The notes beneath the pieces are model-generated. The model searched no databases. It was given only the letters and a program-made list of their open reading frames with translations, and was not told where the DNA came from. A DNA stretch of 64,000 nucleotides. Source: Octopus vulgaris (lineage: Eukaryota). Every line of letters begins with the position of its first letter. Position 1 is the stretch's first letter. The position numbers and the translations under genes are program-made. Location of the stretch: positions 154,442,001-154,506,000 of the forward strand of contig OX597816.1 in the NCBI GenBank assembly GCA_951406725.2. Direction: 5' to 3'. Below are positions 1-64,000 of this stretch, piece by piece.

Positions 1-69
1 TCTTGGGGCATTTATATATGCATGTGGTGTGTGTAGGAGTACAATAAGTGTGGAAAATGGTCTATTGGG

Positions 70-270
70 TGGATGTCTGTCTCTCAGGATGTTGAAAGAG
101 GACTTGTGGTTGTTATAACAGGTTCTGAAGGAGCCTTCAGTTACTCTCATGCATTTTTTCATGTTTGGTTGCCCATTTGTCCTATCGTTGTTACTACTGC
201 TTTCTATATGACGGTTGCTGTATTACAGTGGCTGTTCAGTGGACATGTTGTGTTACACCTACATATGCAT
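70..270 (-). mobile_element. Degenerate Penelope-like GIY-YIG endonuclease fragment
   Basis: Minus-strand translation with stops and a frameshift: CICRCNTTCPLNSHCNTATVI*KAVV...TEGSFRTCYNNHKSSF, matching the CxCR-CPLxxxC linker and VxYKA/TExxFKxRYxNHKSSF motifs of PLE endonucleases. Confidence 0.65.
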
Positions 271-399
271 CAAGCCTCTGTCTCCAGTGTGGGCACACCT
301 ACCAAAATCTCTTTTACATTGGGCGCACTGCTAAACACTTCTTCAATGTAGCAATGAGCACTTTTGACAGTGCTGATATATGTGACCTCATCTGCACTC

Positions 400-584
400 A
401 TACCGGTGCCATGTAAATGCACCTGTGCCATAAAAACACCCAGTACACTCTGTAAAGGGGTTTATGTTAGGAAGAGCATCCAGCCATAGGAACTATGCAA
501 AGACAGACACGTAGCCTGGGCAGCTCTTGTCAAACCATCCAGCCCACACCAGCATGGTAAACAGATGTTTAATGATGATGATGA
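400..584 (+). mobile_element. RTE-type 3' tail fragment
   Basis: ggaagagcatccagcc...ccagcatgg...gatgatgatga, homologous to the 3' ends of the RTE copies at 20.8-21.0 kb and 60.2 kb. Confidence 0.75.
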
Positions 585-619
585 ATATGATATTGGCCTT
601 GCTCACCAGTGGTAGCAAT

Positions 620-917
620 GGCAAGTGTTCTAGTTAATATGATCAACCAAGCAGCCTGCTCATGAAACTAATGTGCAAGTGGCTGAGCATTCCACAGATA
701 TGCATACTCTTAATGTAGTTCTCTGGGAGATTCAGTGTGACACAGAAAGTGACAAGGCTGCCCCTTTGAATTACAGGCATAACTCGTTTTTGCTAGTTGA
801 GTGGACTGGAGCAACCATGAAATAAAATATCTTGCTCAAGGTCCCAACATGCTGCTGGATATCGAACACATGGCCTTATGATCATGAGCTGAATAACTAG
901 CTACTAAACCATGTGCC

Positions 918-920
<3 letters not shown>
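620..920 (-). mobile_element. tRNA-derived SINE (family A)
   Basis: Reverse complement matches the copy at 51829-52151: tRNA-like head, ccttgagcaaga core and ctcagccacttgcacattaa segment. Confidence 0.75.
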
Positions 921-972
<52 letters not shown>

Positions 973-979
973 ACACACA

Positions 980-1031
<52 letters not shown>

Positions 1032-1073
1032 CACACAGACACAGACACAGACACACACACACACGCATACACA
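920..1073. repeat. (CA)n microsatellite
   Basis: Seen directly. Confidence 0.98.
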
Positions 1074-1309
1074 TGATATAATATACATGATATAATATAT
1101 GCATGTATATCTGTGTATCTTGTGTGTACAGTTAGATGTAAGATGACTATTGTATAAGTTAGAGCTCCATGCAGACTATCACTTTTGCAGTCAGCTTCCA
1201 GTATAATGTTTAGTTGAACATGTACTTAGCAGTGTTATGTATGTGTGTATGTGTGTATATATGTGTATGTATGTGTTTATATGTATGCATATAAATGTAT
1301 ATGTATGTA

Positions 1310-1612
1310 TCATCCTCATCATCATTTAATGTCCGTTTTTCATGCTAGCATGGGTTGGACAGTTTGACCAGGGTCTGGTAAGCCATGGAGGCTGCACCAG
1401 GCTCAAGTATGCTCTGGCAGTGTTTCTACAGCTGGATGCCCTTCCTAATGCCAACCACTCAGTGAGTGTAGTGGGTGCTTTTTATGTGCCACCGGTATGG
1501 GTATCACAACTACAATTTCCATTTGATTTTCATTTTGATGTTGATGTACTTGACTCAGTAGGTCTCCTCAAGCATAGCAGGTCGCCCTACGATCCAAGGT
1601 ACTTTTGAATGG
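1310..1612 (-). mobile_element. RTE LINE 3' UTR fragment
   Basis: (CAT)n followed by ttaatgtccgttttccatgctagcatggg-like tail; matches 24485-24920. Confidence 0.85.
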
Positions 1613-1868
1613 ACTATATATATATATAAATGAAGAATGTGTGATAGAATGCTAAGGTAAGAGCACTATAGATAAGTTGCAAGGTAGTGCTCAGAAAAAT
1701 CTGAAACTTCAACTCTTTCACCCAGGGCAGATAACACTAAGGTAGGAAGTCGGCTATAAGAAAAATCTACCTCAAGTGGGTCTGAAAACAGAAAAGACAG
1801 ACAAGCAATAATAGGATAAGGAATGTATTCACATGGAAAGCTGTGTGTACAAATAAATGATATAATCA

Positions 1869-1973
1869 AGTCTTATATATACAGCTGTTTCAAATAATCT
1901 ATGATTGGCATCATAATTATGAATATCATGTAATAATATTATTATTACTCAATAATAGTATCATCAATAACTG
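1869..1973 (-). ncRNA. Degenerate hammerhead-like motif with long stem II
   Basis: Minus strand TTGATGA (1967-1961), about 70 nt, then GAAAC-AGCT-GTA (1891-1880); same stem III as the 14.0-kb motif; stems poorly paired. Confidence 0.35.
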
Positions 1974-2169
1974 GCATGGATTTTGAGACTTGTGCGGTGA
2001 AGACATGTTATCCTCACCGGAAGACACTGGCAAGTTGCCTGGTGTCAACAAAGAGAGTGGCATGCGCTAGCAGAAATCAGCAAACTGACTCACAAACCCT
2101 AAAGGATTGGTAGCATCAAGACTGTCAAAAACCATAAAGATGTGGCCAAACATACAAGCCAGCCAACTG

Positions 2170-2384
2170 GCCACTACCATCACCGTCGTCACCACTACAA
2201 CTACATACCACCACTACCACTACTGCAATCAAGACTGCCACAGATACCACCATCACTACAACCATCACAGCTACCATCATCACTGGAACCATCACCATTG
2301 CCACCATCACCAACACTACTAATATCACTGCACCATCAGTACCACCACCACCACCACCACCACCACCACCACCATCACCATCAT

Positions 2385-2415
<31 letters not shown>

Positions 2416-2423
2416 AGCAGTAG
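2170..2423. repeat. (CAC)/(CAT)/(CAG) trinucleotide repeat tract
   Basis: Seen directly. Confidence 0.95.
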
Positions 2424-2750
2424 CACAAAGTCACATTTTGTTACCTGACAGATGGCAGCAGGGACATGCTATCCAATTCCAATCAGATATCTGAGTTTTT
2501 TTCTGCAGTATTTTGCTAAACTTTTTATTAGGAATGACTGGCTAAAGATGGTAGACTTCAGTATCCATCTCGATGGTCTAATTTAACTTTTGACCAAAGA
2601 TACACTTAAAAAAACAAAATTTATTTCAAGAAACAAAGTAGATGTGTTGAGCCACTTTGTGAGAAACAAATTGATGACCTTGGAAGATTTAATTTATAAA
2701 AAGTACTGCTGCACGTGATCAGTGTTATTAATGATCCTTTTGCCAATAGT

Positions 2751-3175
2751 CTACTGCAACTGGTAGCCAACTGGAAGAATTTCCACTACAACTGGCAGCT
2801 GACTGGGAGATTTTCTTCTGGTCATCAAATGGGAGAATTTCTATTGCAACACACTGCTGACTGGAAACATTTCTATAGCAAATGGTAACCAACTGAAAGA
2901 CTTACTTCTATCTCTGGCAGCCAACTGGGAGAAGTTCTACTGCAATTGGTAGATGACCGGGAAAATTTTTATGGCAAATGGCAGGCAGCTGGTAGAATTT
3001 CTACTGTAACTAGCAGCTGGTTAGGAAAATTTCTACGGCTACTGGTAGTCAAATGGAAAACTGTCTACTGTGACTGGCAAGGAGAATTAGTTACTGTTTG
3101 TAGCCAGGACAGAGAATTGTTGTTGTTATGGCAACTAGATGGAACAATTTCTGTTTCTACTGGTAGCCTACTGTA
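2751..3175. repeat. Degenerate 32-bp minisatellite (about 13 units)
   Basis: Unit ctactgcaactggtagccaactggaagaattt; unit starts at 2751, 2783, 2841, 2873, 2905, 2937, 2969, 3001, 3033 and 3065. Confidence 0.85.
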
Positions 3176-3199
3176 GATAAATCTTTAACATCTGAGAAA

Positions 3200-4655
3200 A
3201 AGGTTTGGGGAAACTGGAAGAAAGGGGCCAGCAAGGAGTACTATCAAGTTGCTAGAAGAAAAGATAAACACCAGGTATACTTAGGAAAGAAAGAAGCACA
3301 AACTAAGAGGATACCAATATTCTGGGACATTAGGATTAAAAACGTAATGCATCTTTGATTTTTAGACAGTGAGAACATTGAGAAATTGCTGGGTAAAAAT
3401 GTGTATCAAATGATTAAGACATACTTTTCTGATAAGAGGTGTAGATCTGTTGTATGAGGTTGTCAAATATGGAGAATGCTTGGGAGCAAGTGGGACCTTC
3501 CCAAGTAGATCTAAAGAGGAAATAACCTTTTAAGTTGACAGTAGCATGGTAGCAGGTGCAAATAAAGATATGAAGGTGAGGAATGCAGTTTGGCCACCAG
3601 GGATGGTGGCTAAAATGCTGGACTCATGCTAGTCAATCACATATTCAGTAAATAGTATAGGAAGGTGTCATACTCAGTGGGAAGCATAGTAGTGTCCTCA
3701 TTGATGTTTAGAAATTTTAGAAGACTTTTTGAAGACAAAGGATATGCACTAAAGAGAGAGAGGGGGGGGAGAGAAAGAGAGAGGGAGAGAGAGAGGGAGA
3801 GAGAGAGAGACAGACAGAGACAGAGAGTATTTAAGTGGCATCAAATTGGTGGACCAGGTTATGAAAGATATAGAATTTTAGCACAGTTGATTAAAGCAGA
3901 TCAAATGCATTTGAGTTTTGTACCAGGAAGACATACAGTTGATGCCATCTTCTTAGTGAACCAATTAGAGGAAGAATACTGAGCTAGAAATAAAGCTTCT
4001 ATATTTATTGACCTGGATAAATTTTTTTGAATGGTTCATGTGCTGTATTTTACTGGTTAGTAAGGAATCAAAGAATAGATGGGTGACATGTAAAGGCCAT
4101 ACAGAAGCAGAATCAGTAAAGTGAGAAGTAGCAATGAATTCAGCAATGAATTTAAAATTCAATTAGATGTGTGTGTGTGTGTAGGGTGTTGGATGTAGCT
4201 TAATTATCAGGTGTCTTCTGCTTCCCTGACCATAACAGGGTGTTTAAGACCTAGTTCTTATAGCTGAATCTAGTAGATTTAGGGAAGAAATTACTTAAGT
4301 TGAAGCAAAATAGAATGGAAGGGCTTCAAAATAAATTTAGCAAAGATTAGATTTTAGTGAGTAGGAAAGAAGGCAGGAAATGAATGATATGCAGAAAAAT
4401 GAATAGGTAGAAATTCCACAGTCTGTTCAGTGTAAACTATGGATGCACAAGAGATGTAATGAGCTCACAGGTAGACTAATGGAAAAATAAGGCTTTAAAT
4501 GTAGCAAGAATTAAGAGTACACTTGAAATAGATTCTCTGAAGTGTCTGGAATACTCCCTAGAAATAGCTGGTAACTCCTCTTACCTTGGGGGCCTAATTA
4601 ATGTGAAGATGGTTGCTCTGAAAGCATAGTAGCCAGAGTAAAAATGAAGAGGAGA
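3200..4655 (+). mobile_element. Old degenerate RTE LINE (RT region)
   Basis: ORF 3665-3982 ends with DQMHLSFVPGRHTVDAIFLVNQLEEEY, the RTE QFGFxPGRSTxDAIF motif; downstream sequence is collinear with the 19.3-20.1 kb copy. Confidence 0.8.
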
Positions 4656-4661
4656 AATGTT

Positions 4662-4840
4662 ACATACCTACATACATACGTACGTACGTACATACATACA
4701 TACATACATACATACATACATGCATACAGACAGACAGACATACATACATCTATCATCATCATCATCATCACCATCTTCTTCTTCTTCTTCTTCTTCTTCT
4801 TCTTCTTCTTCTTCTTCTTCTTCTTCTTCTTCTTCTTCTT
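4662..4840. repeat. Compound microsatellite (TACA)n-(CAT)n-(CTT)n
   Basis: Seen directly. Confidence 0.97.
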
Positions 4841-5782
4841 TGTATATGCATATCGTTTCTTCTTACATCCATTTTTTTCCATGCTAGCATGGATTAAAAA
4901 TAACATTGAGGTAAATTACTTTTTCATGGTGGAGCTTAGAGTAGGCAAAGTGGTAAATAATAGTGGGTAGAATATTGGGTTAAAAATTCCTTCGGATGGA
5001 AAAAAGTTGAAGTTTTATCTATTCCAAATGCCATTAGTAAAAAATAGTTCATTTCATATCACTCAAAATTTCAAAATTCTTGTTGTAATATTGAGGTATT
5101 GCTATTGCTACCAGATGTTCTTCATGTTGCCACCTGGTTTTCAGGTAAGAGATCCCTTATTCCACCTGTCTTTGAAGGCTCAAAGCCAACAAATGATTCT
5201 TTTTGAGAAGGGAAATGACAACAGTGTCACCATTTGTATCTCAGTAAATTTGGAGAAGTGCTAATGTAATTAAACATATAGACTCACATGTGTGTGTTTC
5301 CTTGGTTGGGTATAAGTAAAGAACATTGTTTTTATATATGCTACATTGAAAGAACATTACAATAATTAATGGCAATAAAAGAAATACAAAATATTAATAC
5401 CAAACGGTAATCTTAATCTCCAACTTTATGTGGTGATTGTGAAAGACCACAGAAGACTGTGTTATTTACTTTGAAAGAACCTGTCATAAGAACTCATGGT
5501 GCATAAGAGTACTTGTAATTATATCGTTGACAGATGAGAATTGTCTGCAACAGCTGCTGGAACTGTCAGACCATGTGATTTGATCCTGCTGTGGGTTCCT
5601 TAGTGACAGATGTCCAACAGTCATCAATGATATATAGAAATATCATTGTCTGTTCAGGCACTGGTGTCAAAAATAGCCAATGGGCTTATTAAAATAAACC
5701 TCCACATTTAAGAACATTATTATTCCAAAACAAACATAAAGGAATGATAAGAAAATATGAAAAATCCTTAATGGGAAACACT

Positions 5783-7065
5783 AAACTTGACGAGACTGGC
5801 TTTTTCTGGAAGGGGATGCCTTCCAGAATGTACTCCATGAAGGATGAAGCCAGAGCCCCAGCATTTAAGGCACAAAAGGACAGAGTGAAGTTAATCATGT
5901 GTGGCAATGCTACTGGCTTCATGATAAAATCAGGATTTATCTACAAGTCTGCGAACCCAAGGGCCTTCAAAACTAAGAATAAAAATCTGATGCCTGTCCA
6001 CTGGATACACAACACCAAGGCCTGGATTACCAAAAGTCTAACTTTCATTTGGTTCCACCAATGCTTCATCCCTCAAGCCAAAGAATGCCTCCAAAATATT
6101 TGCATGGAATTCAAGGTGTTGCTTGTTATGGATAATGCTGGTAGTTACTCTTTGGATTTGAATCATGAGGGAGTTTAAGTTGAGTTCCTCGCTGCCAACA
6201 TCACCTCCCTCATCTAGCCTATGGATCAAGGTGTGATCTATGCCTTCAAGGCACTCTACACTTGGAACTCTCTCCAACACCTTGTGGATGCAATGGGTTC
6301 AGACGACAATTTCAAGTTAAAGGAGTACTGGCGTAACTTCATGATTGCAACATACCTGTCAGTCATCCACACTGCTCCTTAAGACATGCAAAAAGAAACT
6401 CTCATCGCATGCTGGGAGAAGGTGTGGCCTGAGTGTGTCCAGGACTACAAGGGCTTCTCCACTGAAGATATTCAGCACGAATGCAGTGAAACTGGCAAAG
6501 GTTTCAATGACACCACATAAGACGAGGTCAATGACCTCATTGATGCCCACTCTGAAACCCTGATAGATGAAGATTTGTTGGAGTTAACAAAGAGGATGAG
6601 GTGGATTTGGCAATCAAGTGTCTGTCCAACCTTTTAAGGACAGCAAAGGAATTTCAAGGGAAGGCAGAAGCATGGGATCCCTATATGGTTTGGTCTCTCC
6701 AATTTAAAAATGCCATCGATGCTCTCATGCTGACATATAAAACTCTCCTCACCACCATGAAGAAACAATGACAGCAACTTCCTATCATAATGTTCCTTAA
6801 GCCCATCAAGAAAGCCTTGCATGAAGATACAACATCCCCTAAAACACCTGAAGAAGAGGTGTCATGTGGAGAGCTTTAAATCTTCTTTGCTGTGCAGTCA
6901 TTACCTTCATTATTTTCATCATCATCGTCTTAAATCAATATCATTCATTATTGGTAACAGTGCTTTAATTTTTATTAAATATTATATATATAATATTTTA
7001 CATCATATTTTGACATTTATAGGCATTTTTATGGACCATGTCAAATATTTGCGGTTTTTCACTAT
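5783..7065 (+). mobile_element. Tigger/pogo (TIGD1-like) DDE transposase remnant
   Basis: DETGFFWKGMPSR...KDRVKLIMCGNA...VLLVMDNAGS...SLI*PMDQGVIYAFKALY, containing the DETG, DNA and PMDQG catalytic motifs, with stops and frameshifts. Confidence 0.92.
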
Positions 7066-7830
7066 GTACAGGTAGGGGACTATTATATTATTCTTTTACC
7101 TCAACAAAATTTATCTGTCCCATGCCAGCATGAAAAAGTGGACATTAAAGTGATAATGATGATGATGATGATGATTAGTTCTCACAACAATAACATTTTA
7201 AAAATCCTTGTCTAATGTTTCGAGATTATCACAATCCCAATTTCAAAATAAGCTATTGCAATGGCATGTTTTCAATATAACATATTTAAAAGAGGAGTTG
7301 TTCCCTGTTTACATAGATACACATACACAGACACATATATGGATAATAATTGGCATTAGATTATCATTTATACCTATGAGAAAACCAGCTAGAATTTTGA
7401 AATTCTACAAATTTTAAGCTCAATTTTTGTAACAAAGAGTCCACATTGTTGAAGTTGTAAAAAAGAGCCATATTGTGAGATTTGCAAAATACTGCTGACT
7501 AAATAAGTGAAATAGATTGACTTGATATCATCGTTAAAATATATGAAAAACAGGATGTGCCTACTTACAGAGATGACCTTCCTTTTGAACAACAATTTCT
7601 TTTTAAGACAAATTAAGTATAAAAATTTGGAAACAGAAATGTAGAAATTATAGTACACAAACAGTATTAATAGTAACTATTTTAATTGGTTTAATTAAAA
7701 AGAATTGACCAATATACCTATGAAAATGTTTACAAAGCCCAAGATTACTGAAACACAAAATATTCTTAGTGGAACCATTTACATCAATCAGTTAAGCATT
7801 ACCCAAATGACAACTCAGTTGAAAACTATG

Positions 7831-8510
7831 TATTTACATTCAACGGATATTTGTCCTCATCTTGTTTGTTGTTAACACATTTCAGCTGATGTACCCTCCA
7901 GCCTTCATCAGGTGTCTTGGGGAAATTTTGAACCTGGGTTCTCATTCCTAAGGTATTTTTCAATGTTATCATTCTTCATATTATTCAAGTCACTGCTTGG
8001 AATCAAACTCGGAATCTTGGTGTTAGTAGCCTGTGCTCTTAACCGTGGGCAATTATGGAGTGAATTTTAGGGCTTATAAATTTAATATTTTTTTCTATCC
8101 TTCCTTAATACTGGTTCCCATATGCTGCTCATATCTGCTCTCAGTCTGCTTAGGAGGTTGTTGTGTCCTAGCATATGTGCTGCTTCTTTTAGTTTTCATA
8201 TTTTCCATTAATGTTCTCTATCTATTATTTTAACTTCGTTCCACAGGTGGTCTCCAGTTTTCCATACATGATCAGCTATACCTGATTTATCAATATCTCC
8301 TGGTGTTTTAGCTTTGAGATGTTCATCTACCCTATTTTGAGGGGCAGCATGTTTCGCCTTTGTATAACCTGCCACAGCTGCATGGGATGGAATACATGCA
8401 GTCTTTGGTCATATTCTCTTCTATTGGTGGTTTTACTCAAAGGAGATATTTGCAAAGTGTTGTATTACTCTTGAATACTGTCCTGATGTCATATGGGCTG
8501 CATATCTTTT
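7831..8510 (-). mobile_element. Penelope (Poseidon-like) 3' fragment: GIY-YIG, tRNA-like segment and HHR-bearing pLTR
   Basis: Minus translation DCMYSIPCSCGRLYKGETC...SGIADHVWKTGDH...LKEAAHM; its 3' UTR is an inverted copy of 8790-9090. Confidence 0.88.
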
Positions 8511-8529
8511 GTATACAGTGTAAAGAGAG

Positions 8530-9126
8530 GGATAGCTCAGTACCTAAAACCTCATGCAAGGAATATAAGTTGTGATCATGATACACACCACAAAGAAATG
8601 ATCAAGCTCAATAATGATCTGTTAAGCAACAACTACCCCATAAGTATACTATCCACTCCAATTATGAAGAAGAGAGAGGATGAGGCCAATAAACTGTCCA
8701 CAGTCTGTCTACCCTATGCGAATGGCCTCTCCGAAAAGATACAAAAGATATGTGACCCATATGACATCAGGACAGTATTCAAGAGTAATATGGGAATCGT
8801 AATTAGGTAAGGATAGAAAAATATTAGATTTATAAGCCCTAAAATTCACTCCATTATTGCTCATGGGCAATAGGCATAGTGGTTAAGAGTGTGAGCTACT
8901 AACCCCAAGATTCTGAGTTCGATTCCAAGTAGTGACCTGAATAAGAATAATAACATCGAAAAATACCTTAGGAATGAGAACCCAGTTTTGAAATTTCCCC
9001 AAGACAGCTGATGAAGGCTGGAGGGTATATCAGCTGAAACGTTGTGTTAACGATAAACAAGATGAGGACAAATATCTGTCAAATGTAAATAATGTACATA
9101 ATTCCTCATCTCTTAAATATAGAACT
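8530..9126 (+). mobile_element. Second, inverted Penelope fragment with the GIY-YIG domain deleted
   Basis: ORF ...LLSNNYPISIL...VCLPYANGLSEKIQKICDPYDIRTVFKSN jumps at about 8790 directly to the ORF end and 3' UTR. Confidence 0.88.
9001..9048 (+). ncRNA. Minimal type-I hammerhead ribozyme in the PLE pLTR
   Basis: gacag-CTGATGA(9008-9014)-A-GGCTG-loop-CAGCT-GAAAC-GTT-gtgtt with palindromic stem III AACGTT; homologues at 7874-7917(-) and about 55947-55994(-). Confidence 0.8.
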
Positions 9127-9327
9127 GTACTACTATGTATATTTTTGTCCTCCCACACTTTACAGATTGACAAAAAGGCTAAGGCAAATGTTATTAAAAA
9201 ATATTTTAATAGCATTAACATGAAAGGATGCAATGTGTTTCATTTACTTTTGAAAATATGTTCCAAATCATAACTGCTAATCATGATAAGCTGTTGTTTA
9301 ATATCCATGTTTCATACTGGCATACAC

Positions 9328-9715
9328 ACAGAGGTTGAACCATAATGATGGGACACATTTTAAATGCTAGTATCTTGGATTATAAAAATGACATAGAGTA
9401 CCAAATATATTTATTGTATAACTAATATACAGAAGTTCAATATATTATCCAAAAGAACATTCATGAGCTTGCTTTCTCATATGAAGCACACTATGGTTTA
9501 GCATATCAACTAGAATGGCTGCAATCTCTTTACGGATGCTTTGTTTTAGTTCCGCTGCTGTGTGGGGCCTTCATGCATATACCCTATCCTTGAGGTAACC
9601 CCCACAGAAAGTAGTCCAATGGGGTTAGATCTGATGGTCTGGATGGCCAGTGGATATCACCAAATCTCGAAATGAGATGCCCGGAGAATTGTTCTTGAAG
9701 AGTTGTCCTTGACAA
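9328..9715 (-). mobile_element. Tc1/mariner-superfamily transposase C-terminal remnant
   Basis: LISRFGDIHWPSRPSDLTPLDYFLWG, the WPxRSPDLTPLDYFLWG motif. Confidence 0.85.
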
Positions 9716-9758
9716 TCTTAGATGGTTGCACTCTTGTATATCAGTTATGTAATTAATA

Positions 9759-10353
9759 TATAATAATAATAATAATAAAAATGCCCTAATGCAGTACCAG
9801 ACAGTGACTCTCATGGCTTCTGATCTTAACTGATTGGAAGTGTTATTATGTACATTGTTTTGTCTTGGTATAAAAGATGGGCTACAGCAAATATTCTGCT
9901 CAATACCACAGATTTGCTTGTTAGTTGTTTGACCTTAACCAGTTGGGTATGTCCCTTAGTGGCTGACGATATGTGCATCTCTGATCATGAGTGGGGGAAC
10001 ATCATAGCCATGTGTTGAAAGGAATTCTTGGAGGTTTGGATAATTCACCTTTGGAAACATGGGTGGTTCGTTCAACATCCTTAAACAATCCTTATTCAGG
10101 GACCTTTTGAGCGGGATGGGCTACTTGACTAGAAGAAAATTCTAACTGGGCCCCAGCTGCAAGGTCATGCGCTGTTTATCTTGATATGAGATCACCATGT
10201 CACGCACATATGGTTGTGATGCATGTGCCTAGTGAACCCTTATCAGACGGGTAGTCATGATGGGTATACTGGGCTTCGTATATTTTACTCCAGTGTCACT
10301 TTGATGGTATGCACTGCTCTCTCACTCAATAATAATAATAATAATAATAATAA
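9759..10353. mobile_element. Non-coding interspersed element of about 550 bp bounded by (TAA)n on both sides
   Basis: (TAA)n at 9759-9778 and 10328-10353 flank a complex, ORF-less block of higher GC than its surroundings. Confidence 0.55.
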
Positions 10354-10494
10354 TGAAATTATTGTATACAGTACTCAGGTGCACCACAACTTGTCAAAAG
10401 TGTGTATAAAGCATATATTGGTACTCTATGTCATTTTTATAATCCAAGATACTACCATTTAAAACATGTCATCATTATGATTCACCCTTTATAT

Positions 10495-10685
10495 ATCATC
10501 ATCATCATTATTGTTTAACATCTGACTTCCATGCATGCATGGGTAGGATGGTTGACAGGAGCTGACCATGTAGAAAACTACCCATGGCTACTGTGTCTGT
10601 TTTGGCAGGGTTTTACGGCTGGATGGCCTTCCTAACACCAACAACTCTGCAGAGTAGACTCAGTGCTTTTTACTTGGACACTAGC
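10495..10685 (-). mobile_element. RTE-type 3' tail fragment
   Basis: (CAT)n plus ttccatgc...ggctggatggccttcctaac. Confidence 0.7.
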
Positions 10686-11099
10686 ACACACACACACTTA
10701 TTCTATTCATCCATTATTCCTGGATAAGATACAATGAAATGCAGACAGTTGAATTAAAGCTCATAAATAAATTTAAAAAATGAGAAGTACTAGTAGTAGG
10801 AGAGAAGAAAAAAAAAACTGGAGAGAAGTTTTAGTGGAAGTTAAAATATGTTGAAGCCTAAATTACATTGTCATAGTCCACTTCAATTTGTTGGACATCA
10901 AATTCTGTTATTTCTCCTTCTTCAACTTGTTTTTAATTTATCTCTCCTTCTTCATTTTAATGTTTCTATGTTTACCTGTTTGTAACTCATTAAAAAAAAA
11001 ATTTCTCATTATGTACCTCTCTTCTGCTCTCACTGAGAGGAAAAGTACTCCCATAGATAATGATATTTATATATATTTATATACAGACATGTATATATG

Positions 11100-11220
<121 letters not shown>

Positions 11221-12699
11221 GGAAAGTAGTGTTAAATGTGTTGTCTGTAAGTTCTGTAAAGCTGTCATGAAGTTGTCAACAAGGAGGAAAGAATGCTATG
11301 TCATGAAATTGTCAGCAAAAACTAACAGAATGGGTGAAGTGGTGGTGGAGTTGTGTAGAAGTACCTCCATGACTTTTTTGCTTTTTTAAAATTTGCTTTG
11401 AGAAAATTTCTCTCCTGATTTGTATGCTTCAAAAATTGGACATTACAATTCTGTTAAAAACATTTTTCAGTTTCCCATTCTTTTTTCATTATATTCCAGA
11501 CAAAACCCACCTCATTCTCCATTTTGCTGTATGAAACCAGCAATAATTTTTACACCCATGCTAGCATGGAAAGCGGACGCTAAACGATGATGATGATGAT
11601 GATGAATTTTGACATCTTTTCCAGTTTTTTTCTTTTTTGGTTTGTATTAGAGGTTTTAAACTTTGATTATGATTCTGGAAAAAATATGCTTTTCAGAAAT
11701 TCAAGTTTCTTTCAATCCCACTTCTTTCCCAGTTTCAACTATTTTTTATAATATTTTTTTTCTCAATTGATATGTTTTAAATGTAGAACAGAAAAAAAGA
11801 AGAAAAAAGCACTTTCATAAATTCAATTCTTTGCTTATTGTACAATACCATCAATGTTGCACTTGGTGCTCTCTGACTAAGAAAAGGAACAGGATGGCCA
11901 TGGCAAGAATGACTTTTGATTGGAGCTGACATTGTATTGATGAGGTATATTTGAGAGAAACAGCTGCTATATTTCATTCAAACTATATGAGTCTTATGCA
12001 CATACAAGCCAAGAAGGTAGATCTCTATGTGGTAGCACAATCTGCTAGAAATAACAGCTAAACCATCCTCAGTTCACATTGTCTTATGTACGTATACACA
12101 TATGTATGAACCAATGTAGGAGATCCTACATGTCTAGATTTGTGAGAAATATCAGCTAAATTTCCCTAAGAGCAACCCCTGTTGGGTGATATATGCATGT
12201 ATATATGTACTCATGATCCAAAAAAAGAGATCTGTATATCTTACTTCATCCTTTATGTGTGTGTGTTTTGCTCTTGAACTTATGAAACTTCTTTTCATTT
12301 CTTTAACTGGTTATTTTCAGCATGATACAAACTAAAATAAAATGTACTCCACTTTTTTCACCCCTTTTCTTTTTGTCTAACTTTCTAAGGAAAAATATAA
12401 GCTTGAAATGTTAAAGCTTTTCTATTTTCTTCCTGCTCCTTTAGTGTCAAAATAATAATTACCTTCTTGTGCAGGAAAAGGAAAGGTCATTGGATCAGTA
12501 TAACCAGTGATTTATGGTATATTTTGAGAGCTTGTTCTGATTCATTTAATTTGAAAGAAGTTACACCATGAAGACTCAAAGATATGATCTAGTAAAAAGT
12601 TATGTCACTATACAGAGACTGTAAGACAAGGAGTTTGACATTTTTGTAGAATTTGTTCAAACAGAAATAACACAATTGCTAGTCTAAAACTTTAGAGTA

Positions 12700-13800
12700 T
12701 TCGGAATATTGTCAGATGGTTGCAGAATCATCTGCCATTTTTAGCTTTAGACTTGAACAAGAGTGGCCATGTGTAAACTGTGGATGCCACCACTGTTAAG
12801 CTAACAAGAGAATGATGTGCCATTCTGGCCCTATTTGCCAGTGCATGGTCAGCCAAGCTGTGGAATTGTGTGTGCATCGCCTTTGTGTTGACTGCCTTCT
12901 CTTCCCCTTGTCTGTTCAGTTTCATGCTTGGGATGGACTTTTGCCTGCCTAGGTGAGGCATGCCCAAAGTGAATGCATTGGGTGCTGTTTATGTTGGAGT
13001 AGAGTCTCAACCTCCTGGCCATTTCAACCTGCATAATTCCTCTGAGAGATGCATTTCACTGAGTGTCTGAGGCAGCAGGTACATTCACTGCTTTAACCAG
13101 ATAAGAAGTGGATCTAAGTTGAATAGAAATTGTTAGTTCAGTTCATTTTGGAACGGTATCTAATTTGCATGCTTGTGTGAAGTGACTATGTTTATCACAT
13201 TTCCCATAATAAGCTTCTCTGGTAGGATATTTTCTATGAGAGTGAAAGTCAGTTCCACAGAAAATAAAAAATATTTAACAGAAATCTTGCAAACGTCAGT
13301 TTTTCAGTCAAATTCCTGCGACATGGAAAAGGTTGGAAAGCATTGAATGATTGAATGTTATACTCAGTTGCATTACTGTAAAGTACATTACAATACTCTT
13401 CTTGTATGGTAATATAATTTAGGATAGTGGACAGCTAAATGTTATTAAAATTTAGGATTTTGAAACACTCTCAGATAAGTGTTCACTGATGCAGGCCACA
13501 CACTGAAAGCATAACGTATGTATTCCCCAGTATTTAGTTCTTTCTAATAGCCTTGAAGCCAGAGTCTCCAAATAATGCTTGAGGGACCTAAGCAAAGTGG
13601 TGAGGTTCTCTCTTTGGTTGTTGTATAGCTAACACACAATCAAATGTAAACCTCATTTTCTGCGTAAGGATGATACAGCTGTATCATGGTTATTAATCTT
13701 GGATATACAAATAATTTTCATGATAGAGATGGTTAGAATATCAAATGCATGATTTCCTGGTACTTTGCTGAGTTTGGCTAATCATAAAAAAATTGCAGGT
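12700..13800 (-). mobile_element. Very old RTE-like LINE remnant
   Basis: Weak minus-strand motifs LITMIQLYH and CRLKWPG...LGRQK...LANRARM, in the order expected for the RTE RT and C-terminus. Confidence 0.4.
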
Positions 13801-13984
13801 TCTGGAAGTTTGTCAATTTTGAGCAGCATCAATTGTTAGCTAAAAGTTACAGCATTGTGTTTGGAAGTGTAGTATAACGGTACACCAAAATCGTTCCACA
13901 GAAAACAGGAATACCTCACACATAATAAACATGGTCATTCTCTATTACGTATGAATACATACATACGTGTAACTTTTGTACTTT

Positions 13985-14102
13985 ATAATCTCTGACGAAG
14001 CCTAGAGTACCTCATTTTCATCTACCTATTACCTCAATCCACTCGAGTAATATAGGCAGAATGAGGTATTTTTATCTATTGGCTGAAACAGCTGTAAGTT
14101 AT
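13985..14102 (+). ncRNA. Hammerhead ribozyme with a long hairpin inserted in stem II
   Basis: ataatct-CTGACGA(13992-13998)-AGCC...GGCT-GAAAC-AGCT-GTA-agttat; the insert pairs tacctcatt with aatgaggta. Confidence 0.72.
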
Positions 14103-14307
14103 TTACTAATTTATATTCATGTTTTTTTTATAATAATTACTGGTATCCTTATATATAACTATATTTTATAGCTTATATTTTATATGCAAAGAATAATATG
14201 CTATATGTATGTATGTTATTATAATTATCAGTTTAATAAATAAATGTTAACATTTTAATATCCAAAAGTTGATGAACCACCTACTGTTCTCCATTTTCTT
14301 ATTTGCT

Positions 14308-14378
<71 letters not shown>

Positions 14379-14404
14379 CATACATACAACACAGAACGCT
14401 TATA

Positions 14405-14612
14405 AATAGTTGCTAGACCTGCTCTAACTAGTAGCCAAATCTCGTTGAAACAACACCTTATCATCTAAATAAAGAAGACTGCATTATGGTTCTGTGTACA
14501 TTGTATTCCTTAAAAAATACCAGCAAAAGGACAGGATGGTCACGGTTTGGCTGACTTTGACTGCGGGTCTGTTCGATCAGTGTTGACTTGGAGCCAAACG
14601 ACAACAATAACA
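14405..14612 (+). mobile_element. Unclassified dispersed repeat ending in (CAA)n
   Basis: agccaaatctc...ggatggtca...gatcag...caacaa; related copies at about 28.9-29.25, 39.6-39.75(-), 46.96-47.14(-), 50.65-51.04(-) and 51.75-52.28 kb(-). Confidence 0.6.
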
Positions 14613-14619
14613 AAATATT

Positions 14620-15238
14620 TAAAGTGCGTTGAGTGGTACTCAGATAAAAACACGTAATACTAGGAGCAATGGATCTGAGCATCGCACAAAATCAACTAAA
14701 ATAAGTACGATAGATCTAATCGATCGGGACTGACCGACGCTACAGAGCATCAACAGTAATAACTGTATTTGTCTTCGACAACGCGTCACATCATTTCTAC
14801 AAAAGATTCACTAGTGATGCCATCCCCGATTGCCTTCCGTAGATTTAAATACCCCACCCAACCTCATCGTCCCTATCTTACCACCATCGTGATCAGTAAT
14901 ACTACCAGTTTTAAGCTGCAAACATTACTGAGTGTAAGAAGCGTGCGCTGCTATCACCACCGTAATCATGGAGCAAGTTTATTAGCCAGTGAATAAATAA
15001 AAAAAAAAATCACATGCTCTATAACTATAAAAACATAAAACAATATCGCATACATTAAGTATTCACACATACACGTACACCGCATATTTGTAGGGATAAA
15101 GCTAGATTCACGTTTAGAATCTTATATATGTATACATAAACAAATGCTTAGGCTGAAACAGAAATCCTAAGGTATATACATGGAATCATAACGATATAAA
15201 CACACAAATACATAAGCACTGACAAACACACACACAAA

Positions 15239-15276
<38 letters not shown>

Positions 15277-16324
15277 GTACACACACACACATAAAGTACA
15301 CAGGTGTATTAACACATTGCTGTTTCTCTTTCATTTACTTTTGATCTCACTCTTAGTTCTGTGTCTTCCCTGTCATTCGTTCAGTCATTCACATTTTCTC
15401 CTTCACCTGTCTCTTTCTTTAAGACACTCCCTCCTGTTCTCTCTCTTCTTTCCCTCCTCTTACTTTTTCTTTTTTCTATTAAATCATTATCTTTTTCTTT
15501 CTTCTTTCTCCCTCCTTACACCTTGTGTTTACTGCCTTCCTCTCTTTCTACACTCACCATCTCACCCTTTCACTCATTCACTCACACTCTCTCCATTTAA
15601 AATCCCCCTCTCTCTTCCTTTTTATTCACTTACACTCTCACTCACGATCTCTCTTCTGCCTTGTCCGTACTTCCCTGTCTATCTCTATTCGACCAGTAGC
15701 GGTATTCAAGAGAACTGAAGGAGGAGAAAAAAAAAAAAAATATATATATATATATACACATATGCATATATATATTATATATACATATACACAGCGTGTG
15801 ATTTCTTAGTGCCTTAAACTGAAGCGAAAGAAGAAAATTAAAGAAACACATAGTCTAAATTACACACAAGAATGCAATGAAGAAAAAGAAATCGATGAAA
15901 AAATTCACAATTAAGCAATTATAAATAAATAATTAGAATAAACATATACAAAATATAACAAAATACGACCAACAATCATATGAAAGCAAGCAACAGCAGT
16001 AGCGGCACATTAACAATTACGATATCAACAATTATAAATAATATCATCATAAACAGTATCAGCAACGCTGACAGTAATTGCAATAATAACAATCACGGTA
16101 AGGAAACCACGGAACAAGGATGCCTCGCATAGGATATCTGCTAAGTGACAAAAAAGAGAAAAAGTTCAACTTGGAGAAATTAGCTGTACGATTAAGGTGA
16201 GCAATTAATTTAAAACTTGTCCACTTCCCAATTGTCTGTCTGTCTATCTATCTATCTATCTATCTCTACATACATACACGCACACAGATATATATATATC
16301 TATATCTATCTATCTATATATCAG

Positions 16325-16362
<38 letters not shown>

Positions 16363-16391
16363 CTATCTATATATATATATATATCAGACAT

Positions 16392-16423
<32 letters not shown>

Positions 16424-17852
16424 CAATCAGCCTGTCCCATACGCAAGCTTCATTGACATACATTCATTGCGTATACACAAACACATTGACATACATACAT
16501 TCAAAAACAAAATTTAGAATTTATAGAAATTGGTTATGCTCTTTATCGGCAAAGAGCGGTGGGTAGCTGCTCGAAACGCCAGAATACTATATCACACACT
16601 GACTGAATTATATTACCAATTTTATATTGTCCGTACACATTATCATATATTCTCTCATTGAATCACGTTCACACAAAGCGTACATACACAAAGATTGACA
16701 CTCGCTTTCACTCTCGTATTATGCATTCATACATACACCTTCAATCACATGGTCACATTTGTACGAAACCAGCAAATATAGAAAGTAACACTCTGACACC
16801 CGCTCACACATGTAGACACCCAGAAGATACACTAAAAAAGCATTGGGCACATAAAGTCCTCTAATTAAATTTACATTTAAACGTATACACAGTTTTATTT
16901 ATCTATATACTAATGTGTATATATGTACATCCGCTTAAGTTTCACATATATACATAAACACTAATTTGACACACCAATATTCTCTTGTAAAGAGACATTT
17001 AAATGTACATTTTAACACATACACACGTTGCTAGAGCGCTTAATCATCCAGTGAAACGTTTATCTTGCAACCCCCGCAGAACCTTTTATTTCTTCTCCGT
17101 TCTCATTTCCGAAACACACCGTAAAACATTCTGTAAAAGTTAAATATTGTAATTCACGAGGAAAAATTAGAGAATTTACGATGAAGATTGTGTATTTTCT
17201 TTTTCTTCATTCGTATAACACACATGACGATATTAACTGCCCGGTTTCAAATTTTCATTGAAACCAATATCACTGGTTCTCGTGACTTTTAAAGCTCTTA
17301 AAAAAAAAAAAAAAAAAAGAACGTCACAAAATCTTGTTTTAGTCTCTGTTATAAATCAATTGAGTGCACTTTTGTCAAAAAATTAATAGGATATAAAGAA
17401 AAGAATGCTTCCTCAGGGTTGAGAGGAAGATAGGAGGGACTAGTTCGATTACTCTTTGTAGTTGGTTACCATTTATTGAACTATTAAAAAAAAAAAATTC
17501 TTTCTCTGAATCCTGTTGGACTTATAATTTTCGAATCATAGTTTATATAATTTACTCGAAAAATTTAGTTAACGTATCTCTCGATTTGGAAGACTAACAC
17601 GTATATTTTCAGATTTATCTATTACTCTACAACTGCTACAACAATTAGTAGTACTAGCATTTTATTATATGAGGTCTTTTGATGATATTCTATAATTAGA
17701 AGAAGAAAGGATACAACAATACCATTATTGCTGTTTTCATTAAATATTTTAAATATAAAAAATGACAAGCTTTATAGAAGTTCTATTACGCTGCCATCTT
17801 TAATATACTTTAAAATAGACAAAAAATGCTATGTTTAGTAAATCACATAATG

Positions 17853-17891
<39 letters not shown>

Positions 17892-18183
17892 CAGTTATTG
17901 TTTATATTATCAAAAATTGCTTTAGACAGCTTCACGAACGAAGCGGATCAGTCAGCTGCCCTACCCTCCTTACCATGGACAGAGTAGGAAACTAGATGCA
18001 TTAATAAACCTGGATCGATACATAGGTTTACTCATATTTTCGGTATATTTGCATTGATAAAAGTATACATACTGCATGTATGTATATAACGTATAGCTTA
18101 CATTTGAATATAATGTTACACACACATGAATTTACACATAAGTAGCACTATATTCGATTTTAACTGAAAAAACTGGAGTTCGA

Positions 18184-18220
<37 letters not shown>

Positions 18221-18950
18221 CATACATACATACATACACACACGCTCATGTAATTATATATATATATACACACAGTCTACTTGTGTGTGTAACTAGTATG
18301 TATGCACAAAAGCACAGATGCATATATATCTGCCAAACCTTATACATCCATTGGAACAAGATCGTTTGTTTCATACGTTTAAGCATATTTAAGATATATT
18401 TGCATTCATAAATGTATATGCAGTTAGGATTAGTAAATGTGTATATCAGGTGTGTGAATATGCAGACAGCTATGCAAGCATCAACACGAATACTTCTTGT
18501 ACATATTATTCACAACTCTCCTTCCTACATTATCTTAAAAGCATTTTTTAATTATATTTTCTGAATTTTAATTCAGGAATTAAATGGAAAGCGGATCGGT
18601 TTTAGAAAGCACAGATCTGTCTTAAACTTTAATCGTATTCCCTTTTCTGTATTTGAACGCAGTTCTTTCGTGTTATTGTGAAACATGCAATAATTTTCTT
18701 GGTGTGTTTTGTAGTAATTTTGCATTATTTCGAAACGAAACAGAATTTGTGTAATTCTACCGGTGTTTTGTTGTGTGGTGTGTGACGTATGAGGTCACCG
18801 GTAGCCAAGGTAGATAACTAACACCACTCCCACGTGTATCGGTCTTTATCGTCATCCAAGTGTTGGAGTAGAATTTCTGTAACAAACAGTTATACTCTCA
18901 CACTTGAGTATGTTCCTCCGTGTCGTTATAAATGAGTATCAGTCATTCAA
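14620..18950. promoter_or_regulatory. CpG-retaining, nearly TE-free island (candidate promoter or intergenic region)
   Basis: Frequent CG dinucleotides in unique sequence (ctaatcgatcgggactgaccgacgc, ttcgacaacgcgtcac), against visibly CpG-depleted flanks; judged by eye. Confidence 0.5.
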
Positions 18951-18974
18951 GGAGTGTCCTTTGTTTTCAGGGCT

Positions 18975-19110
18975 CTGTAAAAACGTGCCTGGTTATTGGG
19001 AAATATCACCTCACTTGGAAACAGGTGAGGGTTCGCAGCAGGAAGGGCATCCGGACGTCATGAATTCCCTCCGACCTATACGAGCATGGAAAAGTAGATA
19101 TTGAAACGAG
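18975..19110 (+). mobile_element. Short repeat with an RTE-like tail
   Basis: ttggaaacaggtgaggg...aggaagggcatcc...agcatggaaaag; relatives at 28405-28557 and 32120-32310. Confidence 0.6.
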
Positions 19111-19273
19111 AAAGGTGTGTGTGAGTGTGTGTATATCTGTATGTATGTATATATGTGTATGTATACGTTTGTATGCATGTATGTGTATATGTATATATAT
19201 ATATGAATATAATGATGCAAATAAACATGCTTGGGCTTGATATATAAAATATACATACATGTAAATATATATA

Positions 19274-20974
19274 CAGTTTGGTTTTGTGCCAGGAACAAGC
19301 ACCACTGATGCTATATTTCTGGTAAGATAGCTGCAGGAGAAATTCCTAGCCAAAGATAAACCTCTGTATTTGGCCTTTGTTGACTTGGAGAAAGCTTTTG
19401 ACAGGGATCCCCGATCCCTTATCTGGTGGTCAGTGTGGAAACTAGGGATATACAAGTGGTTGGTGAGAGCTGTACAAGCCATGTATAAGGATGCTACCAG
19501 TAGGTGAGGGTTGGCAATGAGTACAGTGAAGAATTCAGGGTACAAGTAGGGGTTCACCAAGGATCAGTGCTCAGCCCCCTCTTGTTCATCATAGTCCTCC
19601 AGGCAATAACAGTGGAATTTATGACAGGCTGCTCCTGGGAGCTCCTCTTTGCTGATGTCTTTGCTCTAATAGCTGAATCACTACCAGAACTAGAGAAATT
19701 TCAGGTATGGAAGCAAGGTCTAGAATCAAAGGACCTTAGAGTTAACCTAGCAAAACCAAAGTAGTAGTAAATAGGAGGGTAGACAAATCATAAATCCATT
19801 CAGGTAGATGGCAATCTGTAGGAAAGACGTAGGTAGAAACTCTATAAGATGCACCTGGTGTAAGCTTTGGACACATAAAAAGTTCCGCAATATCAGAGGA
19901 AGGTCAACAAGGAAGCTAGCTTTTGTATGTGGAAGATGCACAGGTACAATAAATACTGAAAATGTGCAGAAAATAAACTGCCAGGGAGACAAGCTAGAGG
20001 TAGTAGATAGCCTCTGTTATCTAGGTGACTGAGTTAGTAGTAGAGAGGGATACTCCGAGAGCATAGCTGTGAGGAAAAGATTAGGCTGGCCAGCTCAGAG
20101 AGCTCCTACCTCTGTTTGCAATAAAGGGCCTTTCTCTCAGAGTGAAAGGCAGAATTTATGTACCTGTGTGCAAACTGCCATACTACATGGCAGTGAAACA
20201 TGGGCTGTGACATTCAAGGACATGTGTAGGCGTGAAAGAAAGACAGTATGCTTTGTTGGTTCTACAATGTAAGTGTGCATGTTCAGAGTGTAAGCATAAG
20301 AAGCAGCAGATGTGGTGTGCAAGAGAGAGAAACAAGTGTGCTGGTATGGTTATGTGATGTGTATGGACAAGGGCAGCTGTGTAAAGAAGTGCTGATCTCT
20401 AACTGTGATAGAGGTGGACCCAAGAAGACGTGATGAAGTGGTGAAGCAAGAACTTTGAACTTTGAGCCTCACAGAGGCAATGATTAGTGACTGAGACCTT
20501 TGGTGATAGGCTGTGCTTGAGAAGTCACATCAAGCCAAATGAAATTGTAAACTTGGTTGTTGTTGGTGTCACATAATAGGTACCCATGCCAGTGGCACAT
20601 TTGAGTATTGGGCCTCATGGCGACAAAGTTCCTTTCAAGCATTGGGCCGCAAAGTGGCTGAGTTCCTTTTAATTGTTGGGCCTCATGGAGGCAGTGATCG
20701 AGACCTTTAGCATTACATCATGCTTGAGAAGACCCATCAAGCTGAGCAAAATCGCAGTCATGGCAGATAGTGGTGTCATGCAAATGGCACCCATGCTGGT
20801 GGCGCGTAAAAGCACCCATTACATTCTCGGAGTGGTTGGCGTTGGGAAGGGCATCCAGCCATAGAAAACAATGCCAAATCAGACAGGAGTCTGGTGCAGC
20901 CTCCCAACATACCAGCCCAGGTCAAACCATCCGACCCATGCCAGCATGGATGACAGACGTTAAATGATGATGAT
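19274..20974 (+). mobile_element. 5'-truncated RTE LINE (RT, Cys/His finger, 3' UTR, (GAT)n tail)
   Basis: QFGFVPGTSTTDAIF, FVDLEKAFD, VGVHQGSVLSPLLF, ELLFADV, LHGSETW; contains stops and frameshifts. Confidence 0.95.
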
Positions 20975-21244
20975 ATATACTTCATTATTATTAAAGCTGC
21001 AAAAACATCACAAAAATATCACAAAAAACTGCTGCTTAGAGAAGGACAGTTTAGATTGAGAATGGAACAAAATAAAGATTGTATGTATAAGATATATAAT
21101 TTACATTGACAGATGCACATTGGAAATTGGTTTCTTTTCATTGGTCCTTTTGAGTAATGGTTTTTTCTAATCAATGATGATAGGTTTAAAATTAGTAGTA
21201 CAAGCATTTTATTATATGAGGTCTTTTGATGGTATCCTATAACT

Positions 21245-21296
21245 AGATAAGGAAACCATGATGGTCCTCTGGCGGACATTCGTCCTCAGCCGCCTG
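21245..21296 (+). other. 52-bp CR1 ORF2 snippet
   Basis: 50/52 identical to 23480-23531. Confidence 0.9.
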
Positions 21297-21590
21297 TTTG
21301 AAAAATGACTTTAGTTAGAAAGAAGAAATGTACATACCCAGAATAAATTACTAGATGAATTAAGTTGAATTAAAAATAGATAAAGGTAAGTCTTTATTAT
21401 AATAATTTTCACTTACATAATCCAATGGCCTAAAAGTAAACACACACACATACATACAGGGAGAGAAAGAGAGAGAGAGATGTGGTGGGAGGAACAAAAA
21501 CTGAAAATATTCATCAGATGATCATTTATGATTTATCATATTTATATATTTGCAGAACAGGTTTACATGGAATACAATATGTGTATACAC

Positions 21591-21873
21591 AACAATTGCA
21601 GCGTGGAAGGTGTTTATAAGCCATTTAAGAAACACACAAAAGCCGTTTGATTCACTCCAACATTTAAGTTTAATTTGTCAAAATATTTTCGTCGCTAAAA
21701 TCCGCGACCTGTTCACTGACAAAGTCCGTGCAGCACGGACTTTGTCAGTGAACAGGTCGCGGATTTTAGCGACGAAAATATTTTGACAAATTAAACTTAA
21801 ATGTTGGAGTGAATCAAACGGCTTTTGTGTGTTTCTTAAATGGCTTATAAACACCTTCCATGCTGCAATTGTT
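21591..21873. repeat. Near-perfect palindrome with 141-bp arms and a 1-nt spacer
   Basis: Centre gtccgtgc-a-gcacggac at 21732; one mismatch (gcagcgtgg vs gcagcatgg). Confidence 0.97.
21741..21790 (+). ncRNA. Hammerhead ribozyme with a G3-C8 core variant
   Basis: TTTGTCA-GTGAACA-G-GTCGC-ggatttta-GCGAC-GAA-AATATT-T-TGACAAA; mirror copy at 21674-21723(-). Confidence 0.7.
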
Positions 21874-21928
21874 TTCGTTTCAGCACACGATCTCAGATCA
21901 AATTACTTGCTATGCGAGTACATCTCCG

Positions 21929-21970
<42 letters not shown>

Positions 21971-21985
21971 ATGTATATATATATT

Positions 21986-22622
21986 TTGGACATAAGAAGT
22001 ATCAGATGTAGTGTGCAAGAGAGACAACTGTGCTGGTATGGTCATGTGTTGCATATAGATGACACCGTTGTAAAAAAGCGTCACACCCTAGCAGTAGAGG
22101 GAACCTATGGAAGAGGCAAACCCAAGAAGACCTGGGATGAGGTGGTGAAGCACGACCTTCGAATGTTGGGCCTCACAGAGGCGATGTCGAGTCACTGAAA
22201 CCTTTGGAGATATGCTGTGCTTGAGAAATCCCTGGCAAGCCAAGTCAGACACCTGTGCTGGTGGAATGTAAAAAGCAACATTCGAGTGTGGTCGATGCTA
22301 GTGTCGCCTGACTAGTCCTGTACCTGTGGCACATAAAACGCAACATTTGAGCATGGTTGTTGCCAGTGCCGACTGACCGGCTTGTGTACCAGTGGCACGT
22401 AAGAAGCACCATTCAAACCTGGTCGGCATCAATAGCGCCTGACAGTGGCATGTAAAAAGCACCCATAACGCTCTTTGAGTGGTTGGCGTTAAGAAGGGTA
22501 TCCAGCTGTAGAAACTTTGCGTGATCAGATTGGAACCTGATACAGCCTTCTGCCTTGCCACTTCTCAGTCAAAACATCTAACCCATGCCAACATGGATAG
22601 TGGACGTTAAGTGATGATGATA
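21986..22622 (+). mobile_element. RTE LINE 3' fragment
   Basis: VQERQLCWYGHVLHI...GRGKPKKTWDEVVKHDL followed by the 3' UTR and (GAT)n. Confidence 0.92.
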
Positions 22623-22667
22623 ATATAAATGTATATACATTTATGTATGTAAATGTATATATATATG

Positions 22668-22710
<43 letters not shown>

Positions 22711-22726
22711 ATCTATGCAGAGAGAG

Positions 22727-23163
22727 AGAGTGGTTGTATAATGTCAACATAACGTGACGGTCCTGTAAAGGGAATTACACCACCGCTATATAGCCCTAGG
22801 AAGCATCGACGCTTCCTGTCGGCTTTGACACATTTCCTGTGTCCTTATATTTGCAAAGAGGAGGCGAGCACCCCCACCAGCTAGGACTAGCAACCTGAAG
22901 ACATGCATGTTTCTGGATTTTGCCCGTCATCAGTCCAGGGTAGCAAGTCCCGCTAGCGGTGATACTTGCCAAGCCACCGCAAATATATATATTTACAGTG
23001 AAATCTACTCACTGGTCACCGTAATTAGAAATATTGAATTTCTAAATGTCTCATAGAGACATGAGCAGTGGTGGCGCAATAGAGTGGTTGTATAATGTCA
23101 ACATAACGTGACGGTCCCGTAAAGGGAATTACACCACTGCTATATAGCCCTAGGAAGCATCGA
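22727..23163 (-). mobile_element. Retrozyme- or pLTR-like unit with a 354-bp period and an 83-bp terminal direct repeat
   Basis: 22727-22809 is repeated at 23081-23163 with 2 mismatches; contains an HHR. Confidence 0.75.
22890..22944 (-). ncRNA. Type-I hammerhead ribozyme (GUC site)
   Basis: cctgga-CTGATGA-cgggcaaaatcca-GAAAC-ATGCAT-GTC-ttcagg with palindromic stem III and an extendable stem I; stem II is imperfect. Confidence 0.75.
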
Positions 23164-24120
23164 TGATACGAAAGTCTTGCAGAAAATACAGAACCCCAGC
23201 AATGTTGCAGGAGTTGGATTCAATGTACAGATGGGCTGAGGATAATAATATGCAGTTTAATGCTGAAAAATTCCAGGCCCTGCGCTACCAGCATCTAAAA
23301 CTGAATATTAAACTTACAGGGTACACCGGTCCACAGGGAATTTCAATCCCAGAGCCTAAGTTAGTGAGGGACCTGGGTATTGACATGAGTGATGATACCT
23401 CTTTCCAAGTGCACATTACCAGGATGGCGACAAAGTGCAGACGACTGGCTGGCTGGATCCTAAGAACATTCAGAACCAGAGATAAGGAAACCATGATGGT
23501 CCTCTGGTGGACATTCGTCCTCAACCGCCTGGATTACTGCTCACAGCTATGGTCACCCACCAGTGTGAACTTAACAGCGGACCTTGAAGCAATCCAGAGA
23601 AGATTCACAAAGAAGTTTGTCTCTTTGCAACAGCTCAGCTACTGGGAAAGGTTGAAACAGCTAAGACTCTACTCCCTGGAGAGAAGACAGGAGAGGTATG
23701 CAGTAATATATATCTGGAAGATCCTGGAAGGAATTGTGCCAAATTTTGGCATTGAAAGCTACACCAATTCCAGAATGGGATGACACTGCATAGTACCAAA
23801 GATCCCAGCAATGCCATCATGCTTCAGGACCAGTTACAGCAACAGCCTGGGTTTCAAGGGCCCACAGCTTTTTAATATTCTCCCAAAGAGTCTGAGGAAC
23901 TTGCATGAAGTGGTTTTTAAATCAAAGCTGGACCTCTTCCTGTCGAGAGTCCCAGATGAACCTACCTCACGGCAAGAGGTGCAAATGAGGGTAGCTATAT
24001 CAAACTCCATTCCTCACTAAGTGCCACATATTAGAGGAGGCTCTTAGTAATAACAGTGAAGCACAAAACGGCGGTGCATCAGCATGGCCACAGTTCTGAG
24101 CTGAAACCAAAATAAAAATA
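23164..24120 (+). mobile_element. CR1-group LINE 3' fragment
   Basis: 206-aa ORF: WAEDNNMQFNAEKF...VRDLGI...LDYCSQLWSP...LEAIQRRFTK...YWERLKQLRLYSLERR. Confidence 0.93.
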
Positions 24121-24135
24121 TATATATATATATAT

Positions 24136-24190
<55 letters not shown>

Positions 24191-24224
24191 TATGTATATA
24201 TACATACATATATATATATATATA

Positions 24225-24426
24225 TTACGGAGATGTACTCGCATAGCAAGTAATTTGATCTGAGATCGTGTGCTGAAACGAAAACAATTGCAGCGTGGGA
24301 GGTGTTTATAAGCCATTTAAGAAACACACAAAAGCCGTTCGATTCACTCCAACATTTAAGTTTAATTTGTCAAAATATTTTCGTCGCTAAAATCCGCGAC
24401 CTATTCACTGACAAAGTCCGTGCTGC
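24225..24426 (-). mobile_element. Third copy of the HHR-bearing repeat (about 200 bp) that forms the 21.7-kb palindrome
   Basis: Near-identical reverse complement of 21730-21931; the HHR core here reads GTGAATA (24366-24415). Confidence 0.92.
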
Positions 24427-24484
24427 ATCTCTGTGTATATATATATACACACACACACACACACATATGTATATAGATACATAT

Positions 24485-26414
24485 ATCATCATCATCGTTT
24501 CATGTCCATTTTCCATGCTGTCATGGGTTGGACGGCTCGACTGGGATCTGCGAAGTCAGGAAGCTGCACCAGGCTCCAATCTGATCTGATGGTGTTTCTA
24601 CAGCTAGATGCTCTTTCTAACGCCAACCACTCCGAGCGTGTAGTGGGTTCTTTTAACGTGCCACCGGCACGGGGCCCAGAGTGGCTGGCATCAACCACAA
24701 TCGAATGGTGCCTTTTACGTGCCGCTGGCACGGGATTCCAGTCACAGCGGCACTGGCATCAGCCACGTTCGGATGATGCTTTTTATGTGCTACCGGCAGT
24801 GGGGGGTCACAACTTCAATTTCCATTCGATTTGATTTTGATATTGCTGATGTTGATGGACTTGACTCAATAGGTGTCCTCAAGTATGGCATGTCGCCCTA
24901 CGATCAAGGTACTTTTGAGTGGGCTGGTTATGCAACACTGGTGTAGGTTACAGCTGGTTATGTGAAGCTGGTGTAGGATATGCCATGAACTCACTTTATT
25001 TGATGGGTCTTCTCAGTCACATCATACCTCCTGAGGTTTCGGCTTTTTGTCATTGCCTCTGTGAGGCCCAACATTGGAAGGTCATGCTTCACCACCTCAT
25101 CCCATGTCTTCATGGGTCTCCCTCTACCCCAAATACCTTTCACTGTTTGGGAGTGGCACTTCTTCACACAGCTCTCCTCGTCCATCCACAATACATGCCC
25201 ATACCAATGCAAATGTCTCTCTTGCATGCCACATCCAATGCTTCTCATGTCTAATGTTTTTCTCAGGGCGCTTACACTCTGTCGTGTGTGCACAGTGACA
25301 TTACACATCCAGCAGATCATGCTAGCTTCATTTCTTTCAAGCCCACACATGTCTTCAGCAGTCACGGCCCATGTTTCACTGCTGTGAAGCATGGCAGTTC
25401 ACACACATGCATCGTACAATCTACCTTTCACTCTGAGCGAGAGGGCCTTTGTCACCAGAAGCTTTCTGAACTTTGCCCAGGCTATTCTTATTCTAATGGT
25501 AACACTCTCTGAGCATCCACCACCAAACAGACTAGGTAGTGGAAGCTATCAATTACTTCTAGTTTCTCCCTCTGGCATGTGATGGAGTCTGTTTTCTGAG
25601 CATCTGTGGTGTTTATTGCCCCTGTTCCTCTGCTGCACATGAAAGCTATCTTCTTGGTTAATCTTCCTTTGGTGTTGCTGCACCTCTTATATGTCCATAG
25701 CTTACACTGAGTAAATCTTATGGAGTTTCTACCTACACCTTTTCTACAGATCGAGTAGAGCCACTTACCTGAAGGGGTGTGTGATGTGTCCACCTTCCTA
25801 CTTACTAGAAGTTTGGTCTTTGTAACATTGACTCGAAGGCCTTCGATTCTAAACCTGGCTTCCACACTTTGAAGTTTCTTCTCTAGTTCCGGTAGTGATT
25901 CTGTTATGAGGGCTAGGTCCTCAGCATAGAGGAGCTCCCAGGGGCAACCTGTCTTGAATTCCTCTGTTATTGCCTGGAGGACTATGATGAATAAGATGGG
26001 CTGAGGGCTGACTCTTGGTGGGCCCCTAATTCTACCTGGAATTCTTCACTATACTCATTTCCAATCGTAACCCTACTGACGGCATCTCTTTATAGGGCCA
26101 GTACACCCCTTATTAACCATTTGTCAATCCCAAGTTTCTGCATCGCCCACCAAATAAGGGATTGGGGGACCCTGTCAAACACTTTCTCCAAGTCCACAAA
26201 AGCTAAATATAGGGGTTTATCTTTAGCTAGGTATTTCTCCTGCAGTTGCCGTACAATGAATATAGCATCAGTGGTGCTTCAACCTGGCACAAAACCAAAC
26301 TGCATTTCATCTAAGCGGACTCTCTCCCTAATTAGTTGGGCTATGACCCTCTCTGTGACCATCATCACCTGATCCAGCAGTTTGATACCCCTGTAGTTAT
26401 TTCTACCTAAAGCA
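24485..26414 (-). mobile_element. 5'-truncated RTE LINE
   Basis: NYRGIKLLDQVM...MQFGFVPG, ELLYAED, LHSSETW, WYGHV, (GAT)n tail. Confidence 0.95.
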
Positions 26415-26452
26415 TATATATATATATATATATTCACACATGCAGATATATA

Positions 26453-26660
26453 GTGGCATGTGAAAAGCTCTTCCGAGTGTTGAACCTCACAGAGGTAATG
26501 ACGGAGATCTTTGGCACTGTTGTGCTTGAGAAGCCCCATTGAACCAAATAAAATTGCAGTTGTGGAAGATACTGGTGTCATGTAAATGGCATCCATTACA
26601 CTCCGAGTGGTCAGCATTAGGAAGGGCATCTAGCTGTAGAAACCATGCCAAATCTGACTG
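26453..26660 (+). mobile_element. RTE 3' UTR fragment
   Basis: cctcacagagg...gtgcttgagaag...aggaagggcatctagctgtagaaacc. Confidence 0.75.
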
Positions 26661-26859
26661 TTGCTATAATAATGAAGCTAAAGCACACAGATTGAAGCTG
26701 CTTGGCAAAGATTGACCTTGAACTGTGCTATGCATGTGCACTAAGATTTAACGCTCTAGCTCACTTCCACTTTTTATAGCAGTGCTTGGAATTAAGGTGT
26801 GTGGTGTGTAATCGTCGCATTGCCATGACAGTGAAAGCTGTCATGGTGATAACTGCTCA

Positions 26860-27235
26860 GCGGCCTACACATAGTTGCAGAAAGTGTATGGTAAGTGGTG
26901 TATGAGCTGCATAGAAGTGTACGAGTGTTTTATATGTTTCCATGGTCGTAAAAATGATGATATCGACAAATGTTCTGGGTGACCCGCAACTAGCAGAACT
27001 AAGAAAAACATCGCAGATGTGCATGCAGCTGTGAGAGGAAATTGTCAAATCACCAATTGTGAGTTATCAGAGGATGTGCAGATTAGTTAGGGTTCAGGCC
27101 ATTATCACTGAAGATTTGGGTATGTGATGCATGTCTGCCAATTTGTGTGAAAACTGCTTTTAGTTGACCAAAAAGACACTTGGATTCGAGTTGTACAAGA
27201 TCTCCTTGGTTGTATCGAAAACAGTGAATAAACAT
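26860..27235 (+). mobile_element. Mariner transposase N-terminal remnant
   Basis: SG*PATSRTKKNIADV...ELSEDVQIS...IITEDLGM...KLLLVDQKD, matching the mariner GRP/HTH and VPK(L) linker region. Confidence 0.75.
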
Positions 27236-27795
27236 TCACAGATATTGCAAATAGCTGCCTGGCTGAATAAGAATTCATTATATAGAATATAAAGAGTATA
27301 AAGTAAAAAACTCTCTGGTATATTTTGTTTTTAAATACAGTACATCTCTAAGAGATGTTTTCTCTGGACAAATGCTGCAGTGAATTGCCTTTCAGTGTTG
27401 TTTTTACATTAAATATGATACATAGATGTAATTTTAATCTAATACTGCTTCCATTGCATCACACACACACACACACATACGTATGTATGTGTATAATAAT
27501 GTGTAGCCACAGATACATGTATACACAATATACATGGTACTTTCTAAAATTTTATCTTCTTATTGATTCTTTAAGAGTGCTATACTTGTAAGCACCTTGA
27601 GTTTAAAATACTTTCGTTTTGTAGTTGTGAATATGTATTATTGTTTCTGCTCTTTCTGTTTCATGTTTGTCATCCTTCAGCAACATTAACACATATTTAC
27701 AAAAGTTCTGTATTGTGTCACAAGTCATCATTTGTTTTTAGTGAGGGCTGTTTTTATGTAATACTAAATATGTACTTTTATATTTCTATTTAGTA

Positions 27796-28009
27796 TTGGG
27801 TTGGTGCATAATTATTGCGGCTTTTTTCCAACAAATTTTATTCAACAAAAACAATACCTTCTGCCAAGCAAATGGAAAGCAGTAATTGAAGTAGATGATG
27901 AATATGCTCCGGAATAATCATTTAAAGATGTTTTTGTTACATGTTGTTATTGTTTTTGTTGAATAAAAATTTGTTAAAAAAAAGCCGCAATAATTATGCA
28001 CCAACCTAA
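27796..28009 (+). mobile_element. Mariner MITE (214 bp) with Hsmar1/MADE1-like TIRs
   Basis: TIRs of about 60 bp (TT(G/A)GGTTGGTGCATAATTATTGCGGC...) and a TA TSD; the interior encodes LPSKWKAVIEVDDEY*. Confidence 0.92.
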
Positions 28010-29879
28010 TATTTGTGTATTGTTTAGTAATGCTCTGGTGACAAATGGTTGCTTTGCAGTTGTTTGTAAGTTACATGGCATTAATTACTGTAGAATCAGA
28101 GGATTATTGATTTTGTAGTTTTGTGACCAATTGTGTGTGTGTGAGGGGGGTATGATTGTCATTTAATTACCCCAGTACTCCACTGATTAATGCACAGTGT
28201 TACTTGTTACATATTTTATTGCCCCAAACTACAAAACCAAATGGATCCAAGGAGGACTTAAACTTGGTGTATATTAAGGGATGAAATCAAGATTGGAAAT
28301 AATATTTTTATTAAAAAGCCAAGATAACTATAATGTATGATGGTAAACCATTCTATTACATTTTCAAGTCTTCTTGATTCTCATCATTCTTATTATACCA
28401 ATCTTCAATGTCTGGCCATGGGAAAATACTATCTTACTTGGAAACATTTAGGGGTTGCAAACAGGAAAGCTATCCAGATGTAGAAAATCTGCCCCAACAA
28501 ATTCTGTCCAACGCATGCAAGCATGGAAAAGTGGACACTAAAGCAATGATGATGATACTAATTTTTGTGGTAAAATAATTAGTAAAGCGTGTTACTAATT
28601 TTTGTGAGGCCATAAATAATTGCATAAGTATAGTAATTAGATGAGTTAAATAATTAGTAAATTGTTACTAATTTTTCCATTGTGCATCGTACACACACAC
28701 ACACGTATAATAAATATTACAGTGTGTGTAGAATAATGTTTGACCCTTTATTTGTGGAATAACTTAGTAGTGAAACTTCTTTTCGTTACTAACCCATAGT
28801 CATTGCAGGCGCTCTGACACTACTGAGCTTGATGTTGTTAATGTTCTGTTTAAACTGTTGCAAGTAACATTTATAATTAAGACTGGTCTCCAGGCAAGTT
28901 AACAAAGGAGCAGTTACATGGTCACTCAACATGTGAATAGCAGACAAATCTTTCTCAAATCATACCCTATTATCTTAAAATAGGTAGGACACATTAGATA
29001 ATGTAGTCCCTAGATTACATTGTTTGGAAATAAAGGTGAGATGGTCTGACCACTACAAGCTCATGAAGGAACTGTTATATGGTCTATTGACTTGTTAGAA
29101 ATAACAGCCAAATCTCCCTCAAATCACATTTGTAAAAACATAGGAATCATTGAATTATGTTGTTTTAGCTAAACTGTCTGAAAAAAAAATTTGCAAGAAT
29201 CACAGCTGGAACATCTTTGATCATTTGTCTACTTGACTCAAGGTTAAACTACTACCACTGTTGGCTAAAAATATTGATTCATAGCTTTGCTCTAATGAAA
29301 ACAATTTGTTAGCTATGCTTAATCTTTAGTGTGGTAGGCATTAGATATTTTTCTGCAGTCGTGTATTATTGACTAACCATGTCATATGACTGTTTCAATT
29401 CCCTGTAGAAACTATTTCACTTAGATTTCACTGTACATTTCCATCACAAATGTCAGTGAGCAATTTATGTAATTGTTGTTGTTGAGCCCTGAACCTGATC
29501 AAGCAAAAACCTATGGACAGACATTCCAGCTGTGAATAACCCATTTCTCTTTTCTTTTTAGATTTGCATGTGTATAGTACATTTTTGGCAACAAGTTGGA
29601 TTAATAAATTACTAGTGCATTAAGTGTTTTGTTTTAATGCTATGATTCACTAGCTGCCAAAAATACATTATATATGCAAATTGGTCTGTATGATTTACTG
29701 AAACCTTAAGTAATAGTGATTATAAGCAGTGTCTCTATGGACAGTTAAAGAGGGTACTCAGTCACTTTTTTTATGCAAAATTCAAAGAATCTCCTGTAAA
29801 TTTTGAAAGTACAAATATTTTATATCTAGACAAATGTGTGAATCTGACTTAGGGCATGCTCTCCACCTGGTATATGAAT

Positions 29880-30600
29880 CATTATGCAATACAGCCTTTT
29901 GATAATCTATTTGTAAAGTTACTTTATATTCTTCACTACAATTTTAATATTAATATGTACCTTATACTTTCTACTGAGTGTAGTGTTTGATGGTATGAAC
30001 CAATACTTGTCTATTTTGAACTCATGTCTGTATAATTGTAGACTGTAGGATCAACCACCATGATCTTCAGATTGGTGTCTGTAATATGGATATGGGTTTT
30101 CAGTCATAGTTTGTGATTGTTCAGAAATCCTTTTTGACATTTACGTTTCTTAACCAGATTTCCATTGACCACTCTTATTGATGTATCCCCAGGGTTCATG
30201 GATCATGTTCTGTTTTTTTAATCACATCAAACAACAAACGATTCCTTTCCATACATGAAATCTCAGCACAAATAATTTTCTGGGTTTGTAATCTCATATT
30301 AAATGAATTTGAACAAATGCCAATCCTCTTTCCTGGTCTTACCTTTCATTGGTAATCCTCTTTAAATAAATCACGAAGAAGCTGCTTCAGCTTTTAGTGT
30401 AACACTCTTACTCTAACACTTGGTCAATTGCTTGGTTTTTCACCCGGAAAAAGGTACAACTTAATCTCTTTCCATTCTAGGTTTATTGTAGAAGTTTGGC
30501 TGGTAATATTCATGGAAACTTGAAATACTTCAGCATATCACCCTGTTAATCCATATACACTAGTTTGTAATAGGATTCTGTTTCCTCCTCCAATTCCATC
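29880..30600 (+). mobile_element. Highly decayed CR1/L2-like LINE RT remnant
   Basis: Weak frameshifted motifs AFD (about 29895), PQGS...LF.I (about 30180-30230), NLNKC and YTSL in the expected order. Confidence 0.35.
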
Positions 30601-30944
30601 ATTCCTATTCACATTCCTATTGACAAGTCTTTAGTGTCTGTGCACACAAATTGTTTTGGGAATTATGTCTGCTCCATGTTAATCTTTGTTTTTTTTTCCA
30701 TAACAAAGCTGTCAGCTTCATATATTGCTGGTTGATTCTCCTTGTTATTATCTTGAAATCTTATTCAAGCTGCACTTACAATGTGTAGCAGTACAGGAGA
30801 AATCTAGTTACTTCTGATATGCTTAACATTCGTTGTGTATTTATTCATCAGTGCCAAAAGGAAATGTGAAAACCTAGTAATGAATATCATAACTTTGATG
30901 CATATTACTTGTATACAAGTTGCCCCAACATTCACAGACAAGCA

Positions 30945-31071
30945 TGTACAGGCTTTCTGAAGAACCACTGCAATATGTGTGTGAATCTGAGATGTTCAAT
31001 AAAATCATGATTAACTGATCCTCTTGTATTTTCTTTTATCCAAAGCTAGGAACTTTTCAGCACCCCTTGTA
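30945..31071 (+). mobile_element. Mariner 3' end with TIR
   Basis: ...CVNL... followed by ggaacttttcagcaccccttg-TA. Confidence 0.55.
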
Positions 31072-32324
31072 CATATTGATCCTGAAAATGTTTCAACTCA
31101 CATAGGAGACAGCAAAGCCGTGTTGATTAGTATCAGACAGTGCAGAAGACAACTGCCCCACCACCCATGTGTAGGATTGGCAAAAGGAATGTTAAACTTG
31201 GTAGAGATAGAGGCAGGGAGGCATCACACACACATTGTCATGCCTATATTTTCTGCCTCACCTTCTTTGATGTCCTCTCATCTCTCTAACATTCTTAGAA
31301 CTTGTCCCTTTATCACTCCAGTGCTTCTGGTTGGTTCATTTTCTGTTGACAAAATTATTTCTTTATCAAATATCTAGGTTACTTGTTCCAATCGACTGAT
31401 TTTCTAAAGTTGCCATGATCAGCTGAGTGTTTAGAGGAACACTTGTGTTTTTGAATTCTTTTTTTCTGAGGTTTTAACCACCAACAAAATTCAGTTGGTC
31501 AGTCCTTTTGTGACATCAGCAAATAGTATTTAAAAGTATTGTGTTTACTTATACAGTGATTTGAATGAAGTTAGGGTTTGAATCCTGGAGGAAGCCTGTT
31601 ACCTTTTGACTTAATTTTATTATCTTTGTTGTTTCTAGTTGTTTTAGTTGGGTTGAATAAACTTTTATATTTCTTAAGAAAACATATTTTCTTATTTAAT
31701 CAGAATTGGATAGAGGTGTTCCCACTGTATTGATATAAAGGGAAAATTTTGTGTTTGGGATGTCTGTTGCACAAACGATTTATTGCTTTGAACCCTATTG
31801 ATCTCTCAATCAAAATGTATTATTAAGAAGTTTATTGAAAATTTGAACTTTTAACATTTTCCTGTTGTGAAATTTATTGAATACTTGAATTTTAATGAAC
31901 ATTTGATTTTTTTTTTTTTAGCATGCTTTGCTACTTAAACATTTTTTCCTGTGCATTCACCTTCTCTTAAACTCAATTTTTTAAAAATTATTTACCATAG
32001 AGAAACAAAAAGAAATTCCAAAGCTGATATTGTATTTTAAATTTGTAAATATTAAAGAAAAATAGACTACAATTGGTTTTAACACTTAGATGCATTTTCA
32101 ATCTGTTGTCTCCTTGTTTTGGCATCACATGATTGCTGTAAATGAACTTTCCAGCATTCTATGAAAATGGGTCGAGCTATAAGGAAATATTTCATTGCAT
32201 GGTAAGTGTTAGCAAAAGGAGGGACATCCAGCTATAGAAAATCTTCCCCCAAAAAACTCTATCCAGAACATACAAGCATGGAAAAGTGGACGTGATGAAG
32301 AGGATGATCATACACACACACAGC

Positions 32325-32545
32325 GGTAAGAATGTGATGGTACCAAGTAGAAGCTCGCATGCAGTACCACGTTAAAAGCATCCAGCACACACTGTAAAGT
32401 AGGTTGGCAATAGGAAGGACATCCAGCCAACCATAGTAATCAGGCTAAATCAAACTGGTACCTGGTGCAGATCTCCAGCTTGCCAGCTCTGGTCAAGCTG
32501 TCCAATCCATGCCAGCATATAAAATAGACATTAAAGGATGATGAT
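32325..32545 (+). mobile_element. RTE-type 3' tail fragment
   Basis: aaagcatccagcac...aggaaggacatccagcc...ccatgccagcat...gatgatgat. Confidence 0.75.
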
Positions 32546-32578
32546 AATCTATATATATAAATATATATACATACACAG

Positions 32579-32613
<35 letters not shown>

Positions 32614-32705
32614 CAAGCGTACACGCACACATGTATGTATATATATATATATATATATGTATATTTATATATAATGTTTGTATATATGTTTATATATATA
32701 TATAT

Positions 32706-34697
32706 AAACACCCGAATGCGAGAGCTGGCGTCCCGACCCATCACATAGATAGGAATAAGCATATATGGTTTGTAATTCCCTTTGGTAAGCAGATTAGAAC
32801 TAACCTCCCCCTCATGTTTAGACAAGCCATCGCCAATAACTTCCCCAGAAATTCCAAATATTACTCCACGGTTAACTCGCATAAAGTTAGGATAGCTTTC
32901 TCCTACACTAAAAACCTCGCCCAGATAATTGCCTCCCATAATAATAGGCTGCTTACTAAGACCCATTCACCTTTTTCCGGAGGCACAGCCTCTTCCGCTC
33001 CCGGTTTAATGCTCAGTAGGAATAATTATAGTAGGAATAATGATATGAGAGCCAGTACAGTGACTCATAATCTCAGCTCCAGCCAGGGATTACACACTAG
33101 GGGTATAGTTATAAATAGGGGTGTTGTAGTTGACGGTAACAATGGCAGTAGGGTAGAGAGTCCCAATAGCATCATTTCCGGCAATAGCAGCACCACGGGC
33201 ACTAGCAATGACAGCACTCTGATAGATAGTGGAGAATCAGGGGTTATTCCGTTAGTTAATAGTGACGTAGTGGAAAATAAAGTAGTAAGCGGCTGCAGTT
33301 CTCGTAACAAATATAGTGACAGTAACGCAGTTCTAATTTCAGAAACTAATCCTAGCAGAATAAGATTCACGTCGGCGAACTCCAAGATCAGAAACGCCGT
33401 CTACCAATGCAAGGTTTACACGGACTCAGATGTCTACGCTTATGTAGGGGCCTCATCGTCAAGATTGGCGTTGCGAATCTCCAATCATTACGCAACTTTT
33501 CGAGACATGAACAAGCGCCAGACCACGGGACTCAGCAAGCTAATATGGCGATTGAAGGATACGAACTCAAGCTACAGGCTGGAATGGTCAATTTTGTCGG
33601 TGGCCCTCCCATTTGATAGGGGCAGAAGGAAGTGCAACCTTTGTGTCTCCGAACTCTTCCATATATTGTTCGCCAGAAACCGGATGGTAAACGGACTTTT
33701 ACAGTCGGCTTTTCGATGCCCCCATTGGCGGCGTTACACTTATCTGGCTTATAAATAACGCTTATAAATAATACCTGCACCCATAGCCCTTGGTAATAAA
33801 TTCTGAAATAGCCTTTAAGATAATTACGATTAACCACTGCAAGGGGAATTACTCCTGTGAGATAAACGGGGCTTTGTTTTTGACGACGGGGGGTTTCCTT
33901 GACAAGGCATGATTAGATGAACACACGCACACATAAAACATAAAATATTTTTCTGCCACCCAACGGTTTTTACTGCAGTAGCCATTGTGTAGAGCTGTTT
34001 AACAACTGACAGCCGAGCGATCAAACGCACACACATACACAAAAAATGTTTTCTACCCCTTGATGGAGTTTTCAGCAGTGACCAGAAAATAGCACTTCTT
34101 GCCAACCTGCGCCAGCACACATATATAGAACAGTAAACACACACATGTCTCTAAGTAGATTTTTTCTCGCCCCTTATAATACATCCAATATTCTTTAAAT
34201 AGTCAGAACTTTATTCTCGGTCACAAAGAACATCTACACACCCTCACCCACAGGAATGACCGCTGCCTGACCCGTTAAAATCTTCAACCACCGGTTCTCA
34301 ACATACACTGATAAACAGTTTTGCCATGAGCTCTTAGGAGCCTAGTTCGATTTGTTTTGCTCCGCCTCTGTTCTGTTTTTGTTTTTTCCAACGGATTTCC
34401 TATTTCTTCCTGAAGAGAAAGACACAATATGGTCTCATTATTCAATCGGATTTTGGTAAATTGTGCCTTTCGAAACACGTGTAGAATGAAATAAAACGAT
34501 TTCTGTTCAATCTTCGTTCAGCTCCATTTCTTCAATTCACCAATAATATTAAAATTCAATTATCCGCACTAACGCACGGTTGCAACACCATATGGTTGTA
34601 CCTCCAACCGTGCTGTCTTCTGCTGTGATTTTTGCTACCAAGGTATCGGTTAAACTTTTGATTAATCTGCTACAAGATTATTCATCTTTCTATTTCA
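32706..34697 (+). mobile_element. 5'-truncated Penelope-like element (Naiad-like C-terminus) with an open GIY-YIG ORF and a 3' UTR of about 0.9 kb
   Basis: Open frame to 33758: IWFVIPF...TNL...HNNRLL, AVYQC...YVGAS...RISNH...GLSKLIWRLK...CNLCVSE...N...CPH; CpG-rich; bounded by (TA)n. Clade name is from memory. Confidence 0.9.
34401..34493 (+). ncRNA. Type-I hammerhead ribozyme (GUA site) in the PLE 3' UTR
   Basis: tatttcttc-CTGAAGA(34410-34416)-GAAAGACACAAT...ATTGTGCCTTTC-GAAAC-ACGT-GTA-gaatgaaata. Confidence 0.85.
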
Positions 34698-34698
34698 C

Positions 34699-34734
<36 letters not shown>

Positions 34735-34870
34735 GTATGAATGCACACAGGTGTATGCATACATGTTTATAAATGTATATATGTTTATGTATATATATAT
34801 ATGTTTATATATACATATGTTTATATCGTTAGCCACTACACACATTTTATTCTCTCCTTGCTTTTTCTGT

Positions 34871-34912
34871 GTCCCTTTCTGTAGAAGAGCGTAGGCTCGA
34901 AACGTAAAAGAC
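34871..34912 (+). ncRNA. Minimal hammerhead-like motif with an A6U core (CUGUAGA) in a repeat of about 180 bp (34825-35005)
   Basis: cttt-CTGTAGA-A-GAGC-gtag-GCTC-GAAAC-GTA-aaag. Confidence 0.6.
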
Positions 34913-36114
34913 TTTTTCTATTCCTGAGCGTTATACTAATACATCTGTTTGTTTTGTACACCACCTGTCTTTGTCTTTTGTTTTTTTTTGTAAACTCTCC
35001 CTATATGTATATCAGGGACAGGCCACCTGGGTAGTGCCTACTCTGAATAAAATAGATCGATAGTAACATTTTCCTTTTATGGCAAAATATGCACCACATT
35101 CAGTAAAATTGTGAATGTTACTCTTTTTTTTTGTTTTTGTAGATTAGGTAGGCATAATTTGCCTCTGCCTTTCAATCTCAGTATTAAAGCTATGCATAGT
35201 ACTGCTGTAGCACACAAGCTGTGTACATTCCTACAAGAACATTTTCTTTATGTACTATAAAGGCAGAAGTAAATCTACCTCCATCTCAGTTGCACGCCTG
35301 TGTTTCACTTACTTTTTTGTGTTTTACTACATAAACTTCACCAATTGCCTACCCTGAGTAATTAATGAGGGCACATGCATTATATATATATATATATATT
35401 TGTGTGTCTGTGTTTGTCCCTCCACCATTGCTTGACAACCAGTGTTGGGGTGTTTTTGTCCTTGTAACTTAGTGGTTCGGCAAAATTGACTGATAGAATA
35501 AGTACTAGGCTTACAAAGAATAAGTACTGGGTGAATTTGTTCGACTAAAGGTAGTGCTCCAGCATGATTGTAAAGAATAAAAAAATACATATATATATAT
35601 TGTCAATGTTCCAAAATGTATAAATTCAAAGATTTTTATGTAATTGCCCTTATGAAAGAGATACGTAGGGAAGAAAATTTCAGCTGGTTTGAGCGAGAAA
35701 GACAAGTGAGATATAGAGAGAAAGAAAAAGTGAAACAGTATTGGAAAAAAAAGTGAGTGTGAAAGAATGACGAGGAATAGAAAGAACTGCAAAGATAATG
35801 AAAATAGCTTCCCTGTATTTGTTGTATGGCCAGAATGATTCATCTTCACATGCGTACTATTTAACATAATTTACATTGACAATTAACAATAAAACAAAAC
35901 AAAACAATATGGTCTAAATCATATTGAAGAGACCTATCCTTCTCAGGAGTATTGTTTTGCTTTGGACTTTCTATAAAGTTTAAGTATTATCTAAATTTTT
36001 AATGTGCATCCTTTGTTTGTATATGAATATCAGAAATGGTAGGTTCTTTGCAGCAGTAGTTGTCACTCCTGCTCGACAAGACCTATTTTCATCAACGGTA
36101 TTGCAGTTGTCATC

Positions 36115-36350
36115 ATTGTGTCCTTGAGCAAGATGCTTTATTTCACAGTGCTTCAGTTCACTCAGCTGGCAAAAATGAGTTGTACCTGTATTTCAAGGGG
36201 CCAGCCATGTCACACTGAATCTTGCTGAGAAGTATATGAAGGGCTACGTGTCTGTGGAGTGCTCAGCCACTTGCATGTTAATCTCACGAGCAAGCTGTTC
36301 TATTGATCGGATCAACTGGAAACCTCCTCGTTGTGACTGACGGAGTGCCA
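36115..36350 (+). mobile_element. SINE family A, 5'-truncated
   Basis: Matches 51900-52150. Confidence 0.8.
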
Positions 36351-37735
36351 GGAGGATAGGAGGGTGTTGACAGACCAACAACATCGCTATTGGCAAGAGT
36401 TCAAAGTCACTGTTAATAAAATCATTAATAAAATTTGACATTGCACTTTTAGTTAGTTCTCTTTTCAGTTAATCCTTTTATCTGTCTATCGTATTTGTTT
36501 CAGTCATTGAACTGATGCAGAGGCATCACCTCGAAGGGTTTTGAGTAAATCGACCCCTGTACTGAAGTTTTTATTATTCATTCACAAAGCATTGATCAAC
36601 CTGGGGCTGTAATAAAAGATGTTTGCCCAACATGCTTTGGGACTGAGCCCCAAATTATGTGGTTGCAAAGTGAGCTTAACCACACAGCCTTGTTTGTGCC
36701 TCGGTATATAAACCATATAAACATCCTTTAATGCTCTGTGTGCTTGTATACATCTGAGGGACATTTGGTTACTATTTCTAGCAATCTCTGCAACAATGTA
36801 GACGGTCCCCCATTAGCATGCTTTTGTTGCTTGTGTGTATATCATCATTATCATTGTTTTAACGCACATCATTCTATTCTTGCTTGGGTCAGTCAGAAAT
36901 CTCCAAAGTAGATTTTCTATGGCCTGATTCTCTTCCTTGTTGGTGCTCATGTTGATGGTGGTAGTGGTGGTACTTCACTAGAAATGAGTGCATTTTATAC
37001 CAAATAAACATTTCAGGTGTATAACAATAAACAAGAAATAGTTGACTCATAAAAGAAATGACTAGATTGATGATGATTAAATAAATGAGGTGATAGTAAT
37101 GATGGTGATGATGATGAAAACTCCTGACACTGCCAGGGAGCCTTTTTGACAATTAGTTAAGAATGTAGTGACAAGGTCAGACAGAAATCTGGCATAGAAT
37201 GCTCTTGAATTCCATAAATCATCCCTACCCAACAATTGCTTCAGGAAGTAAGAGCTGTATCGTCATGGTGTGCCCCTGTTCCATATCCATTCACAGGTTA
37301 TTGGTTGGACTTGGGTTATAGTAGAAGATACTCACCCAAGGTGCTGTGCAGTGGGACTGAACCTGAAATCACATGGTTGCACAGTGAGGTTTTTAACTAT
37401 ATAACCATGCTTGTACCTAATTATGTTGCTATGATTTTGGTTTTGTGGTATCCAGTGCTAACAATTGTAATGTAACTTGGTAATAAACATGAAGTAAACT
37501 CTGCTATTACCTTTTCTTCTCTATCTTTCTATTTTCTTAATGTAAAATTTGAAACTAAAATTTTTCATTTTTTTTTTAACCTATTTAGAAAACCTATTAT
37601 CTACTAGTGAGGTCTAATTCATTTTTAATATCCAGGAAGCTAATTCATGCTAATTGGTAATTAAGGCTAAATGCTTTAAGTAGGCATTCAGTCACTAGGT
37701 CAGGGATTGACTGATAGTGTGATAGGGACAATTAA

Positions 37736-37949
37736 CTCTTTAGTATTTAGATTACTCAGTCAAATATAATGCTTATTTATTTACATTATTTTAATCATGC
37801 ATTATCTCATAGCTTAGTCACTTCAATGATGTGATTATTTATTTTAGAATGTCACTGTAGGGTTATTGTGAAAGGCCAAATGGGATCAGTTTGAACATAA
37901 AACAGGTATAATATTTGGGCTAGACATGACCGGTTTAAATGCTAAAGGG
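37736..37949. mobile_element. piggyBac-type MITE
   Basis: TTAA TSD at 37732 and 37950; TIRs CTCTTTAGTATTTA and TAAATGCTAAAGGG. Confidence 0.8.
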
Positions 37950-38628
37950 TTAAGAAAAAAAGGTAAATGGGGGACAAATATATTTTCAGTTCATGGGTAA
38001 GAAACCTGACATTGTAAAGCCAAATGTGACATTTTCAGGTACTAGTTGTGGCCTAATAGCTATTTTCCTGCAAGTCTTAAATCTCTCTTTTTCATTTATT
38101 TTCATTCTAGTAAGGGCATTCTTGTTGCAGCATGGGCTAAATATATACAAAATAAAGGTATTTGATATTATGCATATGAGATTATTAGTGGCACACCAGA
38201 AAATTCTTTGTAATTTATCTGTTTGCATTCTATGTTAAATTAATTCCCTTTTCCACTTAGCCTTTAATCCTTCTAAGGTTGATAAATAAGTATTAATTGA
38301 TAAAATTCATACAGAGGTCAATGTAATCATCTACTCTATAGATCATGCTTCAATATGGCTCCAGTTCAATGACTGAAACCAATAAATGTACAAAAGAATT
38401 TAGTTTCTCTGTTCTTAGTTAAAATCTCTCTGGGGGTTGATTTTTGCCTCCCATCTCTCCAGGATTGATAAAAATTCATAAATAATAAACTTAGGTTGAT
38501 TCAATCAACTTTGGTGACCACCTCTGTATATTTATGCTGTATCACTGGTATTGCATTATCCCAGGAATAGGTAGTTAACTTACAATGTAGAACTGAAATG
38601 ATCAAGCCAGTAAGGTATTGATCTAGAT

Positions 38629-38969
38629 CAGGGGTTCTCAACCATTTTTTATCTATAGACCCCTTTAATTACTATTTTACTCAGGTGGACCCCCATAGCC
38701 ATTTGATGTTTAAAAACTAGTTTCATAGAAACTTCTTCCAAAATTCTTATTTTGTTTTTCACACATTTACTTGTTTAGAGTGAATGATGTAAAATGTTAG
38801 AAAATGAAATCTAGGCATTTCTTGCAATACATATATCTAAAGCAAAATTTGTTTAGGGGTCCTTAAAATTCTATTGTGGATCTCCTATTTACTATTTTGT
38901 TACATGGACCCCACAAAAATTTTATATGGACCCTCAGGGGCCATATGCACTCTGGTTTGAGAACCACTG
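38629..38969. mobile_element. hAT (Charlie-type) MITE
   Basis: TIRs CAGGGGTTCTCAA and TTGAGAACCACTG; 8-bp TSD ATCTAGAT at 38621-38628 and 38970-38977. Confidence 0.93.
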
Positions 38970-39789
38970 ATCTAGATCATCATGAATTGTAAGTTCAGAT
39001 CCACTGCATGCTATATTTCCTATATTATTTTAGTTCATTTAGCTGTTACAAATACGTACCAGGTCTTGGAGTGTAGCCAGTGATGGATTGGCATTCTATC
39101 AAAGGAAAGATGTATTTCTTAATTTACAGGACAACATAAAACAGGAACTTTGTACTGACTTCCAAGTGTCCCATGTAGTCTTTTAGATATTTCATTTTAA
39201 CTCTCAATAGTATAATTCACATTTGCAGGGAGCACTAAATAATTGATGATTGCTTTGATTTATTGCAGTCTTGAGTTGAAAATAATATTTCCTTGGCTCA
39301 AAGACAGGCGGTTCCTTTAAAAGCTAAAGGCATCACCTTACAGTGACCTAAATATTTTTATTAGTAGTCACCTTGTTGGAGACTAGCTTTAGATTTACAT
39401 GGGCCCCAATTTAGTAAATAAATTCTGCTCATACTCTAAGCTACCTTAACTACATCTGAGGCTTGTAAGGCAAAACAATTTTTTACCATGAGGATAGTCC
39501 TTACTTTATGTTGATTGACCCAAAAGATCTTCCTTTTGTTGTCTTGTAATCTTTTTATCCTTCTTGTTGTACAGCCTCTTGTTAGTCCTAACAGAGCAGG
39601 TGTATGATCGAAGATGTTCCCACCTTGACCACTCCATCTTGATGTATGTCCACAACTGCTTTACTCAATATGTCCTTTCTCTTTTGAGAGAGTAGTCTGT
39701 GTTCCGAGGAAGATTTGGCTACTGTCTATTTTTAGCAAGTTGACTGACCACAAAAAAGCCTTTTTAAAAAATTTTTTTTTTGTATCTTA

Positions 39790-40137
39790 GTTGTGGCCGG
39801 TGTCAGTGTCGTGTAAATGGCACCCATGCCAGCAGCATGTAAAAAGCACTGTTCAAACGTTGGACCTCTCAGAGGCAGTGACAAGTGACTGAGACTTTTG
39901 GCAATATACCATGCTTGAGAAGACTTGTCAAATCAAGTGAGATTGTGGTTGTGGCCAATGCTGGTGTTGAATGACTGGCACCCACTATGAGTGGTTGGCA
40001 TGGAAGGGTATCCAGCCATAGAAATCACACCAAATCAGGTTGGAACCTGGTGCAGCTCCTCAGCTTACCAGTTTACAATCAAACTGTCCAACCCATGCTA
40101 GCATGTAAAATGGACGTTAAATGGCGATGATGATAAT
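39790..40137 (+). mobile_element. RTE 3' UTR fragment
   Basis: Matches 20550-20974. Confidence 0.85.
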
Positions 40138-41939
40138 GTAAATGACTGACTAAATTTTACACGTAATCTTTGGTCATGATTATATTGTGGATGGTAAACA
40201 CTCAACTGCACAGTATTTAAGTTGATGGAGAAGTGTTGGCTCTTAAGACTTAGCTACCCAATTCAAAGAAACTTTTAATAGCTGCTTAAGTCTCTCACAA
40301 CTAACTGTTGCCAGTTGCTACTACCATGTAATTATCATGTCAATGGTTCTGTGGGGAGGCAACAGCTGTGCTTATACACACACTTGCATATAAACATATA
40401 TATATATATACACACACACACATATACATACATATGTATATATATGTATGTATGTATACCTACATTCATAAACATATATTTTCTTCAAATGTTATTTAAT
40501 TAACCTAATATTTATTCTACTTTCCTTCCATTTTCATCCCCACCTCTTTCAGCCAGATAAAATATATTTGAAGAGAAAGACATCTATTCTGTACTACACT
40601 TGCTTCAAGTTACTGACTTCAGGCAAGACATATGACTCTGTTTAATTAAAATGTAAAGCAGGTAAGATGATAGTCAACTGTGTAGGCCTGTAACTATTCA
40701 AGTGTATATTATCTTAAATCTCACTTTAGTCAGTATATGATTTATGTATTCTGGTTGATTCCATTGATTATGCATCCTTCTGATACTGAGAAACTTGGTA
40801 GGCTCTGTTCTGGTTTTAGGTTAACTATTCCCAGATAATTTGCATCCTAGTCTTGAATGCTAAATGAACTTTGTCGAGGCCTAGAAATAATAACATACCT
40901 GCAGAAGATTTAAACTCATGGCCTATAACTAAGTAGTCCAATTTGTATCTGTCTTACTTGAATTATTATATTCATTTCAAATACAATTGCTTTATATATC
41001 AGACCTTTAAGTAAAATACAACCAAAGCATAATCTTGTATGATTACTAAGTGTTCATATATCATTACATTGGAAAATATAGTGAGGCTATGTTTTGCTGA
41101 TGGGATCAGAATAAGAACAAAACATGTCTCCTGTACATGCACCCCTCCCACACACACACACACACAAAAACAGTGACTAATATGGTTTTTAATTCACAAC
41201 ATAATTATTTCTAGTTAACTTTTTAACCCACCTTGCATTGAATATGTTAGCACTAACTTATTCTTTTTATTTTTAGCCTAGCTATATGTATTGTTATCAC
41301 TGAATTTATTTCAAGCGACACACAATACTGTATTTATTTTGATTTACTTAAAAGCAAGCTATTGACTACATGTAAAAATGAATAAGCACAATAAATATCT
41401 CCAAATGCCTGGGGAAATCCCGAGACCTGTTGCTTAGCTCTGGTTCATGACATTAAGCAGGTTTTCAGTAGTGTGCCCAGTAGGCTGTTACACTTCTGTG
41501 TATGCATGTATATTATATATACATGAGTATGTCTGTAAATGTATTTGTAAATTTAATTTCTATTCTTCATTTTATCTTTTTTCTTTTTCTGTTTTATCCT
41601 ATTTTATTCTGCAATATATTCTTGCCATTCTGTTCTATTGTTTCTGAAAAAAAGTGTTGTATATTTTTCTATAAAGGGATTTTCAAAAGAATTTTGAATC
41701 TTTATGAACATTTTTTTCCCAATCAGCCCATTATATAAGGTGAATTGCTGTCCAGCTGTCACAACTGATTTAGGATCAGGAATGTAAAATTAGTAGCTGT
41801 AATTTGTGAAGTTGGAACTTCAAAGTAAAAACTATGAATTTAATTAATTGTAGAGAGTATGTGTTAAAAAATCTAGTTTGGAAAAGCATGAGTGTATCTA
41901 ATACATATATGTATGGGAGTGTATGTGTCCCCCCCCCTT

Positions 41940-42125
41940 ACTTATTTCAGTCATTAGACTGTGGCCTACTTGGGCACCACCTTCAACAATTTTAGTTGAA
42001 TGAATTGATCCCAGTATTTACATTTTTAATCCTGGTGCTTATTCTATCAGTTTCTTTCGCCAAACCATTAAGTTATGGAGGACATAAACACACCGACAAT
42101 TATTGTCAAATTGTGGTGATGAGAA
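41940..42125 (-). mobile_element. SINE 3' half with a CR1-like tail
   Basis: tttcagtcattagactgtggcc...gcaccaccttc; matches the reverse complement of 57590-57790. Confidence 0.7.
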
Positions 42126-42271
42126 CAAACACACACACACACACTCATACTCATACACACATCTTTTTTTTATTATCCCCAAATATATGAATTTGAACAC
42201 TGGCATAAAACTATGTCATGAAGGTAACACCCAGCATCACACACACTCACTGTGTAGATGCAGACAGCTGT

Positions 42272-42306
<35 letters not shown>

Positions 42307-42358
42307 GAGGAAAATAGAACAAAGTAGAAAATGCTAAAATAATTTTATCATGAAGAAC

Positions 42359-42402
42359 ATTTTAGTACCGGTTTCAGTCTTTGTGACTTTTTCAACTTAG
42401 AG
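42359..42402 (-). ncRNA. Hammerhead-like motif with a U3-A8 core in the inverted pLTR upstream of a PLE
   Basis: ctaag-TTGAAAA-AGTC-acaaa-GACT-GAAAC-CG-GTA-ctaaa; stem I only partly paired. Confidence 0.55.
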
Positions 42403-42469
42403 TAAAGCATGAAAAACAGTTAAATTATGGAAAAATTAAATGAAATGTTTTTTAAAAATTATTTCCATA

Positions 42470-44060
42470 GTTTTCAATTACTCCAATGAACTTCCACATT
42501 GCATCAAAAAAAAAATTGTAATAGAAAGGCTAAAATTCATCTTGGAGAATAACTTCTTCGTCTTCAAAGACAACTTCTATCAACAAAAATCAGGGACTGC
42601 AATGGGTACGAGAATGGCTCCCATCTTTTTTGCTAACCTAGTCACGGGATATCTAGAAATCAGTCTTTATTGTAAGGTACTAGAAAAATATGGCAACACA
42701 TTCTCCCTCTACATAGAAAATAACTGGAAGAGGTATCTGGATGACTGCTTCATTCTTTGGCATGACAGTACAGAGAAACTTAAAGAATTTCAAATACTTA
42801 GAAATGGACTTTACATAAACATTCAATTTACCCTAACAACTTGCATTCCTTGACATTCTTAAGAAATCCAACAATAAAATAGAAACAGATATATACTCTA
42901 AGCCTACAGACTCCAAGCAGTATCTACTGTTCAACTCATGCCATCCCAGACACACTAGAATGAATATCCCCTTCAACCTGGCAAAAAGGATTTGTACTAT
43001 AGTTTCTAATACAAACACCAGGGACACACCACTTCATGAACTAAAGGATACACTCATCAGCAGGAATTACCCACCATCACTAATTGATATAGGCTTTCAA
43101 CGTGCCCTACAACTCAACATCCACAAACTCAGCCATCCCAAACTAAAGAAGGATTTATGGGTAAAAGCCCTACCATACATCTCCACACACAACCCACTTA
43201 ACAATGGAGCTTTTGACACCATCCTCCAGAAAATTTCCCTACTAAAAAGGGATCACAATGAATTTAATTCTCCAAATGCACACCATCACAACGAGCAAAA
43301 GACAACCCAAGTCTATGAAAAATCTCCTAACACAAGCTCAAGTACACTTTGCAACAATACTGAAGCTGTCAGTAAAAGAATGTGGAAGGGCTAACTGTGG
43401 TATATACATCAATCTAATTGAGGGATCAGAATTCCCTTTCAAACAGGGCCAATGTTTTACAGTAAAAAAGAACTTCATATGTGCTTTGCAAAACCTAATA
43501 TGCGTATTAACTTGCTCAGGGTGTCAAGAGCAGTACATAGGCCAAACCAGAAAATGTCTACGCCAAAGGATGACCCTACATAGATCCCAGATTAAAATTT
43601 GGGAATACAGAAAAAAAGCGTTCAGCGAACACATTGACATTTGCACCACTAACGAACAACCCAACTTTGGAATTTTTCCCCTCTATAAATTCAGGGATGA
43701 CGCAACCTATAATAGGCGCATTAGCAAAGAGTCATAGTTTATCGCAAAATATAAACCTCTTTTGAATGCTTCCACCACAAATGACACTACTACAAAGGCC
43801 TTAGAATAATATCCATGCAAATATTTAAAATATATTCAGAACAGTCATTACCCATAAATTTATTCAGAACAATTCCAATCATTACTACTATAGCCACAAC
43901 AGGTCACTTTTAAGTTACTTGACCATTTAAGAGGACTCCACCAATACTATTTAGCTTTCCATCAACTTTAACTAGAGGGCCAACACCAAAGGTACTAAAT
44001 ACCACCCACACCATCACTCCCCCCCCTGCTTGCGCCTTAAATTTATTTTCGCCAGTGTAT
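42470..44060 (+). mobile_element. Penelope-like element (Neptune-like): RT and GIY-YIG, frameshifted
   Basis: YQQKSGTAMGTRMAP..ANL, WKRYLDDCF, NIPFNLAKRICTI, CGRANCGI, NLICVLTCSGCQEQYIGQT..LRQRMTLH. Confidence 0.95.
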
Positions 44061-44134
44061 ACTATTTTTGAGATATTTCAGTTACCCACAAACATCCCTT
44101 GAGTTTTAGCTTATCAAGATACACACACAGACAT

Positions 44135-44506
44135 ATTGGGTTGTGTGGTAAGAAGTTTGCTTCCTAGCCACATGGTTCCATGCTCAGTCTCTTTGGATGA
44201 CATCTTTGGGAAGTATCTTGTACTGTACCCTCAGAGACTGAAAAAAGCCTGTTGTATGTGTACATACCATCATCATTATCACTTAACATCTGTTTTTTTT
44301 TTATGCTGGCATGTGTTGTGTGTCTTTGTATTTCTGTTTGTTCCCCAACATTGATGACCAGTGTTGGTTTGTTTATATTCCCGTAACTGAGTAGTTCAGC
44401 AAAAGAAACTCCTAAAATAAATACTGGGGTCGAATTGTTAAATTGAAAATCCCTCAGCATGGTACCTCAGCATGGTTGCAGGTCAATGACTGAAACAAGC
44501 AAAAGA
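44135..44506 (+). mobile_element. tRNA/CORE-like SINE (family B), degenerate
   Basis: gttgtgtggtaagaagtttgcttcc head and cagcatgg...gactgaaacaag tail. Confidence 0.7.
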
Positions 44507-46154
44507 TGGTTCACACGCACGCACACACACACACATGCACGCACGCACACACACACACACACACACACACATTAGGTATTATATTACCAGTTTGGGATTT
44601 GAAAAGACTAACAAGCCTGCTGATAAATCTTGATGTGAATATATTGGTTGCTTTGCAAATTGGATACAAAATTTCGCAACAGAGTACCTCCAAATCTCTC
44701 ATTTCAAATTAAGTCGTATGAATCTTTCTTTTTGCTATTTTTAACTGTTCTAATTTATCTGTACAAGATATTTTATCAGCTAATTATTGCCAGCAGGATA
44801 GGCTATTCAACTATGTCCAACACAGTGAGGTGTCCTACCTCAATTTGATGTTTGTGCTAATAATTAACCTCTGCAATCAAATTATGAACAAGTTATAGAC
44901 TCCAATTTGAGACAGGAAGGAATACCAGGCCCATTGATGGTATTCAAACCATTTATAATTAAATAGATAGATAATCCAGTTTATATTACACATACATTCT
45001 TTTAATATTTTAATGGTTTAGTCATTGGACTGCACTTGTATTAGAACATTGTTTTCAGAAGTTTTGATTTTATTAGCTTCTAGTACTTTAGTTTTTACTT
45101 TATTGATTCCTGAACGTAGAATGGTAAAATAAACCTGAGGGTAAATAGTACAAAATGTGACAGGTAATTTTACTTGGACTAATACTGCTAACAGGAAGAG
45201 CATCTGACCTTGGAAAATCTACTTTAATGAATTCTGTCTGACCTGTGCAGTTATAGGAAAAAGGATGTTAAAACAATTATTATATATGAATATAGTGTTT
45301 ATGCATATTTTGCATTGAGATTTGACATTTATTTTATTGTATAATTATTAACCAATAAATTCAGTGATAAAAATCTGATTGTATTTTTAAAACCTTAATG
45401 GTCAATGACATTGTGTATATAGTGTTATTGAACACTCTTTCGTTAATTGTATTCTTTCAGTTTTCCAAGGTTGATATAAAAAAAAATTAGTAGTCACGTA
45501 CTAGGGTCAATTCTTTCTCTGAATTGATTATGGTGTGCTGTGACACCTTGTCTCAAATGAAGGGGCTACCAAACCTTTTTCATAGTATAACTGTTACTGC
45601 TGCTATTAGATCTGTCCAATTGTAGATCAAATTACTGTTGCCTGGTATGAACAAAAAAACAAAACAGAAGTATTTATATATATAATCTCCAGATATAATG
45701 AGAAAAAAGAACATGGACTTGATCTTGATACTCCTTTATTTCATCTGTTACATATGTTTTAGTATTTGGTCGCATGATATCACACTATAAATGCATCTCA
45801 TAAGGGCAGCATGCATAAGCAATCATTGCTCTAGGTGGATAAATGAGTGATATTAGAAATATGAGTCACAAACATGCAGTAACCAAATTTGAATACTTGA
45901 AGTATAAGGATTAGAAGTGGGAGGGGTTATAGTGGGATCATGAATCCCACAACCACTAATGTGGACTGATATTGGTAAGAATTGTGGTGAATGCTTACTA
46001 GAGTTTGGGGACATAGGTCACACTTAGGTGATGTTATAAGGAAGGAGGGGGCGAGTAAGTTGATAACACATCAGGTAACTGGCAAGGCATTTTGGAGGCA
46101 ATAAACAAACACCACAAGAGTTTATAGCATCATCACTATTATATATATATGTCA

Positions 46155-46312
46155 TGTAAGGCTTCTTACAGTTTCTGCCTACCAAATCCTCTCTCAAGGT
46201 TTTGGTCAGTCCAGGGTTATAATAGACATTTGCCCAAGACACCAGGCAGGGAGGCTAAGCCTGAAACCATGTAGTTGGAAGCAAAGTTCTTAACAACATG
46301 GCTATTTCTTTG
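46155..46312 (-). mobile_element. SINE family B, 5' half
   Basis: Reverse complement of the head, plus ttgggcaaatgtct core. Confidence 0.7.
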
Positions 46313-49189
46313 CCTGTTAACACACACACACGAGTGAGAGAGAGAATTTGATGTATATGTGTGGGTGTATGTGTGTGTGTATATCTAAATATGTACATTC
46401 ATATGCACACTCTCCTACAGATGTACATAGCATACATAATATATATATAAATATATCTGTGTGTATACATACACACATGCATACACACTCACGTTGCCAT
46501 TTGTGAGTAATATTATTAACCTGTTTTCTTCAGAAGGAAAAAAGGAAGGATTGATGGTGTAATAGTTGTAACTTGTTAGTCTGGACTGGTTAGTGTGCTG
46601 CTCAGGAGTGGTTTGAAGCATTAGTATTGAGTTCAGACCTATTGAAGGTTAATTTTACATTTTATCTTTGAAAATCCCATGGCGTGTGTATGCACATGTA
46701 ACAATATGTAAAGGTAAAACTCTGTGTGTGTTTTAAATTGTTTTAGATTTTATTCATCCACACAGTCCTCTCTCTCGTAATTTCAAGTAGTTGGTGACAC
46801 ATAATGACAATAACACCCTGAGTAACTACTTCAGGAGGATGAACCAGGTGAAGGTAGTTAGGGGTAGCTAGTGAACCAAGGACTGCATTGCTAGGTGAAA
46901 GAAATACGAAGTGAATATATTGGTCAAGAAATCTGTGGTTGTTTAGCCACGGGTCATCCATGATTGAGCAAACTATGGATCAAAGGCATTCCATCTGTGA
47001 CCAGCCTATCTCTTTTTTTCTCACATAATTTATAATTGTTTTATATACACTCTGAATACATCCCATTCTTTTTTTAATAGACAATTAAATGTGGTTTGAG
47101 AGAGATTAAGCTGCTATTTTGGCAGCTTGAGAAACCATGTCTCTTTTTGTTGAGAAGTTTGTTTCATATGGCTGTGTGAACATTGTGGAAGAACAAAAAC
47201 AATGGTATGCTTATTCACTTCAGATAAAGTTGGTCTAGGATGGTTCTCTCCACCATTGAACCTTGGCTTATGATGCAGAGAAATGAACTGCTTCTACAGT
47301 GGCTCAACTATTTTGAAGTTCTTCTTGTACAAGTTTCTAAATGATCTCTTTGACTTACTTTACTCTTGGAGTGTGTTTTTACTGAAAGTGCATTAATTTT
47401 CTTGCAGTTTGAAGTTGGTTGAAGAATATTTCAAATACAGGCTATCTGAGATACTGCCTTTGACAAAAACTTGTTGCCTTTGTCAAAAACCTATTAATTC
47501 ATATTGCAAGATTCCTGATGTGAAATCGTGTGTTGAAACATATTCTTGTATTTCGAGATGGTCATTTTTTTTTTTGCCAAATAAAACCCATATATTTTTT
47601 CTTCACTCATTTATTACTATTCTTATTTTATTATCCTAACTCTTGTCCATTGTCCAGAAATCTTTGGAATAATTGGAGCAGGAACACACACAAAAATGAA
47701 AAGTGTCGCTGAAGAGGTCACAGATGTGTGAAGAAAGATTTCTAGTCAATGGACATAAGTTAAAATAATAAAATAAGAACTGTAATAAATGAGTGAAGGA
47801 AAACTATATAGTGCATGTGTTTATTTGGCAAAAAAAAAAGACTATTCCCAAATATACAACAATAAGATTTATCATAGTTATAAGAATCTTATAGAAACTG
47901 TTGTAACATTAATCCAATCATATGCAATTCTCATGTTTCACATAACTTGTGAAAAACAAGACACTACACTAAAGTTAGGTAGATGACTCTATTGCCTATA
48001 ATTGTTGATTTATTTAAATATTGTGTCTTATATTTGTGATAAGAAAACTTTATTGAATAGAAGAATAAGACACAAGAAGTAGTAGCCTGGCATATGTTCC
48101 TCTATCAATAGTTGACTTTCAGAACTCTATTTGCAAGTTATGAGTTAGACAACAGAAAAATGTACCGTACCCACATATAACTACTGAGCCCTGGCCTCAT
48201 TGAAATTAACGGATCATTAACATCTCTATTGATGTCCTTTTTTGTAACTCTTGTATCCACTTCTATGTACACCTGACCTCTGTTACTGTATATCTTCTAC
48301 ACAATGCCACCTCCCTCAATACTGTACCTCCACTCTGAGAAGGGGTGTTGTCTGCTACTTGGTAACACTACTAGTGTTGATGCCATGCAAAGAGCACCTA
48401 GTACACTCTGTAAAGTGCTTGGCATTAGGAAGGGTATCTAGTCATAGAAACCTTGTTAAAACTGTGGTTTTAGGTATGATTTCACTGTGTGACACCTTAT
48501 GCAAGCCCTGTTGACTACAATTTTAGATTGACCAATATCTTGCAATAAGAATTTGATAAGTAGAAGCTAAAGAAGCCTGTTGTTTGTTTGTGTGTGTAAA
48601 TCTTGCTAATGTAAATCAACAAAAAATATAAACTTTATTTAGAAAAATCTAGACCTAGTGCATTAGGAATGAAGTTCTTTGAGATACTAATGAGTTACAG
48701 ATATTCCCTTGTTTCTTCAGAAATTCAGGGAACCACTTTTTGACTCTTGGAAACCCTGTAACCAATGATGGTATTTAATATATATATATATATATATTTA
48801 TTCACTGCTGGCCTTTTATGGTTATTTTGGAAGTGAATTTTTTGTTGTACTTGTCAAAGTTGTGTAATGAGTGAATCATTAAGTACAAGATTGTTCATAG
48901 AAAAATAGGATTGGTTAGAAATTAAATGAGTCATAGGTGCTGTTTGCATGACACAAAAATTGGTAAGTTAAAGTACTTAATGCATGGAGTATTAAAAGGT
49001 AAAATATTAAAAAGTTAAAATTCTAATAAATATGTAAATACAGAAGGTAACATGAGACATGTTCCATTCTTATCACATCTCATGAACAAAGTATAGTAAC
49101 TATATATTTTAAAGGAGAGATAACTGAATTGCTAAGTTAACATACAAGTTTGTACTTTTATTGTTTTAGGGTAACAGAATTATTTAGTT

Positions 49190-49532
49190 GTAGGCATGGA
49201 TATGTGGTTAAGAAGCTTGCTTTGCAACCATGTGGTTTTGAGTTCAGTCCCCTTTGAGCAAGTGTCTTTTACCATAGCCCTGGGTTGATCAATGCTGTGT
49301 GAGTGAATTTGAGAGGCAAAAACTATGTGGAAGCTTGTCATACAAACATACATATCTCTGTGTGTGTTTGTTTCCTTTCCATTGCTTGAGGAATGGTGTT
49401 AGTTTGTTTACATCCCTGTAACATAGAGGTTTGGCAAAATAGACTGAGAGCATAAGTAACTGACTTGAAAAAAAATATAGGGGTCAATTAATTTAACTAA
49501 ACCTTCAAGGTGGTGTCCCAGCATAGCTGCCT
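49190..49532 (+). mobile_element. SINE family B
   Basis: ggatatgtggttaagaagcttgc...gagttcagtcc...ttgagcaagtgtct...aaggtggtgtcccagcat. Confidence 0.8.
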
Positions 49533-51337
49533 TTCAGAAGAAAGATAACTGCAATGTCAGCAAATCATTATTCTATCACAGCCATTGTTTACTTGGTCTC
49601 TCTTTCTGTTATGCTACCAGAAAATGGAAAGAGAAAGCAGTGTCTATGCTGAGAGAGGTGGATGGGAGAGAGAAAGTGTTATGGAGATCAACTGAGAAGG
49701 AAGGGAGAAATAGCAGTCAGTCAGCTAGTGAATTGGGTAGTCAAGGGAGCAGACAATGAAAAAAGATGTAAAAAATGGAGCAAGGCTTGAAGTGAAAAGT
49801 TTAAGAATCAATGGAAGGATATAGAAATAAACCCTTGTCATATTTGAAGAATTATGCTTGTGTATGTGTGTGTGTGTGTGTATGCATGTGCATCAGTGTA
49901 TATGTATGTATGCAGTTTTGCCAGACATTGCACTAAAAATACAACATATAAATTGACAGTTGCAAAAATAACATTCCTGTTTCTGAGAGGGTCAAGGTTT
50001 TTCTTCTCTATTATATTAGAATTTTGAAGAATCTTAGTTTTTTTAAACTTCTCATGAAGAGATTGTAGTGAAGGTACTAAGGAGGAGCTGTTGAGATTCG
50101 TGAAGTGGATTTGGACTGGGTCACTTTTTAACCCTGCATTCCTACACAAACTAGTCATGGGCCACATCTAAAAGTTTGCATTGCTCTACCAAATTTATTG
50201 GCTTTTGACAAAATAACTAAAAACCAAATATTCCAAAATAGACTAATAGGAAAGAAATATACAGAAAAAAGACAAACAAAACAAAAAGAAAAATTGTTTT
50301 TGTACCAGCTGTGATCTAACCCATATGCTTTAAACAAAATATAAAACAAAAACTATAAAACAAAATATAAAACTAAAACAATAATGTACTAACATTAGGT
50401 CAAAAAATGCTATTACTACTATTATAATAATAATAAGTATTATTATTATTACTATTATAATAATGAATTTAATTATTGCATCAAAATGAGTAAAGAGTGT
50501 TGTTGATCAGATTCACATTGTTTACTCTGAAGTTGGAATGAAAATATTTATGAAGAATCAGTGTTGCCAGGCATTGCTTTGAAAACGAAAACTATAACAA
50601 GCCTAAATTATGTAGGTTAAAGTACATTTGAGAGCTACAGATGGTTGCTGTTTAGCCTTGATCAAGTAGACCTATCAAATGCATTCCAGACATAGTCTAT
50701 CTAGGACTGCTATCCAGAATCTTCTTTTTTAGGTGGCAAGTTGGAATTTGCTGGCGATTTGATTATCATTTCTAGTAGGCAGAGCAATCATGAAGAAGTT
50801 CTTTTTCTGGCTCATTATGGTAGTGTTTGTGTTGTTACTATATTACCCCAGGTCAGTTGTAATTGAGCAAATCTGTGATTAGACATTCCAGCTGTGACAC
50901 CAGCCCTTTATCCAGATATAATCTAAGGCCATGTCATTCAGTGTTCCTTTTCTTTTAAAGGTAGTAGTGTGCGATTTGGAGAAGATTTAGCTGCCATTTT
51001 TTAGCAGTTTGAGTGACCTAGCAGGGGCTCATTTATTAGTCAGAGGCAATTGAATTGGTAAGGTACTGGAGGAATATCATTTAGCTGTCAGTGATTTGTG
51101 TCCCATTGATGCCACTGTGCCTCAGTCCCTGCACTGGTAATGATCTACATCATAAATTGGATAGGCAATTACAAATAGAAGAGGTCTCTACTTGTATGAA
51201 GTGGAATGAAGTTGACTAATATTACAGTTTGGATCATTTATGAGAAACTATTGTTGAAAGTGGTCATATGTCTTGTGACTTTCTCTCTCTCTCTGTCATC
51301 CTCTCTGTCTCATCACAGCCTTACCTTCCCATCTTTT

Positions 51338-51708
51338 AAGGTGGCGAGCTGGCAGAAATGTTAGCATGCCGGGTGAAATGCTTAGCGGTATTTTGTCTGC
51401 CGCTATGTTCTGAGTTCAAATTCTGCCTTTCATCCTTTAGGGGTCGATTAAATAAGTACCAGTTACGCACTGGGTCGATATAATTGACTTAATCTGTTTG
51501 TCTGTCCTCTCTGCGTTTAGCCCCTTGTGGGTAGTAAAGAAATAGGTATTTCATCTGTCTTTATGTTCGGAGTTCAAATTCTGCTGAGGTTGACTTTGCC
51601 TTTCATCCTTTCAGAGTCGATAAATTAAGTACCAGTTGTGTACTGGGGTCAGTCTAATCGACTTCCCCCAGTCCCCCAAAATTTCAGGCCTTGTGCCTAG
51701 AGTACAAA
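51338..51708 (+). mobile_element. tRNA-derived SINE (family C) with a duplicated central domain
   Basis: ggtggcgagctggcagaa head; gagttcaaattc...gcctttcatcctttnggggtcgat..aa.taagtaccag occurs twice; a minus copy lies at 53620-53780. Confidence 0.85.
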
Positions 51709-51828
51709 GCCTCTCCTTTCCATCTCAGATATTTTAAATTTTACTTTGTTGTTGCTTAGCTCCAGAGTAGCTGGGGTTGAAGAGAACTGTGATCATAGAT
51801 ATTCAAACCATGACCATCTCTTCATTAT

Positions 51829-52151
51829 GAAGGTGCATGGCTTAGTGGCTGGGGTATTCAGCTCATGATCATAAAGTTGCGAGTTCCATTCCCAGCAGCA
51901 CATTGTTTCCTTGAGGAAAACACTTTTTCATATTACTCCAGTCCACTCAGCTGGCAAAAATGAGTAGTGCCTGTATTTCAAATGGCCAGCCTTTCCATTC
52001 TGTGTCACATTGAATCTCCCTGAGAGCTATGTTAAGGGTGTGTGTGTATGTGGAGTGCTCAGCCACTTGCACATTAATTTCACAAGCTGGCTGTTCCATC
52101 GATTAGATCAACTGGAACCCACATTGTCATAACCAATGGAGTACCTGTTAC
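51829..52151 (+). mobile_element. Full-length SINE family A with an 11-bp TSD
   Basis: A-box TGGCTTAGTGG and B-box GAGTTCCATTCC; TSD CTCTTCATTAT at 51818-51828 and 52152-52162. Confidence 0.9.
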
Positions 52152-52830
52152 CTCTTCATTATTAGAGGTATGTATGACCTGTCTGATTTGCCCTTTCTTT
52201 ATTTAACACTATAGGGTGTGATTTGAGAATAATTTGGCTGCTATTTCTAACAAGTTGAGTGACCTCATTGAGGCTCTCTCTGATTCTACTTGACTGTATA
52301 TACATATAACACTTCTTCATAACTCTGGCCATGATGGCCAAATCAAACTATACTACAACTAATAATTTTTGTCTCTGCCTGTAAAGCTGGTCTCTTCTTT
52401 ATCTCAGGGTACACCAACATCTCCTTTCTTGTTATTCCTTAATAACCCAGCATAAAGACATGCCATGTGATGTACAACCCATTACTATTAGCACTAAGAT
52501 GGATAGGTGGATATTGCATATTTGATGAATGCCCTTTTGTTCAATTACAGTGCCTAGCTGAAATCCTCTCTTGGAAAAATATCTGTAATAGACTAGTGTC
52601 CTTTTCCGGTTGAGAAATAGTTCTCAACCTTCTTTAGATTTTGGAAACTGGTATATACTCATGTTTACCAAAACACTTTTCTACAATTGCTGTAGATAAG
52701 AGAAAAGCATGAAAGCATATATATATACACACACACACATGTAAGCACTCACACACACACACACACATATATATATTTATATATATATATACACACACAT
52801 GAAAGCATATATATATATACACACACACAC

Positions 52831-53111
52831 ATTCGAGTGAGGTTGTTGCCAGTGCCGCTGGACTGGCTCCTGTGCAGGTGGCACATAAAAAGCCCCATTT
52901 AAGTGTGGCCATTGCCAGTACTGCCTGACTGGCCCTTGTGCCAGTGACACATAAAAGCACCCACTACAGTGGTTGGCGTTAGGAAGGGCATCCAGCTGTA
53001 GAAACTCTGCCAGATCAGATTGGAGTCTGGTTCAGCCATCTGGTTCACCAGACCTCAGTCAAATCGTCCAACCCATGCTAGCATGGAAAGTGGACGTTAA
53101 ACGATGATGAT
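52831..53111 (+). mobile_element. RTE 3' UTR fragment
   Basis: Subrepeats plus cccatgctagcatggaaagtggacgttaaacgatgatga. Confidence 0.9.
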
Positions 53112-53152
53112 ATATATACATACACACACACACACACATATATCAATTTATA

Positions 53153-53186
<34 letters not shown>

Positions 53187-54456
53187 TATTTTTTCCCTTG
53201 GTTTTAGACTGTTTTTTTAGAGGAAAGGGAGCCTCATTAGTTGAATGAAACCCTGTATGTGATTTAATTCAAGCCACTGGATTCTGGAAGAGTTAAAGAC
53301 AAAATTTGGACCCTTCAATATTTCGACTCAAAATGTAGTGGGATAAGATTATTCATGTTTATTGTTTGTAGCAGTTCCTGATATTGATTGCTTGCTGAGT
53401 CACACAGCTAATGTTTGTGAAAAAGAACAGTTGATTTAAATTTGTATACTATTGGTACTTATTTTATTGAACCAAGAGATGAAAAGCTGAATCTAACTTG
53501 TTCTGAACACAGAATTCAGTATGAAATTTAATCTAGTGTTTTGCCACTTTTGCTGTTTCATCCATTTCTCTACTTCTAGTAGACAAACAGCAATAATAAT
53601 GATCCTTTCTATTATGGACACAAGCCCTGAAATTTGGGGGAGGGAGTTAGTTGATTACATCGACCCCAGTGTTCAACTGGTACTTATTTTATCAACCTCA
53701 GTAGAATTTACTCTCAGAACATAAAGATGAAATACTGCTAAGCATTTTATCTGGCATGCTAATACTTCTACCAGCTCACTACTGTAATAATAATGATAAC
53801 AATAATAATAATAATACAAACAGGAAATCTCCCAGGAAAAAAAGGATTAATTAATCTGTGAAATTCTTGAACTTGTTGCTGCCACCTAACTGTATAAAAA
53901 GTAAAACAATGTTGCTCTTAGAACTGGAGAGCCAGTCATGCTGTTGTGAAACCTTTTAAAAAAAGTTACATTATTAAAGAATTGAAGCACAAAATCGCTT
54001 TGTCAAGTTTGAAATGCATAAAGCAGTACATCTTGATGAAAAGAGAAAGAAAGAAAGGGAAATAAAAATTGTTTTTCTTTTTCTCAAATTCATAATCTGG
54101 GAAAACATTACAGAGATAAGGATAATTGCCAAATTTTAGGTCAGAACACTTTGTGGTTGTGGAGACACGAAAGACTTAAATATTTGTTTTACGCAGGAAT
54201 ATTGACAGCTTTTATGGTACTCAATTTCTTTTGACTTGGCATGTTGCCAAGTTTTGTTTGGTAGGAGGTATAGCCACTCTCTTGTAACTTTGAACTCTAT
54301 GACAAGACATCTAGGTGTGTGGTTAACAAATTTGGTTTGCAACTGTGTACTTGTGTGTTCATTCTCTCTGCATGTCACCTTGGCATAATGTTGTCAATTA
54401 TAGTTTTTGGTTGATCAATATCATAAAAGAGGAAACTGTTGTACAGAAATCTACCA

Positions 54457-55880
54457 TTATCATCATCATCATTTAACATCTGCCTTCCATGCTAGCATAG
54501 GATGGATGGTTCAACAGGAATTCAAAAGTCAGAAGACTGCAGTAAGCGCTGTTGTCTGCATTAGCATGCTTTCTACAGTTGGCTGCCCTTCTTTATGCAA
54601 CCTCTAGCGTATACTGGGTGCTTTTTACATGGCATCAACAGCAGTGATGCCATCAAGTAACTAGCAAGACAAAATCCCTCCACAAAGGCATGAAGTAGTT
54701 TTGAGGGACAGAAAAAAGAAGCCTTGTATTAGAGGGGAAAAATGTTTAACTCAAGTGGAGAGAAAGAGGTGGTGAGGGGGAAGGGGTAAGTGGACTGGGG
54801 ATTGGAGAATGCGAGTGGGTGAGTGAATTCATGAGATTGTGAAAGGAGAATGATAGATTAAAGGTGGGATGTAATGAAGGAGAATAATAAAGGGTGGAAT
54901 GTAATGAGGGGGCATAGATATTGAGAGAGGGTATTAGATTATGTTGTAGGCGAAAAGATTCATCAGGGACATACTGTATGCAAGTGGGTACTTGATGGAG
55001 CAGGTTAGGGCATGCAGCAGGTGGTGAGCATGGGTAGAGGAAGAGAGTGTTATGAAGATGGGTTGTGGGGGAGGTTTGACAGGGTACGGATTGTATGCAG
55101 TGGGGAGGTGCAGACATGAATGACATACCTTTTTGGCCTCAATTTAACTTTGTTGGGTGAGTCTTCTCAAGCACAGCAAATTGCCAGTTGTTTAAGTAAC
55201 AGCCCATGTTTTGCTGCCATGTGGCATAGCTGTCTGTACACAGACATCATACAATCTGCTTTTCACTCTGAGGGAGAGGTCTTTTGTTACCAACAAAGGT
55301 AATAGCTCCCTGGACTTTGCCCGGCCTGTTCTTATTTTAGCAACTAGGCTTTCAGAGCAACCTCCTCCATTGCTAATTTGGTCACCTAGGTAATGTAAAC
55401 TATCTCCTTTTTCTAAGGATTCTCCTCGACATTTGAGGAAGTCTGTTTCCTGTACATTCTTGGTGTTTATTGTACCTGCATATCTGTGACATACAAAGAT
55501 TACTTTCTCTGTTAACCTTCCTGTGATACTGCTACACCGCTTTTGTGTCCATAGCTTTCACTGGGCATACTGTATGGAATTTCTACCTACACTTTTTTTT
55601 ACACATCAAGTATAGGCCAGTTTCTTGAAGGGATTAGTAATTTGTCTACTTTTCCTGCTTACTAGTACTTTGGTCTTTGCTAAGTTAACTATAATTTGAT
55701 TTAGTCCATGCATCCACACTTGAAATTTCTCAAATTCTAGTGGAAATTTAGCTACAAGAACAAGGTCATTGGCATAGAGAAGCTTCCCAGAACAACCAGT
55801 TGTAAATTTTGGTTACAGCCTGGAGGACATTGATAAAGAAGAGGGGACTGAGAACTGATCCTTGATGAACTACCTACACA
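54457..55880 (-). mobile_element. Degenerate RTE LINE (tail 54457-54680, RT 55125-55880) interrupted by purine-rich low-complexity sequence
   Basis: Minus strand HQGSVLSPLFF, LLYANDL and the finger region; (CAT)n tail. Confidence 0.8.
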
Positions 55881-55891
55881 TTAAATTTGTT

Positions 55892-56127
55892 CATTATTTA
55901 CATTATTTACATTTGATGGGTATTTGTCCTCATCTTCTTTGTTGTTAACACAACGTTTTGGCTGATATGCTCTCCAGCCTTCATCAGGTATCTTGGGGTA
56001 ATTTCGAATTTGGATTCTCATTCCTAAGGTATTTTTCGATGTTATTATTATTCAGGTCACTGCCTGGAATCGAACTCAGAATCTTGGGGTTAGTATCCCG
56101 CACTCTTAACCACTACGCCATATGCCC
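55892..56127 (-). mobile_element. Solo tRNA-head plus HHR element (SINE-like derivative of the PLE 3' end)
   Basis: Starts GGGCATATGGCGTAGTGG (A-box), has GAGTTCGATTCC (B-box), then the same pLTR and HHR as 8870-9095, and ends in (TGTAAATAA)2. Confidence 0.88.
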
Positions 56128-56439
56128 ACATATATGTACATACACACACACACATACATATATCACCATCATCTTTATCATCATCATCATTTAACGTCCG
56201 CCTTCCAGGCTGGCATGGTGATATGTGTATATATGTATATATAATGTGTGTGTGTATGTATATGCTGTTGTGGGATGGACAAATAAAACATGATTTCATT
56301 CCTTTATGTGGAGTTTGGGTGTGGCTTGGAATGGATTGCTCTATTTTTTATGTATTTCAATTACTCATGTAATGAACAACTTTGTTGATGAACAGGACTA
56401 CAAGACTCTGGAATAGATGTCCATATATAGAAATCCCAT

Positions 56440-56485
<46 letters not shown>

Positions 56486-56736
56486 TAGAAGAAAACTTAA
56501 GGCACAGAGGCTGAAACATGCTGTATTACTCCAATACAATACACAACATGCGCATACACAAATGCTTCCAGTCTTTACACCTAAAATATAAAGATTTTTG
56601 TTAAACTTTCTGCATTATTAGAAGCTTGCGTTTTTATTTTTTCTGTTTTCTACTTCTGTATTACAATGCTTCAAGTGAACTACAACACTATATATATATA
56701 TATATATAGTGAGAGAGAGAGAGAGAGAGGGGGGGC

Positions 56737-56885
56737 TCAGGTGTGGCTGTGTTGTTAAGAAGTTTGCTACCCAAACACATGGTTTTGGGTTCAAGTCTCT
56801 CACCATGGTACCTTGAGCAAGTAACTTCTACCTTAACTTCTGGCAGATCAAAGTGTTGTGAGGGAATTCGAAAGAAGCCTGCTGT
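56737..56885 (+). mobile_element. SINE family B, 5' half
   Basis: ggctgtgttgttaagaagtttgc...ggttcaagtc...ccttgagcaagt. Confidence 0.75.
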
Positions 56886-56913
56886 GTGTGTGTGTTTGCA
56901 TGTAGATATGTGA

Positions 56914-56959
<46 letters not shown>

Positions 56960-56962
56960 AGA

Positions 56963-57275
56963 TCATTATCATTTAATGTCAATTGTCCATGCTGGCATGG
57001 GTTGGATGGTTTGATTGGGCTGGCATGCTAGAAGGCTGCACCAGGCTCCAGTCTGATTTGGCATGGTTTTCAATGGCTGGTTGTCTTTCCTAATGCTAAC
57101 CACTCCGAGATTGTAACGTGTGCTTTTATGTACCACCAGCATGGGCGCCATTTGCTACATTTGATTCCTACTATGCCCAACTTTTCTCTCAATCCATTTG
57201 CATTTTGCCATACATGTGCACTGATGTTGCACATCCAACAGAGCATACAACCTTCATTTCTCTCAAGTCTATTCA
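56963..57275 (-). mobile_element. RTE 3' fragment with an internal deletion
   Basis: RLERNEGCMLCWMCN...LREKLGI joined to the 3' tail. Confidence 0.8.
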
Positions 57276-57409
57276 TGCCTGTGCCTTTATTTTTTTTCTT
57301 TACTAAAACATACAAAAGCTATGACTTTCTGTTTTCCTTTCTGCTTATAGAATGTAAATTTGGCATCATTAAATAATGAGAGTGTATCCCTGCTTTCTTT
57401 CTCAAAGAA

Positions 57410-57793
57410 ACAAGGCTCTGAGATTAAGAAGCTTGCTTTGCAATCACATGGTTTTGGTTCCAGTCCCACTGCATGGTACCCTAGGCAAGTGTCTTCTACA
57501 GTAGCCTTGGGCTGATCATTATCTTGTGATTGAATTTTGTAGATAAAAACCGTGTGGAAGCCCATCGTGTGTGTGTTTCTCCCCTTGTATTTATTGTCCC
57601 TCTTGTCACTTGACAGCTGGTGTTGGTTTGACTGTATCTCCATAACTTAATGATTTTGGCAAACGGGACTGAAAGAATAACTGCCAGACTAAAAAGAAAC
57701 AAGTACTAGAATCCATTTCCTCAACTAAAACCCTTTAAGGCAGTGCCCCAGCATGGCCACAGACCAGTGACTGAAACAAGTAAAAGATAAAAT
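57410..57793 (+). mobile_element. SINE family B, near full length, with a CR1-like tail
   Basis: Head, ggttccagtccc B-box and core; tail ggcagtgccccagcatggccacag...gactgaaacaagtaaaagataaaa. Confidence 0.85.
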
Positions 57794-58384
57794 ATAAATT
57801 AGGATTAGGATAGATTGACAGACAGATATGTAGGAGATTGATAGGAATTGGAGGGAGGGAGAGAGAAATAGATTGCAGGTGGCCAGCAAGTGAATCGGGA
57901 AGTTAGATGAGCCGGCAAAATGAACCACAAGAAAAGTGGTGGTCACTAGAACTGGAAACTTGAGATCTTTGGTTTCCTTGTCACTTTTCTTTCTTTGACT
58001 AAAATTTCTGATATTTTAGGAGAGTGACAAAAAGATAAAAAAATCTTCCTTTGCTTGTTTGTGAGCACATAAAACTGTGTGGCTATTAGATTATTTAGTG
58101 AATGACTGAATGAGTAGTCAGCAAATTGATGTTTTTCACATTTTTGTTTTTTAATTTCTTTATTTAAAAGAAATAAATATAATTGGTCTTGCATTTGGCC
58201 TGGCAATTAAAAGTCTGAAGAAAACTGTGTAGGCTTTCTACAAACTGCTAATTACCTAAGCCAAGATTGTATGGCTGAAAATGATCTAAATACAGTAATT
58301 ACGCAAACTCTAAAAGTATCTTGTTTTGAACAATGTGTACATGTGCATCAATGTATGTATATATGTGTGTGGTGTGTGCATACA

Positions 58385-58418
<34 letters not shown>

Positions 58419-59037
58419 AGCTGGTTATTAAGCTTTAAAGAGGGAAATAGGTTAACAAATTGTGTTGCCTAATTTTGTTAATTTTCTTTTTCATCTATCT
58501 TTTTGTTCTATTTTCTCTTCCCTTTTCATTAATAGAATCACATATTGGCTGGCTAATGCCAGGGTGATTATAATTCTGATTTACTGATGTTTAGATCATT
58601 GGTTCAATCTTTGCCTCAGGGCATTGCTTTGTAAACTTAGCTGAGACACATAACTTATTAATCTAGCTGAAAAATAAGTCTCAACTCTGCTCACAGTCAC
58701 ATGGAAGAATGGCTTGGTGAGTGGGGGGGAGGAATGCCTGTTGCTTAAGAAGTTAAAGGTAGATTGGCACTAATGTACTTAATATAGCAAATGAAGAAAT
58801 TTTAATTGCTTAAAATCACTTCATTAGTAATGAGAACACATCAATTAATTGAATGTCTAACTATGATCAATAAAAGACCACTTCAGAATTTTAAAATTTA
58901 AGTAATTAAAAATGGAATGCAGTGGGGAGGGTGAGTCTGATCTTTAGCTGTACTATAATAACTCCAAACAACTTTCTGTCTTATCAAACCTCATCAGTAG
59001 ATCATAGTTGAACCTTAACTGTAACTCTTACAATGGC

Positions 59038-59080
<43 letters not shown>

Positions 59081-60159
59081 TATATATTTGTGAATGTCTT
59101 TCCTGTTCTTGCTTGACCCCCCCCCCCATCAACAACATGCATAATAGTGGCTTGCAGAATCAGTAGAGCATTGAATAAAATATCTTGTGGTATTTGTTTA
59201 TATCTCTTTATGTTCTAAGTTCACATGCCACACACTCTGACTTCGTCTTTCTGTCTTTCTTCTGTGATCTGTATGATAGGAATTAGTTGAACTGGTGTTG
59301 ACTTTAATCTTTCAAAGTGGCCAAGAAAAAGAATATACATTTATGTGTGTTTTATATAATATTAAATATAATATTATACTTGTATCATGATAATTTCACT
59401 TGTGTTTTTCTATGCTGGTATGGACTAGTTGAGTCTTCTCTAGCACAACATCTCAACAATTATAGTGCATTGTCATCACCATCTTTGTCATCATCATCAT
59501 CATCATTGAAGTTCAGCATCTTTAGATCAGCCTTCATCACTACTTTCTATTTTTTACTTGCTCTTTCTCTTCTGAAGATACCTCTCTACTTGGATTGCTA
59601 GACACTTCTTCACCCAACTGTCCTTACTAGCCACTACATGTCTGTACCACAGTTGACCACACTTATGCTACTATTTTGTTTATGGTTGTTCTGGGTTTGA
59701 TTCTCTGTGTAGCACCTTGGACAGGAGTTTTTTTATTGTAGCTTTGGGTTGACCCAACTTTCTGAATGAAATTTATTAAGGCAAAACTGCATAGAAGCCC
59801 ATTGTATAAACTATATCTAGTAGAATTAATCTGCCATCTGGTTAACACTACCATCTGATGTTCGGATGCCTATAGTGGAGATCAGTCTGCTGCAAGTAGC
59901 CAGACTAGTTATTCTTCCCACTTTCTCCCACAGTATAAAGATCCAAGAAAACAATGTACACTTTCGTTTATTTTAATTAATATACATATTATAAAAACCC
60001 AGTATTGATCAGTTTGCAAAAAACTTTGTGGTTATTTAGATGGAAGATATCAAAATCTTACTTTTAATTTATTTTTTCTCCCTTTTAGTGTGAAATATTT
60101 AATTACAATATAGCTATAATATATTGGGTTAAATCAACTGTCTATTTTTTTTTTTGCTA

Positions 60160-61400
60160 ATCATCATCATCATCGTTTAACGCCTGCTTTCCATGTTAGC
60201 ATGGGTTGGATGGTTCAACTGGGGTCTGGGAAGCCAGAAGGCTGCACCAGGCCCAGTCTGATCTGCCAGTGTTTCTACAGCTTGATGCCCTTCCTAATGC
60301 CAACCACTTCATGAGTGTAGTGGGTGCTTTTTACGTGCCAACGGCACAGGTGCCAGACGAGGCTGGCAAACGGCCACAATCGGATGGTGCTTTTTACGTG
60401 TCACCAGCATGGAGACCAGACAAGGCTGGCAATGGCCACGATTGGATGGTCCTTTTTATGTGCCACCGGCACGGAGGCCAGTCAAGGCGGAGCTGGCTAC
60501 GGCCACGTTTGGATGGTTCTCTTACGTGCCACCGGCACTGGTATCACAGCTACAAATTCCATTGATGATGATCGATTACGATTTTGATTTCGATTTTTGA
60601 TTTTCACTTGCCTCAAGAGGTCTTCACAAGTAGAGTTTTGTGTCCCAAGAAGGAAAGGAATGCATAAGTGGACTGGCTACATCCCAGGTAGAGGCCAACG
60701 AGTTATGGCCTCACTTGTCCTGCCAGGTCTTCTCACGCACAGCATACTTCCAAAGGTCTCGGTCTCTAGTCACTTCCTTGGTGAGACCTAAAGTTCGAAG
60801 GTTGTGCTTCACCACCTTGTACCAGGTTTTCCTGGGTCTACCTCTTCCACAGGTTCCCTCAACCGCTAGGGTGTGGCACTTTTCGACACAGCTATCTTCA
60901 TCCATTCTCGCTATATGACCATACCAGTGCAAACGTCTCTCTTGCACACCACAACTGATGCTTCTTAGGTCCAACTTTTCTCTCAAGGTACTTACACTCT
61001 GTCGAGTATGAACACTGACATTACACATCCATCGAAGCATACTGGCTTCATTTCTTGCGAGCTTACGCATATCCTCAGCAGTCACAGCTCATGTTTCACT
61101 GCCATGTAGCATGGCTGTTCATACACATGCATCATACAATCTGCCTTTTACTCTGAGCAAGGGGCCTTTTGTCACCAGCAGAGGTAAGAGCTCTCTGAAC
61201 TTTGTCCAGGCTATTCTTACTCTAGCAGTTACACTTTCAGCACACCAGCCCCCGCTGCTGACTTGGTCACCTAGGTAACGGAAGCTATCAACTATTTCTA
61301 GTTTTTCTCCCTGGAATGTGGCAGAAGATGGTCTCTGCGTATTTTCAGTGTTTATTGCTCCTGAGCATCTGCCACATACAAAAACTATCTTCCTAGTTAG
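60160..61400 (-). mobile_element. Relatively young 5'-truncated RTE LINE
   Basis: 124-aa ORF ...ERRLHWYGHIARM...GRGRPRKTW; 3' UTR with subrepeats of about 63 bp; (GAT)n tail. Confidence 0.95.
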
Positions 61401-62579
61401 TACAAAAGCTATCTTCCTAATATATATATATATATATATATAAATATAAATATATTCTATTTATCACGTCTCTGTCTACCTGCATACCCACATACAATTC
61501 AAGGAAATAAACCATGGTAATAAAATAAACAGTAGAACATTCTTGTTAGTCATGATCAGCACACAGCTAAAATCATATTTTTCATAAATGTCAGGCCTCA
61601 CAGTCTTTAGTTTTTCGTCATGGCAACCACTCACATTTCATTCACATAGCCAAGATCACACTAAAAAGGTCAGGTTTTTTTTATTGAGATTTAGAAAATT
61701 ATTCAGCTTTGTAACAGCTGCTGACTCTGTTAGTAGTCACTGTTCTAGTACACTTACTGTACATTGGCAGATTGCAAACCACACCAAAAAAGATAGGGGT
61801 AAAAAGTAGCAGGTTTCTGATGGGCAAGTTTTACACTAAACAACATTCTGCAACCACTGGTTCACTGTCAGGGGTTGTTCTCTCCCCCTGTTTTATATAC
61901 TATAGTATTAGTCTTACTGATATTCTACTTCTCTGAATTTGTTGTCTGTATACCAAATTTTCTTAAATCCATTCACTGTGGCTGTCTCTCGTTTTTTTTG
62001 CCTATCAGACTATATATGTCTTATTCTACCAGACTGCACTAAAATCATTTTTTCAGTTTTTTTATTTTCTTTAGAATTAAAGCTTTTTGCTTCTCTTTCT
62101 ATACATATTTCATCATCCAATCGCTAACCTGCAGCAGAAGAAAAATGGTTTATGTAGCAATATTATTGGTTTACCATCTCATACAGTTGAGGTTAAGTGA
62201 ATGAGTGAATACAGAATTGAGACTGTATGATTATAAGCCATGAATTCAAATCAGTTGCAAGCATTTTATGTATGGACAGAATGCTTTATTCTGGGTTGCT
62301 TCAGCTCACCTAGCTTTTGAAAAGAGGTACCATGTATCTGGAAATGTTACCTGTAATGGACTACTATCTTATCCTGGTGATATTTATCTCTCATGCATTT
62401 AATGCCAATGAGATATGCATGGATAACTGTTTAAGATGTTTGAATCACAATTGCATATATCTGAGTTAGATCCCAGAGTGTGGCACCTTGGGCAAGTGTC
62501 TTCTACCATAACCTTGGGTTTGTCAGTGTTTTGTGAGTGGAAGTTGGGAGGTGAAAACTATGCAAAAGCTCACTATATA

Positions 62580-62959
62580 CACTTGCGTCAGAAATTAATT
62601 AGCACTTCTCAAATTTCTACATTAAATAGGTTAAATCAATTAACCTATGAGCTGTTCAAAACGTCTTACGCGATGAGAAAACTTAGTATGGTGTGATTTC
62701 GGTCCTTGCGAGGCGCTACCTATATCTATTAAACAAAGGAAGATTTGTCTGCATCCGCACTCCAAGTTGTTGTTGCACTGCTATGTCAACATCATAAGGC
62801 TGTAGACTCTCAAACTGCTCTGCAAACAAAGTTACGTCATCGTTCTGCACAACAGTGAACTCGCAACAAAGCAATAGTTTGAGATATGGCCACTAGGTGA
62901 CAGCACATACCTTGAGTGAAGAGCAAATCAAGGGTGCTAATTAATTTCTGACGGTAGTG
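62580..62959. mobile_element. Tc1-like MITE (380 bp)
   Basis: 26-bp TIRs CACTTGCGTCAGAAATTAATTAGCAC and GTGCTAATTAATTTCTGACGGTAGTG; TA TSD. Confidence 0.92.
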
Positions 62960-62989
62960 TATGTATGAATATACATATATATGAATTTA

Positions 62990-63051
62990 TGTTTGCATAC
63001 ATACCCACACACTCGCATGCATCCCTACCCACATACATACACGCACACCTA

Positions 63052-63087
<36 letters not shown>

Positions 63088-63402
63088 TACATACACACAC
63101 ATACCCACTTCAGACATACACACACACAGACATACACCCATACACCCACACTCACACGCACGCACACACACACACACACACACACCCACATACATACATT
63201 ACACTTGTATACGCACACACTTACATTCATACACACACACACCTACACAGCCATACCCTCACTCAGACACACACATCTACCTACACACACACAAACACAC
63301 ACACACACCCATACATAGATACATCTACACACTCACGCCTACACACATACATACACACATACATAAACACACACACATACACATACACACACATACGCAC
63401 AC

Positions 63403-63441
<39 letters not shown>

Positions 63442-63618
63442 TGCACGGACACACCCAGACATACATACATACACCTATATACACACGCCTACACACCTAC
63501 ATACACACACATATACACACGCCCACACAGCTACATACACACACATATACATACACACATACACGGACACACCCATACATACTTACATACATACACCTAT
63601 ACACACACGCCTACACAC

Positions 63619-63655
<37 letters not shown>

Positions 63656-63964
63656 CGCACATACACACACATATACGCACACACATATATATCCACACAC
63701 ATGCACACACACACACATACGCACATACATGCACGCATGCACACGCGCACACCTACACGCATACACACACACACACGCACGTACACATACATACATACAC
63801 ACACGCATACATACACCCATACACATACATGCATCCTACACACACATACATACACACTCACACATACTTACACACACACGCACTCACTCACACACCTGTA
63901 TGTTCGCGCACACACATGCACATACACACACTTCCCCACACCCACACTTACATACATACACACT

Positions 63965-63998
<34 letters not shown>

Positions 63999-64000
63999 CA
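62990..64000. repeat. Imperfect (CA)-rich microsatellite of about 1 kb
   Basis: Seen directly; runs to the window end. Confidence 0.97.

Follow-up and report, generated by a model that had tools for sequence, protein, structure and literature searches.

Downstream of the coding region of a decayed Penelope-like element (PLE) in Octopus vulgaris, a tRNA-like segment precedes a hammerhead ribozyme, which raises the question of whether this segment serves as a promoter and, if so, of what. The initial annotation of the locus proposed that the family had captured a tRNA or SINE head as an internal Pol III promoter of its pseudo-LTR, with the hammerhead processing the transcript. Here, we analyzed the structure of the insertion, the place of the head in the family and short copies that begin at the head. 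The family-level evidence consists of three copies in the window (the whole stretch of 64,000 nt analyzed) and of read alignments from four runs, where X23 and X24 are raw RNA of one study (~6% of each sampled) and X9 and X1 are contig sets.

Results

Structure of the insertion

The 64-kb window is AT-rich animal DNA, rich in microsatellites and short repeats. The locus contains one Penelope-like insertion, now decayed, in which two back-to-back arms meet at 8514/8515; it has a target duplication of 9 bp and a tail of 34 nt (Table 1). The three nucleotides of the left target duplication missing from the window are supplied by one contig each in X9 and X1. Because the duplication flanks the pair, the two arms represent one insertion, and therefore they are not independent witnesses for the head. 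An origin of the arms from two subfamilies is ruled out by the shared duplication, and the differences between the arms at 8890-8894 fit CpG decay.

Table 1. Features of the Penelope-like insertion and of the short copy, in window positions.
Feature	Position	Strand	Remarks
Target duplication, left copy	7825..7830	+	6 of 9 nt present in the window
Left arm	7831..8514	-	5'-truncated PLE copy, terminates at the short 3' end
Left-arm head remnant	7988..8044	-	first 16 nt deleted; B box with one C>T change
Right arm	8515..9129	+	5'-truncated PLE copy with full head, hammerhead and tail
Likely stop codon (TAA) of the PLE ORF	8833..8835	+	29 nt before the head
tRNA-like head, 73 nt	8865..8937	+	decayed cloverleaf; candidate parent tRNA-Arg(ACG)
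A box, AGGCATAGTGG	8872..8882	+	
B box, GAGTTCGATTCC	8915..8926	+	
Candidate start codon of the next unit's ORF	8974..8976	+	inferred from the open frame
Minimal type I hammerhead	9003..9048	+	core 9008-9014 (CTGATGA) and 9036-9039
PLE tail, 34 nt	9096..9129	+	between the main 3' ends 9095/9096 and 9127/9129
Target duplication, right copy, 9 bp, ACTACTATG	9129..9137	+	
Stand-alone unit	55893..56127	-	head, spacer, hammerhead and short 3' end

The left arm comprises the linker and GIY-YIG region, interrupted by stops and frameshifts, the 3' UTR, the head remnant and a broken hammerhead, and in the right arm a deletion near 8790 has taken ~340 nt from the endonuclease region. Two nucleotides of the left arm at 8088 are missing from 215/307 X23 reads, and their removal puts this arm in the frame of the likely stop codon. 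The frame from the candidate start codon is open up to the element end in two copies and contains one stop in the right arm. Among the loose ends in the runs, the main read ends lie 34 nt apart at the two 3' ends given in Table 1; the real end of the element, previously placed at 9095, is thus at 9127-9129. Two 3' ends at this distance match the tail that PLEs bear on one end (PMC8557442, PMC11167929).

Translations of the arms agree at 57-67% with P0003, one of the RT-plus-endonuclease proteins, and also match P0007; these matches lie in the linker and endonuclease regions. P0003 and P0007 carry PF00078 and relatives carry PF01541 or the GIY-YIG name; from the Pfam names behind these two accessions we take the domain order to be RT followed by a C-terminal GIY-YIG. 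A Pfam search alone gave no match to the two short arm remnants. Judged by these protein matches, the element has RT and C-terminal GIY-YIG predicted in one ORF and corresponds to an EN+ Penelope-like element, with an inverted 5'-truncated arm, a tail of 30-40 nt on one end and a hammerhead in the pseudo-LTR. It presumably belongs to the Penelope/Poseidon clade, given the domain order and similarity. At the C-terminus of P0036, the PLE ORF reads, by eye, into a translated tRNA-type SINE head, that is, a SINE inserted in a PLE body.

No full-length member of the family was obtained from the window or from public contig searches. Family DNA gave 0 matches both with the spacer pattern against public viral contigs and with the hammerhead pattern against metagenome and GTDB contigs, and P0003 as query gave zero confirmed loci in metagenome or viral contigs. 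Antisense spurious ORFs, used to search for the flanks of other copies, gave one null result and one with two unrelated matches.

The tRNA-like head

The tRNA-like segment after the PLE stop was confirmed with its boxes and loop, 29 nt past the likely stop codon. A box, loop and B box occupy the positions expected of a 73-nt tRNA, and CTACTAA (8896-8902) falls exactly on tRNA positions 32-38 when 8865 is counted as position 1. At A-box base 8872, the canonical T was found in 230/280 and 262/312 X23 reads. A search for A+B box pairs with at most one A-box mismatch returned two in the window (8872-8926 and 56120-56066), compared with a mean of 0.1 and a maximum of 1 in 20 block shuffles; a stricter A+B box pattern recovered neither window copy. 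That both arms carry the head, as had been stated, holds in full for the right arm and in part for the left, where the initial 16 nt, and with them most of the A box, are deleted.

ARAGORN reported 0 tRNA genes in the head, and Rfam gave no tRNA match to either intact head at E<=10. With its acceptor, D and T stems broken, the head is without the cloverleaf of a tRNA gene: the boxes were kept and the fold lost, as in SINE heads. Compared ungapped with three eukaryote-type tRNA-Arg(ACG) genes, the head is identical at 39-46 of 73 positions; shuffled heads average 30 identities, with 39-40 as the highest. All four matches of the degenerate tRNA pattern were Arg(ACG)-like, three of them named by ARAGORN, but this pattern was biased in its design. 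In the set from the window-only pattern (121 loci), His, Gln and Cys tRNAs of prokaryotes and viruses, which had been selected for exact boxes, score equally overall, with up to 50/73. Outside the boxes, Arg(ACG) agrees at 29-30 of 54 positions against a mean of 19.3 and a maximum of 27 for 78 others, a comparison that is still biased. The best candidate for the parent is tRNA-Arg(ACG), but no more than a candidate, because the first pattern was biased and the comparison covered eukaryote tRNAs in part. A reading of ACT as the anticodon of a tRNA-Ser was ruled out, the box spacing being that of a 73-nt short-arm tRNA.

A 12-bp palindrome (8859-8870) spans the border between UTR and head and could be a truncation or fold-back site; the X1 loose-end consensus lengthens it to ~18 nt. 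Between head and hammerhead, the spacer contains a second B-box-like word (8984-8995), which is best discernible in the left arm and the 56-kb copy. Further A/B box pairs occur at 51838-51892 (+) and 12803-12749 (-), the former in a repeat also present at 627-919 and 36116-36321 and probably another tRNA-derived SINE family. Of other repeats in the window, a 283-bp near-perfect self-palindrome (21591-21873, 98.9%) with a partial second copy (24226-24427, 97-98%) is a young MITE-like or fold-back element, and the fragments at 19274-20533, 24646-26302, 55195-55870 and 60168-61399, which are 69-79% alike, form one long repeat family, likely a LINE.

The hammerhead

A hammerhead had been noted about 80 nt downstream, and the core CTGATGA indeed starts 81 nt after the B box. 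The minimal-hammerhead descriptor gave one match across the 64-kb window (9008-9043), and Rfam over the locus gave no hammerhead match. Stem I is formed by 9003-9007/9044-9048, with the predicted cut at 9043/9044; there is an extra base before stem II, and stem III is the loopless palindrome ACGT. All three window copies carry a damaging change. In the right arm, this is a stem I mismatch at 9007, where G>C in 1087/1119 X23 reads restores pairing, and in the left arm three core nucleotides are missing. The minimal form is that of animal PLEs and is inactive as a monomer (PMC4209133). Since the predicted cut separates the head from the tail, copies with both derive from uncut RNA. Processing of the transcript by the hammerhead is therefore not upheld: a cut would part head from tail, the RNA reads are without a pile of ends, and in the anole cleavage is dispensable in vitro (PMC11167929).

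The head as part of the family

In order to distinguish a family trait from a later insertion into one copy, UTR-only reads were expected to align to the left arm and UTR-plus-head reads to the right arm, the sole arm with the first 16 nt of the head. Simulated depth ratios of 8855 to 8064 were 0.89 for UTR plus head and 0.01-0.04 for UTR alone, and observed depths were 353/296 in X23 and 143/264 in X24. By hand arithmetic, ~70% or more of the UTR-bearing reads run into the head, a rough figure because the aligner of the simulation differs from that of the read-alignment tool. Position 8855 of the right arm is covered by 91 and 84 distinct contigs. Most UTR-bearing reads thus continue into the head, which belongs to the PLE family as the initial annotation had maintained. 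Whether the boxes are more conserved than their flanks says little in neutrally decaying dead copies.

A decayed second, distant PLE family with RT and endonuclease remnants lies at 42452-43740 (+), 26-42% identical to query proteins. The head looks family-specific, because this second PLE has no box pair behind its ORF, and P0108, a protein of a related family with an antisense hammerhead-like stretch, has no match to the head beside that stretch.

Short copies starting at the head

The unit at 56127-55893, the one head-initiated copy readable in full, begins at tRNA position 1 inside a microsatellite and contains nothing of the PLE ORF or UTR. It is 87-90% identical to the right arm, with perfect A and B boxes (56120-56066), a G12>A change in the hammerhead core and no clear target duplication.

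The reads indicate many such copies. With both arms summed by hand, the ratio of head to UTR depth was 2.3 (X23) and 3.0 (X24), where expressed host loci, even single ones, can skew the RNA counts, and 2.7 (X9) and 3.6 (X1), where summed contig depth is not copy number. In X23, depth shows no upward trend across the endonuclease end (679, 671, 871 and 686), followed by 796 in the UTR and 1847 in the head. The same depth arithmetic puts head-covering reads without UTR at ~50% (X23) and ~70% (X24). Loose 5' ends at 8873 were found in 256 reads (X23), 224 reads (X24) and 171 contigs (X1), with a median of 47-50 nt unlike the PLE UTR, and 8873 is absent among the six X9 loose ends listed; loose ends were listed in part, with 3092 more. 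This pile-up of copy 5' ends fits a promoter starting at the head. Depth climbs further beyond the head (in the right arm of X23, 1212 at 8894, 2287 at 9007 and 3424 at 9052), and the head is therefore not the sole step; ordinary 5' truncation or sister families contribute.

Among the 15 joints listed (671 more exist), there are three in which the 5' end of the head is joined to part of the unit in inverted orientation (8044>9008, 8044>9079 and 8873>9062), a mark of PLE-type insertion, and none is a back-going joint of the kind expected of circular RNA. No head-to-tail array, as in non-LTR retrozymes, was found among the three window copies. In common with tRNA-derived SINEs, the unit has an A/B-box head and dispersed non-coding copies from the head; the 3' part is the end of a PLE pseudo-LTR and not of a LINE, nor an A-rich or simple-repeat tail.

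In the RNA reads, both mate directions are equal and no place has many starts or ends. Since there is neither strand bias nor a pile of starts or ends, these reads resemble copies within host transcripts, and they are compatible with the presence as well as the absence of Pol III transcripts. At the loose ends 9095 and 7831, a common downstream flank was found in 795 and 405 RNA reads, respectively (agreement 0.70-0.74), so that a copy seems to lie within a single, strongly expressed host transcript.

Discussion

A proposed Pol III promoter for short copies mobilised by the PLE

The order at the locus is stop codon, 29 nt, head, spacer, hammerhead and two PLE-type 3' ends. With a type 2 Pol III promoter, transcripts would uniformly begin at tRNA position 1. 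Many short copies begin at the head, which is therefore likely an internal Pol III promoter; the head-initiated stand-alone copies, missed by the initial annotation, are the strongest evidence for this. Based on sequence comparison and read depth, we consider that the head probably acts as a Pol III promoter that yields SINE-like copies of 230-265 nt, mobilised by the PLE by way of uncut transcripts. The A and B boxes would recruit TFIIIC and RNA would begin near tRNA position 1. The minimal hammerhead, uncut as a monomer, would let head and tail travel together, and the Penelope protein would begin reverse transcription at two internal sites, which lie ~50 and ~85 nt downstream of the predicted cleavage position, copying from the tail sites back to the 5' end of the RNA to give the short unit. 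For the Poseidon element of the anole, it has been shown that RT is initiated internally on uncut RNA, shortly downstream of the hammerhead, and that the two initiation sites delimit the tail; cleavage was dispensable for insertion in vitro (PMC11167929). Because RT would proceed back to the RNA 5' end, short copies would record where transcription starts. In a tandem, the start at the head would lie ~110 nt before the next ORF, the coding RNA more likely still being a Pol II product. The short units may be a true SINE that re-propagates or dead-end products of tandem master loci. The sole dissected Penelope promoter, from D. virilis, is internal and of Pol II type, which counts against Pol III (PMC2377424).

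The head could instead drive the whole coding element, with Pol III reading from the upstream pseudo-LTR through the next ORF and the short copies arising as by-products of internal RT initiation. We regard this as unlikely. It would account for the head standing at the expected PLE promoter site, ~110 nt before the candidate start codon (PMC2377424), but an uncapped RNA of ~2.5 kb would have to be translated, and Pol III-driven elements have been argued to stay short (PMC10886601). The 709-nt ORF remnant contains zero T4 runs against five in 1289 nt of the second window PLE, yet this test is uninformative, because composition alone predicts the lack (shuffle mean 0.16, none in 85% of shuffles). 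The far-reaching form of this reading, that a coding Penelope swapped Pol II for a captured tRNA-Arg promoter, is transcribed by Pol III end to end and sheds from the same start the first documented Penelope-mobilised SINE, is a doubtful proposition too.

It is distinctly improbable that a SINE head lodged in the 3' UTR of the family founder as a mere passenger with no promoter role, and that the 5' ends reflect frequent truncation at the palindrome or at residual structure. The palindrome does sit at the head border, depth still rises downstream of the head and no RNA start is seen in the RNA reads; however, the palindrome stem is merely 4-5 bp, the stand-alone copy begins exactly at tRNA position 1 with perfect boxes, and behind the head no SINE body or A-tail can be distinguished. 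Still less probable, and in our judgment very much so, is the reverse history, in which an independent SINE made of a tRNA head and a captured PLE 3' end had spread before a tandem insertion in the PLE 3' end gave rise to the coding subfamily. The head-initiated reads are at least as numerous as the UTR-linked ones, the anole enzyme cuts inside its own pLTR junction (PMC11167929), and P0108 has its antisense hammerhead-like stretch with no adjacent head match, all of which such a history would accommodate. On the other hand, most UTR-bearing reads enter the head at one fixed junction, and this history differs from a Pol III promoter yielding PLE-mobilised copies mainly in the order of events.

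SINEs are defined as parasites of LINEs. If a Pol III promoter for PLE-mobilised copies is correct, a unit with a tRNA head that terminates at PLE tail sites, and that also serves as the 3' end of a coding Penelope, would reveal how a SINE can arise directly from a PLE pseudo-LTR, and such head-initiated units may explain part of the unclassified SINE mass in genomes of this kind. Because PLE RT starts internally, short copies may also map the PLE transcription start, and the promoter question would then be open to test from genome sequence alone.

Comparison with known systems

Among the matches listed in full-text literature searches, to which the comparison was confined, there was no tRNA head in any coding PLE and no SINE that depends on Penelope, and the available parts of PMC13282606, PMC8967140, PMC4758252, PMC3531059 and PMC9223172 contain no PLE-linked SINE. 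A LINE with a tRNA-like piece, RTE-1_DAn, is mentioned in PMC5786205.

[quoted passage not shown] It differs from them by the tRNA-derived A/B-box head in its pseudo-LTR, the described Penelope promoter being of the Inr/DPE Pol II type (PMC2377424). In Helenus, Cassandra and Ajax (TRIMp3; PMC10886601), a Pol III promoter derived from a small RNA likewise lies within the terminal repeat; these are non-autonomous LTR elements, whereas the element here is a PLE and the head is also present in coding members.

Among short non-coding repeats, the schistosome Sm-alpha and Sj-alpha also combine a type I hammerhead with a preceding Pol III promoter of tRNA origin (PMC2770079, PMC6765202). Compared by description only, Sm-alpha differs in being related to tRNA-Gln, often tandem and endowed with an active canonical hammerhead, and the available parts of these two papers name no coding partner that shares the unit. 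The octopus short unit, in contrast, also forms the 3' terminus of a coding PLE and stops at the tail sites of PLEs, which, if the proposed promoter is real, suggests an origin for tRNA-plus-hammerhead repeats of the Sm-alpha type. Animal non-LTR retrozymes are likewise short non-coding hammerhead units related to PLE pseudo-LTRs, and hammerhead repeats have been proposed to be non-autonomous PLE derivatives moved by PLEs (PMC7229834; 10.64898/2026.07.22.740005). Retrozymes are defined by tandem arrays and circular RNAs, with no tRNA head reported in the available parts of the same two sources, whereas the octopus copies are dispersed and begin at a promoter-like head.

With tRNA-derived SINEs, the unit shares kept boxes in a tRNA head and a 3' part in common with an autonomous partner. 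Octopus tRNA-derived SINEs were reportedly described by Ohshima & Okada in 1994 as OK, OR1 and OR2; set beside these by description only, the short form may already have been named as a SINE. The octopus unit differs from tRNA-derived SINEs in general in that its partner is a PLE, not a LINE, and its 3' end is the PLE tail.

Follow-up and report, generated by a model that had tools for sequence, protein, structure and literature searches.

The 236-bp repeat at positions 55892-56127 (minus strand) of the window, the whole 64,000-nt stretch of octopus DNA analysed here, is a solo copy of the 5′ module, or pseudo-LTR, of an autonomous, tRNA-headed Penelope-like element (PLE) of Poseidon type, and the numerous SINE-like solo copies of the same module are probably by-products of that element. 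The earlier note on this DNA had instead proposed a separate non-coding hybrid of a SINE and a retrozyme; this was not borne out, since the whole module, head included, forms the pseudo-LTR and the ORF start of the autonomous element, solo and ORF-linked copies have their haplotypes in common, and neither end of the copies lies at the ribozyme cut.

Structure of the Focal Copy

On the minus strand, the copy runs from a tRNA-like head (56053-56127) through an (AAT)n tract (56042-56052), the length of which is highly variable between copies, and a minimal type I hammerhead placed within a coding frame (55947-55992) to an in-frame 9-nt repeat (55892-55913) at the first of two 3′ end points, a putative reverse-transcription (RT) start site; the optional tail found in other copies is lacking. 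In the following, positions are counted from the first base of the head (+1), with a mapping reference of 271 nt. As the earlier note had it, the copy begins at the tRNA-like head, in which the motifs of an A box (56110-56120) and a B box (56065-56075) can be read off the minus strand. The top matches of the head among 58 tRNAs recovered from the genome are tRNA-Arg(TCG) and tRNA-Arg(TCT), an isotype that is tentative given the incompleteness of this set, which has 11 anticodon labels. ARAGORN and Rfam called neither a tRNA nor a hammerhead at the focal copy, ARAGORN with a low threshold returned noise, the folding of the whole element was not more stable than that of shuffles (z -0.34), and no target-site duplication is visible at the focal copy. 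Directly beside the head, positions 56130-56218 hold a microsatellite and the end of another abundant repeat, related pieces of which occur many times in the window.

The statement that the copy contains no PLE coding sequence proved wrong. Its last 129 bases (55893-56021, minus strand) are an open frame with codons 1-43 of the PLE ORF, which starts from the ATG at 56019-56021, is still open where the copy ends, and aligns to the N-terminus of an intact 847-aa PLE homolog, P0003 (E 1e-5); the longer copy L232 aligns to the same N-terminus at 47% over 102 aa. The motif coded by the hammerhead sits at the start of three fetched proteins of more than 700 aa, and a homolog with an intact ORF translates the coding region of the module likewise. 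L232 and L242 have an ATG at about +116, from which an open frame leads through the hammerhead and the "tail" into the ORF; L216, L232, and L242 all join the module to the ORF start without a gap or a shift of frame, and in near-full-length copies the 43-codon frame extends into the RT-endonuclease ORF. The terminal repeat (TGTAAATAA)2 recognized at the outset is real, although it is no SINE tail: it codes for Asn-Val-Asn in the ORF frame and lies at one of the two 3′ end points.

The Autonomous Penelope Element

The near-full-length copy L216 (about 2.6 kb) contains, in this order, an inverted module, a truncated module in frame with the ORF, the RT, a C-terminal endonuclease region, a spacer, and a full module; a pseudo-LTR, with the same module before and after the ORF, is present in L216/L523 and L545. 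A search with the ORF fragment 8050-8500 gave 40 matches, 30 of which were examined, and in 28 of these 30 ORF-picked loci the ORF stop is followed, at one fixed junction, by a spacer of about 30 nt and the same head; because the head follows the ORF stop there and precedes the ORF start at other loci, it belongs to the pseudo-LTR of the autonomous element. A Pfam RVT_1 match confirms the RT domain of the ORF; the C-terminal endonuclease, for which Pfam gives no match of its own, can be aligned with PLE-like homologs, some of them annotated PF01541, over 95-99% of the query. To judge from its sequence, the element is a PLE of the Penelope/Poseidon clade, with a single ORF that codes for the RT followed by a C-terminal GIY-YIG endonuclease, the clade being assigned from domain order and similarity rather than from a tree. 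At E <= 1e-20 the protein of the element is matched by 353 proteins, including an unnamed 836-aa Anolis protein that is 36% identical to that of L216, and the best 30 PLE-like loci found with a 41%-identical homolog as query all belong to this one family; no relatives appeared in the first metagenome scan or in the viral scan.

The same family is found again in the window as a head-to-head insertion (7831-9129) with ORF fragments in both arms. One arm (7831-8514, minus strand) consists of the ORF 3′ end with the endonuclease region, the spacer, and a module without the first 16 bases of the head, and the other (8515-9129, plus strand, left edge approximate) of a partly deleted ORF 3′ end, module, and tail. 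A weak tblastn match (35-41%) to PLE reverse transcriptase at 42518-42968 is a fragment of a different, older element.

Copy Number and Samples

In the genome searched (G000, 2.8 Gb, 227 contigs), an 18-mer from the 9-nt-repeat/3′ part, at +200, has 13,227 exact matches, versus 0 for its reversed control, and other exact 18-mers along the element have 6,097 (+32), 1,114 (about -40), and 97 (about +290). Divided by the match rate of 32/69 in copies picked on another motif, the highest count corresponds to approximately 29,000 pieces genome-wide, or about 20-30 thousand. A blind sample of 40 x 10 kb contained only two loci and was too small, so the first exact-motif matches along contig C1 were used: a tail-anchored set of 98 distinct copies from the first 100 matches of the 3′ motif, and a head-anchored set of 94 distinct anchors from the first 94 of the 6,097 matches of the head motif, in which a few segmental duplicates remain. 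Of the 5′ ends classed at "+76", those of at least two copies (L159-, L206-) should be placed further upstream. Only 10 of the 94 head-anchored copies reach the ORF, heads being about tenfold commoner than ORF 3′ ends. Words of the module also occur in runs X1-X20 under five organism labels, and because of this the family appears to predate several species.

5′ Ends of the Copies

Among the 94 head anchors, 10 extend beyond -30 to the ORF side, 44 end at -7..-1, and two end at exactly +1. Considering the 64 copies at risk, those that reach the start of the head, the 44 ends at -7..-1 compare with 3.7 expected from the drop-off rate measured at +8..+32 (P 2e-39). The mapping of 5′ ends suggested in the earlier note thus gave the sharp pile-up at the head, rather than an even spread, that was to support a SINE, with the peak at -7..-1 and not at the tRNA +1 anticipated. 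The leader bases match the own spacer of the element in 87, 68, 66, and 53% of the copies at -1, -2, -3, and -4, respectively, and in 16% at -8 (38 junctions). A peak in this position indicates that the RNA has a discrete start shortly before the A/B-box promoter. A template whose 5′ end lies a few bases ahead of the A box agrees with type 2 initiation by Pol III and a short leader, and disagrees with a cut at +1.

The peak might also be produced without any effect of a promoter, if the copies were 5′-truncated read-through products and the RT stopped or folded back at the palindrome over the start of the head. We regard this as improbable. Such a palindrome does exist (perfect over 12 nt, -7..+5), 16 junctions, ambiguous in position, lie within it, reads show strand-switch joints there, and heavy 5′ truncation with inversion is the known layout of PLE copies according to the available text of PMC8557442; in the present samples, an inverted partner accompanies 64 of the 94 head-anchored and 59 of the 98 tail-anchored copies. 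Nevertheless, the peak persists when only non-inverted copies are taken (10/19 end at -7..-1, P 2e-8), it is also seen in inverted copies whose partner joins elsewhere, and stronger hairpins downstream, such as hammerhead stem II and the tRNA arms, stop far fewer copies. As a point against the by-product reading, seventeen of the 94 heads (L342, L346, L356, L367, L388, and others) have no PLE part downstream, most of them stopping in the AAT tract, which may possibly be due to priming at this tract or to later interruption.

3′ Ends and Putative Initiation of Reverse Transcription

The 3′ ends of the 98 tail-anchored copies fall into two main groups, 48 at or before +245 and 37 at +265..+275, with six between and seven beyond, and these two end points, 30-40 nt apart, define the optional tail; reads mapped on L080 have loose ends at the same two places. 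A LINE-type 3′ tail is absent, the 3′ ends of the copies being internal positions of the ORF. The proposed mobilisation by Penelope machinery is supported by these two end points, together with the frequency of inverted partners in the head-anchored set. In PAc, the Poseidon element of Anolis carolinensis, the ORF starts in the hammerhead, reverse transcription starts inside the RNA, 111-118 nt into the ORF, a tail of 30-40 nt lies between two start sites, the presence of the initial 172 nt of the ORF is required, cleavage prefers 5′-ATT-3′, and cutting by the ribozyme is dispensable, as described in the accessible part of PMC11167929. By analogy, the two 3′ end points of the octopus copies may be regarded as start sites of reverse transcription, and the family would offer a genomic read-out of an internal-initiation mechanism known in vitro for PAc.

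The sequence of events that we propose is as follows. Transcription, likely by Pol III, would begin shortly before the head (at about -7..-1), and the PLE protein would bind the ORF-start region and prime at an AT-rich nick. Initiation at the internal site in the first module, about 240-270 nt into the RNA, would then generate solo copies like the focal one, and initiation at the second module of tandem transcripts the roughly tenfold rarer ORF-bearing copies. If the enzyme needs the ORF downstream of the start sites, a binding requirement taken over from the lizard PAc, each solo would be a dead end, with head-plus-ORF loci as the source of the templates; cutting by the ribozyme, also by analogy with PAc, would not be needed for insertion.

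Copies that hold the ORF start are informative as to the template. Of 51 such copies, drawn from the 97 matches, 28 have a short ORF piece followed directly by another module, 20 just end, two run off the locus, and one is full-length. In the 28 (within L552-L601), the ORF piece extends 51-1042 nt past the second end point, with a median of about 115 nt, the pattern predicted for templates continuing into the ORF, with jumps of the enzyme to the 3′ ends of these templates; this suggests head-plus-ORF loci, rather than solos, as templates, and the joints fit either a template jump or a circular template. No full-length copy starting at the head was found among them, the longest head-started one (L575) reaching 859 nt past the second end point.

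Nine or ten of the 98 tail-anchored copies are joined to the (AAT)n tails of other repeats, and since such joints occur, it is plausible that the promoter was captured in the same manner, an ancestral copy having joined the (AAT)n tail of a tRNA-derived short repeat. The joints fit a preference for ATT targets or joining by microhomology. The 5′-truncated copies concerned sit on the tails of three other repeats (L134, L173, L204; L167, L170, L171, L181; L144, L179, L200), one of which, presumably, is the end of an R4/NeSL-type LINE. Three other heads joined at the AAT tract were examined as possible sister SINEs, an idea that was discarded, since two of them occur without the module in the blind sample (0/3 and 0/2) and the third is absent there.

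The Hammerhead

The hammerhead of the family is composed of CUGAUGA, one additional A, stem II of 5 bp, GAAA, helix III with the palindrome ACGU, and stem I of 5 bp, and shows the features given for the minimal hammerheads of PLEs in the portion of PMC4209133 consulted, namely, the core CUGANGA, a single additional base ahead of stem II, closure by a G-C pair, and a helix III that is palindromic. The G12A change reported in the earlier note as CpG-type decay is confirmed: the position concerned, 55959, lies within a CpG, and G12A is present in 13% of 208 copies; the ribozyme of the focal copy is probably dead. The predicted cut, after 55952 in the focal copy, does not coincide with the ends of the copies. 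Tail-anchored copies end at least 43 nt downstream of it, ends at the cut being undetectable in this sample, and only two or three of 98 have a 5′ end near it, so that the hammerhead appears to set neither end.

A Separate SINE or a By-Product

Two linked haplotypes over module positions +64, +78, +154, and +223 differ by A versus U at hammerhead position 7, and both are present in solo and in ORF-linked copies. The variable sites +64, +154, and +223 are polymorphic in both groups alike, and the 15 unbiased ORF-linked copies carry solo haplotypes, including the main one. No variant private to solos was detected in 110 solo versus 45 ORF-linked copies, a comparison of low power in which only 15 of the 45 were unbiased. 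Three positions differ in frequency between solos and similarity-picked ORF copies, mainly on account of the 30 similarity-picked copies, and the apparent differences at +32..+45 are an artefact of the anchor.

These data bear on the possibility that the solos are a true SINE, with some solo loci transcribed by Pol III, copied in trans by the Penelope enzyme, and forming lineages of their own, which we consider unlikely, without its being negligible. The tenfold excess of heads over ORF 3′ ends, the sharpness of the 5′ peak, the intact A and B boxes in a module without T4, and the flanking duplications of 8-12 nt in 4 of 18 non-inverted copies would all agree with a SINE. They are countered by the haplotypes just described, with no solo-private variant and with the main solo haplotype in unbiased ORF-linked copies as well, and by the leader bases, which derive from the 3′ spacer of the ORF. 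Moreover, the tandem joints hold ORF-start sequence, as did one of the six same-strand pairs listed among unbiased loci, no spacer appeared as a transduced flank in the unbiased same-strand pairs, and PAc requires ORF RNA beyond the start sites, following the available text of PMC11167929. We prefer the by-product reading, which offers a way for SINE-like families and retrozymes to arise from the 5′ ends of PLEs; in this genome, copies in the tens of thousands that an annotation would likely class as SINEs would be PLE ends.

Which Polymerase Transcribes the Element

The RNA that starts at the head is probably made by Pol III, as far as its sequence can tell. Extending this to the whole element, it is conceivable, as a tentative proposal that we would not yet favour, that an autonomous coding PLE captured a tRNA-derived type 2 promoter, that Pol III makes the full-length RNA of about 2.9 kb, that the ORF was purged of T4 runs, and that the 5′-proximal RT site mass-produces SINE-like copies; if true, a coding retrotransposon could in this way give rise to a SINE directly, with no second element involved. 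The sense strand of the 2.6 kb of L216 contains no T4 run versus 3.7-5.5 expected (P 0.0005-0.012 in four shuffles), with a normal number of T3 runs (20 versus 19.9), and the majority sequence of the copies has none either (P 0.04 with a synonymous shuffle and 0.12 with a dinucleotide model), the 38 T4 runs in 97 kb of copies being scattered, with at most four copies per site. In 90 control PLE loci from metagenome and genome collections, 774 T4 runs were counted versus 720 expected, none of the 76 loci with at least three expected runs is free of them, and T4 is not depleted in four LINE families of the same genome. Against this, G4 is likewise absent from the majority sequence, and L524, the only copy with a 569-aa open frame, has three T4 runs; the absence of T4 as a sign of Pol III on the whole element is a modest signal, suggestive only. 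An uncapped Pol III RNA would also be poorly translated. RNA-seq of one organism with the family showed no start or end peak at the head, the depth being equal on both first-mate strands and 63-68% of the reads running into unlike sequence.

A real RNA end at the head could, on the other hand, result from Pol II initiation or from processing at the tRNA-like fold, the tRNA sequence then being a passenger or a processing signal. The protein indeed requires a translatable mRNA, and one dissected Penelope promoter, that of Drosophila, is described as LINE-like, resembling TATA-less internal LINE promoters, in the available part of PMC2377424. We hold this explanation to be highly improbable: an RNase P-type cut predicts ends at +1, where only 2 of the 94 lie, most copies keeping 1-7 leader bases, which disfavours such a cut; within the head, divergence is lowest in the B box (20/624 versus 198/3066 mismatches); and the ORF is without T4 runs. 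Searched with a tRNA profile, none of the 90 control PLE loci has a tRNA-like head beside the ORF end, a result that does not imply uniqueness, since many of these loci are truncated. In two of them (L436:2013-2080 and L465:2114-2160), truncated PLE ORFs are preceded, at a distance of a few hundred bases, by tRNA-like sequences with T runs after them, which are probably unrelated SINEs.

Relationship to Known Elements

A coding Penelope element with a tRNA promoter opening its terminal repeat would blur the line between coding retrotransposons and SINEs. Ohshima and Okada reportedly described, in 1994, the octopus tRNA-derived SINEs OR1, OR2, and OK, with tRNA-Arg-derived families among them, and the focal repeat, we presume, may be one of these. 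No report of a tRNA-headed autonomous PLE was found in the open-access literature searched; an entry for the family may exist in Repbase or Dfam. The available main text of a 2026 repeat annotation of the octopus is silent on hammerheads.

Coding retrotransposons are taken to be transcribed by Pol II, with SINEs as separate passengers, in the available text of PMC10886601. The closest system is PAc, with which the octopus element shares an ORF of RT then GIY-YIG that starts at the hammerhead, AT-rich targets, and internal initiation of reverse transcription at two sites, slightly more than 100 nt into the ORF, with a tail of 30-40 nt between them; it differs in its tRNA-derived head, none being described for PAc in the accessible part of PMC11167929, in the start of the ORF about 35 nt before the hammerhead core, and in the approximately tenfold excess of short head-started copies over ORF copies. 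The captured promoter has a parallel in the TRIMp3 elements Cassandra, Helenus, and Ajax, in which a Pol III promoter derived from a small RNA was taken into the terminal repeat of a retroelement; these are, however, all non-autonomous LTR elements, whose autonomous partners must use Pol II according to the author (PMC10886601, available text), whereas in the octopus it is the coding element whose terminal repeat carries the head.

With regard to the hammerhead, the solo and inverted hammerheads of metazoan PLEs are likewise minimal type I, stem II being preceded by an extra base and helix III being palindromic, and are mostly single or in opposite-strand pairs 100-700 bp apart, being ascribed to truncated PLEs in the available portions of PMC4209133 and PMC8557442. 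In contrast to such copies, read as random truncations, most octopus copies that reach the head stop within seven bases of the tRNA-like start. The combination of a tRNA-derived sequence and a hammerhead at high copy number, presented in the earlier note as unusual, had already been described for the SINE-like repeats Sm-alpha and Sj-alpha of schistosomes, apparently transcribed by Pol III (PMC6765202, PMC2770079, PMC4918200, available text). To go by these descriptions, the schistosome repeats are tandem non-coding units cut by a canonical ribozyme, for which no autonomous partner is shown, and are set apart from the octopus module, which is the start of a coding element and whose ends lie off the ribozyme cut. 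Finally, animal non-LTR retrozymes and non-autonomous PLE derivatives are also short hammerhead sequences akin to PLE pseudo-LTRs and moved by PLE enzymes (bioRxiv 10.64898/2026.07.22.740005 and PMC8557442, in the parts available); the non-LTR retrozymes are tandem monomers with an active ribozyme in each, and no tRNA is mentioned in the accessible part of bioRxiv 10.64898/2026.07.22.740005, whereas the octopus copies are mostly single or head-to-head, with ends not set by hammerhead cleavage. Tandem units, rare in the octopus family, consist of a truncated module and about 120 nt of ORF (L227/L233 at G000:C29:8137355-8137816, L222, L224, L234, L247), with a 276-bp period at one locus, and are retrozyme-like derivatives.
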